A stretch of DNA of 64,000 bases, from NCBI GenBank assembly GCA_964291625.2, contig OZ220089.1, positions 4,256,001 to 4,320,000 on the forward strand, read 5' to 3'. Both the position numbers and the translations under genes were made by a program. Every line of letters begins with the position of its first letter. The first letter of the stretch is position 1. Positions 1 through 64,000 of this stretch are shown in pieces. The DNA is from Candidatus Latescibacterota bacterium. GTDB taxonomy: Bacteria; Latescibacterota; UBA2968; UBA8231. A model generated the notes under the pieces. It did no database searches and was not told the origin of the DNA. It saw only the letters and a list, made by a program, of their open reading frames with translations.

Positions 1-1
1 G

Positions 2-1123
2 TGGTGCAACGCGCGGAGCGGCAAGTACACCTCCCTGAGCCTGCCGCGGCGGATCGACGACCGGCCCCTGGCGCGGGTCGAGGTGGTCGACATGAGGCGG
101 GAGCCCTTCCAGGGACGGCAGCGCACCCTGTTCTCCAAGGCCCTGCGCCTCAAGATCCGCGAGCGCCTCGAGCGCGGCGAGCAGATCGTGCTCCTCCAGA
201 ACCGGCGCGGGTTCTCACCCGTCGTGCAGTGCGCCAGCTGCGGCGAGGCCGTCGCCTGCGGCCGGTGCCAGGTCTCCCTCACCTACCACCGCCGCCAGGG
301 CGAGGGCCTGCGCTGCCACTACTGCGACTACCGCACTCCCGTACCCGGCCAGTGCCCGTCCTGCGGCAGCGCCGAGGTCAGACTGACCGGCGCGGGGACC
401 CAGAAGGTGGAGACCGCCCTCGAGGAACAGTTCCCCGGGATCCGCGTCATTCGTATGGACGTGGACACCACGGGATGGAAGGGCGCCCACGACGGCCTGG
501 TCGAGAGATTCCGCCGGCGGGAGGCCGACGTGCTCCTCGGTACGCAGATGGTGGCCAAGGGCCTCGACTTCCCGGAGGTGACCCTCGTCGGCGTGATCTC
601 CGCCGACACCGGCTTCCACCTCCCGGACTTCCGTGCCGCCGAGCGCAGTTTCCAGTTGCTCACGCAGGTGGCGGGACGCTCCGGGCGAGGCTCGAACCGA
701 GGCGAGGTGGTCATCCAGACCCGTCTTCCCGAGGACCCCGTGCTGCTCGCCGCGGCGCGCCAGGACTACGACGCCTTCGCCGAGGGCGAGCTCGTCGAGC
801 GCCAGGCGGCGGGGTTCCCGCCCTTCGGGCGCCTCATCGTCTTCCGCTGGCGGGGCGAATCGGAGGAGGCGGTGAGCCGGGCGGCGGAGCGGGGGACGCG
901 GTTGCTGCAGCAAGCCGGTCCGGCGGGGGTCTCCGTCCTCGGGCCGGCGCCGGCCCCGCTGGCGCGCCTGCGGGGGCGCTACCGCTGGCAGGTCCTGCTC
1001 GCCGGCGCCGGCGGGCGTCAACTGCGGCTCACGGCGGGGTCGGCCCTCGGCCCCATGCGCCGGGAGGCCAGCCGCTGCGACGTCGACCTGGGCGTCGTCG
1101 TCGACCCCCAGTCCACAATGTGA
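2..1123 (+). CDS. priA: Primosomal protein N' (3' part, runs off the left edge)
   Basis: Frame open from base 2. LLQNRRGFSP, four CxxC zinc pairs, GTQMVAKGLDFPEV, AERSFQLLTQVAGRSGR, LGPAPAP. Confidence 0.97.
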   Translation, partial: WCNARSGKYTSLSLPRRIDDRPLARVEVVDMRREPFQGRQRTLFSKALRLKIRERLERGEQIVLLQNRRGFSPVVQCASCGEAVACGRCQVSLTYHRRQGEGLRCHYCDYRTPVPGQCPSCGSAEVRLTGAGTQKVETALEEQFPGIRVIRMDVDTTGWKGAHDGLVERFRRREADVLLGTQMVAKGLDFPEVTLVGVISADTGFHLPDFRAAERSFQLLTQVAGRSGRGSNRGEVVIQTRLPEDPVLLAAARQDYDAFAEGELVERQAAGFPPFGRLIVFRWRGESEEAVSRAAERGTRLLQQAGPAGVSVLGPAPAPLARLRGRYRWQVLLAGAGGRQLRLTAGSALGPMRREASRCDVDLGVVVDPQSTM

Positions 1124-1131
1124 GCCGTCCG

Positions 1132-3345
1132 ATGATCATCCTTCTCCTCCTCGCCCTGCTTCTCAGCTCCCCGGCACGGGCCCGGACATGCGGCGAGGAC
1201 TGGTCGGCCTATACCAGCATGAAGCACATCGAGAAGGTCCTCCTCGACAGCTCCAGCCTCTGGGCGGCGACGAGGGGCGGGGTCCTGCGCTACGACCGTC
1301 TCCGTGGCGAGTACGATCGTCTCACCCGCATCGACGGACTGGCGGGCAACCGCGTCCTGTCCCTGGCCGCCGACGACGAGGGCAACCTCTGGTTCGGCAG
1401 CGATGGCCACGGACTGAGCCGCTACCGCCCGGCCACTTCGGACTTCGACCCGGTCTACCAGGAGTTCCGGGGCTTGGCCATCACCTCGCTCCTCAGCGAG
1501 GGCACGAAGCTCTTCGTCGGCACGAACATCGGCGTCAGCCTCTTCCTGACCGACCGGGAGGAGGTCAAGGAGACGTATCGTCTTCTCGGCCACCTGCCGA
1601 AGGACACGGCCGCCCTGTACATGGCCGTCCTCGACGGCACGCTCTTCGTCGGTACCGAGGTGGGGATCGCCTGGGCCCGGATCGACCACCCGAACCTGCA
1701 GGATCCGGAGAGCTGGCGTTCTGCCGCCCAGGTGGGGGACGTGAGGGGCATCGTCGTCAGTGGCGGGGCCCTCTACGTGGCCAGCCGGCTGGGTGTCCTG
1801 GTCTATGACCCCGAGGAGAACCGCTTCCGCGGGGATTACGGGGAAGCCGTCCGCAGCCTTGGGGCGCGCGGCGGACAGGTTGTGGCTGCCACCGAGGACG
1901 GACGATTGCTGGCGCGGGTGGAGGCGGAGAGGTGGGAGGGACTGGGGACGGGCTCGATCAAGGACATCACCGCCATCAGCGACACCGGCGAGGAGATCCT
2001 CTGGGTCGGCAACACGACGGGGCTGCGCGTCATCGGCGATCGGTCGGTCCACCAGTCCAGTGAGCCGGGATCGAGCCAGTTCTACGAGATCAAGGTCACC
2101 GGAACGGGGGAGCTGTGGGCCACGAGCGTCCCGAATGACCAGCATCGAGCGGTATCGGCCGGCATCTATCGCCTCTCCGAAGGCAACTGGTCGGTCTTCC
2201 ACCGCTGGAACGGCATGCCCAACGACGAGATCGTCGCCGTCGAGACCGACGCCAGGGGACGCGTGTGGGTCGGAAGTTGGGGTGGTGGCGGGCTCATCCG
2301 CGAGGAGGATCGCCAGTGGGAGACGATCTCCACCGAGGAAACGGTGCTGCGGGGCATTCCGAGGAACCCGGAATTCGTGGTCATCAGCGACATCAAGCGG
2401 GACAAGGCGGGCCACATGTGGTTGATCAACACCCTGGTCGGCGTCGCCGTCTTCGACGGCTACCCCCCGGAGCGGGAGTATCTCTTCGATCAGAAGGAGC
2501 TCGGCCTGGCCGCCGACCTCGATCTCTACCGCATGGATGTCGGACCGGAGGGCTTGAAGTGGATCGTCAGCAGGAGGTCCGGCCTCTTTGTCCTCGACGA
2601 CGGGGGCACGCCATTCACCGGCGGCGACGATCGCCTGACGGGGCTCTCCCCGGACCAGATGAGCCGCCTGACCAGCGACCGCCTCTTCGACGTCTTCGTC
2701 AGCCGCGATGGAAGGATCTGGCTTGCGGCAGAGAACGGCGCCAACGTCATCACCCCCGAGTACGACCGCTCCAACGGAGAACTGGCGATCACCTCCTGGC
2801 AGGCCTACGACACGTCCGACGGGTTGCCCTCGGCCGAGATCAACGCTTTCGAGGAGGACGAAGTCGGCAACATCTGGGTCGGCACCGAGGCCGGGCTTGC
2901 ACGGATCGACGCCGGCGGCCGGGTCGACCTCGTCCTCGATAGCGGCAACAGTTGCCTGATCAGCGACCGTGTGAAGGGGCTGCACTACGACAGCGACCGC
3001 GGAGATCTGTGGATCGGCACCCTCGAAGGTCTCAGCCGTCTGCGCCTGAGAACAGGGGACGACCCGACGGAGTTGGCGAGCGTCTATCCGAACCCCTACC
3101 TGACGACCGGGCGCGAGGAGGTATCGATCACCGGGCTCCCCCTCGGGGCCACCCTGCGCATCTACTCGGCCTCCGGAGATCTCGTCGCCACCCGGCGGGG
3201 GGAGGCCGGGCGCGGCACCATCACCTGGGACGGCCTGAACGAGGCCGGGTACCTGGTGGCCGCGGGCGTCTACTACTACGTCGCCGAGAGCGAGTCGGGC
3301 GAGGCGGTCTCCGGCCGCTTCGCCCTGGTGAAGGGGCGCCCTTGA
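1132..3345 (+). CDS. Secreted beta-propeller protein with C-terminal T9SS-CTD/FlgD-Ig-like domain (PorZ-like)
   Basis: Signal peptide MIILLLLALLLSSPARA, repeated GNLWFGS/IWVGT propeller blades, C-terminal VYPNPY...TWDG.N..G..VAAGVYYY. Start may be GTG 1120. Confidence 0.8.
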   Translation: MIILLLLALLLSSPARARTCGEDWSAYTSMKHIEKVLLDSSSLWAATRGGVLRYDRLRGEYDRLTRIDGLAGNRVLSLAADDEGNLWFGSDGHGLSRYRPATSDFDPVYQEFRGLAITSLLSEGTKLFVGTNIGVSLFLTDREEVKETYRLLGHLPKDTAALYMAVLDGTLFVGTEVGIAWARIDHPNLQDPESWRSAAQVGDVRGIVVSGGALYVASRLGVLVYDPEENRFRGDYGEAVRSLGARGGQVVAATEDGRLLARVEAERWEGLGTGSIKDITAISDTGEEILWVGNTTGLRVIGDRSVHQSSEPGSSQFYEIKVTGTGELWATSVPNDQHRAVSAGIYRLSEGNWSVFHRWNGMPNDEIVAVETDARGRVWVGSWGGGGLIREEDRQWETISTEETVLRGIPRNPEFVVISDIKRDKAGHMWLINTLVGVAVFDGYPPEREYLFDQKELGLAADLDLYRMDVGPEGLKWIVSRRSGLFVLDDGGTPFTGGDDRLTGLSPDQMSRLTSDRLFDVFVSRDGRIWLAAENGANVITPEYDRSNGELAITSWQAYDTSDGLPSAEINAFEEDEVGNIWVGTEAGLARIDAGGRVDLVLDSGNSCLISDRVKGLHYDSDRGDLWIGTLEGLSRLRLRTGDDPTELASVYPNPYLTTGREEVSITGLPLGATLRIYSASGDLVATRRGEAGRGTITWDGLNEAGYLVAAGVYYYVAESESGEAVSGRFALVKGRP

Positions 3346-4028
3346 GCGCGGGCCCGGCGGCCACCGCTCTTCGGGGTGCGGTGCTGGCGGCGGCGGTCCT
3401 GGTCCCGGCGGCCCCGGGCCAGGCCGGGGAGACCGACCTCTTCACCATCGCCCGGCTCCAGTACGACGGCGGCGGCGACTGGTACAGCGACCCGTCGTCC
3501 CTGCCCAACCTGCTGGCCTTCCTCGCGCGCCACACGAGACTGCCTGCGGCCTCCTCCGAGGCGCGCGTACGTCTCCTCGACCGCGAGCTCTTCGCCCATC
3601 CCTATCTCTACATGACCGGACACGGCAACGTCTCCTGGACGGCCGAGGAAGCCGCCCGCCTGCGGCGTTACCTCGAGGCGGGCGGCTTCCTCCACGCCGA
3701 CGACAACTACGGCATGGACGAGTCCTTCCGCCGGGAGATGCGCAAGGTCTTCCCCACGAGGGAGTTCGTCGAGCTGCCCGCCGGCCACGACCTGTTCCGC
3801 TGTCACTTCGATTTGTCCGGCGGCCTGCCCAAGGTCCACGAGCACGACGGCCGGCGGCCCCAGGCCCTCGGTCTCTTCGGCGGGGAGCGCCTCCTGGTCC
3901 TCTACACCTACGAGTCCGACCTCGGCGACGGCTGGGAAGACGCTCACGTCCACGGGGATTCCGAGGAGGTGAGACAGCAGGCTCTGCGCATGGGAGCCAA
4001 CATCGTCCTCTACGCTCTCACCCGCTAG
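3342..4028 (+). CDS. DUF4159 domain protein
   Basis: IARLQYDGGGDWY, YMTGHG, GGFLHADDNYG, ESDLGDGWED. TTG start overlaps the upstream stop. Confidence 0.88.
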   Translation: MSAGPAATALRGAVLAAAVLVPAAPGQAGETDLFTIARLQYDGGGDWYSDPSSLPNLLAFLARHTRLPAASSEARVRLLDRELFAHPYLYMTGHGNVSWTAEEAARLRRYLEAGGFLHADDNYGMDESFRREMRKVFPTREFVELPAGHDLFRCHFDLSGGLPKVHEHDGRRPQALGLFGGERLLVLYTYESDLGDGWEDAHVHGDSEEVRQQALRMGANIVLYALTR

Positions 4029-4034
4029 CCTGTC

Positions 4035-7000
4035 GTGACCGAAGCCCCGTCACGCGCCCTGCTGCTCGAGCGGCTCCGCCGGCTCCGCCGCCGGCGGCTG
4101 CTCCTCGAGGCCGCCGCGGCTCTGGCGGCGGGCCTGTTCACCGCCGTCGCCGCCGGCGTCCTCGCCGTCGGCCTGGAGGCCCTCCTCTACCTGTCCTCCC
4201 CCTGGAGATGGGGCCTGATCCTGGTCGCCGCCGCGGCCGCCGCGGCCGCCGCGGCGCGCATCCTGTGGCCATGGCGCGGGGGCCTCTCGCTGAGAGCCGC
4301 GGCCCTGACCATCGAGGACCGCGCCCCGGAGCTGTCGCAGCGGCTGATGACGGCCCTGGAGGCGGGCGGTGGCCCGAGAGCGCGGCTCTACTCCTCCGAC
4401 CTGCTCGCCGCGTCGGCCTCGGAGGCGGCCGCCGTCCTCGATCGCCATGGAGCGGCCCGGCTGGTGCCGGCGTCGAGGCTGCGCCGCACCGCCCTGAGGG
4501 GCGCCGCCATCGCCGGTCCGCTCCTCCTCCTCCTCGGTCTCTCGGGAACCGCCGGCGGCGAGGCCCTGCACCGCTGCCTGAACCCGGGGACGGCCTTCGA
4601 GCGCCCGCAGCGCACCCGGCTCCATGTCGAGCCCGGCCACCAGCGGGCGATCCGGGGAGAGGACGTGGCCCTCTCCATCCGGATCGAGGGCGACCTGCCG
4701 CCGGCGCTGCGGGTCCGCCGCCGCGATGTGCGCGACGGCGACTGGGTGGAGGAGGAGGTGATCCTGGAAGCCGGCGCCGACTCCCTGCGCCATCTCTTCG
4801 AGGAGGTGCGCTCCACCTTCGACTTCGAGGTCGCCGCCGGCGACGGCGAGGCCGGCCCCTACCGCGTCACCGTCATCGATCCGCCCGAGGTCACCCGCTT
4901 GAGTCTGCGCTACGACTATCCGGAATACAGCGGGCTCCCGGCGCGGGTCGAGGACCAGGGCGGCGACGTGCGCGCCCTCGCCGGGACCGTCGTCGAGTGG
5001 GGGATCCACGCCAGCAAGCCCCTCTCCGCCGCGGCCCTGGTGATCGACGACACCCTGCGCCTGCCGGCCCGGGTGGTCGACGACGGCGCCGTCGTGAGCT
5101 GGACCCTGCCGGCCCCGGAGGACAGCGCCAGGGCCCGCCGCCAGTACTTCGTGGCCCTCACCGACCGCGGCGGGGTCGGCAACCGGGCTCCCATCCGCCA
5201 TGCCCTCCGGGTGCTGCGAGACCAGCCGCCGGAGGTCGTCATCTCCGAGCCCGGTCCCGAGGCCGACCTGCCCGAGAGCCAGCAGGTGCGGGTGCGGGTC
5301 GAGGCCGCCGACGACTTCGGGGTGAGCCGCGTCGACCTCGTCTTCCGCGTCGGCCAGGGTCCCGAGAGGCGCCTGCCCATCCCCGTGGAGGCCGGTCCCC
5401 GGGTGGTGCTCTCCCACCCGTGGGACCTGGCGCCCCTGGAGCTGCTGCCGGAGGACCGGGTGCGCTACCGCGCCGAGGCCTTCGACAACGACGCCGTGGG
5501 CGGGCCCAAGCGGGCGGTGAGCCCCGAGCACGTGCTGCGCTTCCCCTCCCTCTGGGAGTTGTTCGACGAGGTCTCGAGGCAGCAGGAGGAGCGCCTGGAG
5601 TCGCTGGAGGAGGTGGCGGCCGAGGAGGCGGGGGCCCGGGAGTACGTGGAGCGGCTGCGGCGGGAGGTGCTGCGCACCGAGGAGCTCACCTGGGACCAGA
5701 AGCAGGAGCTGGAGAGCGCCCTGGCCGCCGAGGAGGAGCGCGCCCGCGCCGTGGAGGAGGTCGCCCGGCAGATGGCCGGCAGCCTGGAGAAGCTGGAGCA
5801 GGGCGGCGCCGACTCGCGGGACCTGCTCGACAAGCTCGACGAGATCCGCGAGCTGATGGCCGCCGTCGCCTCGCCGGAGCTGCTGGAGGCCCTGCGGGCC
5901 GTGCAGCAGGCGGCCGAGCAGCCCGACGCCGAAGAGCTCGCCGAGGCTCTGAAGCAGTTCGCCCAGGACCAGGAAGCGTTCCAGCAGCGCCTCGACCGGA
6001 CCCTGGACCTGCTCCGGCAGGTGCACGCCGAGCAGCGCCTGCTGGCCGTCGTCGAGCAGGCGGAAGACCTGGAGGAACGCCAGGGGAGGATCAACGAGGC
6101 CCTCGAGCAGAGCTCCGCGGAGGCCGCCCTCGGGGACCAGGCCCTGCAGGACCAGGAGGGGAGGCTGGCCGGCGACACCGACCGCCTGCGCCGGGAGATC
6201 GGCCGGTTGGGGGAGGAACTGAGGGACCTGAGCGCGGCGACCGCGGAGTCCCTGAGCTCCGAGGCCGAAGACATGGAGCACCAGGCCCTGTCGGAGCGCA
6301 TGCGCCGCATGGAGCGACTCCTGGCCTCGGGCCAGCGGCCCCAGGCGGGGAGGATCGGCGCCGGCCTGCAGCAGGATCTGGAGGAGCTGTCCGCGTCCAT
6401 GGGCCAGCTCCGCGAGGAGTTCTTCGGCGGCCAGCGGCAGGAGCTGGCCCGCCTCCTGCGCCGGGCCATGGCCGACCTGGTGGACCTCTCCCGCCGCCAG
6501 GAGGAGCTGGCGCGGGACACCTCGCGCCAGCCGGGGGGTTCCGACGCCGCCCTGGCCGCCGGGCAGCAGGCCCTGGCCCAGGGCGCCGAGCTGGTCACCG
6601 AGGACGTCGCCCGCGCCGGCTCGAGGACGCTGGCCCTGGAGCCTTCCCTGGCCGCTACCCTCGGCGGCGCCCTGCGCCGCATGGAGGAGGCCGCCGGGCG
6701 GCTGGGGCAGCTGGAGAGGGGGCGGGCCGGTCAGCTCCAGACCGAGGCCATGGGTTACCTGAACCAGGCCGCGCAGCAGCTGCGGCGGAGCCTGGACAAC
6801 CTGAGCCAGGCGCGCACGCCCTCCTCCTTCGGCGAGGCCATGGAGCAGCTGATGGCCCTCTCCGAGCAGCAGGCCGCCCTCAACGAGGAGACCCGCCAGG
6901 CGATGCAGCAGGGATCCCGGAACCCTCGCGGGACCGGGGGCCGGATGCCGGCCATGCCGAGACTCGCCGCCGAGCAGCGGCGCCTCCAGCGGGCCCTGGC

Positions 7001-7406
7001 CGAGGTGGAGCGGTCCCTGCGCGGCCAGCGCTCGCTGCAGGAGCGCATCGGCGCCATCCAGCAGGAGATGAAGGAGGTCCTGGCGCGCATGGAGCGGCCC
7101 CGCGCCGACGCCCGCGTCACCGAGGGGCAGGAGCGGGTCCTGCAGCGCCTGCTCGACGCCAGCCGTTCCATCCACTCCCGCGGCTTCGAGAAGCGCCGCC
7201 GCGCGGAACAGGCCGAACAGCGTTCCTTCGCCGGTCCGGGATGGCTGCCGGTCGATCTCGGCCAGCGTCCGGAGGCCTGGCGCGAGGCCATGCGCCGCGC
7301 CCTGGCCGGCGACTATCCCGCCGAGTACCGCGAGCTCATCCGCCGGTACTACGAGAGCGTCTACCAGGACCTGCACCAGGAGGACGGGCCGGAGGCCCTG
7401 CCGTGA
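4035..7406 (+). CDS. DUF4175-like membrane protein with Ig-like region and long coiled coil
   Basis: N-terminal TM helices, D.PP.V and A.DD.G motifs, Q/E-rich coiled coil, C-terminal PAEYRELIRRYY. Confidence 0.8.
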   Translation: MTEAPSRALLLERLRRLRRRRLLLEAAAALAAGLFTAVAAGVLAVGLEALLYLSSPWRWGLILVAAAAAAAAAARILWPWRGGLSLRAAALTIEDRAPELSQRLMTALEAGGGPRARLYSSDLLAASASEAAAVLDRHGAARLVPASRLRRTALRGAAIAGPLLLLLGLSGTAGGEALHRCLNPGTAFERPQRTRLHVEPGHQRAIRGEDVALSIRIEGDLPPALRVRRRDVRDGDWVEEEVILEAGADSLRHLFEEVRSTFDFEVAAGDGEAGPYRVTVIDPPEVTRLSLRYDYPEYSGLPARVEDQGGDVRALAGTVVEWGIHASKPLSAAALVIDDTLRLPARVVDDGAVVSWTLPAPEDSARARRQYFVALTDRGGVGNRAPIRHALRVLRDQPPEVVISEPGPEADLPESQQVRVRVEAADDFGVSRVDLVFRVGQGPERRLPIPVEAGPRVVLSHPWDLAPLELLPEDRVRYRAEAFDNDAVGGPKRAVSPEHVLRFPSLWELFDEVSRQQEERLESLEEVAAEEAGAREYVERLRREVLRTEELTWDQKQELESALAAEEERARAVEEVARQMAGSLEKLEQGGADSRDLLDKLDEIRELMAAVASPELLEALRAVQQAAEQPDAEELAEALKQFAQDQEAFQQRLDRTLDLLRQVHAEQRLLAVVEQAEDLEERQGRINEALEQSSAEAALGDQALQDQEGRLAGDTDRLRREIGRLGEELRDLSAATAESLSSEAEDMEHQALSERMRRMERLLASGQRPQAGRIGAGLQQDLEELSASMGQLREEFFGGQRQELARLLRRAMADLVDLSRRQEELARDTSRQPGGSDAALAAGQQALAQGAELVTEDVARAGSRTLALEPSLAATLGGALRRMEEAAGRLGQLERGRAGQLQTEAMGYLNQAAQQLRRSLDNLSQARTPSSFGEAMEQLMALSEQQAALNEETRQAMQQGSRNPRGTGGRMPAMPRLAAEQRRLQRALAEVERSLRGQRSLQERIGAIQQEMKEVLARMERPRADARVTEGQERVLQRLLDASRSIHSRGFEKRRRAEQAEQRSFAGPGWLPVDLGQRPEAWREAMRRALAGDYPAEYRELIRRYYESVYQDLHQEDGPEALP

Positions 7407-9103
7407 GCCGCGCCGCCGCCCTCGCCGCCGCCCTGCTCTGGCTGCCCGCCGCCGCCGCCGGCCAGGCGTCGTGGCCGCAGATCCACGGCTCCCTCTCCGA
7501 CCTGCGCCAGGCCTCGAGGTTCCAGGAGGCGGCCGAGCTGCTGGCCCGCTGGATCGAGGACCATCCCCGGCATGAGGAGGCTCGCCTGGTCCTGGGCGAG
7601 GTCCTCGCCGAGGCCGGCCGCCCGGCCGAGGCGGTCGAGGTCTGGACCCGGATGCTGGACGAGCTCTCTCCGGACCTCGAGCGCTACCGTTCGGTGAGCG
7701 CGCGCATGGCCGGTCTGGGCCGCGTCGAAGAGGCCCTGGCCGTCCTCCGGGAGGGCTCGGGGCGGGTCGACGGCGACGACCCCTTCCCCTGGGAGCGGGC
7801 GGAGCTGGCCCTGCGGCTGGGCCGCTTCGAGGAGGTCCTGGCGGCGCACCTCGAGTTCCTGCGCCAGCACCCCTGGCGGCTCCCCCTGGTGGAGAACCGC
7901 ATCGCCGACATGGTCCGCGCCGGGTCGGGGGAGGGGCAGGCCCCCGGGGATCCCGGGCAGGGGTACCTGGAGGCCGCCGAGGACGCCCTGGCCCGGGCCG
8001 AAGGCGAGACCCGCGTCCTGGCGGCGCAGCTCGCAGCCTCCGCCTCCCTGGAGACCGGGCGTTCCGGGCGCGGCGTGCGGGCCCTGGGGCGGGCCCTCCC
8101 CGAAGAGGGGGCCCTGCAGGCCCTCTACTCCTTCGCCTCCCGCTGCGAGGCCCGCGGCGATGCCGCCGCCGCCGCCGAGGCGTATGCCCTGATCGCCGCC
8201 CGCGGAGGTGACTCGGCGCCGCGCTACCGGTCGCTGCTCAAGCAGGCGGAGATGCGCGAGGTCCTCGGCGACGGCGAGGGCGCCGTCGAGCTCTACACGC
8301 GACTGGCCGCCGGCCATCCCCGCCGCGGCGAGGCGGCGGAGGCGCTGCTGCGCGCCGCCCGTCTCCAGGCCGGAGGCCACGGCACGGCGGCGGAGGCGAT
8401 GGAGACCCTGTCCACCCTCGAGGGGCGCGCCGTCAGCCCCGACCTGCAGCGCCGCTGGCTCGGCCTGCGGGCGGAGTGCCACATCCTCCTCGACGACCTG
8501 CCGGCGGCGCGGCGCGAGCTGAGGCGGCTGGCCGCCCTCGACGGAGGACGCGCCGAGGCCGCCTACCACCTGGGGCTCGTGGCCTTCTACCAGGGCGACT
8601 TCGAGCACGCCGGGGCCCTCGTCGACTCGATGGTCACCGCCTCGCCCTCCGATCCGCTGGCCAACGACGCCCTGGCCCTGCTGCTGCTCCTGGAGGAGTT
8701 CGGCCACCAGCCGGAGGCCCTGGCCGTGCTCGCCCGGGCGCGGTTGCGCCAGCGCCAGCGCCGCACGGAGGAGGCCGAGGCGGAGTGGCGGTGGCTGCTC
8801 ACCGAGGCGCCCGCGGCCCTCAGGCAGGCGGTCCGCCTCGAGCGCGCCCGGGGGCTGGAGGACCGCGATCCGGTGCGGGCCCTGGCCCTGTACGTCGAGG
8901 CGGCATCGGCCGCCGGGGACGGCAGCCGCACCTCCGTCACCGCCTCCATGGGACGGGCGCGGGTGCTGGAGGGCCTCGGCGAGGCGGGGGAGGCCCTCAA
9001 GCTCTACGAGCAGACGCTGCTGGCCTCGCCCGAGGACTCGCGGGCCCCGGAGATCCGGCGCCGCATCGAGGAGTTGCGGCGGCTTCTGGAGCCCAGTGGA
9101 TGA
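7403..9103 (+). CDS. Secreted tetratricopeptide-repeat protein
   Basis: GTGA overlap, signal peptide, TPR-like helices, conserved ANDAL motif. Confidence 0.78.
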   Translation: MSRAAALAAALLWLPAAAAGQASWPQIHGSLSDLRQASRFQEAAELLARWIEDHPRHEEARLVLGEVLAEAGRPAEAVEVWTRMLDELSPDLERYRSVSARMAGLGRVEEALAVLREGSGRVDGDDPFPWERAELALRLGRFEEVLAAHLEFLRQHPWRLPLVENRIADMVRAGSGEGQAPGDPGQGYLEAAEDALARAEGETRVLAAQLAASASLETGRSGRGVRALGRALPEEGALQALYSFASRCEARGDAAAAAEAYALIAARGGDSAPRYRSLLKQAEMREVLGDGEGAVELYTRLAAGHPRRGEAAEALLRAARLQAGGHGTAAEAMETLSTLEGRAVSPDLQRRWLGLRAECHILLDDLPAARRELRRLAALDGGRAEAAYHLGLVAFYQGDFEHAGALVDSMVTASPSDPLANDALALLLLLEEFGHQPEALAVLARARLRQRQRRTEEAEAEWRWLLTEAPAALRQAVRLERARGLEDRDPVRALALYVEAASAAGDGSRTSVTASMGRARVLEGLGEAGEALKLYEQTLLASPEDSRAPEIRRRIEELRRLLEPSG

Positions 9104-10365
9104 AGGGCCTCCTCCGCCTGGCGTGCGCCCTGTGGCTGCTGTCCTCGGCCCCTGGCGGGGCCGAGCGGCTGCTGGTGCCCATGGACCTGACCCAGCAGCA
9201 GCACCTCAAGGCCTACGGACTCGCGTTCTGGGTCCTCGAGCGCGGCATCGACGTGGAGTGGCTCCTCAACTACCGCGGCGGCTCCTTCGCCGTCGAGGCC
9301 CACGACCTGATCTCCCGCGAGGCGCGCATCCGGGGGGTCACGGTGCAGACGATCTCCGAGGCCGACATGGCCCGGATCCACTCCGAGATCGAGGGCGCCA
9401 ACATGGATGTGGTGCGGCTGGAGAAGGCCCCGCGCATCGCCGTATACACCCCTCCCAACAAGCAGCCCTGGGACGATGCCGTGACCCTGGCCCTGGAGTT
9501 CGCCGGCATCGACTACGAGAAGCTGTGGGACGAGGAGGTGCTGGCCGGACGCCTCGAGGACTTCGACTGGCTGCACCTGCACCACGAGGACTTCACCGGC
9601 CAGTACGGCAAGTTCTGGGCCAGCTTCCGCAACCAGGCCTGGTACCGCGACCAGCAGCGGCTCTACGAAGCCCAGGCGCGCAGCCTGGGCTTCGCCAAGG
9701 TGTCGGAGCAGAAGAAGGCGGTGGCCCGCCGCATCCGCGAGTACGTCGCCGGCGGCGGCTTCCTCTTCGCCATGTGCTCGGCCACCGACACCTTCGACAT
9801 CGCCCTCGCCTCCGACGGCGTCGACCTGGCCCACTCCGTCTTCGACGGCGACGGCATCGACCCCGACGGCCAGGGGCGCCTCGACTACAGCCGGTGCGTC
9901 GCCTTCGAGGACTTCACCGTCGTCACCGATCCCATCGTCTACGAGCACTCCGACATCGACACCACACCGAGGGACGCGCGCCTGATCCGCACTCCCGAGG
10001 CCGAGTACTTCACCCTCTTCGAGTTCTCCGCGCGCCACGACCCGGTGCCGACGATGCTCACCCAGTGCCACACGAGCGTCGTCGACGGCTTCCTCGGCCA
10101 GACCACCGCCTTCCACCGGCACCTGATCAAGGACCACGTGGTCGTCCTGGCCGAGGTGGAGGGCACCGACATCGTCAAGTACATCCACGCCCAGGTGGGG
10201 CGCGGCACGGTCACCTTCTACGGCGGCCACGACCCCGAGGACCACAAGCACCACGTGGGCGACCCCCCGACGCAGCTCTCCCTCCATCCCACATCCCCGG
10301 GCTACCGGCTGATCCTGAACAACGTCCTCTTTCCGGCGGCCCGGAAGAAGCAGCGCAAGACGTGA
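9100..10365 (+). CDS. Conserved secreted protein with class I glutamine-amidotransferase-like fold (family often labelled asparagine synthetase B)
   Basis: HLKAYG, WLLNYRGGSF, WLHLHHEDFTGQYGKF, GGFLFAMCSATD, GGHDPED, SPGYRLILNN. Confidence 0.82.
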   Translation: MKGLLRLACALWLLSSAPGGAERLLVPMDLTQQQHLKAYGLAFWVLERGIDVEWLLNYRGGSFAVEAHDLISREARIRGVTVQTISEADMARIHSEIEGANMDVVRLEKAPRIAVYTPPNKQPWDDAVTLALEFAGIDYEKLWDEEVLAGRLEDFDWLHLHHEDFTGQYGKFWASFRNQAWYRDQQRLYEAQARSLGFAKVSEQKKAVARRIREYVAGGGFLFAMCSATDTFDIALASDGVDLAHSVFDGDGIDPDGQGRLDYSRCVAFEDFTVVTDPIVYEHSDIDTTPRDARLIRTPEAEYFTLFEFSARHDPVPTMLTQCHTSVVDGFLGQTTAFHRHLIKDHVVVLAEVEGTDIVKYIHAQVGRGTVTFYGGHDPEDHKHHVGDPPTQLSLHPTSPGYRLILNNVLFPAARKKQRKT

Positions 10366-10382
10366 ATTCAAGGAGACCCTGA

Positions 10383-11368
<986 letters not shown>

Positions 11369-11372
<4 letters not shown>

Positions 11373-12289
11373 CCGAGGGCGCAGCCGCCGGCCTCGCCGA
11401 CTACCTCGATCCCGAGACGGCCTCCCGCCTGGGCCGCCTGGACCTGATCGCCCGCCTCGTGGTGGAGGGCTTCATCACCGGCCTGCACCGGTCGCCCTAC
11501 CACGGCTTCTCCGTCGAGTTCTCCGAGCACCGGCCGTACATGCCCGGTGACCCGCTGCGCGACCTCGACTGGAAGGCGCTGGCCCGGACCGACCGCCTGT
11601 ACGTGAAGCGCTACGAGGAGGAGACCAACCTCAAGGCCTGCCTCGCCGTCGACGTGAGCGGCTCCATGGCCTTCGCCGGCTCGGGCCGCGTCAGCAAGTC
11701 ACGCTACGCCTGCTGCCTGGCCGCCGCCCTGGCCTACCTGATGCTCCGCCAGCGCGACGCCGTGGGCCTGGCCCTGCTGCGCGGCGGCCTGCACTCCCTG
11801 GTGCCGCCGCGCTCGGTGGGCAGCCACCTCAACGTCCTCCTGCGGCAGCTCTCGGGCGCGGAGCCCGCCGCCGAGACCGCCCTGGCCCCCGGCCTTCACG
11901 ACCTGGCCGAACGGCTCTCCCGGCGCGGCCTCGTGGTCGTCCTCTCCGACCTGCTCGACGATCCCGGCGAGGTCCTCGGCGGCCTGCGCCACCTGCGCCA
12001 CCGCGGCCACGAGGTGCTGGCCCTGCAGGTCCTCGACCCGAGGGAGATCGACCTGGAGTTCCGCCGGTCGGAGACCCGCTTCGTCGACCTGGAGGACGCC
12101 GAGGGGGGCTCGATCGTCACCCAGCCGTGGCACGTGCAGGAGAGCTACCGCGCCCACGTGGAGTCCCTGCTGGGCCGCTACCGCCGCGGCTGCGCCGAGG
12201 CCGGGGTCGACTACGCCCTGATGGACACGGCGACCCCCTTCGACGCCGCCCTGAGCCGCTATCTCGTGCGCCGGCGGCGCATCGGCTGA
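11369..12289 (+). CDS. DUF58 (vWA-like) MoxR partner
   Basis: GLHRSPYHGFSVEFSEHRPY.PGD, DWK, DVSGSM, SDLLD. Confidence 0.93.
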
Positions 12290-12301
12290 ACCCTCCGCCT
12301 C

Positions 12302-12333
12302 AATCTTGCAATTTCCTGCAAGATTTGTAGATT
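12302..12333 (+). promoter_or_regulatory. Putative suf promoter with overlapping palindromic operator
   Basis: TTGCAA(12306)-N16-TAGATT(12328). Perfect inverted repeat AATCTTGCA-N6-TGCAAGATT (12302-12325) in an AT-rich patch. Confidence 0.5.
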
Positions 12334-12394
12334 CCCTTGACGGGGATCGCGTCCCCGGCCTGCAACCCCCTGTAAAGCAAACAGATAGGACCAC

Positions 12395-13897
<1,503 letters not shown>

Positions 13898-13971
13898 CCC
13901 CTGGGCGCCGTGAGCGCAGCGAACCAGCGCCCACGGGGATCCCGCGAGAGGAGGCTGCCGCTGTTCCTCTC
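13898..13971. repeat. Two short REP-like hairpins after sufB
   Basis: CCCCTGGGCGC/GCGCCCACGGGG around GAGCGCAGCGAA, then GAGAGGA/TCCTCTC. Confidence 0.4.
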
Positions 13972-14041
13972 CTCGAAGCCGGGCCGCGGCGAGGTCCTCA
14001 GCGGGTCTCTACAGCAGCCGGATGCGATCCCGGTCTCTCAT

Positions 14042-14215
14042 GGGCGTCGGGCGTGGGCCCGCAGGCGCATTACGCCGGTAGAAACCCGCACCCGGGTCTG
14101 AAGGACCGCGAGACTCGACGCAGTCGAGGCTCGCAAGCGCTTCAGAACGACTGACAGGCAAAGCACCACTGAACTCAACCGGCGTACGCGCCCGAAGGGC
14201 CCACGCCCGACGCCC
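14042..14215. ncRNA. 174-nt rod-like structured element with central bubble (6S-RNA-like geometry or MITE)
   Basis: Perfect 19-bp terminal inverted repeat plus five nested complementary segments; see findings. Identity and strand unproven. Confidence 0.45.
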
Positions 14216-14231
14216 CCCAGGAGAACAACCA

Positions 14232-14993
<762 letters not shown>

Positions 14994-14998
14994 AGCCG

Positions 14999-16345
14999 AT
15001 GAGCGCAGAGCAGACCCGCGGCCCCGAGGCCGTCGTCGACCGCTACCTGGCCGCCTTCGAGGGCTTCGAGCGATCTCTGAACGGCGGTGGCGCCGGCCGG
15101 CTGCACGCCCGTCGCCGGGAGGCGATCGCCCGCGTCGCCGACCTCGGCCTGCCGACCTCCCGGTACGAGGCCTGGTCCCACACCAACCCGGCGCCCCTGA
15201 CCCACACCTTCTTCGCCCCGGTGGCCGAGCCCGGCGAGCTGACGGCCGCCGAGGCGGGTTGCTTCCTCGCCGCCGGCGTCGACGGCGCCGTGCTGGTCTT
15301 CGTCGACGGCTGCTACGCCCCGGGCCTGTCGCGAGCCGGCGCCCTTCCCGGCGGGGTCCGGGTGCGCTCTCTCGGCGACCTGGGGCCCGAGGAGTGGAGG
15401 GGGCTCGACGACCTGGGCGCCCACACCCTCGACCTCGACGAGAGCTTCGCCGCCCTCAGCACCGCCTTCGTGCGCGACGGCGCCTTCGTCTCGGTGCCGG
15501 CGGGTGTTGCCGTGGAGGCGCCCATCCAGGTCGTCCACGTGGCCAGCGGCCAGGGCCTGACGACGCCGCGCACCCTCGTGACGGCCGGCGACGGCAGCCG
15601 GGTCACGGTGATCGAGACCTTCGCCGGCACCGGCGACGGCGCCGGCCGGCTGGTGGCGCCGGTGACCGAGATCGCCGTCGGCTCCGGCGCCGCCGTCGAG
15701 TACGGCCGGGTCCATCTCCACGGGGAGGCGGGCTGCCACGCCGGCACCCTCCACGTGAAGGAGGCCGGGGAGGCCCGCTTCACGGCCCACACCCTCTGTC
15801 TCAGCGGTCGGGCGGTGCGCGAGGACGTGACCACCGTCCTCGACGGCGAGGGCATCGACTCCACCCTCAACGGCCTGTTCCTGCCGCGCGCCCGCGAGCT
15901 GGTGGACAACTACACCACCATCGAGCACGCCGCCCCCAACTGCAGCAGCCACGAGCTCTACAAGGGGATCCTCGGCGGCCGGGCCCAGGGCGTCTTCCGC
16001 GGCAAGATCCACGTCCACCAGGTCGCCCAGAAGACCGACGCCTTCCAGTCCAACCAGAACCTGCTGCTCTCCGACGACGCCCAGGTGACCTCCAAGCCGC
16101 AGCTGGAGATCTACGCCGACGACGTCCGCTGCAGCCACGGATCGACCACGGGCCAGCTCGACGCGGCGGCCCTGTTCTACCTGCGCTCCCGCGGCGTGGG
16201 GCTGGCCGAGGCCCGGCGCGTCCTCACCCGCGCCTTCGCCGGCGAGCTGGTGGAGCGCGTCACCCACGACGGCCTCCGGGCCCACGTGGAGGGCCTCGTC
16301 ACCCGGCGGGTCGACGCCGTCCTGGCCGGCGGGGAGGCCGGGTGA
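14999..16345 (+). CDS. sufD: Fe-S assembly protein SufD
   Basis: GVFRGKI.V...AQKTDA.Q, KPQLEIYADDVRCSHG, LFYLRSRG. Confidence 0.97.
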   Translation: MSAEQTRGPEAVVDRYLAAFEGFERSLNGGGAGRLHARRREAIARVADLGLPTSRYEAWSHTNPAPLTHTFFAPVAEPGELTAAEAGCFLAAGVDGAVLVFVDGCYAPGLSRAGALPGGVRVRSLGDLGPEEWRGLDDLGAHTLDLDESFAALSTAFVRDGAFVSVPAGVAVEAPIQVVHVASGQGLTTPRTLVTAGDGSRVTVIETFAGTGDGAGRLVAPVTEIAVGSGAAVEYGRVHLHGEAGCHAGTLHVKEAGEARFTAHTLCLSGRAVREDVTTVLDGEGIDSTLNGLFLPRARELVDNYTTIEHAAPNCSSHELYKGILGGRAQGVFRGKIHVHQVAQKTDAFQSNQNLLLSDDAQVTSKPQLEIYADDVRCSHGSTTGQLDAAALFYLRSRGVGLAEARRVLTRAFAGELVERVTHDGLRAHVEGLVTRRVDAVLAGGEAG

Positions 16346-17616
16346 CCGCCCCCCAGCCGGTCCTGAGCCCGCCCGTGGGCGGCGACGGGCCTCTCGACGT
16401 CGACGCCGTCCGGCGGGACTTCCCGATCCTCGGCCGGGCGGTGCGCGGCCGCGCCCTGGTCTACCTCGACAACGCCGCCACGACCCAGAAGCCGAGGCCG
16501 GTGATCGACGCCGTGGAGCGCTACTACGAGGAGGAGAACGCCAACATCCACCGCGGCGTCCACTTCCTCAGCCAGCAGGCCACGTTCTCCTACGAGCGCG
16601 CCCGCGGCCGCCTGGCCACCTTCGTCAACGCCGCCGAGAGCGCCGAGGTCGTGTTCTGCCGGGGGGCGACGGAGGCGGCCAACCTCGTCGCCCACGGGTA
16701 CGCCAGGTCCCGCGTGGGCGCGGGGGACGAGATCCTCGTCACCCACATGGAGCACCACTCGAACATCGTCCCCTGGCAGATGCTGTGCGAGGCCGCGGGC
16801 GCCCGGCTGCGGGTGGCGCCCGTCACCGACGAAGGCGAGCTCGACCTGGCGGCCTTCGCGGACCTGCTCTGCCCCCGCACCCGCCTCGTGGCCGTGGCCC
16901 ACGCCTCCAACGTCCTCGGCACCGTCAACCCCGTGCGCCGCATCTGCGACCTGGCCCGCGAGTACGGCGCCGCGGTCTTCGTCGACGGCGCCCAGGGCGC
17001 CCCCCACGTGCCGGTGGACGTGCAGGCCCTGGGCTGCGACTTCTACGCCCTCTCCGGCCACAAGCTGTTCGCGCCCACGGGGATCGGCATCCTCTACGGC
17101 CGCCGGGAGCTGCTCGAGGGCATGGCGCCCTACGAAGGCGGCGGCTCCATGATCCAGTCCGTCTCCTTCGAGGGCACCACCTGGGCCGAGCCGCCCGCCC
17201 GCTTCGAGGCCGGCACGCCGAACATCGCCGGCGCCGTCGGCCTGGCCGCGGCCGTGGACTACCTCAACGGGCTCGGCATGGAACGGGTCTCCGCGTACGA
17301 GGAGGACCTCCTCGCCTACGCCTCGGGGCAGCTCGCCGAGGTCGAGGGAGTGCGCGTCTTCGGGGAGGCCCGCCCCAAGGTCCCGGTCCTCTCCTTCGCC
17401 CTCGACGGGGCCCATCCCCACGACATCGGCACCATCCTCGACGCCGAGGGCGTGGCCGTGCGCACCGGCCACCACTGCGCCCAGCCACTGATGCAGCGCT
17501 TCGGCGTGCCCGCCATGACCCGGGCCTCGCTGGCCTTCTACAACACCCCCCGCGAGATCGACCTCCTCGTGGAGGGTCTGCGCAAGGTGGAGTCGGTGAT
17601 GGGAGGCGCGTCGTGA
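16342..17616 (+). CDS. sufS: Cysteine desulfurase SufS
   Basis: YLDNAATTQKP, EHHSN, SGHK, RTGHHCAQP. GTGA overlap. Confidence 0.97.
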   Translation: MTAPQPVLSPPVGGDGPLDVDAVRRDFPILGRAVRGRALVYLDNAATTQKPRPVIDAVERYYEEENANIHRGVHFLSQQATFSYERARGRLATFVNAAESAEVVFCRGATEAANLVAHGYARSRVGAGDEILVTHMEHHSNIVPWQMLCEAAGARLRVAPVTDEGELDLAAFADLLCPRTRLVAVAHASNVLGTVNPVRRICDLAREYGAAVFVDGAQGAPHVPVDVQALGCDFYALSGHKLFAPTGIGILYGRRELLEGMAPYEGGGSMIQSVSFEGTTWAEPPARFEAGTPNIAGAVGLAAAVDYLNGLGMERVSAYEEDLLAYASGQLAEVEGVRVFGEARPKVPVLSFALDGAHPHDIGTILDAEGVAVRTGHHCAQPLMQRFGVPAMTRASLAFYNTPREIDLLVEGLRKVESVMGGAS

Positions 17617-18071
17617 CCGAGCTGCGCGAGCTCTACCAGCAGATCATCCTCGACCACAACCGCCGCCCGCGGAACTTCGGCCCCCTGCCGAAGGCCAACC
17701 GCCGCCAGGAGGGCCACAACCCGCTCTGCGGCGACCACCTCCACGTCTACCTCGTGCTGGCGGACGGGGGGGTGATCGAGGAGATCCACTTCGACGGCTC
17801 GGGGTGCGCCATCTCCAAGGCCTCGGCCTCGCTCATGACCGAGCAGCTCAAGGGCCGCAGCGCCGAGGAGGCGAAGGCCGCCTTCGACAGCTTTCACGAC
17901 CTGGTCACCGGCGACCCCGCCGAGCCCGTCGATCCGGTGAAGGCCGGCAAGCTCGCCGTCTTCGCCGGCGTCCGCGAGTTCCCCATGCGGGTCAAGTGCG
18001 CCACCCTGGCCTGGCATACCATGAAGTCCGCCCTCGACGGCGATGCCGCCGAGCCGGTCACGACGGAGTGA
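17613..18071 (+). CDS. sufU: SufU/NifU-like sulfur-transfer protein
   Basis: LYQQIILDH, NPLCGD, GCAISKASAS, RVKCATLAWH. Confidence 0.95.
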   Translation: MTELRELYQQIILDHNRRPRNFGPLPKANRRQEGHNPLCGDHLHVYLVLADGGVIEEIHFDGSGCAISKASASLMTEQLKGRSAEEAKAAFDSFHDLVTGDPAEPVDPVKAGKLAVFAGVREFPMRVKCATLAWHTMKSALDGDAAEPVTTE

Positions 18072-18427
18072 GCAACGTGGAACCGACCGAACCCCAGGAA
18101 CACCCCCCCGGCAGCGTCGAGGCCAAGGTCGTCGACGTCCTCAAGACCTGCTACGACCCCGAGATCCCCGTCGACATCTACGAGCTCGGCCTGATCTACG
18201 CCGTCGACGTGGAGGAGGGAGAGGAGGGGGGCCGCAAGGTCCACGTCACCATGACCCTCACCTCGCCGGCGTGCCCCGTGGCCGGGACCCTGCCCGGAGA
18301 GGTGCAGCGCAAGGTGCTGGAGGAGGTGGCCGAGGTGGACGACTCCCAGGTCGACGTCACCTGGGACCCGCCGTGGAGCATCGACCGCATGTCGGAGGCG
18401 GCCAAGCTGCAGCTCGGGATGATGTAG
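18068..18427 (+). CDS. sufT: DUF59/SufT Fe-S maturation protein
   Basis: YDPEIPVDIYELGLIY, MTLTSPACP, WDPPW..DRMSEAAKLQLG. Confidence 0.93.
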   Translation: MSNVEPTEPQEHPPGSVEAKVVDVLKTCYDPEIPVDIYELGLIYAVDVEEGEEGGRKVHVTMTLTSPACPVAGTLPGEVQRKVLEEVAEVDDSQVDVTWDPPWSIDRMSEAAKLQLGMM

Positions 18428-18428
18428 G

Positions 18429-18908
18429 ATGAAGCTCAGCGCCCAGGAGGAATACGGACTGCGCTGCCTGCTGCAGGTGGCTCGCCGCGCCCCCGGCGGC
18501 AGCGCCACGATCCCGGAGATCGCCGAGGCCGAGGGCCTGTCGCCCCACAACGCCGCCCGCTACCTCGCCACCCTGAGGCGCAGCGGCCTCGTCGACAGCG
18601 AGCGCGGCCAGCGCGGCGGCTACAGCCTGGCCCGCCCGGCCTCGCGGATCACCGTGGCCGAGGTCGTGGCCGCCCTCGGGGGGCCCCTCTACGACCCCAC
18701 CTTCTGCGACCACTTCACCGGCGCCGAGGAGAGTTGCTGCCACACCCCCGTGGACTGCTCGATCCGCGGCCTCTGGATGCGGGTGCAGGAAGCCGTGGAC
18801 GGCGTCCTGTCGCGCACCAGCCTGCAGGACCTGCAGGACGCCGCCCACGGCGTCGAGGCGTCCCGGGAGCAGGAGCCCGGGGCCCTGCTGCAGGTGGAGA
18901 GCCCCTAG
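18429..18908 (+). CDS. Rrf2-family transcriptional regulator (Fe-S binding)
   Basis: EEYGLRCL, RGQRGGYSLARP, Cys cluster FC...SCCH...DCS. Confidence 0.92.
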   Translation: MKLSAQEEYGLRCLLQVARRAPGGSATIPEIAEAEGLSPHNAARYLATLRRSGLVDSERGQRGGYSLARPASRITVAEVVAALGGPLYDPTFCDHFTGAEESCCHTPVDCSIRGLWMRVQEAVDGVLSRTSLQDLQDAAHGVEASREQEPGALLQVESP

Positions 18909-18928
18909 GCCCGCACCCGCGCGTCCGC

Positions 18929-19444
18929 TCAGAGCCGGTCGACCTCGAACCGCTCCACCTCGTTGGCGGCGGTCTCGTAGAGCAGGAAGGTCTGCGGCTT
19001 GCCCATGGCCGCCAGGGTGCCGGGGTTGGCGAGCAGCACCCGGCGCTCCCCCACGGTCAGGACCTCGGCGCGCTCATCGTGGTCGTGGCCGAAGAACACG
19101 GCGTCGTACTCCCCGGTGAGGGCGAGCCCCCGGGCCAGGGAGGGATAGTGCTGCACCGCGGCCCGGCGCTCCCCCAGGTCCAGCTCCGCCCGCTCGGCTC
19201 CGTGGAGGTGCAGGTTCGGGCGGTCCCCGAAGCGCGCCGCCATCAGGAACGGGTCCCCGTCGACGTTGCCGAAGGCCAGGTGCACCTGCCCCTCGTACTG
19301 GTCGAGCAGGTGGCCGAGGGTGAGGGGAGCGCAGACGTCGCCGCAGTGGATCAGCGCGCCGATGCCGCGGTCGGCCATGAACCGGCAGACGCGGTCCAGG
19401 GTCGGCCAGTTGTCGTGGGTGTCGGAGATGACGCCGATCTGCAT
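18929..19444 (-). CDS. YfcE-type metallophosphoesterase
   Basis: SDTHDN, HCGD, GNVD, GHDH, NPG. Confidence 0.9.
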   Translation of the reverse strand: MQIGVISDTHDNWPTLDRVCRFMADRGIGALIHCGDVCAPLTLGHLLDQYEGQVHLAFGNVDGDPFLMAARFGDRPNLHLHGAERAELDLGERRAAVQHYPSLARGLALTGEYDAVFFGHDHDERAEVLTVGERRVLLANPGTLAAMGKPQTFLLYETAANEVERFEVDRL

Positions 19445-19483
19445 GGGGGCCTCCTGAAGAAGGGAGAAAGGGATCCGCGGACA

Positions 19484-20482
19484 CTACCCTCGGTTGGCAT
19501 CTGCCTGTTGGAGCTTGTCCGTAAGGAATCGCTCGATCTGGTCGAGCAGCTCGTCCAGCGCCTTGCCACCCGCGATCTTTCCATTCAACCCGCCGAGAGC
19601 CTCGATGGCTTCCCGTTCGTCAATTTGCGGGTAGAACTCGGCGAACTGCTTGGGACCCGCATGGATGAGCAACTCGCCGCCGCCGTCGCCGGTCTGGGGG
19701 CGCGCGTACATCAGGAACCGGGTGCGGTTGGCCGGCGGCGCGATCCTCACGGAGGCTCGTTGCGGCTGAACCGCGAGATCCGCCTGCCGCGCCATGTTCA
19801 CGAAGCGGTCGAACTGCTGGCCCACGCCCACATCGACGGCCGCGCGACGGATCGCGTCCACCGTGAGCCGGCGCCGCGGAGCCGGTGGCTCGGTCGGTTC
19901 GTCGACCACCTCGCGAATCAACAGTTGGCCACCGGCCACCTCGAAGACGTCGAAGCTGACGACGCTGATCGGGATGCCAAAGCGGCCGAGAAACCCCTTC
20001 ATGCGCTCCAACCCGGGGTGGACGCCGGCACCGACAAGCATGACGGCCATCTCACGCTCCTCCCCTTCGTCGCTCAGCTGCTGCTTCACGCGCGCTGACA
20101 ACGTCTCCGCGTCGCCGATATCGCCGAGGCGGGGCTCGAGCTTCTCGTAGAGTTCATCGCCACCGAGGCGCGCGATGGATGAGGCGTAGTAGAGGGCCTG
20201 CGTCAACGCAGAGTGTTCGAGCATCCCGGGCTTGATCTCGATCACCAGCCAGCGGTCCTGCGAGTCGATGGCCAGCAGGTCCAGCCGCCCGTCGTCGATC
20301 GATACCTGGCGACCGACCAGAGTCAATCCCTCTGCGATCAAGGTCTCGTCGTTCGCGATCCAATCTTCGAGATGCCTCTCCAATCCGATCTGGGAGCGTC
20401 CCACCCTCTTCGGCTTCGACTCCTGCGAGGCACCCTCGGCATGCTGCCCATCGATGCTCCAGGCTGCCAGCTTGCTCATCAC
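19484..20482 (-). CDS. NucS/DUF91-like PD-(D/E)xK endonuclease-domain protein
   Basis: LERHLEDWI, VGRQV...GRLDLLAID, VIEIK, QALYY. Confidence 0.78.
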   Translation of the reverse strand: MMSKLAAWSIDGQHAEGASQESKPKRVGRSQIGLERHLEDWIANDETLIAEGLTLVGRQVSIDDGRLDLLAIDSQDRWLVIEIKPGMLEHSALTQALYYASSIARLGGDELYEKLEPRLGDIGDAETLSARVKQQLSDEGEEREMAVMLVGAGVHPGLERMKGFLGRFGIPISVVSFDVFEVAGGQLLIREVVDEPTEPPAPRRRLTVDAIRRAAVDVGVGQQFDRFVNMARQADLAVQPQRASVRIAPPANRTRFLMYARPQTGDGGGELLIHAGPKQFAEFYPQIDEREAIEALGGLNGKIAGGKALDELLDQIERFLTDKLQQADANRG

Positions 20483-20489
20483 CTCCTCC

Positions 20490-20855
20490 TCAGCATGTCT
20501 CCCGCTTGCCGGTGTCTCCCCGGCGGATCACGAAGTCCCGGCGATCACGGTACAGGAGCGCGCGGTTCAGGACATAGTCGTCGTCGTCGAGATCGATCTC
20601 GGAGCACTCGGTCATGGTCCAGTACTTGTAGTCTCCCAGGAAGAGGTACTGGCGCCTCTCGTGGAAGAACTGGCACTCGACGCCTTCACCTCGGCGGATG
20701 CGTTCACAGAAAGCCGCCAGAAGCTCCTGCTGTCCGTCGCGCTTGACGACGACGTACTCGTGAGGCCACGTCTCCCGGTACGTCACCGCTTCGCGCCACG
20801 GGGCCCTGGCTATCAACTCCATGATGTGCGGCCTGGGCCGCGTCGGGTTGTCCAC
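20490..20855 (-). CDS. Conserved hypothetical protein (W..A.TY...WPHEY...Y.YWTM...LNR pattern)
   Basis: Protein-like composition, SD, tight spacing to both neighbours. Confidence 0.7.
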   Translation of the reverse strand: MDNPTRPRPHIMELIARAPWREAVTYRETWPHEYVVVKRDGQQELLAAFCERIRRGEGVECQFFHERRQYLFLGDYKYWTMTECSEIDLDDDDYVLNRALLYRDRRDFVIRRGDTGKRETC

Positions 20856-20858
20856 CGT

Positions 20859-21605
20859 TCAGCCTCCATCCGGTGCGGATTCCAGGTCGATGCCGAGGGC
20901 GGAGAGCTGGTCCTCGACCTGTCCCGCCCAGCCGCGGTTGGCCGCGGGGCTCGCCGGGCTCGGGTGCAGGATCTCGCCGAAGACGAAGCCGCCGCCGTCC
21001 AGGGCGGCGCGGGCCCGGTCGCGCCCGAAGCGGCCGACGCCCAGCACCCATCGCGGGGAGAGGTGGTCGGCGATCCGCCCGAGGGCCCGGTCGCAGACCT
21101 CGAAGAGGGGGTCCCGCTCGCGCGCCGGGAGCTTGTCGGGCGTGCGGTTGCGGCCGCTCTCCTCGAGGAAGGCGAGGGGGCAGTAGTTCCAGATGAAGAA
21201 CCGGTCGAAGAACCGGTCGGGGGTGCCGAAGCGGTCGCGGGCCCACCCCCACAGGCGCCGGCCGCTGACCTCGCTGCGGCGGCAGGCGAAGCCCTCCACC
21301 GGCCGCCGCGGGTGCTGGGACCGGGGGGTGCGCACACCGCCGTCGATGCCCAGCCAGCCGCGGACGAGGCCGACCTCGCCGAAGGGGACGCCGGTCTGCA
21401 CCATGCCCCAGGGGCCGGGGTTCATGCCCACCAGCAGGACCTCGGCCCCGGGGCGGCAGTAGCGCTCCAGGTAGGCCTTGTGGGCCTCGAAGGCGTAGAC
21501 CAGGGGGTTGTAGACGTGCGCCACCGGGGGGGCGAACCGCAGCCTCCCCGCCCCGCGGCCGAGGGCGCGGGCCACGGAGACCGGCGGCGAGGAGCGGGGG
21601 CTCAT
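20859..21605 (-). CDS. SMUG1-family (family 3) uracil-DNA glycosylase
   Basis: YNPLVYA, GMNPGPWGMVQTGVPFG, EVSGRRLW, NYCPL, HPSPASP. Confidence 0.93.
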   Translation of the reverse strand: MSPRSSPPVSVARALGRGAGRLRFAPPVAHVYNPLVYAFEAHKAYLERYCRPGAEVLLVGMNPGPWGMVQTGVPFGEVGLVRGWLGIDGGVRTPRSQHPRRPVEGFACRRSEVSGRRLWGWARDRFGTPDRFFDRFFIWNYCPLAFLEESGRNRTPDKLPARERDPLFEVCDRALGRIADHLSPRWVLGVGRFGRDRARAALDGGGFVFGEILHPSPASPAANRGWAGQVEDQLSALGIDLESAPDGG

Positions 21606-21618
21606 TCCAGGCCCGGGG

Positions 21619-22562
21619 TCACTCGCTGTAGACCGCCTCGATGAGCCCTCTCATGTAGCCGATGGCGTAGAGGCGTTCCATGGAGTGGACGTCCTCGAAG
21701 TCCTCCCAGGTCAGCTGCGGGAAGTGGTCGGGCCGCGCCACCCCGCCGTAGCCGACGTCCTTGTAGGCCCGGACGCAGGCCGCCATGTCGTGCTGGCCGT
21801 CGTCGTGGAAGGCCTCCTGGAACTTCTCCGGCGTGCCGCGGATGTCGCGGAAGTGGACGAAGTGGATCTTCTCCTGCTCCCCGAAGTGGCGGATGACGCC
21901 GGGCAGGTCGTCGGTCATGAGGCCGAAGTTGCCCTGGCAGAGGCCGATGCCGTTGGCCGGGCTGGGCACGAGATCGACCATGCGCCCTGGATCGGCGACA
22001 GGGGCGGGTCGTCGGGATGCATGGCCAGCTTGACGCCGGCCTCCTCGGCCACGGGCACCACCTGTTCGAGGAAGTACCTCAGGCTCTCCCACTGATCGGC
22101 CTCGGTGATCTCGCCGTGGGCGCCGGCCTCGTGGGTGCGGTTGAACTCCTCGAGGTCGAATCCCGTCACCCGGGAGCCTGCCCGGGACGGCAGCTCCCGC
22201 GAGGTGCGGATCACCATGTGGACGGGCATCCAGGCCGGGCACCAGACCGGGATGCCGGCGGCGCCCATGTTGCGGATGAGCTCGCGGACGACGGCGATCT
22301 CCTCGTCGCGCCCATCCCTCCCGAGCTTGGTATTCTCCATGGGAGGGCGGCTCTCGATGACGGCGAGGCGATAGCCGTTGCTCTCGTATTGCGCCTTGCG
22401 GCGGGCGAGGGAGACGCGGCTGAAGGGCTGGGCGTCGTCGTCGACCGGCTTGCCCTCCAAGGGCGTCAGGTCGAAGGTGCCCACGGCGTGCTCGACGCCG
22501 CACTGGGCGCCGAAGGTCGACACGGCGTTGGCCTCGGGTCCCAGGGCCAGGGCGATGTGCAT
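21619..22562 (-). pseudogene. uxuA: Mannonate dehydratase, split by an internal deletion/frameshift near 21985
   Basis: N-part ends ...MHPDDPPLSPIQG; C-part RMVDLVPSPANG..LCQGNF..HFVHFRD..RPDH lies in another frame; the usual connecting segment is missing. Confidence 0.8.
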
Positions 22563-22739
22563 GGGGTCGTCCTTTCTTCTGGAGGCTTGTCACCCGGCGG
22601 AGGGCTGAAGAAACGGCGCGCCGGCGGCGTGTCAATCACGCGAGGCTCTCCAGGGCCGGCGCCGGGACTGGCCGGCGATCGGCGCGACCCCGCCTCGGCC
22701 GCCCAGCCGGGCGTCCCGCTTCGGCCCGTTCCGGGGCTG

Positions 22740-22768
22740 TTGCCGGGAAGGGAGGGACCCCGTAGATT
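22740..22768 (+). promoter_or_regulatory. Putative sigma70 promoter of the cys leader
   Basis: TTGCCG-N17-TAGATT. Confidence 0.5.
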
Positions 22769-22832
22769 CCTCGGGCTTTGGTCGCCGCGTCGGCGGCCGC
22801 GCTCCACCTGGATCGAGGAAGTGACGAGGAAA

Positions 22833-22949
22833 ATGATCAGGACCCGCGCACATGGCCGATCGGCGTCGGCGCGGGGGACCCGCATGGCGGGGACCTGCTG
22901 CTGCTGTTGTTGTTGCGAGCCCACTCCGGGGCGGGAGGCCGTGCCTTAG
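22833..22949 (+). CDS. Poly-cysteine attenuator leader peptide (38 aa, or 21 aa from ATG 22884)
   Basis: MIRTRAHGRSASARGTRMAGTCCCCCCCEPTPGREAVP*. Seven tandem Cys codons at 22896-22916, upstream of a terminator and cysH. Confidence 0.85.
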   Translation: MIRTRAHGRSASARGTRMAGTCCCCCCCEPTPGREAVP

Positions 22950-23010
22950 ACGCAAGCCGGCCTCGCCAACACGGCAGCGCCGATCCCTGATCACACAGGA
23001 AGGCGCATCC

Positions 23011-23048
23011 ACCGCCCCGATGAGTCAGTCATCGGGGCGGTTTTTTTT
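23011..23048 (+). terminator. Intrinsic terminator (attenuator) upstream of cysH
   Basis: 13-bp stem ACCGCCCCGATGA/TCATCGGGGCGGT, 5-nt loop, T8 tract. Confidence 0.92.
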
Positions 23049-23072
23049 GGAGTGACAAGAGACGGAGGAGTC

Positions 23073-23831
23073 ATGGAAACAGAAGAGTGGACCGGGGAGA
23101 GGCTCGCCCAGGTCAGCGCGGGGCTCGAGACCGCTCATCCCCGGGAGATCATGGCCTGGGCCCTCGACAACTTCCATCCGGACATCGTCCTCGCCTGCAG
23201 CTTCGGCGGCGTCTCCGGCATGGTCCTGCTCGACATGGCCATGAAGAGCGACCGGTCCGTGCCGGTCTTCTACGTGGACACCGGTTTCCTGTTCACGGAG
23301 ACCCACGCCCTCAAGGACGAAGCCGCGCGCCGCTACGGGTTCCTTCCCCTGGCCTTCCGGCCCGACCTGTCCGTCGAGCAGCAGGCCGTCCTGCACGGAC
23401 CGGAGCTGTGGAAGGCCGACCCCGATCTCTGCTGCGAGGTCCGCAAGGTCGGTCCCAACCGGCGCGCTCTCGAAGGCAGGCGCGCATGGATCGCCGGGCT
23501 GCGCCGCGACCAGGGCGAAACCCGCCGCGACGTTGCCATCGTCGCCTGGGACACGAAATTCGACCTCGTCAAGATCAACCCCCTGGCAGCGTGGACCGAG
23601 GACGATGTGTGGAACTACGTCCGCGAGAACGACGTGCCCTACAACAACCTCCACGACCGCGGGTATCCGAGCATCGGCTGCGTCCACTGCACGCGCGCCG
23701 TCAGGCCCGGGGAAGATCCGCGGGCCGGCCGTTGGTCGGGCGGGGACAAGGTGGAGTGCGGCCTCCACACCGGCCCCGAGGGCCGGCCGAGGCAACTCCA
23801 TCACATCGAAGAACTGACGAAAGGAGCGTGA
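23073..23831 (+). CDS. cysH: APS/PAPS reductase (Fe-S type)
   Basis: VDTG, CCEVRK, GLRRDQ, KINPL, YPSIGCVHCT, RAGRW, ECGLH. SD GGAGG. Confidence 0.96.
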   Translation: METEEWTGERLAQVSAGLETAHPREIMAWALDNFHPDIVLACSFGGVSGMVLLDMAMKSDRSVPVFYVDTGFLFTETHALKDEAARRYGFLPLAFRPDLSVEQQAVLHGPELWKADPDLCCEVRKVGPNRRALEGRRAWIAGLRRDQGETRRDVAIVAWDTKFDLVKINPLAAWTEDDVWNYVRENDVPYNNLHDRGYPSIGCVHCTRAVRPGEDPRAGRWSGGDKVECGLHTGPEGRPRQLHHIEELTKGA

Positions 23832-23834
23832 TTC

Positions 23835-24404
23835 TTGGACCACAAGGGAGTGACCATCTGGTTCACCGGGCTGTCAGGCGCGGGCAAGAGCACGATCGCG
23901 GAACGGCTGGTGGCGTTCCTGCGGGAGCGGGGCCTGAAGACCGAGTTGCTCGACGGCGACGTGGTTCGCACGAACCTCAGCAAGGGGCTGGGATTCAGCA
24001 AGGAGGACCGGGACACCAACATCCGCCGCATCGGGTTCGTCAGCCAGCTGCTGACGCGCAACGGCGTCGTCAGCATCGTCTCGGCCATCTCGCCGTATCG
24101 CGAGGTGCGCGACGAGGTGCGCCGCGAGATCGGCAGCTTCATCGAGATTCACGTCCACGCCTCCCTCGACGAGCTGGTGCGGCGTGACGTCAAGGGTCTC
24201 TACGAGAAGGCCCTCAAGGGAGAGATCCCCAACTTCACCGGCGTCTCCGACCCTTACGAGGAGCCGCTGAACCCCGACGTCTTCCTCGACACGGAGCAGG
24301 AGAGCATCGACGAGAGCCTCGCCAAGGTGGTGGACGCCCTGGAGACGCGGGGCCTGATCCCGTCGGGCGCCGCGAGCCAGCCGGTGGAGGAAGCCGCCCG
24401 ATGA
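23835..24404 (+). CDS. cysC: Adenylyl-sulfate kinase
   Basis: WFTGLSGAGKST, LDGDVVR, DVKGLY, FTGVSDPYEEP. Confidence 0.97.
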   Translation: MDHKGVTIWFTGLSGAGKSTIAERLVAFLRERGLKTELLDGDVVRTNLSKGLGFSKEDRDTNIRRIGFVSQLLTRNGVVSIVSAISPYREVRDEVRREIGSFIEIHVHASLDELVRRDVKGLYEKALKGEIPNFTGVSDPYEEPLNPDVFLDTEQESIDESLAKVVDALETRGLIPSGAASQPVEEAAR

Positions 24405-25558
24405 CGATCCCCATCGCACCCCACGGCGGCGAGCTCATCAACCGTCTGGCCTCCACCGCGGAGGCGGAGGAGATCCACGCCCGCGCCGGCGGCCTGCCCC
24501 GCCTCACCCTCTCTCTCCGCGAGTCCGCCGACCTCGACCTCATCGCCGTCGGCGCTATGAGCCCCCTTGCCGGCTTCATGGACCGCGCCGACTACCAGCG
24601 CACCGTGGGCGAGATGCGCCTTGCCGACGGCACCCTCTGGAGCCTGCCCATCACCCTGTCCGCGCCGCCGGAGGCCGCCGCCGCCCTCGGCGCCGGCAGC
24701 GAGGCGGCCCTGCACGACGCCGCGGGACGGCTCGTGGGAGTCATCGCGGTCGACGAGGTCTACCCGTACGACAAGCAGGCCGAGGCGCGGAGCGTCTTCG
24801 GAACGGATGACGAGGACCACCCCGGCGTCGCCTCCGTCTACCGACAGCACGACCTGCTCGTAGGCGGCGCCGTCACCGTCGTCGAGCGCGAGGAGTTGGA
24901 GGAGGTCCTGCGGCCCTACCGGCAGGATCCGTCCGAGACCCGCGCCGCCTTCGCCGAGCGGGAGTGGCGGACGATCGTCGGGTTTCAGACGCGGAACCCG
25001 GTACACCGGGCCCACGAGTACATCCAGAAGGCGGCCCTGGAGATCGTCGACGGCCTGCTGCTGCACCCCCTCGTGGGCGAGACCAAGCCCGACGACATCC
25101 CCGCCGACGTGCGCATGCGCTGCTACGAGGCGCTGCTGGAGGGCTACTATCCGGCCGGCCACGTGCATCTCTCGGTGCTGCCCGCGGCCATGCGCTACGC
25201 CGGCCCCAAGGAGGCGATCTTCCACGCGCTCCTCCGCAAGAACTACGGCTGCACCCACTTCATCGTGGGGCGCGACCACGCCGGCGTCGGGTCGTACTAC
25301 GGCACCTACGAGGCGCAGGACCTGCTGCGCAGCGTGCCGCCCGCCGACCTCGGCATCACCCCCCTGTTCTTCGATCACTCCTTCTACTGCAGGCGCTGCG
25401 AGGGCATGGCCTCCATGAAGACCTGCCCCCACGGGCCGGAGGACCGGGTGATCCTCAGCGGCACGCAGGTGCGCGACATGCTGGCCGCCGGACAGGTGCC
25501 GCCCATGGAGTTCACGCGGCCGGAGGTGGCGCGGATCCTGATCGAGGCCGCGGCGTAG
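24401..25558 (+). CDS. sat: Sulfate adenylyltransferase
   Basis: PHGG.L, FQTRNPVHRAHEY, MRYAGPKEA, FIVGRDHAGVG, SGT.VR. Confidence 0.97.
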   Translation: MTIPIAPHGGELINRLASTAEAEEIHARAGGLPRLTLSLRESADLDLIAVGAMSPLAGFMDRADYQRTVGEMRLADGTLWSLPITLSAPPEAAAALGAGSEAALHDAAGRLVGVIAVDEVYPYDKQAEARSVFGTDDEDHPGVASVYRQHDLLVGGAVTVVEREELEEVLRPYRQDPSETRAAFAEREWRTIVGFQTRNPVHRAHEYIQKAALEIVDGLLLHPLVGETKPDDIPADVRMRCYEALLEGYYPAGHVHLSVLPAAMRYAGPKEAIFHALLRKNYGCTHFIVGRDHAGVGSYYGTYEAQDLLRSVPPADLGITPLFFDHSFYCRRCEGMASMKTCPHGPEDRVILSGTQVRDMLAAGQVPPMEFTRPEVARILIEAAA

Positions 25559-25766
25559 GCGGATCCCCTTCGGATGCAGTGAAGTCAGCGGCCGCGGCCG
25601 GTCCGGGCGGAGCATCGGCGCGGATGCAGGTAGCACACCTGCCGGCGCCGGAAGAGCTGCGGGCGGACTCGCCCCACGGGGGCGACCTGCTACGGGGCGT
25701 GGCGCCGGCCGTGCGCGCCGTGCTTGCGGGCGATCCGGTACGGGGCGTCAGCCCCGCCGCAGTCGG

Positions 25767-27020
25767 CTACTCCACTTCCACCTGCACCCGGCGCCGGTCC
25801 GGGTCGAAGGCGGCCAGGACCGCCCCGTCCTCCACCAGGAGGGTCCCGCTCCGGAAGGCGGCGCGGTTCGGGGCCCGCGCCAGGGGGCGGCCGTCGACCC
25901 GCACCGAGCGCACATCTCCACCGGTCAGGCGCAGGGTCAGCTCAGAGGTCCGCACCGGCAGGTCGAGGCAGACGGTCTTGCCCTCCACCGAGACCTCGGC
26001 CATCTCCCGGGCGCAGGCGTAGGTGGTGATCTGGCTGCAGGTCCGCCACCGGGTGCGCTCGCCCCGGGGATCGCGTTCGGCGAGGCGGCCCACCACCTGC
26101 TGGAAGGCCCGGAAGCCGCGCCGGTCCTCGTCGTGCATCCCGTAGAACCCCTGCCAGTGGCTGATGAGCACCGCCGGCTCTCCCGCGTCGATGAGGGCCG
26201 GCAGGCGGCCGCCCTCGAGGTCGGGGGTGATGTACTTGTCGGCATCGACCTCGCCGTACCCGGTCCAGCTGCCGGTCCAGTCGCCGGTGGAGGCGATGAT
26301 TTCGCCCGTGGCCTGCCCGGCCCGGCGGTCGGGGTGCCACACGGGCGTGTCCACCGTCGCCTCCGAGGAAACCCGCTGAAAGAAGTAGGGCACCGGGTTG
26401 CCGGTGACCTGGCGCACGGCTTCGCCGGCGCAGCGGGCGTAGAAGGGCAGGGTGCGGCCGCCGAAGCCGCCGGGTGAGGTGACCCCCTGGGGTGTCAGGC
26501 CCACGGAGGCGAGGATGCGGCAGGCCCGGGCGATGTACTCGGTGACCAGCTCCTCCTGATCCTCGGGCAGGGCCGCCCAGTCGTACTGCTCCCATATCCC
26601 GGAAGGGAGGGGCTGCAGGGTCTTCGGATCCACGACGAAGGTGTGGGTCAGCATCTCCGGGGTGATGTCGAAGGCGGGGACGATGACCTCGCGGCACATG
26701 GCCAGCCACTCCTCCTGCTGGGCCTTGCTGAAGAGGGGGAGCCCCTCGTCGATGCGCCCCAGGGCGGCCGGGCAGGGCACGACCGAGAACTTGCCGCGCA
26801 CGCCGCTGGCCAGGCACCACTCGGCGAACTCCCGCGTGAAGGAGGTGGGATGGACCACGGGCAGGTCTTCCCAGCGCCGGTCACGGTCCTCTGCCATGGA
26901 GCGGGCGGTCGTGCGGTCGCGGAGGAAGAAGTAGTTGAGGTTCACCAGCACCGTGGAATCGTCGAAGATGATCGACAGGGGCACCCGGTCGAGGGCGTGG
27001 CGGGTGATTTCGGCGAGCAA
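25767..27020 (-). CDS. Hypothetical protein, possible polysaccharide-deacetylase-like fold
   Basis: 417 aa with native codon usage, SD GAGGAG, motifs IIFDD, GKFSVVP, PEMLTH, G.TSPGGFG, SHW. Confidence 0.7.
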   Translation of the reverse strand: MLAEITRHALDRVPLSIIFDDSTVLVNLNYFFLRDRTTARSMAEDRDRRWEDLPVVHPTSFTREFAEWCLASGVRGKFSVVPCPAALGRIDEGLPLFSKAQQEEWLAMCREVIVPAFDITPEMLTHTFVVDPKTLQPLPSGIWEQYDWAALPEDQEELVTEYIARACRILASVGLTPQGVTSPGGFGGRTLPFYARCAGEAVRQVTGNPVPYFFQRVSSEATVDTPVWHPDRRAGQATGEIIASTGDWTGSWTGYGEVDADKYITPDLEGGRLPALIDAGEPAVLISHWQGFYGMHDEDRRGFRAFQQVVGRLAERDPRGERTRWRTCSQITTYACAREMAEVSVEGKTVCLDLPVRTSELTLRLTGGDVRSVRVDGRPLARAPNRAAFRSGTLLVEDGAVLAAFDPDRRRVQVEVE

Positions 27021-27181
27021 GGGGATCTCCTCTCTCTGGTCGGCCCAAGTGGGCCCAGGGGATGTATCCCTGCCTGGGGGTCAGTCCAGACACTGTCCGG
27101 TCCTGCGTATGCGGGACACCGCAGCATGCGCACGACAGTTGGGTGACACCCGCTGGTCCGGGATGGCCCGAGCGGCCCGGG

Positions 27182-27220
27182 TTGCGGATGGTCGACGAAT
27201 GCATATAATTCTTGCATTCG
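27182..27220 (+). promoter_or_regulatory. Promoter with palindromic operator for the XRE/ImmA gene
   Basis: TTGCGG-N16-TATAAT; inverted repeat CGAATGCA-N9-TGCATTCG (27196-27220) brackets the -10. Confidence 0.55.
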
Positions 27221-27273
27221 CTTCTGCGCAAGATCACCATCAAGACTCAGATATGTAAGCAAGGGGGAATCGC

Positions 27274-28380
27274 GTGGCGAGAGACCTGATTGGAGGCAGG
27301 ATCAAGGCGCTGCGGCATGCCCGGGGGCTGTCGCAGGAAGACATGGCGCGCCTGCTGGGATTCAATGACAGGCAGACCATCTCGACGATCGAGATGGGTA
27401 CACGCCGGGTGACGGCGCAGGAACTTCTGCTCGCGGCCGAGAAGCTGGGCGAACCGCTCGCGTACTTCACGGACCCGTTTCGGCTGGAGGGCGAGGGTCG
27501 ATTCTCGTGGCGGCAGACCGGAGTGCCGCCGGAGCGGCTCGTGGAGTACGAGAGGCTCGCAAGTCGATGGATCGGAGCCTATCGCACACTGGCGCCGCAG
27601 GTCGGCCGAGAGACGCGTCTGATGCGCCCGTCGCTGGGCCTGACGCGGGGGTCGCGGTACGAGGAGGCCATCCAGGCAGGCGAGCGCTTCGCCACCGAGC
27701 TTGAGTTGGGGGAGATTCCGGGCGAGCGTCTCGTCGAGGTGATGGAGGGGGCCCTGGGCATCCTGGTGCTCATGGTCAATGCCGGCGAGGGAATCTCCGG
27801 AGCCGCCTGCCGCCTGCCAGAGCTGGACGCGGTGCTCATCGCCCGCCACGAGATTGTGGGACGTCGTCACTTCGACCTGGCGCACGAGTTGTTCCACGTC
27901 CTGACTTGGGAGGCGATGCCGCCCAAGCACATAGAGGAAGCGGTCGAGACGGGCGGCGACCGCGTCGAGCAACTGGCCAACAACTTCGCCGCCGCGGTTC
28001 TGATGCCCTCGGCGGTCGTGGCTCGGTTCGGCCGGTGGGGGAAAACGGACGCGGACTCCCTGGTCGCACGGCTGAACCGGGTCGCGTCGGCACTCAAGGT
28101 GACATCGTCGGCACTCAGGTGGCGGCTCGTAGCGCTTGGGGAGTTGCCGGCCACCACGGCGCGGCAGATTCCCGAGGCGTCGCTCAGGAACAACGGCGGG
28201 ATGGCGGCGGACTCAGCCCCTCCGCCCCTGTTCTCGAAGCCCTTCGCCGAGGTTCTGGGATTGGCACTTGCGCAGGGTCGCGTGTCCGTGCGGCGGGCGG
28301 CCGGGCTGGTAGATGCGCCAGTGGAGGAACTGCCGGGGCTTTTGGCCGCGCACGGCCTCGAGCACAGTGTTGAGCTGTGA
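27274..28380 (+). CDS. XRE-HTH plus ImmA/IrrE metallopeptidase-domain protein
   Basis: N-terminal HTH (LSQEDMARLLG...IEMG.R), FDLAHELFH, EQLANNFAAAVLMP. Confidence 0.92.
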   Translation: MARDLIGGRIKALRHARGLSQEDMARLLGFNDRQTISTIEMGTRRVTAQELLLAAEKLGEPLAYFTDPFRLEGEGRFSWRQTGVPPERLVEYERLASRWIGAYRTLAPQVGRETRLMRPSLGLTRGSRYEEAIQAGERFATELELGEIPGERLVEVMEGALGILVLMVNAGEGISGAACRLPELDAVLIARHEIVGRRHFDLAHELFHVLTWEAMPPKHIEEAVETGGDRVEQLANNFAAAVLMPSAVVARFGRWGKTDADSLVARLNRVASALKVTSSALRWRLVALGELPATTARQIPEASLRNNGGMAADSAPPPLFSKPFAEVLGLALAQGRVSVRRAAGLVDAPVEELPGLLAAHGLEHSVEL

Positions 28381-28565
28381 ACGAAAGCGTCAGGCCGGGT
28401 GCGGTCGTTCTGGTGGACACGAACGTCATCATCGAAGCGCATCGGACCGGCACATGGGCGGCCCTCGCAGGCGCCTATGCCGTTGAGACAGTGGAGGCTG
28501 TGTGACGGAGACGCAGACCGGGTACCAGCGGCGAGCCCGGGAGCGTTGGATCGAGGTCGGGGTGT
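28377..28565 (+). pseudogene. PIN-domain toxin remnant
   Basis: GTGA overlap. VLVDTNVIIEAHR...VETVE, frameshift near 28497, continuing (C)VTETQTGYQRR; 3' end uncertain. Confidence 0.65.
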
Positions 28566-28692
28566 TGACGATGCCGGGGAAGGCGATGGTGCCCGCTTGC
28601 GTGTTGTCCAAGGATGCAGTCGAAGCCCCGGTCTGCGGCGGTAGCTGGGCCGGGAAGCGCGGACCTCAACGTGACGGAGAGCGTCGTTCAGG

Positions 28693-29684
28693 TCACTCGC
28701 CGACCATGGCAGCAGCCAGACGATCCAGGAGTCCGTCATCGGCCGGCATCAACCCCGAGGCCGGCAGACGCCGCAGCAGGTCGACCCAGCGGTGGTTCTG
28801 CGCCTGCGCCCGTTTCAGGTAGGGCACGGCCTCCTCCTCGCGCCCCTCGCCGGCCAGAGTCACACCCACCCAGAACGGGGCCTCCCGCCGGTGGCCTCGT
28901 CGGACACCAGTTCGGTGGCGGCGCGGTAGGCATCCATGGCGGCCTCCAGGTCCCCCGCGGTCACCAGCTCGTCCCCTTCGTTGAGCTTGTGGTAGGCGCG
29001 CGCCAGACGGACCAGGCGCCGCAGCTCTTCAACCGGCTCGGGATGATCGTCCACGCGCAGGTCGAAGACGCGGTCGACCCACGGCCGGCCGGTATCCTCG
29101 GCGGAGACCACGAGGATCGCCGCCGACTGGCGGCCTCGCAGGTCGCCCCCCTCGGCCTCGGCGACTTCCAGGGCCGCGAGCAGCCGCTCGGCCAGATCGC
29201 CCTCGGCGTTCTCGTAGGCCCTGGCCATGGCCGGCCAGACGCTGCCCCGGTCCATCAGGTTCGCCTGAACGCTGTACTGGGCTCCGGCGTGGTGGCCGGC
29301 GGCGGCGATGGCGCGCTCACCCGTGTGCACCGCGACGTTCCCTTCGGCATCGACCATGGCCACTTGCCGCACCGCGGCGTCGGCATCCCCGGCGAGCAGG
29401 GCGGTGAGCGCCTCCCGGGCCGTCTTGCCCATGGCCATCAGTTCGAGGCCGAGGGGACCGTAGGCCGGGTCGACGAGGGACTGGGTGGCCACGGCGCCGA
29501 CGCCGGGACGGGCCCACGGAACGATGGGACCCACGGAGAACCAGTGGGACTGCACCGCCACCCCGAGTTGGCCGCTGACGGAGTCGCGGGCGACGATGGA
29601 GTAGGTAGCCACGGGCCGCCGCCAGTCCGGTGCGGCCGCCGCGGCCAGCTGTGCCGTGGTGAGAATCAGGATGATCGCGCCCAT
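28693..29684 (-). pseudogene. DUF1028 (Ntn-hydrolase-like) secreted protein with TPR tail; 1-nt frameshift at 28884-28886
   Basis: TYSIVARD, GAVATQS, GGDLRGRQSAA, DLRVDDH. Adding one G restores EAPFWVGVTL...RWVDLLRRLPASGLMP to a stop at 28693. May be a sequencing error. Confidence 0.8.
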
Positions 29685-29707
29685 CGTTCCTCCTCGGGGG
29701 GGCATTT

Positions 29708-30517
29708 TCAGAAGATCTCCAGAACCGGCCGGCCTTCCCAGTCTTCGGCCAATGGCAGATCCAGGACGTGGGCGAGTGTCGGCGCCGTATCGATGATGCT
29801 CACCGGCTGCTCGATCTCGCCGGTCTTGCGGATCTTCGCTCCCGCCGCGATCCACGGGATCGTCAGGTCCTCGGGCATGTCGGTTCCGTGGCTCTGCCCG
29901 TGCCCGCCGTGGTCGCTCTGGAGGAGGATGAAGTAGCGGTCCAGGAGACCCGCTCTCTCCAGTTCCTCCAACAGGATCCCGATCGCCCGGTCCGCGGCGC
30001 CGATCTGCTCGATGTACTCGGCGGACATCCAGCCATGCCGGTGTCCCACGATGTCCACGATCCCCAGGTAGACGAAGCAGAAGTCCGGCTCCTCCGCCGC
30101 CAGGTGCTCCGCCGCGACGCGCCCCATCGTCAGGTCGCCCTCCGGCTCGTCGAGGTTGGCCCGGTAGTAGGAGAAGTCCAGGGAGCCCGGCCCCGCCAGG
30201 TCCCGGAGCTGCTCCCAGTTGTAGACGAAGGCCGTCTTGCGGCTCTCGGCGTGGGCGGCCTCGGCGATGCTCGGAACGGGCCGCACCATGGGCACCCACG
30301 TGTTGGTGGTGATGCCGTGCCGCGACGGCGTCACGCCGCGGAACATCGAGGTGTGGCACGGCAGGGTGGAGGAGGGGACGACGCTCTGCGCGTTGAGAGT
30401 GTAGGCCCCCCGTGCCATCAGGCTGTCGATGGCCGGCGTCTCCGCCTGCTCGATGCCGTCGGGGCGGCAGCCGTCGATGACGATGAGGATGGTGCCGCAA
30501 CCACTGGGACTCTGCAT
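29708..30517 (-). CDS. Alkaline-phosphatase-superfamily (nucleotide pyrophosphatase-like) protein
   Basis: IDGCRPD, PSSTLPCH.SMF.G, D..GH.HG, SDHGG..HG. SD GAGGAG. Confidence 0.9.
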   Translation of the reverse strand: MQSPSGCGTILIVIDGCRPDGIEQAETPAIDSLMARGAYTLNAQSVVPSSTLPCHTSMFRGVTPSRHGITTNTWVPMVRPVPSIAEAAHAESRKTAFVYNWEQLRDLAGPGSLDFSYYRANLDEPEGDLTMGRVAAEHLAAEEPDFCFVYLGIVDIVGHRHGWMSAEYIEQIGAADRAIGILLEELERAGLLDRYFILLQSDHGGHGQSHGTDMPEDLTIPWIAAGAKIRKTGEIEQPVSIIDTAPTLAHVLDLPLAEDWEGRPVLEIF

Positions 30518-30826
30518 GGGATGTCTCCTCCGCGTGTGATCCTGCAAGTAGAGCCAGGTTCCGAACTCGCTGCCAAACATAAGCTCTTCCGCGGTGCTTC
30601 CCGTGGGCCGCCGCGGTAGAGGTCGTCGAAGCGGTCGAGGATCTCGCGAGGGGTCGACTCGCCCGGAGCCGGGGCGGCGGGGATGGTCTTCATGCCGGGG
30701 TCGGTGCGGAAGCGCGGTTCCGGACCAATATACGGGACGGATGGATCAGGACCCCGACCTTACGGAAGGTAGCCGTCGAGGCGGTTATCTTTGCGGGGGC
30801 CACCGGGCGGGTGGTCCGGGTCGCGG

Positions 30827-31696
30827 ATGGAGCCCCTCGTCAACAGGGAGTTGCAGTTGGAAAGCGCAGCCAGGCAGTCGAGCCGGCCGATCTGGGAAGC
30901 CGAAGTGCTCCAGTACCGCCGGACCTTCGTGTCAGCAGCCCTGGGCGGAGACGGCGCCGTCCGGACCTTCGCGCGCAACGAGCGGGGCCGGGACTTCGTC
31001 GTCGGCGACATCCACGGGATGTACTCCGCCCTCGAACGCTTCCTCGAGGAGCTCTCCTTCGACCCGGGCACGGACCGGCTGTTCTCGGTGGGTGACCTGA
31101 TCGACCGCGGCCCCGAATCGGAGGCAGCGTTCCAATGGGTGACCGGGCGCGAATGGTTCCACGCCATCCGCGGCAACCATGACCAGTTCCTGCTGGACGC
31201 GGCGGCCGATCCGGCGGGGGAACGGGGGGAGGAGTGCAGCGTGTGGGACTACAACGGCGGAGGGTGGTGGAACGCGGTTCCGGCGTCGGCTCGGGGCGCT
31301 TACGTGGGGGCCTTCTCCAGGCTGCCCTTTGCCGCCGAGGTGGACTGCGAGATCGGGCCTGTCGGCATCGTCCACGCCGATGTCCCCGAGGACCGCACGT
31401 GGGAGGAGTTTCTCTCCGCCCTGCGGGACGGCAGCCGCGAGGACAGCTACCACGCCATCTGGTCCCGCCGCCGCATGGAGCGGTACGTCTACGGCGGCTC
31501 CGCTGAAGCGCCTGCCGTGGAAGGGCGGGTGGCGTGCGTCATCTGCGGCCACGCCCGCGGGCGCCGGGCGGAGAGGCTGGCCAATCTGTGGATGATCGAC
31601 ACCGGGGCGGCCTACACCCGGGCGATGCCGGGCTCCCGCTTCACCATCGCCCGGATCCACCCGGGGCCGGTGGAGCTGTTCGAGCATCCCACGTAA
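30827..31696 (+). CDS. PphA/lambda-type Ser/Thr metallophosphoesterase
   Basis: GDIHG, GDLIDRG, RGNHD, HAD, GH, IDTGA. Start uncertain (GTG 30929 possible). Confidence 0.88.
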   Translation: MEPLVNRELQLESAARQSSRPIWEAEVLQYRRTFVSAALGGDGAVRTFARNERGRDFVVGDIHGMYSALERFLEELSFDPGTDRLFSVGDLIDRGPESEAAFQWVTGREWFHAIRGNHDQFLLDAAADPAGERGEECSVWDYNGGGWWNAVPASARGAYVGAFSRLPFAAEVDCEIGPVGIVHADVPEDRTWEEFLSALRDGSREDSYHAIWSRRRMERYVYGGSAEAPAVEGRVACVICGHARGRRAERLANLWMIDTGAAYTRAMPGSRFTIARIHPGPVELFEHPT

Positions 31697-31735
31697 CTGG
31701 ATGGACCGCTTGACCCGGTCCCGGGAGGCCATCGA

Positions 31736-31978
31736 ATGAGCAGGAAACCAGACTACAGAGGCACTGCCAAGGTGTTCTGGAGTGGTGGCAGCCAGGCCGT
31801 GCGCCTGCCCGCCCCATGCCGGTTCGAGACTTCCGAAGTCGAGATCGTCAAGGTGGGCGACGAGGTGACCCTGCGGCCGCTCCGCAAGAACTGGCGCGCC
31901 TGGTTCGATTCCGGCTCCCGCGGCTCCCTGTCCCCGCGGGACCAGCCCGACCCCGAGGAGCGGGACCGCATCCGATGA
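31736..31978 (+). CDS. vapB: VapB-like AbrB-fold antitoxin (orphan)
   Basis: AKVFWSGGSQAVRLP...RF...EV.I.K.G..V.L.P....W..WF...RDQP. Confidence 0.85.
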   Translation: MSRKPDYRGTAKVFWSGGSQAVRLPAPCRFETSEVEIVKVGDEVTLRPLRKNWRAWFDSGSRGSLSPRDQPDPEERDRIR

Positions 31979-31997
31979 TGCTCATGCGGGTCCGCGG

Positions 31998-33188
31998 TCA
32001 GCGGCGCCAGCCCTCGCCGGGCATGATGCGGCGCATGAACTGGTCGAAGAGGGGGACCGTGAAGGCGGTGTCGCCGTGGCCGGGGCTCCAGATCATGCCC
32101 TTCGAGATCAGTTGGGCCCTCGCCGGCCCGAGGGAGGTGACCTTGAGACCCAAGGCCCGCGCGATGTCCCCCGAGCGATGCGGGCCGGGCCCCAGCTCCG
32201 ACATGGCCCTCAGGTACCTCTTTTCCGAGGTGGTCAGGCGGTCGAACCGCACCCGGAAGAAGCCCTCGTCCAGAGCGGCGACGACTACGTTCGAGGCGCG
32301 CTCGACGTCGGCGATCCCGATCGACGGGCCCGCCGCCACATCCCAGGAGTGCTTCCCCCACTCCTGAAGGAAGTACGGGTACCCGTGAGTCTCCTGAACG
32401 ATGCGCTCCAGGGCGTCATCGTCGATGGTCACGCCTTCATCCTCGGCCGGCTTGACGATGGCCGTTCGGGCCGCCTCGGCTCCGAGCGGTCCGACCCGTG
32501 GAAAGTCGAACAACCTCTCGGCGTATGACTTCGCCCTTCCGGTGCGGGCCCGGAGCTGCGGCAGGCCGGCTCCGACCATGACGACGGGCAACCGCCGCTG
32601 GGCGGTCAGGTGCAGGGAGATGATCAGCGCCGCCAGCTCCTCCTCGTCGACGTACTGGAGCTCGTCGACGAACAGGGACAGCGCCGTCTCCGCCTCCCTG
32701 GCCGCAAGACCGGCGGCCTCCAGCAACGCCTGCAGATCCATCTCGAGGTCGCCATTGTCGGCCAGGCCCGGCTCCGGCTCGAGATCGAGCCCCACCTCGA
32801 TGTCCTGGTACTTCACCTTGAGAGCGGCGGCGAAGCCCGCCAGGCCCCTGAGCGCCCTGAGAGCGAGACCCTTCGCCTTCTCGTTGTTGGACAACTGGAG
32901 CAGCGCCTGCCTCAACTGGGGAGCCAGCAGGGCGGGGAGAGAGCGATTATCCGGCGCCTCGACGGACAAGGTGCGGATACCGGCTGCCTGCGCGTCCACG
33001 CGCATGCTCTCGAGCAGCACGGTCTTGCCGACCCCCCTCAGGCCGACCATGAGAAGGCTCTTGGCCGGCCGGCCGAGTCTGATCCTGGCCAGCGCCACAC
33101 GGACGCTCTGGCGCAGGTCGTCCCGGCCTGCCAGCTGGGGCGGAGGCGTGCCGGCCCCGGGAGCGTAGGGGTTCCTGATCGGATCCAT
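31998..33188 (-). CDS. AAA-type ATP-binding protein with C-terminal winged helix
   Basis: NPYAPGAG.PP..LAGR, GLRGVGKT, VDELQ, GYPYFLQ, R.QLI.KG. Confidence 0.88.
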   Translation of the reverse strand: MDPIRNPYAPGAGTPPPQLAGRDDLRQSVRVALARIRLGRPAKSLLMVGLRGVGKTVLLESMRVDAQAAGIRTLSVEAPDNRSLPALLAPQLRQALLQLSNNEKAKGLALRALRGLAGFAAALKVKYQDIEVGLDLEPEPGLADNGDLEMDLQALLEAAGLAAREAETALSLFVDELQYVDEEELAALIISLHLTAQRRLPVVMVGAGLPQLRARTGRAKSYAERLFDFPRVGPLGAEAARTAIVKPAEDEGVTIDDDALERIVQETHGYPYFLQEWGKHSWDVAAGPSIGIADVERASNVVVAALDEGFFRVRFDRLTTSEKRYLRAMSELGPGPHRSGDIARALGLKVTSLGPARAQLISKGMIWSPGHGDTAFTVPLFDQFMRRIMPGEGWRR

Positions 33189-33196
33189 GGCCGCCG

Positions 33197-33235
33197 ATTA
33201 TGGGGAGTTTAGGCGATTATGTCAATATTATGTCA
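33197..33235 (-). promoter_or_regulatory. Near-consensus promoter of the ATPase gene with direct repeats
   Basis: Minus strand TTGACA(33225-33220)-N17-CATAAT(33202-33197). ATTATGTCA repeated at 33216 and 33227. Confidence 0.65.
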
Positions 33236-33384
33236 TAACCAAAATTTTGCTAACTTCCCCCAAACTACCGGCCACAGGGAGGTGCGCCGCGTCCCTGGAG
33301 TCCCCGGAGACCCGCCCCCGCAGGAACCGCCCCTGGTTGCGGAACGTCGGCTGGCCGGGCATATTGGCCGTGAACGGAGCCGAG

Positions 33385-33762
33385 ATGAGAATCCCCCGAG
33401 CCATCGCGCTGGCAGTGCTCGTCGCGGCGCTGCCGGCCAGCAGCGTCGCCGCCGCGGCGGACTGCTCGCCGTGCGCGCTGGCGGTGGCGGCCCCCGGCTG
33501 CCACGCGCCCGCGGCGGCTGACTCCGAGCAGCTCCGGTCCGCCTGCTGCTGCGCCGCCCTGAGCTGCGCCGACGATTCCCGACCTTCCGCCGATCCCGCT
33601 CCAACCTGGCTGCCCTCCGGCCCCGGGACCTCCGCCACCCCTCCCGCGGGCCCGCCGGTCCAGGCCCTCCGCGCCGCGGACCACGAGCCTGTCGCACCAG
33701 GGCCCCCGCCCCGGGCCGCCAAGGTCCCCCTCTACGCGCTCCACGGCATCTACCTGATCTGA
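33385..33762 (+). CDS. Secreted Cys-rich upstream ORF, putative metal-sensing leader (CruR/CutF-like)
   Basis: 125 aa: signal peptide, CSPC, GCH, CCC..C, Pro-rich tail GPPP, C-terminal PLYALHGIYLI*. Confidence 0.7.
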   Translation: MRIPRAIALAVLVAALPASSVAAAADCSPCALAVAAPGCHAPAAADSEQLRSACCCAALSCADDSRPSADPAPTWLPSGPGTSATPPAGPPVQALRAADHEPVAPGPPPRAAKVPLYALHGIYLI

Positions 33763-33903
33763 TCCTTCTCCGCTCTCGCCGCGCCCGCGGGCACGGCGCA
33801 GAGCCGCATCGAGCGATGCGCTGGCCGGGCCGGCCCCTCAGGGCCAGGCCGCGTGGCCGCGCATGTTGCGTACCGGTCCGACGCCGGAAACAGGAGAAGG
33901 AGA

Positions 33904-35163
33904 ATGCACCGGAGAGCTATCTGCGCCGCGGTCGTGGCCCTGGCCGCCGCGGCGCCCGCGGAACCCCCTGAGCTGGACCTCGACCTCCTGATCGAGGAGG
34001 CCCTCACCTCGAACCTGTCGCTGCAGGTGCTGAAGCACGGCTCTGCCGCCGCCCGGTCGGCGGTCCCGGCGGCCGGGGCCCTGCCCGACCCGGGGCTGAA
34101 GGTCGAGCTGAGCAACGTCCCCTTCCGCCCCCTCGACATCGACGGCTCGCCCATGAGCGGCCGCCAGCTCATGCTCTCCCAGAAGCTGCCCTACCCGGGG
34201 AAGCGGGCGGCCCGGGAGCGCGCCGCCTCCCACGCGGCGGCCGCCGCCGAGGCCGCCCGCCAGGAGCGCGAGGCGACCGTCGTCAACCTGGTGAAGCAGG
34301 CCTGGTTCGACCTGGATCTCCTCGACCGCTCGATCGCCATCACCGGGAGGAACCGGGACCTGCTGCGGGACTTCGTGCGCATCGCCCGGACGAAGTACTC
34401 CGTGGGGCGGGTGCCGCAGCAGGATGTGCTCAAGGCCCAGGTGTCCCTGTCGAGCCTGCGCCGGCGCCTGCTGCACATGGAGGGGGAGCGGCGGCGGACG
34501 GCGGCGCGGCTCAACACCCTGCTGGACCGGGATCCCCGCGAGCCGGTGGGCCGCATCCCGGCCCGGGAGCAGACGCCCCTGGAGTTCGAGGCGGTCCGGC
34601 TGCTGGAGCTGGCCCTGGACGGGCGGCCCCTGCTCGAGGGCCTGCGCCTGGGCCGGGAGCGCTGGCGCGCCGCCGAGGAGCTGGCCGTCCTCGACCGGCG
34701 GCCCGACTTCCAGGTGAACGCCGGCTGGCGCCAGCGCGGCTTCGAGGACGATCCCGTCTCGGGCAGCGACTTCTTCTCCGTGGGGGTGATGATGACCCTG
34801 CCCGTCTACAAGGGGCGCAAGCAGGATTCCCGGATCGCCGAGGCGAGGGCGCGGGTCCGGGAGGCCGAGGCCCGCATCGAGGCCGAGATCCGCGAGCTGG
34901 CGCTGCGGATCGAGGAGCTCCACGTCGACGCCGAGACCCACCTGCGGGAGATGGCCCTCTTCCGGGACGTCATCATCCCCCAGGCCGACCAGTCCCTGGC
35001 CGCGGCGGTCGCCGGCTACCAGGTGGACGAGGTCGACTTCCTCACCCTCCTCGACAACCAGATGACCCTGCTGGAGTTCGAGATCGACTACCATCGCCAC
35101 CTGTCGCAGTACGAGAAGAGCCTGGCCCACCTCGAGTCCGTCGTCGGCCGGCGGCTCTTCTGA
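33904..35163 (+). CDS. TolC-family outer-membrane factor (CusC-like)
   Basis: Signal peptide, AGALPDP, SQKLPYPGK, Y..G.V.QQDVLKAQ, Y....VDFLTLLD. Confidence 0.92.
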   Translation: MHRRAICAAVVALAAAAPAEPPELDLDLLIEEALTSNLSLQVLKHGSAAARSAVPAAGALPDPGLKVELSNVPFRPLDIDGSPMSGRQLMLSQKLPYPGKRAARERAASHAAAAAEAARQEREATVVNLVKQAWFDLDLLDRSIAITGRNRDLLRDFVRIARTKYSVGRVPQQDVLKAQVSLSSLRRRLLHMEGERRRTAARLNTLLDRDPREPVGRIPAREQTPLEFEAVRLLELALDGRPLLEGLRLGRERWRAAEELAVLDRRPDFQVNAGWRQRGFEDDPVSGSDFFSVGVMMTLPVYKGRKQDSRIAEARARVREAEARIEAEIRELALRIEELHVDAETHLREMALFRDVIIPQADQSLAAAVAGYQVDEVDFLTLLDNQMTLLEFEIDYHRHLSQYEKSLAHLESVVGRRLF

Positions 35164-35179
35164 GCGCGGAGGAAAGACC

Positions 35180-36550
35180 ATGTGGAAATACGCGATCGCC
35201 GTGATCCTGTCCCTGGCCGCCGGCACCGCCTTCGGCCTCTGGCTGGGCGGCGCCGGCGCGGGGGCGGGAGCGATGCACGCCCACCAGGAAGAGGCCGACG
35301 TCCACCGCTGCCCCATGCACCCCACCGTCGTCTCCGAGGGGCCGGGAAGCTGCCCGGTCTGCGGCATGGACCTGGTGGCCGACGAGCCGGCGCCGAGCAG
35401 CGCCTCCGGCGGGGAGCGCGCCGTCGCCTACTGGCGGGCGCCGATGGACCCGTCGTACACCTCCCACGAGCCGGGCCAATCGCCCATGGGCATGGACCTG
35501 GTGCCGGTCTACGAGGACGAGCTGCAGGCCGAGGGCACGGTGACGATCGACCCGGCGACGGTGCAGAACATCGGCGTCAGGACGGCGCCGGTGGAGCGCC
35601 GGCCCCTGCACCGCACGGTGCGCACCGTGGGCCGCGTCGACTACGACGAGACGCGCATGACCGACGTCAACACCAAGATCGCCGGCTGGGTGGAGCAGCT
35701 CTTCGTCGACTACACGGGTCAGATGGTGGAGAAGGGGGAGCCCCTGCTGCAGATCTTCAGCCCGGAGCTGGTGGCCGCCCAGGAGGAGTACCTCACCGCC
35801 GTCGACTACAGCGAGCGCCTGATGGCCGGCGGCGGGGGCGAGGTCGTGACCGGGGCCCGGGACCTGCTGTCGGCGGCGCTGCAGCGGCTGCGCTACTGGG
35901 ACATCAGCGACCGCCAGATCGAGGAGCTGCGGCAGACGGGGGAGGCGCGGCGCACCATGACCGTGCACTCGCCCCAGCAGGGCACGGTGGTCCACAAGGC
36001 GGTCCTCGACGGCCAGCACATCGGCCCGGGGCAGCACCTCTACCGCATCGCCGAGCTGTCGCGGGTGTGGGTCTACGCCGACGTCTACGAGTACGAGCTG
36101 CCGTGGGTGCGGGAAGGGCAGGAGGCCGAGGTCGAGCTCTCCTACCTGCCGGGCCGGACCTTCACCGGCAAGGTCACCTACGTCTATCCCTTCCTCGAGC
36201 CGGAGACGCGGACCGTCAAGGTGCGCATGAGCTTCGCCAACCCCGAGCTGGAGCTGAAGCCGGAGATGTACGCCAACGTCACCATCCGCTCGCCCCTGCC
36301 GGCCGACAGCGTCCTCACGGTCCCGGTGCAGGCGGTGATCCACTCCGGTCCGCGCCGACTGGCCGTGATCAGCCTCGGCGAGGGCCGCTTCCAGCCCCGG
36401 GAGATCCGCGTCGGCGCCGAGGCGGAGGGCTTCTACGAGGTCCTGGAGGGCCTGCGTGAAGGGGAGCGGATCGTCACCTCGGCCCAGTTCCTCATCGACT
36501 CGGAGAGCAACCTGAAGGCGGCGGTCAGCTCCCTGGGGGAGGGGACGTGA
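35180..36550 (+). CDS. cusB: Heavy-metal RND periplasmic adaptor
   Basis: CPMHP...CPVCGMDL, APMDP...SPMGMDLVP, SPELVAAQEEYL, LKPEMY, FLIDSES. Confidence 0.92.
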   Translation: MWKYAIAVILSLAAGTAFGLWLGGAGAGAGAMHAHQEEADVHRCPMHPTVVSEGPGSCPVCGMDLVADEPAPSSASGGERAVAYWRAPMDPSYTSHEPGQSPMGMDLVPVYEDELQAEGTVTIDPATVQNIGVRTAPVERRPLHRTVRTVGRVDYDETRMTDVNTKIAGWVEQLFVDYTGQMVEKGEPLLQIFSPELVAAQEEYLTAVDYSERLMAGGGGEVVTGARDLLSAALQRLRYWDISDRQIEELRQTGEARRTMTVHSPQQGTVVHKAVLDGQHIGPGQHLYRIAELSRVWVYADVYEYELPWVREGQEAEVELSYLPGRTFTGKVTYVYPFLEPETRTVKVRMSFANPELELKPEMYANVTIRSPLPADSVLTVPVQAVIHSGPRRLAVISLGEGRFQPREIRVGAEAEGFYEVLEGLREGERIVTSAQFLIDSESNLKAAVSSLGEGT

Positions 36551-39500
36551 TGATCGGGCGCATCATCGAGGCCTGCGTCAACAACAAGCTGCTCACGGTG
36601 CTGGTGACCCTGCTGGCCGCCGGCGCCGGCTTCCTCGCCATGTCCGACACCCCCCTCGACGCCATCCCCGACCTGTCGGACGTGCAGGTGATCGTCCTTA
36701 CCGAGTACCCGGGGCAGGCGCCCCAGGTGGTGGAGGACCAGGTGACCTTCCCCCTGAGCACGGCGATGCTGGCCGTGCCCTACGCCAAGGCGGTGCGGGG
36801 GTACTCCTTCTTCGGCCTCTCCTTCGTCTACGTCATCTTCGAGGACGGCACCGACATGTACTGGGCGAGGAGCCGCGTCCTCGAGTACCTCAGCTTCGCC
36901 GGCGACCGCCTCCCCGAGGGGGTGCAGCCGCGGCTCGGTCCCGACGCCACCGGCGTCGGCTGGGTCTACGAGTACGCCCTCGTCGACACCAGCGGCCGCC
37001 GCGACCTCGCCGAGCTGCGCTCGATCCAGGACTGGTACCTGCGCTACGAGCTGACCAGCGTGCCCGGCGTCGCCGAGGTGGCCAGCATCGGCGGCTTCGT
37101 CAAGCAGTACCAGGTGACGGTCGACCCCAACAAGCTGCTGGCCTACGGGGTCTCGCTGCAGCAGGTGAAACGCGCCATCCAGCGCAGCAACAACGACGTC
37201 GGCGGCCGCCTCATCGAGCTGGCCGAGACCGAGTTCATGGTGCGCGGCCTCGGCTACATCCGTTCCGTCGAGGACATCCGCGAGGTGCCCGTGAGCGCCG
37301 GCCGCTCCGGCACCCCGGTGCGGGTGCGGGACATCGCCACCGTGCAGGTGGGGCCCGAGCTGCGCCGCGGCCTGGCGGAGTGGAACGGCGAGGGGGAGGT
37401 GGCCGGCGGCATCGTGGTCATGCGCTACGGCGAGAACGCCCTGGCCGTGATCGACGCCGTCAAGGCGAGGCTCGCCGAGCTGCAGGACGGCCTGCCGGAA
37501 GGGGTGGTGGTGGAGACCGCCTACGACCGCTCCGGCCTCATCCGCCGCGCCGTGGGCCACCTGCGCGAGAAGCTGGTGGAGGAGTGCCTGGTGGTGGCCG
37601 CCGTCTGCGGGCTCTTCCTGCTCCACTTCCGCAGCGCCTTCGCCGCCGTCTTCACCCTGCCCCTGGGCATCCTCGTCGCCTTCATCGTCATGTGGGGCCA
37701 GGGGATCAACGCCAACATCATGTCCCTCGGGGGGATCGCCATCGCCGTGGGGGCCATGGTCGACGCCGGTATCGTGCAGATCGAGAACGCCCACCGCCAC
37801 CTGGCGCGGGACCGGGGCCGCAAGGACCACTGGGCGATCATCGCCGCCGCCTCCAAGGAGGTGGGGCCGGCCCTGTTCTTCTCCCTCCTCATCGTCACCC
37901 TCTCCTTCCTGCCCGTCTTCACCCTGGAGGCCCAGGAAGGGCGGCTCTTCAAGCCCCTGGCCTACACCAAGACCTACGCCATGGCCGCCGCGGCCCTGCT
38001 GTCGATCACGGTGGTGCCCGTGCTCATCGGCTTCTGCCTGAAGGGGCGGGTCGTCGACGCCGACCGCAATCCGCTCAACCGGGTTCTGACGCGGGGCTAC
38101 GGGCCGGTCCTGGACTGGCTGCTGCGCCACAAGGCCGCCACCCTGGCCGCCGCCGCGGCGGTGATGTTCGTGTCGGTGTTTCCCTTCCGCAGCGTGGTGG
38201 TGGAGCGCTTCGCCGAGCGGCCCGGCAGCCTGGCGCACACGGCGCTGTCCCGCCTGCAGGGGCTCTTTCCCCTGGAGCAGATCGGCTCGGAGTTCATGCC
38301 GCCCCTGTACGAGGGGGACCTGCTCTACATGCCGACCACCCTGCCCGGGGTCTCGGTGACCAAGGCGCGGGAGCTGCTGCAGCAGACCGACCGCATCATC
38401 CGCACCTTCCCGGAGGTGGAGAACGTCTTCGGCAAGATCGGCCGCGCCGAGACCGCCACCGACCCGGCGCCCCTGTCGATGATCGAGACCACCATCACCC
38501 TGAAGCCGCAGGACCAGTGGCGGCCGGGCATGACCCCGCAGAAACTGGTGGAGGAGCTGGACCGGGCGGTGCGCTTCCCGGGGCTGACCAACGCCTGGAC
38601 GATGCCGATCAAGACGCGCATCGACATGCTCTCCACCGGCATCAAGACCCCCGTGGGCATCAAGGTAGCCGGCGACGATCTCGAGACGCTGGAGGAGGTG
38701 GGCCGGCGGATCGAGCAGGTGGTGCGGGAGATCCCGGGCACGGCCAGCGTCTACGCCGAGCGGGTCGCCGGCGGCAACTACGTCGACTTCGAGATCGACC
38801 GCGAGGAGGCCGGGCGCTACGGCCTGACGGTGGGGGACGTGCAGGAGGTGATCCTGTCGGCCATGGGCGGCATGAACATCACCCACACCGTGGAGGGCCG
38901 CGAGCGCTACCCGGTGAACCTGCGCTACGGGCGGGAGCTGCGCGACAACCTGCCCGCCCTGAGGCGGGTCCTGGTGGCCACGTCCACGGGGGCCCAGATC
39001 CCCATCGGGCAGGTCGCCGACCTGCGCATCCGCAAGGGGCCGCCCGGCATCAAGAGCGAGAACGCCCGCCTCAACGCCTGGGTCTACGTCGACATCCGCG
39101 ACGTCGACGTGGGCACCTACGTCGAGCGCGCCCGCCAGATCGTGGCCGAACGGATCGACCTGCCCCAGGGATACAGCCTGATCTGGAGCGGCCAGTACGA
39201 GTACATGGAGAGGGCCAAGGAGCGGCTGAGCCTCGTCGTGCCGGTCACCCTGGCCATCATCTTCCTGCTCCTCTTCCTCCACTTCCGCAGCGTCGTGGAG
39301 AGCCTCATCGTCATGCTCACCCTGCCCTTCGCCCTGGTGGGCGGGATCTGGCTCATCTACATCCTGGACTACAACATGAGCGTCGCCGTGGGCGTGGGTT
39401 TCATCGCCCTCGCCGGGGTCAGCGCCGAGCTCGGGGTGGTGATGCTCACCTACCTCGACCAGGCCCTGGAGGCCCGCCGCACCGAAGGCCGGCTCGAGGA

Positions 39501-39798
39501 CCGGGCCGATCTCGCCGCCGCCATCGTCGAGGGGGCGTCCCGGCGCGTGCGCCCGATCTTCATGACCGTGGGTTCGACGGTGGGCGGTCTGCTGCCGATC
39601 ATGTGGGCCACGGGCGCCGGGTCGCAGGTGATGAAGCGGATCGCCGCGCCCATGGTGGGCGGGCTGGCGACGGCTACACTTCTGGCGCTGCTGGTGTTGC
39701 CGGCCGTATATGCGCTGTGGCGTGGTTTCCAGATGCGCGGCGGCACGGAACCGACAACGGATGCACACACCCCCGAGGAAGGAGTGACAGCAGCATGA
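36547..39798 (+). CDS. cusA: CusA Cu(I)/Ag(I) RND permease
   Basis: DAIPDLSDVQV, LGPDATGVGWVY, EFMPPL.EGDLLYMP, DPAPLSMIET, PIKTRIDML, MKRIAAPMVGG. Confidence 0.97.
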   Translation: MMIGRIIEACVNNKLLTVLVTLLAAGAGFLAMSDTPLDAIPDLSDVQVIVLTEYPGQAPQVVEDQVTFPLSTAMLAVPYAKAVRGYSFFGLSFVYVIFEDGTDMYWARSRVLEYLSFAGDRLPEGVQPRLGPDATGVGWVYEYALVDTSGRRDLAELRSIQDWYLRYELTSVPGVAEVASIGGFVKQYQVTVDPNKLLAYGVSLQQVKRAIQRSNNDVGGRLIELAETEFMVRGLGYIRSVEDIREVPVSAGRSGTPVRVRDIATVQVGPELRRGLAEWNGEGEVAGGIVVMRYGENALAVIDAVKARLAELQDGLPEGVVVETAYDRSGLIRRAVGHLREKLVEECLVVAAVCGLFLLHFRSAFAAVFTLPLGILVAFIVMWGQGINANIMSLGGIAIAVGAMVDAGIVQIENAHRHLARDRGRKDHWAIIAAASKEVGPALFFSLLIVTLSFLPVFTLEAQEGRLFKPLAYTKTYAMAAAALLSITVVPVLIGFCLKGRVVDADRNPLNRVLTRGYGPVLDWLLRHKAATLAAAAAVMFVSVFPFRSVVVERFAERPGSLAHTALSRLQGLFPLEQIGSEFMPPLYEGDLLYMPTTLPGVSVTKARELLQQTDRIIRTFPEVENVFGKIGRAETATDPAPLSMIETTITLKPQDQWRPGMTPQKLVEELDRAVRFPGLTNAWTMPIKTRIDMLSTGIKTPVGIKVAGDDLETLEEVGRRIEQVVREIPGTASVYAERVAGGNYVDFEIDREEAGRYGLTVGDVQEVILSAMGGMNITHTVEGRERYPVNLRYGRELRDNLPALRRVLVATSTGAQIPIGQVADLRIRKGPPGIKSENARLNAWVYVDIRDVDVGTYVERARQIVAERIDLPQGYSLIWSGQYEYMERAKERLSLVVPVTLAIIFLLLFLHFRSVVESLIVMLTLPFALVGGIWLIYILDYNMSVAVGVGFIALAGVSAELGVVMLTYLDQALEARRTEGRLEDRADLAAAIVEGASRRVRPIFMTVGSTVGGLLPIMWATGAGSQVMKRIAAPMVGGLATATLLALLVLPAVYALWRGFQMRGGTEPTTDAHTPEEGVTAA

Positions 39799-40136
39799 AA
39801 CGCCTGAAGACCCGAGGGAAAGCCGTCATCGCCGTTGCGGCGGTCGCTGCGGTCCTGGCCGTCGGCGGCTATTTCCTGCAGGGAGAGAGCCAGCCGCCTC
39901 CCCTGCCCGCGGACGGACTCGCCCTCTACCAGACCTTGCTGAGGGAGATCCCGGAGGTTGTGAGCCAGGTGCCGTGCGCCTGCTGCAACCAGAGTCTCTC
40001 CTGGTGCTACGAGGGAGGGTGTCCCCCCACCTGACGGCAGTGCAACGAAGAGGGCCGTGACGCCTTCAAGTGGCACCACGAGGGAAAGGACATCGAGGAG
40101 ATCAAGGAGCTGATCCTGGCGAAGTACTTCCATTGA
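39795..40136 (+). CDS. Probable selenoprotein (UGA at codon 80, UxxC), PCYCGC-like membrane-anchored protein, 113 aa
   Basis: ATGA overlap with cusA, TM anchor, PCACC...WCY...CPPT-UGA-RQCNEEGRDAFKWHHEGKDIEEIKELILAKYFH*. Read-through ends 17 nt before copA. Confidence 0.78.
40035..40080 (+). promoter_or_regulatory. SECIS-like hairpin
   Basis: GUGC..GAGGGC-[CGUGAC]-GCCUUC..GCAC directly 3' of the UGA; loop 21 nt from the UGA with G at loop position 2 followed by U. Confidence 0.62.
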
Positions 40137-40153
40137 GGGAGGCCTGACCGCCG

Positions 40154-60828: not shown

Positions 60829-61118
60829 TTGCGGGCCTCTTCCCGCGCCGGGGGGGCGCCCGGGTCGTCGGAGGGGGAAGCCTCGGCCGGGGAGGCGCCG
60901 GCCTCGCGGGCCACGGAGCCGGAGGCGGGGGTGGCGATCCGGTTGGGCGCCGCCTCCTGGCCCGCCGTCTCCACCTCGTCCCGCACGTCCTTCACGGCGC
61001 CGCGGAACTCGCGGATTCCCTTGCCCAGACCCCGGGCCATCTCGGGAATGCGCTTGGCCCCGAAGAGGAGCAGGACCACGAGGAAGATGATCAGCAATTC
61101 CCAATGACTCGGAAACAT
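60825..61118 (-). CDS. tatA: Twin-arginine translocase TatA
   Basis: [30 protein letters not shown]. Confidence 0.95.
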
Positions 61119-61137
61119 GGTCGGTTCTCCGGGAGAT

Positions 61138-61419
61138 TCAGTACGAGTACTTGAAGTAGTACCAGCCGGCGAAGATGCCGAGCAGGGTGATGACGTTGAA
61201 GCTCAGGCCCAGCTCGAACTGGAAGGAGAGGATGATGAGGTCCAGGCGGTGGGGCCCGATCTCGTAGCGGAAGAAGTCCAGCAGGGCCCGCTCCACGATG
61301 CTGCTCTCACCGGCGACGAAGCGCAGGACGATGCGCAGGGACTCGCCGATGACGCTGCCGCTGACGGCGCTCACCAGCAGGATGAGGACCAGGTAACTGA
61401 CCGGCTTGTCCCTGAACAT
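61138..61419 (-). CDS. DUF4321-like small membrane protein
   Basis: 93 aa; G..IGE, P..LDL.ILSF...L...NV..LLGI. Confidence 0.75.
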
Positions 61420-61436
61420 CGGCCGCCTTCATCCCT

Positions 61437-62150
61437 TCAGGCGTGCTGAGTCACCTCGTCGCTGAACAGGCCGGCGACCCAGCGGTAGAGCCCGGAGAGC
61501 AGGTAGATCAGGGCGATGGGAAAGAAGAATTCCTTTGACGTGGCCGGATGGACGATGAGGGCCACGGCGGCGACGAGAAAGACCTGCTTGCAGCGGTCCC
61601 TGAGCCCGCCGGACCGGAAGCTGGGCATGGAGTCGTACTCGACGCGGCTGACCATCAGCATGGACAGGGAAAAGGTCAGCAGCACGCCGAGGTGGGCGGC
61701 GTGGGCCGTCGCCCAGGAATGTCCGGTGAAGACGATGTACTGGCTCAGGACGATGGCGGCGGCGGGGATCGGCATCCCCGTGAAGAACTCTCCCTTGCCC
61801 TCGTCCTGGCTCATGATGTTGAAGCGCGCCAGGCGCAGGGCGCCGCAGACGAGAAAGACCGAGGCCAGGGCTGCCCCCCACCCGGTGGGCAGGAGTCCGT
61901 GGTAGAGCATGAAGGCGGGGACGACGCCGAAGGTGCAGACATCGGCGAGGGAGTCGAACTCGATGCCGAACCGGGAGTCGCGGCCCATGTAACGGGCCAG
62001 GCGTCCGTCCATGTTGTCGAGGGCGCTGGCGAGGACGATCAGCCAGGCGGCGGGCACGTAGTTCCCCTCGACGATGTAGCGCAGCGCCAGGAAGCCGCAG
62101 AGCAGGTTGCCCACGGTGAACAGGTTGGGGATGAGGCCTCGGTTGATCAC
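61437..62150 (-). CDS. pssA: CDP-diacylglycerol-serine O-phosphatidyltransferase
   Basis: PNLFT.GNL.CG, D..DGRLAR, DSLAD...FGV.P, LRLARFN, F.GMP.P. Confidence 0.94.
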   Translation of the reverse strand: MINRGLIPNLFTVGNLLCGFLALRYIVEGNYVPAAWLIVLASALDNMDGRLARYMGRDSRFGIEFDSLADVCTFGVVPAFMLYHGLLPTGWGAALASVFLVCGALRLARFNIMSQDEGKGEFFTGMPIPAAAIVLSQYIVFTGHSWATAHAAHLGVLLTFSLSMLMVSRVEYDSMPSFRSGGLRDRCKQVFLVAAVALIVHPATSKEFFFPIALIYLLSGLYRWVAGLFSDEVTQHA

Positions 62151-62782
62151 GCCAGGACTCCCATGACGGTTTCGCCGCCCCGTACCCGGTCGCCCACCGA
62201 GACCTCGATCCGGGCGGACTCCGGAAGGATGAGGTCGACCCTCGAGCCGAAGCGGATCAGCCCGAAGCGCTCGCCCCGGCGCACCTGCTGGCCGGGGACC
62301 AGCCGGCAGGCGATGCGGCGGGCCAGGATGCCGACGATCTGCTTGACCACGAGCCGGTGGCCCCCGCAGCGGATGCCGATCACGCTCTGCTCGTTCTCCT
62401 CGGAGGCCTGCTCGGCGTAGGCCACGCGGTAGCTCCCGGAGCGCCGGTCGACGAAGTCGACCTCGCCCTCGTGGGGGACGCGGTTCACGTGCACGTTGAA
62501 GACCGACAGGAAGACGCTGATGCGCGTGCCCGGCCCGCCGAGGTAGTCGTCGTGCGCCACCGGCTCGACGGAGACCACGCGGCCGTCGGCGGCGGAGACC
62601 ACGGCGCCCGGCAGCCCGGGCGCCTGCCGGCGGGGATCGCGGAAGAAGAAGGCCATGAACACCGTCGCGAGTCCGAAGACCGCGGACCCCGGGGCCAGCG
62701 CGGGGTTCCACTGGCGGGCGTACCAGCAGGCCGCGGCCAGCAGCAGGCCGGCGGCCACGAAGGGGATCCCCTCACGGGCCAT
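62147..62782 (-). CDS. psd: Phosphatidylserine decarboxylase proenzyme
   Basis: FFRDP.R, ADG, FLSVFNVHVNR.P, ARRI, FGSRVD. Confidence 0.95.
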   Translation of the reverse strand: MAREGIPFVAAGLLLAAACWYARQWNPALAPGSAVFGLATVFMAFFFRDPRRQAPGLPGAVVSAADGRVVSVEPVAHDDYLGGPGTRISVFLSVFNVHVNRVPHEGEVDFVDRRSGSYRVAYAEQASEENEQSVIGIRCGGHRLVVKQIVGILARRIACRLVPGQQVRRGERFGLIRFGSRVDLILPESARIEVSVGDRVRGGETVMGVLA

Positions 62783-63886
<1,104 letters not shown>

Positions 63887-63904
63887 GGGGCCTGGACTAA
63901 GCTG

Positions 63905-64000
63905 CTACAGAGCGCCGGGGCTCTCAAGGGGGTCGGGCCCCGAGGCGCCGCCCACCTCTTCGGGGTAGCGCACCCGCAGCAGGCACAGGCCCCTCGCCGG
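63905..64000 (-). CDS. truA: tRNA pseudouridine synthase A, C-terminal fragment
   Basis: PARGLCLLRVRY resembles the TruA C-terminal motif; runs off the right edge. Confidence 0.7.
   Translation of the reverse strand, partial: PARGLCLLRVRYPEEVGGASGPDPLESPGAL

Follow-up and report, generated by a model that had tools for sequence, protein, structure and literature searches.

The cysH-cysC-sat operon in this window (the whole stretch of DNA analysed, 64,000 nucleotides) is preceded by a short open reading frame (ORF) with seven consecutive Cys codons and by an intrinsic terminator, which raises the question of whether cysteine supply sets its transcription. Sulfate assimilation is controlled by proteins (CysB, CymR) or by S-box or T-box RNAs. 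A sequence-only reading of the window had proposed that a Cys-codon ORF is combined here with a mutually exclusive antiterminator and terminator ahead of the operon. This arrangement is supported by 27 of 27 homologous leaders and by folds masked with a ribosome, and the element is probably a leader-peptide transcription attenuator, in which a ribosome responding to charged tRNA-Cys sets read-through into cysH-cysC-sat.

The promoter-like site, the seven Cys codons, the stop codon, the terminator with its T8, the 24-nt gap between the T-run and the cysH ATG (23073) and the complementary stretches named in that reading were all found in place when the sequence was checked. The locus is laid out as follows.

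22740 to 22768, plus strand: promoter-like TTGCCG (22740-45), 17-nt spacer and TAGATT (22763-68), from sequence
22826 to 22829, plus strand: Shine-Dalgarno-like GAGG, 3 nt upstream of the ATG at 22833, from sequence
22833 to 22949, plus strand: leader ORF, 38 codons (MIRTRAHGRSASARGTRMAGTCCCCCCCEPTPGREAVP) and a stop, from sequence and homologous ORFs in relatives
22892 to 22919, plus strand: region 1, the seven Cys codons (22896-22916) with their flanks, 5' strand of the anti-antiterminator, pairing with 22965-86
22927 to 22934, plus strand: region A, CGGGGCGG, antiterminator 5' strand, within the leader ORF (codons P-G-R)
22935 to 22964, plus strand: hairpin H1 (GAGGCCG ... CGGCCUC), with the leader stop codon in its loop, from RNAalifold
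22965 to 22986, plus strand: region 2, beginning GCCAACACGGCAGCGCC, 3' strand of the anti-antiterminator, from duplex energies and nascent folds
22977 to 23006, plus strand: hairpin H2 (GCGCC..CCUG..CAGG..GGCGC), from conserved pairing in relatives
23011 to 23048, plus strand: intrinsic terminator, 13-bp stem (9 G-C) with a 5-nt loop (stem 23011-23041) and T8 (23041-48)
23073 to 23831, plus strand: cysH (phosphoadenylyl-sulfate / adenylyl-sulfate reductase), PF01507 at 2e-50, NF002537 at 261.5 bits against a cut-off of 154
23835 to 24404, plus strand: cysC (adenylyl-sulfate kinase), PF01583 at 5e-60, NF002059 at 279 bits
24401 to 25558, plus strand: sat (sulfate adenylyltransferase), PF01747 and PF14306, NF003166 at 536 bits

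Transcription is predicted to start at about 22774-76, from the promoter-like site at 22740 to 22768. A simple sigma-70 consensus scan did not call this site in the window, because too few of the 12 consensus positions match. We describe it as promoter-like on the strength of its conservation: relatives of the same genus carry the hexamers TTGCCG/TAGATT, TTGCCA/TAGTTT and TTGACA/TATTTT at the equivalent position, and Dehalococcoidia loci carry TTGACA-N17-TATAGT at the homologous one. The predicted leader 5' untranslated region is about 58 nt long and contains a Shine-Dalgarno-like sequence, and is hence unlike the leaderless ORFs of mycobacteria; the spacing of the leader GAGG resembles that at cysH, where GGAGG (23064-68) lies 4 nt upstream of the ATG. 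A second ATG, at 22884, is in frame with that at 22833, the Cys run reads TGC TGC TGC TGT TGT TGT TGC (22896-22916), and the ORF ends at TAG (22947-49). The antiterminator consists of eight base pairs, all G/C, between CGGGGCGG (22927-34) and CCGCCCCG (23012-19, hereafter region 3), the latter being the 5' arm of the terminator, which thus doubles as the antiterminator 3' strand.

Both the Cys run and the terminator are rare in this genome (5,912,291 bases, 69.6% G+C). A scan for runs of at least four consecutive TGY codons in any frame found 57 (52 of length four, four of length five, none of length six and one of length seven); the leader run of seven is the longest and the only one with a T6 in the next 200 nt. 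On both strands together, the genome contains 28 runs of at least seven T, eight of them, including the leader terminator, preceded by a perfect stem of at least 9 bp. By this rarity the leader features exceed chance expectation. A wider Cys regulon in the same genome was rejected, as a covariance model of the leader (R1) finds a single copy and the other Cys-codon runs all lack a T-run downstream. The region upstream of the sulfite reductase gene (contig C2) contains neither a Cys ORF nor a T-run.

Homologous leaders were found 5' of homologous cysH-cysC-sat genes (72-95% amino-acid identity) at 27 distinct loci. Five belong to the window's own Gemmatimonadaceae-like genus (L001, L031, L032, L033 and L051), and 22 to Dehalococcoidia/Chloroflexota metagenome-assembled genomes (MAGs), including L075 and the metagenome contig L086; the cassette is shared by two unrelated phyla, both from sponges. 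The element occurs once per genome, always immediately 5' of cysH, and the terminator (stem plus T-run) is kept in every member. Model R1 recovers all 27 leaders and none of 10 other cysH loci. The 27 sequences are closely related (effective number 2.22), so counts of '27 of 27' given here overstate their independence. A pattern scan of metagenomes returned a single contig, L086; its leader encodes the same peptide as that of L047. Matches to R1 of 18-21 bits in eight Dehalococcoidia genomes, and the locus L066, proved on inspection to be terminators or unrelated sequence and were rejected. None of 25 other cysH loci of relatives (L006-L030) has three or more consecutive Cys codons in the 450 nt upstream; a chance 'CC' occurs upstream of cysH in six of these 25. 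The CysH tree (supports 86-93) does not resolve the direction of transfer between the phyla.

The sequence-only reading held that the Cys codons should be conserved in frame among relatives, and they are, in all 27 leaders and in two phyla. An ATG-to-stop frame of 27-39 codons is kept throughout, and every length difference is in frame. Among the 21 distinct leader peptides, M1, T-C-x-C and G-R-x-A are invariant, while the N-terminal part is moderately conserved inside Dehalococcoidia and wholly different between lineages (MIRTRAHGRSASARG..., MIATPAPTTR..., MNSYAHTYSPS...). The number of Cys codons is 2, 3, 4, 6 or 7, most members having only two. In L052 and L075 a TAC (Tyr) codon has become TGT (Cys), a two-base change, and the two fall in different clades of TAC-bearing sequences in the CysH tree. 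The placement of these codons relative to the RNA is equally constant: the distance from the start of the last Cys codon down to the G-run in strand A is 14 or 17 nt in all 27 members, and in all of them the stop codon lies 19-25 nt downstream of the start of that G-run. Most Dehalococcoidia leader ORFs are without a clear Shine-Dalgarno sequence, and in L031 the ATG lies 9 nt after the -10 box, making this leader nearly leaderless.

In the predicted antiterminated state, the helix between strand A and region 3 (A:3) closes a multi-branch junction that holds H1 and H2. The A:3 pairs (40-46 with 127-133 in alignment A2) are kept in 23-25 of 25 sequences, with 91.9% of cells paired. Because strand A, region 3 and region 4 are nearly invariant across members, antiterminator and terminator show no covariation; likewise, statistics for the whole structure (both-sided change in one of 22 pairs, with unimpressive shuffle controls) are uninformative because the key helices never vary. 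H1 is paired in 99.3% of cells, one of its pairs showing a compensatory change from C-G to U-A in two sequences, and its inner stems vary among members. The outer GCGC pairs of H2 are kept in 22-25 of 25 sequences, and its inner stem varies yet stays paired (CCUG/CAGG, GACU/AGUC, UCUG/CAGA, GUCUCUG/CAGAGAC). The loops of both hairpins vary freely. The sequence-only reading had also extended the antiterminator by a helix between GUGCCUU (22941-47) and AAGGCGC (23000-06). These stretches are complementary in the window, with one G-U pair, but the helix is not conserved, being absent from L031, L051 and all Dehalococcoidia members; its strands sit in the H1 loop and the H2 3' strand, so that it competes with both hairpins, and the minimum-energy antiterminated fold of the window omits it. 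We therefore rejected this extension.

A further helix, absent from the earlier reading, was found between the Cys codons and 22965-86. With this anti-antiterminator, the element has the complete classical design. Its duplex energy is -21.9 kcal/mol in the window and -11.2 to -22.5 kcal/mol across the 27 members; it beats base-shuffled partners at the 5% level or better in 12 of 27, the remaining 15 giving values of 0.057 to 0.20. Region 2 changes along with the Cys region among members (ACACGAGC, ACACAGCAG, CAACACGGCAGC, ACAGCACGACGGCAGC). The motifs GGGGCGGGAGGCC and ACAC are highly conserved among family leaders, the latter explained as the pairing partner of UGU Cys codons. A pseudoknot may hold 1:2 and A:3 together, with the two helices crossing.

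A conserved junction of this kind could also be taken for a riboswitch-like or protein-binding RNA, with A:3, H1 and H2 serving as an ON switch for a sulfur metabolite through the terminator, and with the ORF and its Cys codons incidental. Its shape fits, in that a P1-like closing helix contributes its 3' strand to the terminator arm, and so do the compensatory changes in H1 and H2 and the strong conservation of the two motifs just named. We nonetheless regard this as improbable: all 27 members share the ORF with its start codon, the place of its stop codon and the T-C-x-C motif, extra Cys codons have been gained repeatedly, ACAC is accounted for by the codons that it pairs with, and the hairpin loops are free to vary. 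Rfam 15, which includes sulfur-related riboswitches and the T-box, gave no match at gathering score over the whole window, and a scan of 21500-24500 gave only two chance-level matches (E-values 1.9 and 2.4).

Transcription attenuation governed by a ribosome on the leader ORF makes predictions about folding that can be followed in silico. Equilibrium folds of the full window leader always yield the terminator, whichever part is masked, as soon as its 3' arm is present. The switch must therefore be kinetic; folds of nascent transcripts were used in place of equilibrium folding, which cannot model it. Ribosome-free window transcripts ending at 22980-23010 form 12-15 pairs between regions 1 and 2, and 8-16 such pairs form in 26 of the 27 ribosome-free transcripts that end before region 3. 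When a ribosome masks the first or the last Cys codon, at least six of seven antiterminator pairs form in all 27 members; when it masks the leader stop codon, none of the seven forms in any of them, as the sequence-only reading had predicted. Without a ribosome, full-length leaders form at least six of seven terminator pairs in 24 of 27 cases, and the window fold with 1:2 and terminator reaches -140.7 kcal/mol, versus -125.5 when the antiterminator is imposed. Immediately before synthesis of the 3' arm, the window without a ribosome already prefers the antiterminator, as do three of six other members folded, so termination without a ribosome rests on the order of folding. Five loop-proximal pairs of the window terminator lie outside the antiterminator and could serve as a seed for strand displacement.

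The same Cys-sensing ORF might act post-transcriptionally, either by freeing the ribosome-binding site of cysH or via Rho-dependent polarity, leaving the hairpin and T8 as an unregulated step. Where Cys leader ORFs have been tested, they control translation, according to the account of Canestrari 2020 (bioRxiv 10.1101/834739), and the near-leaderless start of L031 recalls this mode. Here, the Shine-Dalgarno sequence of cysH (23064-68) is located 16 nt past the T-run and is unpaired in the predicted fold, in the loop of a weak 5-bp hairpin; the 13-bp stem with T8 belongs to a set of just eight such sites genome-wide and is kept in 27 of 27 members; and strand A and the terminator 5' arm are exactly complementary. 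These observations make post-transcriptional control about as improbable as a metabolite-binding junction.

Sequences from RNA libraries give a weak hint of a start near 22774/75 and of attenuation. Two metatranscriptome runs of one study each contain a short contig of a six-Cys relative, spanning approximately 22774-23006 and 22789-23006, one of which begins at 22774/75; these are assembled contigs, so that uncovered parts are uninformative, ends are unreadable and DNA may have been carried over into the library. In another run, a DNA contig reads across the terminator, and the RNA-library contig X3 spans cysH-cysC (23095-24073) without the leader. That the two contigs of the six-Cys relative cover the leader alone, together with the moderate conservation of the peptide N-terminus within Dehalococcoidia and the precedent of trans-acting leader peptides and RNAs as described for peTrpL (PMC7298713), would suit a constitutive attenuator or a gene for a small RNA or a Cys-rich small protein, with no sensing of cysteine, but this is the least probable of the alternatives and very doubtful, because the N-terminus differs fully between lineages while Cys codons and RNA strands are kept, most members have two Cys residues only, the element always adjoins cysH once per genome, and a peptide profile search finds just two clusters among 1.84 billion representatives, both from the leader family.

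Taken together, the results favour a Cys-tRNA-sensing transcription attenuator that would work as follows. Transcription would begin near 22775 and the 38-codon leader ORF would be translated. When cysteine is plentiful, the ribosome would clear the Cys codons, cover strand A (22927-34) and H1, and stop at the TAG, which lies in the loop of H1; when region 3 (23012-19) emerges, strand A would be unavailable, allowing the 13-bp terminator to form and polymerase to stop at T8. With no ribosome on the Cys codons, region 1 would pair with region 2 (22965-86) once the latter is made, and this helix would lock strand A in a closed loop, so that the terminator would form in this case too. When Cys-tRNA is scarce, the ribosome would stall on the Cys run and cover region 1, with strand A just past its 3' edge. 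Strand A would pair with region 3, closing the junction around H1 and H2 and sequestering the terminator 5' arm, and transcription would proceed into the operon. Translation of the leader ORF, ribosome stalling, termination and the dependence on cysteine are what we infer from the anatomy, conservation and predicted folds of the leader.

How does this element compare with known systems? As described for the trp, his, leu, thr and pheA attenuators of Proteobacteria (PMC4007540, PMC2965389), it has an ORF with cognate codons, a region 1 over those codons that pairs with region 2, an antiterminator that excludes a Rho-independent terminator, and a position immediately 5' of a biosynthetic operon. 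It departs from them in the amino acid (cysteine), in its sulfate-activation targets and in its Gemmatimonadota-like and Chloroflexota hosts. Moreover, the leader ORF contains the antiterminator 5' strand, ahead of the stop codon, and where the classical design has a simple 2:3 hairpin, the antiterminator here closes off a junction that includes two conserved hairpins.

Leader ORFs with Cys codons have several precedents. In Rhodobacterales, Brewer et al. (2021, PMC8632094) predicted ribosome-mediated attenuation for the uORFC-8-2 motif before cysS; by that description it likewise has conserved Cys codons, two in tandem, in a first stem, followed by a terminator stem and U-run, and it is set apart by its cysteinyl-tRNA synthetase target and its alphaproteobacterial hosts. 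A predicted Cys leader peptide on the Deinococcus deserti cysS mRNA (de Groot et al. 2014, PMC4007540) is also a non-actinobacterial ORF, with two Cys codons and a proposed role in transcription attenuation; as presented there, it differs in being a leaderless peptide of ten residues and in having cysS as its target. The polycysteine leaderless small ORFs (sORFs) of mycobacteria (Canestrari et al. 2020, bioRxiv 10.1101/834739), represented by the NCBIfam family NF042939 ('Rv2334A family Cys-rich leader peptide'), similarly use upstream Cys-codon runs to sense Cys-tRNA for cysteine-related operons, at least two Cys codons being enough, but they are described as translational, a stalled ribosome freeing the ribosome-binding site. 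The window leader peptide gave no match to NF042939, and the best-scoring relative (L045) reached 12.7 bits against a cut-off of 35. The mycobacterial ORFs are leaderless, and no terminators were found with them (Seliverstov 2005, PMC1262725), Cys leader peptides in Actinobacteria being known without terminators; the leader here has one. The suggestion that the present element was undescribed therefore stands, within the literature searched, for its target genes and phyla, and falls for terminator-type Cys leaders as such, which on the evidence of these reports had been predicted before cysS (PMC8632094, PMC4007540).

In summary, what sets this probable Cys attenuator apart is the genes that it targets, the phyla that carry it and its transfer between them. 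On balance we lean towards its being the first Cys-sensing leader-peptide attenuator of terminator type to control sulfate-assimilation genes, as well as the first leader-peptide attenuator of any kind in Gemmatimonadota-like bacteria or Chloroflexota. It would move between phyla as a self-contained cassette of promoter, sensor and operon among sponge symbionts, and after transfer its sensitivity would have been adjusted as the Cys run grew from two to six or seven codons, the pairing partner following.

Such an attenuator on cysH-cysC-sat would add a further form of protein-free regulation of sulfate assimilation and, if true, would widen the known range of leader-peptide attenuation by two phyla that are little studied and mostly uncultured. 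Because only the host ribosome, RNA polymerase and tRNA-Cys are needed, the sensor can travel with its operon and function in a new phylum; the cassette shared by Dehalococcoidia and the Gemmatimonadaceae-like genus from sponges would be a natural example of portable regulation. Looking forward, the natural series of leaders with 2, 3, 4, 6 and 7 Cys codons could be used to relate codon number to the threshold of an attenuator.

The sequence-only reading proposed that a leader peptide rich in cysteine codons controls cysH-cysC-sat by transcription attenuation. Its promoter-like site, cysteine ORF, terminator and spacing to cysH all lie where it had placed them, and the leader and operon are laid out as follows.

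22740-22745 and 22763-22768, forward strand: promoter-like site, TTGCCG and TAGATT with a 17-nt spacer
22826-22829: GAGG (Shine-Dalgarno-like), in the 3' part of a 5' UTR of ~58 nt before the leader ORF
22833-22949, forward strand: leader ORF, with start ATG at 22833, a second in-frame ATG at 22884 and stop TAG at 22947-22949
22892-22919: region 1, the Cys codons
22896-22916, forward strand: seven Cys codons, TGC TGC TGC TGT TGT TGT TGC
22927-22934: strand A, CGGGGCGG, within the ORF
22935-22964: hairpin H1, with the leader stop codon in its loop
22965-22986: region 2
22977-23006: hairpin H2
23011-23041: terminator hairpin, 13 pairs (9 G-C) and a 5-nt loop; its 3' arm is region 4
23012-23019: region 3, CCGCCCCG
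23041-23048: T8
23073-23831, forward strand: cysH (Pfam, NCBIfam), its ATG at 23073 separated from T8 by 24 nt
23835-24404, forward strand: cysC (Pfam, NCBIfam)
24401-25558, forward strand: sat (Pfam, NCBIfam)

Because the preceding gene is on the opposite strand, the terminator does not serve an upstream gene. The genome (two contigs, 5.9 Mb, 69.6% G+C) holds 57 TGY runs of at least four codons, 52 of length four, four of length five and none of length six; the seven-codon run is the longest and the only one with a T-run after it. T-runs of seven or longer number just 28 on both strands, eight of them preceded by a perfect stem of at least 9 bp.

Several features of the surrounding genes were recorded alongside. 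CysH carries a Cys-Cys ... Cys-x-x-Cys pattern (DLCCEV, GCVHCT) and ECGLH; the former is a mark of the iron-sulfur APS-reductase type, although the operon also encodes an APS kinase. In NCBIfam, CysH exceeded the PAPS reductase threshold (NF002537) and narrowly missed that of APS reductase (TIGR02055, 220 versus 235 bits). The divergent upstream ORF (21915-22562, reverse strand, 215 codons) matches the mannonate dehydratase (UxuA) profile, of length 352-394, in two stretches only, and may be a truncated gene or a distant TIM-barrel relative. Located 3' of the cassette are a gene with helix-turn-helix and Peptidase_M78 (IrrE-like) domains (27274-28380, forward strand) and a DUF1028 gene (28860-30500, reverse strand); ORFs 25767-27020 (reverse strand) and 28614-29936 (forward strand) had no Pfam family match.

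The leader recurs beyond this genome, whose closest named relatives are labelled Gemmatimonadaceae or 'Candidatus Latescibacterota'. Among nine other genomes of the genus, CysH is 76-92% identical in four, 37-38% identical in four and absent in one. The four close relatives carry Cys codons upstream in the same frame (CCCCCC, CCCCCC, CCRC and CSCCC). A CysH search of 185,579 species genomes gave 29 loci, 24 of them at 72-92% identity: four same-genus records and 20 Dehalococcoidia/Chloroflexota MAGs, all 20 of which have a homologous leader with the same RNA strands. The leader covariance model R1 recovered 27/27 distinct members and 0/10 other cysH loci, and found a single copy per genome. 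Applied to 151 sampled Dehalococcoidia-class genomes, it gave eight strong matches, one of them new (L075); the weak matches were terminators or unrelated sequence. One further contig (L086) came from a pattern scan of JGI metagenomes, and the public runs containing the stretch are mostly sponge metagenomes. Rfam 15 had no match for the leader.

An ATG-to-stop frame of 27-39 codons is present in all 27 members, and the remaining two frames are interrupted by stops in most. The Cys codons are kept in frame throughout, as the sequence-only reading had anticipated, numbering two (most Dehalococcoidia), three, four, six or seven. The 21 distinct peptides all share M1, T-C-x-C and G-R-x-A, and their N-terminal part is wholly different between lineages; the Dehalococcoidia consensus C-terminus reads ...AAVTCSCYMPVPGREAxx*. 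A two-base change, TAC to TGT (Tyr to Cys), occurs in L052 and L075, which belong to separate TAC-bearing clades in the CysH tree; this points to selection for Cys codons over a particular RNA sequence. The leader peptides matched no NCBIfam leader family: on the mycobacterial Cys-rich leader model (NF042939, cut-off 35 bits) one relative reached 12.7 bits and the window peptide gave no hit. A peptide profile searched against 1.84 billion representatives returned just two clusters, both of this leader family.

A consensus promoter, TTGACA-N17-TATAGT, lies 24 nt upstream of the leader ATG in Dehalococcoidia. Within the window's genus the 5' UTR varies strongly: in the window, L032 and L033 it measures ~58 nt and includes a Shine-Dalgarno sequence, whereas the leader ORF begins ~23 nt past the -10 box in L051 and only 9 nt past it in L031, which is nearly leaderless. 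Most Dehalococcoidia loci (the L034-L053, L058, L075, L086 set) also have an inverted repeat, GTGA(C)-N4-6-(G)TCAC, immediately 5' of the -35 box, some 60-45 nt ahead of the -10 box. It resembles a dimeric transcription-factor site and may provide a second, protein-based input to the operon there; the repeat is absent from the window.

The RNA strands are strongly conserved. Across 25 sequences, 92-97% of cells keep the antiterminator (A:3) and terminator (3:4) pairing, without covariation because the strands are invariant. Compensatory change is seen in H1, where pair 52-71 is C-G in 21, U-A in two and U-G in two sequences, and the inner stems of H2 vary and stay paired (CCUG/CAGG, GACU/AGUC, UCUG/CAGA, GUCUCUG/CAGAGAC). 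The Cys codons can also pair with the stretch 3' of H1, forming a 1:2 helix of -11.2 to -22.5 kcal/mol in 27/27 members. Region 2 changes in members where the Cys region changes, and 1:2 pairing accounts for the conserved ACAC 3' of H1; against base-shuffled partners the duplex ranks at 5% or better in only 12/27 members. The sequence-only reading had the A:3/3:4 switch right but overlooked this anti-antiterminator. Its extension helix (22941-22947 with 23000-23006) fails: it occurs neither in other lineages nor in the minimum-energy antiterminated fold, and its strands belong to the loop of H1 and the 3' side of the H2 stem.

Nascent transcripts were folded with the ribosome footprint masked, its 3' edge set 12 nt past the first base of the A-site codon, a figure from the toeprint and footprint literature. 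In the window, the ribosome-free best fold of transcripts ending at 22980-23010 is 1:2 (12-15 pairs), once region 2 is present, and the full leader favours 1:2 plus terminator (-140.7 versus -125.5 kcal/mol with the antiterminator forced). A ribosome on any of Cys codons 1-7 yields all 8/8 A:3 pairs (5/8 with the edge at +15 on the seventh codon), and one at the stop codon 0/8. Across the 27 members, which are kin with an effective sequence number of 2.22, the masked folding bore out the proposed behaviour: the antiterminator forms at least 6/7 pairs when a ribosome occupies the first or last Cys codon and 0/7 when it occupies the stop codon in 27/27, nascent ribosome-free folds contain 1:2 (8-16 pairs) in 26/27, and full-length folds contain the terminator (at least 6/7 pairs) in 24/27. 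In 27/27 the distance from the start of the last Cys codon to the strand A G-run is 14 or 17 nt, placing strand A just beyond the edge of a stalled ribosome. Equilibrium folding invariably favours the terminator, and switching must therefore be under kinetic control. In transcripts ending just short of the terminator 3' arm, the ribosome-free fold favours the antiterminator in the window and in 3/6 other members folded; a pseudoknot containing 1:2 and A:3 together is a possible alternative in these models.

RNA libraries were available as assembled contigs of public runs, which cannot define transcript ends. One short contig of a six-Cys relative occurs in each of two metatranscriptome runs of the same study (~22774-23006 and ~22789-23006), with no cover of this strain upstream or in cysH in those runs. 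One contig begins 6-7 nt past the -10 box and both stop at the terminator foot; a DNA contig of a different run reads across the terminator, and a third RNA run covers cysH-cysC (23095-24073). The contigs fit an abundant terminated leader RNA, though neither run is independent of the other and DNA carry-over is possible.

The promoter-leader-cysH-cysC-sat cassette is common to the Gemmatimonadaceae-like genus and a Dehalococcoidia lineage, with 72-85% amino-acid identity between phyla; CysH of other members of the window's own class is only 44-48% identical. The sister of the leader-bearing clade (26 rows) in the CysH tree is a leaderless Dehalococcoidia row (L054), and L051, from the window's genus, clusters with Dehalococcoidia rows with supports of 86-96. 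Judged from these sequences, the cassette is a cross-phylum transfer, in one direction or the other. Next after sat in Dehalococcoidia comes a sulfite reductase gene with NIR_SIR domains (L038 5666-6697 and homologues), and the attenuator there may control the whole sulfate-to-sulfide path. The sulfite reductase of the window's genome is on the other contig (C2 803261-805594) with a promoter-like site of its own, and neither a Cys leader nor a T-run was found upstream.

Leader ORFs with Cys runs have been predicted to precede cys operons in Mycobacterium, P. acnes and B. longum, where no terminators were found (PMC1262725). Those of M. smegmatis act translationally, by freeing the ribosome-binding site (bioRxiv 10.1101/834739; PMC13236596). 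Terminator-type Cys leader ORFs (uORFC-8-2, 145 examples) are predicted before cysS in Rhodobacterales (PMC8632094), and a ten-residue Cys leader has been proposed for Deinococcus deserti cysS (PMC4007540). According to a 2010 account, known leader peptides were confined to Proteobacteria and Actinobacteria, and new Firmicutes cases were reported (PMC2965389). Full-text literature searches yielded no such element before cysH, cysC or sat, nor in Gemmatimonadota or Chloroflexota; supplementary tables may list more. The earlier description of the element as undescribed thus holds for these target genes and phyla but was too broad, as the cysS predictions show.

Taken together, comparative and folding evidence supports the core attenuator reading. 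The leader is a candidate attenuator of the classical type, with every defining feature that can be checked on sequence, and its dependence on cysteine and translation is predicted. What sets it apart is the target pathway, the host phyla, the transfer from one phylum to another along with its operon, and the natural series of Cys-codon numbers.

Follow-up and report, generated by a model that had tools for sequence, protein, structure and literature searches.

What controls translation of a heavy-metal efflux operon whose first gene is preceded by a short open reading frame for a cysteine-rich and apparently secreted protein? The question is raised by a locus within 64,000 nucleotides of genomic DNA from a Candidatus Latescibacterota bacterium (hereafter, the window), in which an upstream open reading frame (uORF) is followed by genes resembling cusC, cusB and cusA. 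The original prediction, made from the letters of the DNA, was that a ribosome pausing at the end of the uORF frees the ribosome-binding site of cusC and that copper tunes the pause. Here we follow that prediction through the protein, the RNA and the operon. The features that we refer to are collected in Table 1.

Table 1. Features of the uORF-cusCBA locus, in coordinates of the window
Feature	Position	Strand	Details
Candidate conserved promoter block	33323..33365	+	Upstream of the uORF; two readings
uORF Shine-Dalgarno (SD) core GGAG	33376..33379	+	5 nt before the uORF ATG
uORF	33385-33762	+	ATG 33385 to TGA 33760-62; 125 aa
Predicted export signal, uORF codons 1-25	33385..33459	+	MRIPR, hydrophobic AIALAVLVAAL, PASSVAAAA
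Putative metal-binding Cys/His-rich segment, uORF codons 26-62	33460..33570	+	C27xxC30, C39H40, C54C55C56, C61
Pro-rich linker, uORF codons 63-113	33571..33723	+	Sequence variable, length fixed
Conserved tail and stop, candidate arrest peptide	33724..33762	+	uORF codons 114-125 (VPLYALHGIYLI) plus TGA
Anti-SD TCCTTCTCC	33763..33771	+	Directly after the uORF stop; pairs with 33893-901
Structured insert	33772..33892	+	Between the arms of the anti-SD:SD helix; several GC-rich hairpins
cusC SD stretch GGAGAAGGA	33893..33901	+	First GGAG 7 nt before the ATG
cusC-like outer-membrane factor gene	33904..35163	+	PF02321 OEP/TolC family, E 7.7e-49
cusB-like periplasmic adaptor gene	35180..36550	+	PF16576, HlyD_D23 3.4e-84; N-terminal HMBD 5e-18
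cusA-like RND pump gene	36547..39798	+	TIGR00914, 1224 bits; start overlaps cusB stop

The uORF encodes a cysteine-rich protein with a conserved C-terminal end

The GC content at third codon positions of the uORF is 0.88, the highest of the three positions. Its product has 24 homologues of matching length, and the indels that separate the uORF loci are whole codons. Because of these three coding signatures, we conclude that the uORF is a real gene. The 125-residue frame and the residues that the original prediction had picked out were all found in the sequence where it had placed them, namely the ligand motifs CSPC (C27, C30), GCH (C39, H40), CCC (54-56) and C61, a proline-rich stretch (14 of the 51 residues from 63 to 113, counted by eye) and the C-terminal end PLYALHGIYLI. 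The Sec signal that it had also proposed stands as a predicted pattern: the n-h-c arrangement is present, the hydrophobic core has a mean Kyte-Doolittle value of 3.03, and AF2 placed a helix at residues 4-14. Residues 1-22 are mostly invariant among the 24 close homologues, and 29 of the 31 members of the uORF family contain an 11-residue window whose hydrophobicity exceeds 2.0.

We examined how each segment of the product is conserved across these 31 proteins. The CxxC motif occurs in 30, the exception (P0030) being N-terminally short, the CH motif in 29, and a CCC-type cluster in every one. The linker could not be aligned among distant relatives, and AF2 gave no structure for residues 63-113. 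The distance from the last cysteine to the C-terminus nevertheless falls between 62 and 67 residues in all 31 members and is exactly 64 in 21 of them; in P0034 a 10-residue insertion lies N-terminal of the CCC cluster and thus outside this spacer. At the exact C-terminus, the motif PL[YFH]xL[HKN]xx[YF]L[IL] is present in 29/31 members, and it is kept even in relatives with 27-39% identity whose linkers cannot be aligned, so that the conservation expected for this end was indeed observed. Eight loci were available as DNA. Among them the conserved tail residues carried synonymous changes only (P115 CCC/CCG, L116 CTC/CTT, L124 CTG/TTG), and the stop codon was TGA at all eight. Estimates of dN/dS by uORF segment ranged from 0.46 to 0.77, values that do not strongly single out the tail and that come from a GC3-biased genome. 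The product as a whole evolves much faster than the pump, with 49-81% identity among loci compared with 89-97% for CusA.

Our searches linked the family to no described one. All 31 members are shorter than 150 residues, and our search for longer or fused forms found none, which is weak evidence. Pfam and NCBIfam profiles, CusF included, gave no match to the uORF product; for the CusF metallochaperone (PF11604) there was neither a Pfam match nor an AF2 fold. AF2 predicted no fold for the whole product either (pLDDT 54.9, pTM 0.14), from an alignment that was shallow at 30 sequences. A search of a plasmid collection returned no relatives of P0001 or P0028. The nearest clusters in the ESM Atlas are unnamed hypothetical proteins, with DUF8199, DUF6769 and DUF6660 as leads of low value. 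Literature searches on stalling and copper, on DUF2946 together with CusC, and on leader peptides, anti-SD sequences and efflux yielded no description of the uORF family; File S1 of PMC9973294 lay outside this comparison.

The uORF heads a CusCBA operon

The best solved relative of the cusA-like pump is E. coli CusA (1252 bits, vs 532 bits for ZneA), and methionine is kept at three aligned columns of the pump. We take these columns to be the Cu(I)/Ag(I) site M573/M623/M672. The cusB-like gene also matched the CusB model NF007303 (2.8e-59), under the cutoff of that model. Judging by these profile and alignment scores, the downstream genes are a CusCBA heavy-metal RND efflux system whose pump is closer to CusA than to the divalent-cation pumps. 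The order uORF-cusC-cusB-cusA is kept at 7/7 loci as far as the DNA runs. Positions 33904-39798 hold the C, B and A genes only, and we saw nothing resembling cusF there. A scan of 11 neighbouring genes found no CusRS, CueR or ECF gene. A copA gene and a gene for a CYCXC (seleno)protein adjoin the cusCBA locus.

The cusC start, ATGCACCG[G/A]AGA, is conserved at all eight loci. An alternative GTG start at 33853 was rejected, since indels affect this region and L003 has no such codon. We also rejected a read-through fusion of the uORF with CusC, which is in frame and free of stop codons here, because the intergenic length is a multiple of three at only three of the eight loci.

Upstream of the uORF, the conserved block can be read in two ways: as an ECF-like promoter, GGAAC (33323-27) N17 CGTC (33345-48), or as a sigma-70-like promoter, TTGCGG (33337-42) N17 CATATT (33360-65). 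The letters of both readings are invariant at the seven aligned loci, and sequence farther upstream could not be aligned. A promoter consensus scan called no plus-strand promoter upstream of the uORF. The SD of the uORF itself is weakly or partly conserved (GGAG at three of seven loci, GGAA at three, GGAT at one). We considered the TTATGTCA direct repeat at 33210-33245 as an OmpR-type box and rejected it: the repeat is better accounted for by the minus-strand TTGACA-17-CATAAT promoter of a divergent ATPase gene, and it is not conserved at four of seven loci.

The cusC SD is predicted to be clamped by the nucleotides that follow the uORF stop

The original prediction held that the nine nucleotides after the uORF stop are complementary to the cusC ribosome-binding site. 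The match is exact: TCCTTCTCC (33763-71) is the reverse complement of GGAGAAGGA (33893-901) over all nine nucleotides. By chance, 64 kb would hold 0.61 copies of the 9-mer, both strands counted, and here it was observed twice within 140 nt in complementary orientation. The minimum free energy (MFE) fold is closed by this helix (z = -2.48), and 2 of 200 shuffled sequences folded equally well. At each of the eight loci the anti-SD directly follows the uORF stop, and the predicted pair probability of anti-SD with SD lies between 0.85 and 1.0. Scored pair by pair over the eight loci, pairing holds in every one of the 72 cells. Covariation, which had been proposed as a check on the helix, is seen at one pair, UA at five loci and CG at three, a compensatory U:A to C:G change. 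It is limited to this pair and probably reflects a single evolutionary event, because L005-L007 form one group; all eight DNA loci belong to one narrow lineage. From these models, we conclude that nine base pairs between the SD of cusC and the nucleotides directly after the uORF stop keep this SD locked in free mRNA.

The RNA enclosed by the helix behaves differently from its arms, which are invariant while the hairpins between them change, come and go. L003 lacks hairpin 1, L003 and L004 have an extra hairpin, and the distance between uORF and cusC varies from 121 to 160 nt. Searches of the intergenic insert found no Rfam match and no terminator-like site (a hairpin with a U run), and we rejected a known RNA family or a terminator as an account of it. 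Some MFE folds also paired the end of the uORF with the start of the cusC coding region, but the consensus did not keep this.

We modelled the cost of making the stretch from the SD to the AUG single-stranded. In free mRNA this cost was 6.2-16.3 kcal/mol across loci. With a ribosome five codons before the uORF stop it was 7.2-15.9 kcal/mol, and with a ribosome holding the stop codon in its A site it was 2.1-6.3 kcal/mol. In that last position the anti-SD lies at about +7 to +15 of the ribosome. Thus the claim that a ribosome at the uORF stop frees the cusC ribosome-binding site was borne out in silico, where only a ribosome at the stop lowered the cost. Against the switch stand the residual cost of 2-6 kcal/mol and the partial re-pairing of the SD with other partners, which the model showed at most loci when the anti-SD was blocked. 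We consider it very probable that the clamp exists and is opened by the ribosome that reaches the uORF stop.

The locus resembles known copper-responsive leader peptides and differs from them

The likeness to CutF, CruR and SecM that had been drawn for this locus agrees with what the papers report. In CutF of Rhodobacter capsulatus, a Sec signal and a Cys motif are combined with a stalling motif at the C-terminus, and the anti-SD of a stem-loop covers the SD of cutO (PMC9973294; bioRxiv 10.1101/2025.02.05.636593); CutF-like genes most often precede OEP/CusC genes (PMC9973294). Like CutF, the uORF product has a predicted Sec-type signal, putatively periplasmic Cys ligands and a conserved C-terminal motif, and downstream an RNA helix is predicted in which an anti-SD shields the SD of the next gene, here also an OEP/CusC gene. 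The genomic setting is CutF-like as well: the uORF encodes fewer than 150 residues, stands first in a copper operon and is followed by a same-strand metal-homeostasis gene at a gap below 1000 nt (121-160 nt, 8/8 loci). By analogy, the expected logic would be the same, with copper causing more stalling and more stalling causing more translation of the detoxifying system.

The differences from CutF lie in the family and in the details of the switch. The filter for CutF-like proteins given in PMC9973294 includes PP within the last 15 residues. Only 1 of the 31 uORF family members has PP there, and with PP/PPP absent from the C-terminus the family therefore fails that filter. The PF11162 (DUF2946) profile, searched at E up to 10, matched none of the 25 members of alignment A1 and none of 6 distant relatives other than P0034, and P0001 had no match at E up to 0.1 against Pfam including DUF2946. 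The motif of the uORF product, PLYxLHxxYLI, stands directly before the stop, the product has seven cysteines instead of four, and the anti-SD abuts the stop and pairs across ~120 nt rather than within a local stem-loop.

In Bordetella pertussis, copper relieves the arrest at CruR (Bp2923), which leads to Rho-dependent termination and turns an importer off, and the distance from CXXC to RAPP is conserved at about 45 residues (PMC9426467). Like CruR, the uORF product is small, apparently exported and equipped with CXXC, its gene heads a copper-related operon and is followed by a long GC-rich intergenic region, and the spacing between its metal motif and its C-terminal motif is conserved. Unlike CruR, the family has a spacer of its own length, SD occlusion is proposed where CruR has a Rho site, and the proposed target is an exporter. 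The family also lacks RAPP, RAGP and RGPP in all 31 members, in line with the earlier remark that no exact RAPP is present.

Among arrest peptides more broadly, classes are on record in which the ribosome stalls while its A site holds the stop codon (NSP-stop, NAP-stop and DGMK-stop; PMC10987492), and the conserved motif of the uORF likewise abuts its stop codon. Compared with the arrest motifs described in the same paper (PMC10987492), the uORF tail has no RAPP-like, Pro-stop or Lys-stop element, and arrest here is a candidate property. By analogy with SecM-secA, the uORF would be an exported leader peptide whose stalled ribosome opens an SD-occluding structure; unlike SecM and the other Sec/YidC monitors (MifM, VemP, Apc/Apd and the RQH family), it precedes cusC and not secA, secDF or yidC. 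Translational coupling and attenuation by sequestration of an SD are classical, as in the erm leader peptides and the long-range pairing of phage MS2. The present locus is like these in that translation of an upstream ORF would melt the helix that hides a downstream SD. It is unlike them in that its leader is a 125-residue exported metal-ligand protein and the anti-SD falls exactly in the channel of the terminating ribosome.

A model for control of cusCBA translation by the uORF

We propose that the locus is a CutF-cutO-type cis translational switch, built from a separate protein family, that controls a CusCBA copper/silver efflux operon; for this statement as a whole, pause and copper tuning included, we see the chances as evenly balanced. 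A ribosome with the uORF stop in its A site, and no other, would hold the anti-SD in its mRNA channel (about +7 to +15). The terminating ribosome would thereby release the cusC SD and keep it close by. Since only a ribosome at the uORF stop would free the SD, cusC would be translated only after the uORF had been completed, and cusB and cusA would follow through close coupling.

The uORF product itself would be exported co-translationally. By the time the last codons are translated, the cluster of Cys and His ligands (residues 27-61) would already be in the periplasm, the linker of 62-67 residues would span the ribosome tunnel and the translocon, and the 12-residue tail would occupy the upper tunnel. 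The tail may then slow the last elongation steps or termination. Folding or disulfide formation in the exported cluster would pull on the chain and end the pause quickly, and bound Cu(I) would block folding or disulfide formation, giving a longer pause and more translation of cusCBA. We infer the pause and copper steps from analogy and from the conserved 62-67 residue spacer. A pause programmed by the peptide at the uORF end stands, in our estimate, at about even odds, and tuning of that pause by copper is somewhat doubtful.

A point against arrest is that the tail contains no Pro-Pro or RAPP-like element, and we know of no report of Ile-stop as a poor termination context. Seven cysteines are also more than CutF or CruR need, and would suit a genuine metal-binding protein as well. 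A CutF-like stall at the PPP of residues 107-109 was considered as the switch and rejected: these residues are encoded more than 40 nt ahead of the anti-SD, the PPP is not conserved, and the cost of opening the SD is not lowered by a ribosome placed five codons ahead of the stop. Only tentatively do we suggest that PLYxL[HKN]xx[YF]L[IL]-stop represents a new, proline-free class of arrest or termination pause that is independent of DUF2946, in which a ruler of 62-67 residues through the tunnel and SecYEG would make the nascent Cys cluster a transmembrane copper sensor read by the anti-SD.

Alternative explanations

Constitutive translational coupling accounts for the evidence on the clamp equally well, since any ribosome that terminates on the uORF opens the helix. 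In this reading the uORF would encode a stable, secreted, Cys-rich metal-binding protein, the pause would not be programmed and the nascent chain would not sense copper; the product would be a substitute for CusF or a metal buffer, its tail would dock on a pump subunit, and the clamp would enforce co-translation through every terminating ribosome. Seven cysteines plus histidine make a rich set of ligands for this role, the operon has no cusF-like gene that we could see, and no Pro-based arrest motif is present in the product. A stable protein is harder to reconcile with the lack of any Pfam or NCBIfam match, CusF included, with the lack of a predicted fold in AF2 and with an identity of 49-81% where CusA keeps 89-97%. 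Furthermore, a spacer of fixed length and free sequence is hard to square with a docking tail on a disordered linker, and CutF, the closest analogue, is reported to be undetectable in vivo and rapidly degraded (PMC9973294). We regard constitutive coupling as unlikely, though it deserves serious weight. That same reported rapid degradation of CutF after export (PMC9973294) suits another reading, in which a periplasmic PDZ protease of the Prc/CtpA or DegS/DegP type recognizes the hydrophobic C-terminus ([YF]-L-[IL]-COOH) as a tag, serving rapid turnover or envelope-stress signalling, and the clamp is a separate and simple coupling. In 30/31 family members the motif stands at the very C-terminal end, and the tail has the form hydrophobic-x-hydrophobic, which is that of PDZ ligands and of OMP-like YxF tails. 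Conservation, however, reaches back 11-12 residues (P115, L116, Y117, L119, H120), and PDZ ligands usually need fewer. A protease tag would also leave both the fixed 62-67 residue spacer and the anti-SD abutting the stop codon unexplained, and no protease gene is among the scanned neighbours; we consider this reading improbable.

It could also be argued that the intergenic RNA is the regulator itself, for example by binding a ligand or a protein, by governing mRNA stability or processing, or by serving as a Rho or terminator device as in CruR, and that the uORF is incidental. The stretch is long, GC-rich and structured (121-160 nt), and CruR does work by Rho-dependent termination in a 162-bp intergenic region (PMC9426467). 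Against this, the inner hairpins are gained and lost and are not conserved as those of an aptamer would be, the searches described above returned neither an Rfam family nor a terminator-like hairpin with a U run, and the region is not rut-like because it is highly paired and G-rich. Its invariant parts are the two arms only, one of which abuts the uORF stop at all eight loci. Of an RNA regulator acting without the uORF we think very little, and we retain the cis translational switch as our working model.

Implications for copper sensing by exported leader peptides

To our knowledge, CutF and CruR, two DUF2946 proteins of Pseudomonadota with Pro-based motifs, are the only cases so far in which control by copper has been traced to a leader peptide during its synthesis and export. 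The locus described here would extend this logic to another phylum and to another sequence family. Three of its features lend themselves to direct tests: the 9-bp clamp, of which nature supplies a compensatory variant, the anti-SD beginning at the first base after the stop, and the spacer of fixed length. If the tail does arrest ribosomes, it would be a new arrest motif, and screens based on PP or RAPP motifs would miss whole families of sensors. The switch would also offer a way for a cusCBA operon that lacks a neighbouring two-component or MerR regulator to respond to copper in the periplasm. Finally, if the proline-free arrest class is true, sensing of the CutF type would be a convergent design principle and not the trait of one family.

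A conserved Cys-rich gene precedes cusC

The original prediction described a 125-aa Cys-rich ORF ahead of cusC (hereafter uORF), with a Pro-rich part and a given C-terminus, and the window sequence agrees with this description. The uORF product begins MRIPRAIALAVLVAALPASSVAAAA and ends VPLYALHGIYLI, and its ligands are, in order, C27-S-P-C30, C39-H40, C54-C55-C56 and C61, followed by the Pro-rich stretch. The window has a G+C content of 70%; GC3 of uORF was 0.88 in the proposed frame, exceeding the G+C of its other two codon positions, and GC3 of cusCBA was higher (0.96-0.97). Searching 5.8 billion proteins by a word index identified 24 relatives (48-96% identity), almost all of them 125-128 aa long. 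None of the 24 had a Pfam domain, and their sole source name was 'hypothetical protein [Gemmatimonadaceae bacterium]'. Among 1.84 billion cluster representatives, a profile search gave nine matches, six of them distant relatives (27-39% identity), and a second profile search added one further relative, P0034. Searches for longer, fused forms found none, which is weak evidence.

Family counts were made on 31 proteins, leaving out the truncated P0026 (69 aa). We found CxxC in 30/31, CH in 29/31 and a CCC-type cluster in every protein. Conservation of the C-terminus had been proposed as a comparative check, and PL[YFH]xL[HKN]xx[YF]L[IL] stands at the exact C-terminus of 29 of the 31. Between the last Cys and this tail the sequence is unalignable among distant members, but the length is fixed: in every one of the 31 proteins the last Cys is 62-67 aa from the C-terminus, the value being exactly 64 for 21 of them. 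P0034 has a 10-aa repeat insertion N-terminal of the CCC cluster, and its spacer is still 64. For the uORF product, AF2 with a 30-sequence alignment predicted no fold (mean pLDDT 54.9, pTM 0.14), giving only a signal helix (residues 4-14) and a turn (116-119). Taken together, the sequence comparisons lead us to conclude that uORF is a real, conserved gene.

Features of the window
Feature	Position	Strand	Remark
Sulfate-assimilation cluster	23052-25558	+	PAPS reductase, APS kinase, ATP sulfurylase; ~8 kb upstream
AAA_16/STAND-type ATPase gene	31998-33188	-	divergent
TTGACA-17-CATAAT promoter	33197-33225	-	near-consensus sigma-70-like, 11/12 match
uORF promoter block	33323-33365	+	~45 nt
uORF	ATG 33385 to TGA 33760-62	+	125 aa
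Anti-SD	33763-71		TCCTTCTCC
cusC SD	33893-901		GGAGAAGGA
cusC start ATG	33904	+	just downstream of GGAGAAGGA
cusC		+	OEP, PF02321
cusB		+	CusB-type adaptor, N-terminal heavy-metal-binding domain
cusA		+	CusA/CzcA-family pump, downstream of cusB
79-aa ORF and extension	39795-40136	+	membrane-anchored, PCACC...CPPT; TGA at 40032-34 and 40134-36
631-aa ORF	42452-44347	+	directly after copA

The cusC Shine-Dalgarno stretch is predicted to pair with bases after the uORF stop

An exact 9-nt complement between the bases after the uORF stop and the cusC ribosome-binding site had been claimed, and we recovered it: the nine bases after the stop (anti-SD) are the exact reverse complement of the cusC Shine-Dalgarno stretch (SD). 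On both strands of the 64-kb window this 9-mer is expected 0.61 times and was observed three times, two copies being the complementary pair 130 nt apart. In the minimum free energy fold of 33740-33930 (-98.1 kcal/mol, z = -2.48; 2/200 shuffles fold as well), the two arms pair with each other as the helix that closes a domain of several hairpins.

The DNA evidence is all drawn from eight closely related loci: the window and seven others, here given L numbers, from one scan of species-representative genomes, in MAGs titled Gemmatimonadaceae or 'Candidatus Latescibacterota'. In all eight, the uORF stop is TGA with TCCT[T/C]CTCC immediately after it, and CAGGAG[A/G]AGGA lies ahead of the cusC ATG. 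Where the anti-SD arm of L005-L007 has C in place of T, the SD arm has G in place of A. Standard pairs fill 72/72 cells of the nine-pair helix; eight pairs never vary, and the ninth is UA in five loci and CG in three. Pair probabilities were 0.85-1.0 when each sequence was folded singly. The proposed anti-SD/SD covariation therefore held as pairing in 8/8 loci and a single compensatory column, probably one event, which is supportive, short of conclusive. The enclosed 100-140 nt are variable: the first hairpin is missing from L003, one hairpin is added in L003 and L004, and the intergenic length ranges from 121 to 160 nt. Conserved arms around a variable insert point to a clamp in which the arms count and the insert would be mere scaffold, rather than to a ligand-binding aptamer. 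The intergenic RNA had no Rfam match and no terminator-like site. In the window, uORF and cusC are in frame across 33763-33903 with the uORF TGA as the only stop; this is not conserved, the intergenic length being a multiple of three in 3/8 loci.

A ribosome at the uORF stop would free the cusC SD

The ribosome encloses mRNA as far as about +15, counted from the first base of the P site, and its helicase acts near +11; for this helicase the CutF preprint cites Takyar et al. 2005. When Ile125 occupies the P site and UGA the A site, the stretch enclosed at +7 to +15 therefore coincides exactly with the anti-SD. We modelled opening by forbidding pairing up to the ribosome edge and calculating what it costs to render the stretch from the cusC SD to AUG single-stranded. 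This cost was 6.2-16.3 kcal/mol in free mRNA, 2.1-6.3 kcal/mol with a ribosome at the uORF stop, and 7.2-15.9 kcal/mol with a ribosome five codons before it. Because the modelled cost falls at the stop but not five codons earlier, only completion of uORF would free the SD. In the model the freed SD does not open completely: it re-pairs weakly elsewhere in most loci. Since the cusC stop and the cusB start are 17 nt apart and the cusB stop is overlapped by cusA, one switch could set the whole CusCBA pump.

Gene neighborhood and promoters

The order uORF, cusC, cusB, cusA was found in all seven loci, as far as the DNA reaches. Compared with solved relatives, the window pump scored best against E. 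coli CusA (1252 bits; the divalent-cation pump ZneA scored 532 bits), and Met is kept at the three aligned columns that correspond to the Cu(I)/Ag(I) site. Downstream of cusA are a small CYCXC-type gene and then copA. No CusRS, CueR or ECF regulator was present among 11 further neighbor genes scanned. In the three more distant loci, L005 (6795-6983), L006 (6798-6992) and L007 (6792-7394), 190-600 nt lie between the cusC and cusB matches, as opposed to 17 nt in the window, and this stretch may hold an extra small gene or element. By its GC3 of 0.94 the 631-aa ORF carries a strong coding signal, and relaxing E to 1 still gave it no Pfam match. The sulfate-assimilation cluster is unrelated to the uORF-cusC finding.

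The promoter block upstream of uORF is invariant in 7/7 loci and can be read in two overlapping ways, as ECF-like GGAAC-N17-CGTC or as sigma-70-like TTGCGG-N17-CATATT; the latter, if used, would leave a uORF leader of only about 13 nt. The minus-strand promoter is immediately upstream of the ATPase gene, with a very short predicted leader, and the TTATGTCA direct repeat is its plus-strand appearance.

Between cusA and copA, the frame of the 79-aa ORF stays open beyond its first TGA to the second. Decoding the first TGA as selenocysteine gives a product of 113 aa, for which NCBIfam NF041379 'CYCXC family (seleno)protein' is a match with E 9.3e-10 and 38.5 bits, less than the cutoff of 90 bits. 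The match spans this TGA, which is probably a recoded UGA giving CPPT-U-RQC. The hairpin after it was no better than shuffles (z = -0.73), and the 64-kb window has no tRNA-Sec.

A proposed mechanism and its alternatives

We propose that the clamp would hold the cusC SD until a ribosome arriving at the uORF stop opens it. The conserved 12-residue tail, then in the upper exit tunnel, would slow the last steps. The spacer has the order of length needed to cross tunnel and translocon, which would put the Cys cluster just inside the periplasm when the ribosome reaches the uORF end. Copper bound there would do away with the pull exerted by folding or disulfide formation, lengthening the pause. A tail pause with a copper-prolonged stall is the model published for CutF, in the available text of those reports (PMC9973294; bioRxiv 10.1101/2025.02.05.636593). 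The original interpretation passes its comparative tests, the C-terminal motif and the pairing, while its stalling and copper steps stay proposals.

The RNA evidence fits equally well a constitutive coupling of cusC to uORF product acting as a functional periplasmic metal protein, a reading also favored by the rich Cys set and by a family without the Pro motif. A spacer of fixed length but free sequence speaks against such coupling, as does a protein that evolves fast and has no predicted fold. Less likely are a C-terminus serving as a protease tag and an intergenic region acting as an autonomous RNA element.

In the available text of PMC9973294, OEP/CusC genes are the most frequent downstream neighbor of CutF-like genes, so the general arrangement is already known. 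Like CutF/DUF2946, the uORF family is small, has an export signal, CxxC and an SD-shielding helix, and stands first in a copper operon. DUF2946 is defined, in the text available, by CXXC together with a C-terminal RAPP, the conserved distance between them being about 45 aa (PMC9426467), and the CutF-like list by PP within the last 15 residues (PMC9973294). In contrast, the DUF2946 Pfam profile matched 0/31 uORF family members at E up to 10 (25 aligned members and six distant relatives), RAPP, as in CruR, occurs in 0/31, and PP in the last 15 residues in 1/31. Among arrest peptides that stall with a stop codon in the A site, NSP-stop, NAP-stop and DGMK-stop, as listed in the accessible part of PMC10987492, do not resemble the uORF family tail. 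We found no published description of the family in the literature searched, which excludes the supplementary list of CutF-like proteins. From the features shared and those lacking, present evidence suggests a CutF-like mode of action for the uORF family, which should nevertheless not be classed under DUF2946, and we consider the finding of moderate to high interest for researchers of arrest peptides and metal homeostasis.

Follow-up and report, generated by a model that had tools for sequence, protein, structure and literature searches.

A probable UGA-encoded selenoprotein of the PCYCGC/CYCXC superfamily between cusA and copA in 'Ca. Latescibacterota'

Does the in-frame TGA that interrupts a short reading frame between two copper-export genes of a 'Ca. 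Latescibacterota' genome end that gene or encode selenocysteine (Sec), and what might the longer product do beside a copper pump? The frame lies in a window of 64,000 nucleotides, the whole stretch of DNA that was analysed, and all features below are on its forward strand. The gene (39795–40136) has 113 codons and a terminal TGA at 40134–40136. Its ATG (39795–39797) shares the letters ATGA with the stop codon of cusA (TGA, 39796–39798), and a putative ribosome-binding site, AAGGAG (39779–39784), sits 10 nt upstream of this ATG within the 3' end of cusA. The in-frame TGA is codon 80 (40032–40034) and Cys is codon 83 (40041–40043), giving a UxxC motif, and 33 further open codons follow the TGA. 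A gap of 17 nt separates the small ORF from the copA ATG (40154), and the copA ribosome-binding site GGGAGG (40137–40142) comes directly after the small-ORF stop. An earlier note on this DNA had described the ATGA overlap, the TGA, the UxxC motif, the 33-codon extension and the gap, and all are as it gave them.

The same note had placed the frame in a copper-efflux operon between cusA and copA, which is borne out by Pfam and NCBIfam matches of the neighbouring genes, arranged in the order CusC-like, CusB, CusA, small ORF, CopA. The first pump gene (33853–35163) encodes a CusC-like outer-membrane efflux protein (Pfam OEP, E 9.2e-49), with all NCBIfam TolC/NodT matches below their cut-offs. The CusB-like membrane-fusion protein (35180–36550) matches Pfam HlyD_D23, the barrel-sandwich domain of CusB (E 3.4e-84), and HMBD (E 5e-18). 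It carries N-terminal heavy-metal-binding motifs, and CusB is its top-scoring NCBIfam name, although the 200.6 bits fall short of the 390-bit cut-off. The pump gene itself (36547–39798) belongs to the heavy-metal RND family CusA/CzcA (TIGR00914, 1224 bits, cut-off 701; ACR_tran, E 2.6e-228). The copper-exporting P1B-type ATPase CopA (40154–42448; TIGR01511, 593.7 bits, cut-off 397) has an N-terminal HMA domain, Pfam E1-E2_ATPase and HMA matches, and CPC at residue 394. Neither the 631-residue ORF downstream nor the 191-residue ORF upstream has a Pfam or NCBIfam family.

We are highly confident that the in-frame TGA encodes Sec and that the small ORF is a real Sec protein. A search of 61 related genomes gave 14 matches, of which nine have TGA at this codon (the window's own genome included), four have Cys, and one is spurious. 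Among 17 genome loci, with record titles of Gemmatimonadaceae, 'Ca. Latescibacterota', Planctomycetota and Ignavibacteria, the codon is TGA in 13 and Cys in four; among 18 metagenome loci, from runs labelled sponge and marine metagenome, it is TGA in ten and Cys in eight. In a phylum sample of 168 genomes, 16 have matches, 12 of them with TGA. The hidden UxxC selenoprotein claimed by the earlier note is thus backed by TGA or Cys at one codon in every one of these 17 genome and 18 metagenome loci. The note had also named, as support for its claim, a Cys opposite the UGA in homologues and a UGA and hairpin kept in relatives, and both were found. In the 34-sequence alignment A2 the U80 column is an invariant Cys in the 23 Cys-containing homologues, a Cys/Sec pair. 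The sequence 3' of the TGA shows dN of 0.2–0.3 at a dS that is saturated or exceeds 0.8, and omega is 0.09–0.32 where computable, similar to the part upstream of the TGA. By these substitution rates the part after the TGA is translated and under purifying selection.

These observations leave very little room for the TGA as a true stop, whether through a nonsense mutation, an assembly error or a split into two small ORFs, with a 79-residue protein as the only product. The idea draws on public protein sets, where the window gene appears as a 79-residue form cut at the TGA (P0002) and many relatives stop at this point too. Of 112 profile matches in public proteins, 24 have their last residue immediately ahead of the Sec column, and no fewer than 24 clusters (50% identity) of relatives consist of ~80-residue fragments that break off where the Sec codon stands. 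Because selenocysteine is generally incorporated with low efficiency, a share of truncated product is likely under either reading. Against a true stop stand the TGA at one codon in independent assemblies, the purifying selection beyond it and the conserved hairpin described below, and neither a start codon nor a ribosome-binding site is present for a second ORF past the TGA. Sequencing runs argue against it as well: among the differences listed for four of four runs none falls at 40032–40034, a result that is firm for X1 only (records 6 and 7, with 0 other letters), while 12 of 17 differences are listed for X2 record 9 and three of six for X3 record 17. The TGA that the earlier note wanted checked in raw reads is therefore unchanged in X1, a possible source sample of the DNA, and not firm for the other runs. 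Altogether 20 rows of the run search contain part of the window; sponge metagenome is the label of most, and 18 contain less than half of the sampled words. One contig from an RNA library (X2, record 9) covers 39529–40177, from the end of cusA into copA, which is not evidence of transcription.

Directly after the UGA lies a predicted SECIS hairpin (40040–40076), in which GUGC (40040–40043) pairs with GCAC (40073–40076) in the lower stem and GAGGGC (40050–40055) with GCCUUC (40062–40067) in the upper stem, below an apical loop CGUGAC (40056–40061) 21 nt past the UGA. ViennaRNA predicts exactly the pairs that the earlier note had drawn. According to section 5 of PMC13188914, the bSECIS model has a loop of 3–9 nt, an upper stem of 4–16 bp, a G in the first two loop positions, a UGA-to-loop distance of 16–37 nt and a minimum free energy of at most -7.5 kcal/mol. 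The window hairpin falls within all of these limits, with a loop of 6 nt whose second position is a G followed by U, a stem of 6 bp, a spacing of 21 nt and an energy of about -21 kcal/mol. On its own the fold lacks significance (z = -1.46; equally good folds arise in 20 of 200 shuffles), and we therefore rely on the comparison between sequences, which lifts the case above chance. A scan of the whole window at Rfam gathering thresholds gave 0 matches, which is uninformative on a SECIS either way.

In this comparison, all 19 distinct sequences keep the upper stem, with pairing in 114 of 114 cells, and over the whole hairpin 93.4% of cells pair vs 33–48% when the partners are slid. Two pairs of the lower stem show double changes (GC/AU and UA/CG), and in locus L086 an Ala-to-Val change retains pairing through G-U. 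The Cys-form genes are without a comparable hairpin. Covariation is modest: the score of 0.200 compares with a mean of 0.166 after shuffling, and 4 of 500 shuffles reach it, for sequences that are related to each other and a structure taken from one of their number. The conserved EGRDAF motif is encoded in the upper stem as well, so the conservation of this stem is partly at the protein level. Among 11 sequences, near-duplicates excluded, codon choice is fixed in four of the seven invariant degenerate columns of the hairpin span (TGC, GGC, GCC and TTC, each 11/11), and the Arg column in the span is CGT in ten of 11, vs 0 of 22 such columns with a single codon outside the span, even in lineages with GC3 of ~0.47. 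Synonymous sites are frozen only within the hairpin in these sequences, which indicates constraint at the RNA level.

The genome is equipped to read such a codon. The earlier note had asked for selA, selB, selC and selD, and all are present above curated cut-offs: selA (517.6 bits), selB (341.6 bits) and tRNA-Sec (74.2 bits) form an adjacent cluster, and selD (324.8 bits) has an in-frame TGA of its own, being a Sec-containing selD. ARAGORN finds no tRNA within the window, the tRNA-Sec lying elsewhere in the genome. This machinery, together with the SECIS, argues against a UGA read as Trp, Gly or Cys through an altered code or near-cognate suppression, as does the pairing of the position solely with Cys in homologues. 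TGA is moreover the ordinary stop of cusA, copA and the small ORF, and it ends 21 of the 31 long ORFs of the window (a mechanical pick, some being shadow frames). A database entry with W at this position (P0003) speaks for a standard amino acid but suggests that the gene caller used another translation table, and we regard such decoding as highly improbable.

The small protein is homologous to the PCYCGC/CYCXC (OS_HP4) superfamily. hhalign aligns the subfamily (alignment A1) with PCYCGC-type proteins over 66 columns (98.4%, E 7.3e-15). The eight templates of that comparison score 58–73 bits on NCBIfam NF041379 (OS_HP4_CYCXC), and of the five scanned against Pfam, P0060, P0062, P0066 and P0088 exceed the gathering score, whereas P0084 lies below it (19.7 bits). 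The window protein itself scores 38.5 bits on NF041379 (E 9.3e-10, positions 21–89 of 90), below the cut-off of 90 bits, which is reached in 0 of the 168 genomes of the phylum sample. On Pfam PF13798 (PCYCGC) it reaches 10.2 bits (E 0.69), where the gathering score is 25; any match to this model appears in four of 13 subfamily members (best E 0.17), and a Pfam scan of the read-through protein gives nothing at E <= 0.01. The likeness to PCYCGC that the earlier note proposed therefore stands on the profile alignment and on the U at the first Cys of the invariant CxxC, but not on a direct Pfam match. A PDB sequence search with the A2 profile returned nothing significant, the best match being a designed fibre (E 0.012). 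In the ESM Atlas, the natural Cys form P0031 has CYCXC/PCYCGC look-alikes at 0.81, a lead only.

Within this superfamily the subfamily is distinct in its motifs. The name-giving C-x-C-G-C is absent and the window protein has P-C-A-C-C instead, a CxCC motif (Cys61, Cys63 and Cys64; 39975–39986) in columns that are invariant in A2, its third Cys aligning to the family only through a one-column gap. There is also an extra Cys76, and Sec replaces the leading Cys of the CxxC that is invariant in the family, giving UxxC (A2 and hhalign). As the family has only one CxxC, the Sec is probably at the same site as in the UxxC selenoproteins already listed for CYCXC/OS_HP4 (PF13798) in the available text of PMC13188914 and PMC9312934. 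OS_HP4 is absent from the main text of PMC1976440, the supplements of which may contain it. Six or seven conserved cysteines fall within ~25 residues, and three distant relatives have His-rich tails. At the N-terminus, a hydrophobic stretch (residues 10–28; 39822–39878) follows a Lys/Arg-rich segment and probably acts as a signal anchor that puts the C-terminal domain in the periplasm; the N-termini of distant relatives resemble a lipobox.

What the protein does is suggested by its neighbours, which point tentatively to copper handling. In 13 of 17 genome loci and seven of 18 metagenome loci, tblastn finds Cus/CopA homologues (E <= 1e-10) near the gene. In the Ignavibacteria loci CusB, CusA and HMA/DUF3347 genes precede the small gene, and in the Cys-form locus L052 the ATGA coupling to cusA is identical. 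The position could still be a coincidence, with a genuine selenoprotein serving a general envelope function unrelated to copper, which we consider unlikely. Such a coincidence would fit the four genome loci (L044, L045, L048 and L054) and 11 metagenome loci with no Cus/CopA gene in the available sequence, many of the latter being short or having the gene at a contig end. Among the genes beside the unlinked loci are glycoside hydrolases, a cyclase, a PhyH-family dioxygenase and a transposase. The wider PCYCGC family is moreover described as being without known function in the accessible part of PMC13068155, where a PCYCGC lipoprotein of a Bacillales genome adjoins an Fe(3+)-binding protein and not copper genes. 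On the other side, the linkage to Cus/CopA or HMA/DUF3347 genes recurs under Gemmatimonadaceae, 'Ca. Latescibacterota' and Ignavibacteria record labels in Sec and Cys forms, and the coupling to cusA is likewise common to both forms.

The small gene is missing from most relatives that have CusA, which has also been counted in favour of an incidental position. Of 61 relatives, 50 have a CusA homologue (E <= 1e-150), with an identity of 71% or more in about 40 of these, but the small gene is present in only 13. In G007, a genome of the same genus, CusA is 93% identical to that of the window and is followed by unrelated sequence, with both the small gene and copA absent, a comparison that shows the dispensability of the small gene and nothing more. 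The gene is therefore dispensable and unneeded for the pump. As the earlier note had remarked, the operon is without cusF, and the CusF model has no match anywhere in the genome. CusF is also found in 0 of the 61 relatives, both with and without the small gene, so its clade-wide absence is no argument for the small protein replacing it, and the comparison is uninformative on such a replacement.

Taken together, we consider it reasonably likely that the small protein is functionally tied to copper or metal stress. Since the gene is translationally coupled to cusA and stands just before copA, we take the product as a dispensable periplasmic accessory of copper export. In the proposed mechanism, SelB and tRNA-Sec would insert selenocysteine at UGA-80 under the direction of the SECIS hairpin inside the coding sequence, and the 113-residue product would consist of the N-terminal signal anchor and a Cys-rich domain of ~75 residues. 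The U80/C83 selenolate-thiolate pair and the CxCC cysteines would bind Cu(I)/Ag(I) released by CopA into the periplasm, and the bound ion would be buffered or handed toward CusB/CusA. The sequence data establish the gene structure, the UGA conservation, the SECIS, the Sec machinery, the homology and the neighbouring genes, whereas it is inferred that the protein sits in the periplasm, that it binds metal and which way the ion would pass. The accessory role itself, which may be in copper handling or redox, is deduced from gene neighbourhood and motifs, as is the role of Cu(I) chaperone or redox partner that the earlier note proposed. As a whole, the explanation by a Sec-decoded, membrane-tethered protein of the PCYCGC superfamily that serves copper export in the periplasm is probable. 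Given a tie to copper or metal stress, the odds are even that the protein is a metal carrier or buffer rather than a pure oxidoreductase.

A selenoprotein that is a periplasmic selenol/thiol-disulfide oxidoreductase, CcmH-like or CopG-like, and not a metal carrier, is a possible but less favoured explanation. Such an enzyme would mend wrong disulfides induced by copper or interconvert Cu(II)/Cu(I) near the pump. The placement of UxxC at the invariant CxxC of the family agrees with this, as UxxC is typical of redox catalysis and less so of metal carriage, and most UxxC selenoproteins listed in the available parts of PMC13188914 and PMC9312934 are redox proteins. hhalign of A2 against CcmH (PF03918) sequences of relatives gives 65% and E 5.9e-5 over 57 columns, and CcmH 2kw0 (E 0.43) is among the top, non-significant PDB sequence matches. 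Furthermore, CopG, a periplasmic CxCC protein genetically linked to copA and cusCBA, has been proposed as a Cu(I) oxidiser (PMC7558416, section 6.5). Yet the CcmH link is weak, its score being too low for a claim of membership and without a Pfam match, and none of the 13 members matches DUF411 (CopG) at E <= 10. A DUF411 search of the genome gave no match and is uninformative, as the control was matched nowhere. The dense cysteines and the His-rich tails resemble a metal site, and no DsbD/CcdA-like reductant partner gene was seen in the operon.

Returning to copper export as the probable setting, UxxC selenoproteins of the superfamily are already in print, so the window gene extends known work and is not a new kind of system; the novelty claimed in the earlier note was overstated. 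That note knew of no selenoprotein described in a Cus/Cop system. This holds insofar as no paper was found that links the CYCXC/PCYCGC family or any selenoprotein to Cus operons, but the family itself and Sec-containing metal transporters are listed in the accessible part of PMC13188914. Only tentatively can the protein be called the first selenoprotein within RND-type Cu(I)/Ag(I) efflux, a relay or buffer from CopA to CusB/CusA in a widespread, mostly Sec-containing subfamily. Judged from the sequence comparisons, the window gene is a real, mis-annotated and divergent relative of a known selenoprotein family. For annotation, this matters as public records cut the subfamily proteins systematically at the Sec codon and the subfamily stays below the NF041379 cut-off; a subfamily model would correct many records. 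For function, the coupled position beside CusCBA/CopA in Sec and Cys forms gives a testable periplasmic copper/silver hypothesis for PCYCGC/CYCXC. A selenolate ligand or redox centre in an oxidising, copper-loaded periplasm would illuminate the choice of Sec over Cys, and the natural Sec and Cys forms at the same operon position within one genus are a ready comparison.

Several known systems can be set beside the window protein. Proteins of the CYCXC/OS_HP4 family (NF041379; PF13798 in the available text of PMC13188914) likewise combine a short cysteine-rich domain with a single Sec in UxxC. The window protein differs from them in having CxCC and not CxCGC, in lacking an insert between this motif and the next Cys, and in having Cys76 where the others have Met; its recurrent position beside CusCBA/CopA is a link found in no paper. 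With PCYCGC proteins (PF13798) it has the conserved cysteines C61, C63, C64, C71, C80 and C83 (window numbering) in common. Members of that family are extracytoplasmic, some being lipoproteins, and the motif that names them is absent as such here. The periplasmic CopG (DUF411, PF04214) shares the CxCC motif and the linkage to copA and cusCBA (PMC7558416, section 6.5), both of which are present in the window gene. This is a likeness in possible working mode and not in family membership, as CopG is without Sec and has a thioredoxin-like fold.

CusF, which serves the E. coli CusCFBA system as its Cu(I)/Ag(I) chaperone, is likewise small, periplasmic and encoded within the cus operon, and it binds metal with Met, His and Trp residues. 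It has no sequence relation to the window protein, which does not match the Pfam CusF model (PF11604). CcmH (PF03918), a periplasmic thiol-disulfide oxidoreductase of cytochrome c maturation, is membrane-anchored and has a Cys motif followed by a helix of the G-K/Q-S/T..EI....Y type, as in the window protein, but its Cys pattern differs. The predicted metal-related selenoproteins listed in the available portion of PMC13188914 are an E1-E2 cation ATPase (UxxC), the Cu/Zn efflux transporter SO_0444 (UxC), a UxxU metal-binding protein and a MerT-like protein, and in these heavy-metal systems Sec replaces a metal-ligand Cys. They are transporters or have the HMA fold, whereas the window protein is a separate, small, predicted periplasmic protein of another fold family in an RND operon.

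The small ORF (39795–40136, forward strand, 113 codons) starts at an ATG (39795) that overlaps the stop codon of the RND pump gene cusA (39796–39798) in the sequence ATGA, and an AAGGAG ribosome-binding site can be read from the sequence 10 nt upstream of this ATG. Codon 80 is an in-frame TGA (40032–40034) with a Cys at codon 83. After codon 80, 33 further open codons lead to the terminal TGA (40134–40136). Immediately after this stop come the copA ribosome-binding site (GGGAGG) and, 17 nt past the ORF, the copA ATG (40154). This is the arrangement described in the earlier note, in which a model had noticed the UxxC ORF from the sequence alone. The hairpin predicted on the same strand by ViennaRNA has the coordinates that the earlier note had assigned to it, with an upper stem of 40050–40055 paired with 40062–40067, a loop at 40056–40061, a lower stem of 40040–40043 paired with 40073–40076, and an energy of −22.4 kcal/mol. 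Taken as a single sequence, the hairpin is ordinary for DNA of 70% G+C (z = −1.46; 20 of 200 shuffles fold equally well).

Five independent lines of evidence indicate that the UGA of codon 80 is very probably read as selenocysteine (Sec). With codon, selection, RNA, hairpin, and machinery evidence behind it, the hidden UxxC selenoprotein at the core of the earlier reading has proved real. A match to the small ORF has been found in 14 of 61 related genomes; TGA is present at exactly codon 80 in nine of them, the window's own genome included, Cys in four, and one weak match is spurious. A survey of one genome per GTDB species gave TGA in 13 of 17 loci and Cys in the other 4, with record titles naming Gemmatimonadaceae, ‘Ca. 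Latescibacterota’, Planctomycetota, and Ignavibacteria, while metagenome contigs gave TGA in 10 of 18 loci and Cys in 8. When the subfamily is aligned with Cys-containing homologues (34 sequences), every one of the 23 sequences of the Cys type has Cys in the U column, so that homologues place Cys opposite the UGA as anticipated.

Selection was assessed by comparing the window with nine diverged Sec forms over the 32 codons after the UGA and the 40 before it. In the 32 codons, dN is 0.2–0.3 for comparisons with dS either saturated or greater than 0.8, and omega, where computable, is 0.09–0.32, similar to that of the 40 codons before the UGA. Among the differences listed for four sequencing runs, none falls on 40032–40034, and the run that agrees best with the window could be the source sample itself.

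The window's own genome contains selA, selB, and the tRNA-Sec gene side by side (C1:3423794–3427224), and selD at C1:1116503–1117309 on the reverse strand (locus L014), which has an in-frame TGA of its own. The selD SECIS is an 8-bp hairpin with a GGUC loop 17 nt past the selD UGA, and the gene encodes a Sec-containing selenophosphate synthetase. All four of selA, selB, selC, and selD are therefore present. TGA is also the ordinary stop codon of cusA, copA, and the small ORF itself, which excludes a reassigned genetic code as the explanation for the open frame.

Constraint on the RNA was measured by codon usage in 11 sequences, with near-duplicates excluded. Outside the hairpin, all 22 invariant degenerate amino-acid columns use at least two codons, whereas within its span four of the seven such columns use a single codon (TGC, GGC, GCC, and TTC, each in 11 of 11) and an Arg column has CGT in 10 of the 11 sequences. 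The single-codon pattern persists in lineages with a GC3 of ~0.47. The contrast of 4/7 with 0/22 gives a Fisher value of ~0.0015, for columns taken as independent and sequences that are kin. Pairing was scored in 19 distinct sequences from 24 Sec-form loci, against a structure derived from one of them. The upper stem is paired in 114 of 114 cells; the earlier note had named conservation of UGA plus hairpin in relatives as support. Two one-sided changes in this stem, A-U to G-U and G-C to G-U, preserve pairing, the latter being due to an Ala-to-Val replacement. The lower helix is paired in 86.8% of cells, with double changes in two pairs, and pairing falls to 33–48% when the partners are slid by 1–3 columns. 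Covariation is modest (0.200 against 0.166, reached by 4 of 500 shuffles), again for a structure taken from one of the sequences. In the Cys forms, the corresponding segment encodes different amino acids and the hairpin is missing. The proposed bacterial SECIS element agrees on all four points (loop size, G in the first two loop positions, spacing, and stability) with the model as set out in section 5 of PMC13188914; its UGA-to-loop spacing is 21 nt, compared with 16–37 nt in the model.

Public records of these proteins are cut at the Sec codon. The window's own small protein is recorded with 79 residues, recorded relatives stop at CPPT, CPPS, or CPPL, one residue short of Sec, and one database entry has W at the Sec position. 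A profile search over 1.84 billion representatives returned 112 proteins, 24 of which reach their own C-terminus at profile position 83 or 84; the cut has been checked in the sequence for 3 of these 24 and inferred from coordinates for the others.

The only NCBIfam match of the small protein is NF041379, ‘CYCXC family (seleno)protein’ (OS_HP4), with E 9.3e-10 and a score of 38.5 bits, below the cut-off of 90, a score not attained in any of 168 genomes in a sample of the phylum. The best of the 112 profile matches form the small protein's subfamily, and the weaker ones are proteins of 85–170 residues. Ten proteins, seven of them weaker matches, were scanned; five of the ten pass the cut-off of Pfam PCYCGC (PF13798), and the PCYCGC-type proteins among them score 58–73 bits on NF041379. 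The small protein itself matches PCYCGC at only E 0.69, so the PCYCGC likeness claimed earlier fails as a direct match. It stands at the profile-profile level, where the alignment of the subfamily with the PCYCGC-type group (98.4% probability, E 7.3e-15, 66 columns) makes homology secure. Judged by its motifs, the subfamily is distinct within the superfamily: it has CxCC where PCYCGC-type proteins have CxCGC, it lacks the insert that follows the motif in those proteins, and its Cys76 takes the place of a Met in them. A comparison with CcmH is weak (hhalign, 65% probability) and is a lead only; this alignment arises because the CcmH-family proteins of the clade (L067–L078) show CxCG...C...CxC patterns instead of the usual single CxxC.

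The operon genes have been assigned by domain search. The neighbours of the small ORF in the operon encode an efflux protein of the outer membrane, a CusB-like adaptor that carries two motifs for heavy-metal binding, an RND pump of the CusA/CzcA family (36547–39798; TIGR00914, 1224 bits), and a P1B-ATPase for copper with an HMA domain and a CPC motif (copA, 40154–42448; TIGR01511, 593.7 bits). The pump has methionines in the stretch that presumably corresponds to the site of the three Cu(I)-binding methionines in E. coli CusA. The CusF model has no match anywhere in the genome (assembly 95% complete), which bears out an operon without cusF; since CusF is absent from all 61 relatives, its absence here proves nothing. 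The CusA matches G014:C90:3441–6680 and G053:C1:5308957–5312157 in two relatives each contain one in-frame TGA, which may be a true stop read through by the search, and both reach further into the query C-terminus than most matches.

Other ORFs lie around these genes. Just upstream of the cusC-like gene, 33385–33762 (forward strand, from an internal Met of ORF 33187–33762) encodes a small product that begins like a signal peptide and has numerous cysteines, with a CCC run among them. The product of ORF 33187–33762 has no family in Pfam or NCBIfam, and 33385–33762 could encode a further protein of the operon that binds metal in the periplasm, or be a shadow frame in DNA of 70% G+C. A 631-residue ORF (42452–44347, forward strand) begins 4 nt past the copA stop, has no family in Pfam or NCBIfam, and is 93% identical in locus L040, where it lies ~1.4 kb past copA; its product looks cytoplasmic, with no obvious copper link. 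On the reverse strand, 44671–46674 encodes a 667-residue protein made almost entirely of ankyrin repeats. Most sequencing runs with sequence from the window carry the label sponge metagenome, and the organism is represented by metagenome assemblies only.

Of the 17 genome loci with the small gene, 13 also contain Cus or CopA homologues (10 of the 13 loci with a Sec form and 3 of the 4 with a Cys form); among the 18 metagenome loci, many of them short, the number is 7. Genes for CusB, CusA, and HMA/DUF3347 precede the small gene in two Ignavibacteria loci, and in L052 a Cys form is joined to cusA by the same ATGA overlap. In two loci of another genus (L038 ~5480–5930, L039 ~5530–5990), the gene of a ~150-residue secreted protein overlaps the cusA end and lies between cusA and the Sec gene; a homologous piece is present in a metagenome contig (L080 ~1800–2040). 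A literature search found no paper describing the link of the subfamily to Cus/CopA.

The novelty is lower than first supposed. The group lacks annotation and forms a divergent subfamily within a superfamily already listed as selenoproteins, and other selenoproteins are already known from metal systems. OS_HP4 has table rows in PMC13188914 and PMC9312934, both citing a 2007 Olavius-symbiont study (PMC1976440), the main text of which includes OS_HP1–3 and not OS_HP4. What is new is the subfamily itself, its systematic cut-off in public data, and the recurrent Cus/CopA link.

The N-terminus is rich in Lys/Arg and continues into 19 hydrophobic residues, suggesting a domain held outside the cytoplasm by an anchor in the inner membrane. 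Lipobox-like N-termini in distant relatives (database proteins P0033, P0059, P0061, and P0065, and the product of L082) and His-rich C-terminal tails in three distant PCYCGC-type relatives (P0061, P0065, and P0067) are consistent with an extracytoplasmic, metal-related superfamily. CusA homologues (E ≤ 1e-150) occur in 50 of the 61 relatives, ~40 of them at an identity of at least 71%, but the small gene in only 13; it is missing from a same-genus genome whose CusA is 93% identical to that of the window, and at four genome loci its neighbours are unrelated. Such gene distributions argue against an obligatory role. The small protein would be a dispensable periplasmic accessory of copper export, acting either as a Cu(I)/Ag(I) binder or relay, which we slightly favour, or as a selenol-based oxidoreductase. 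Its closest functional analogue is CopG, from which it differs in not being a DUF411 member; both have CxCC and are linked to copA and cusCBA. According to PMC7558416, which describes this motif and linkage for CopG, the protein resides in the periplasm, binds a Cu4 cluster, and has been proposed to oxidise Cu(I).
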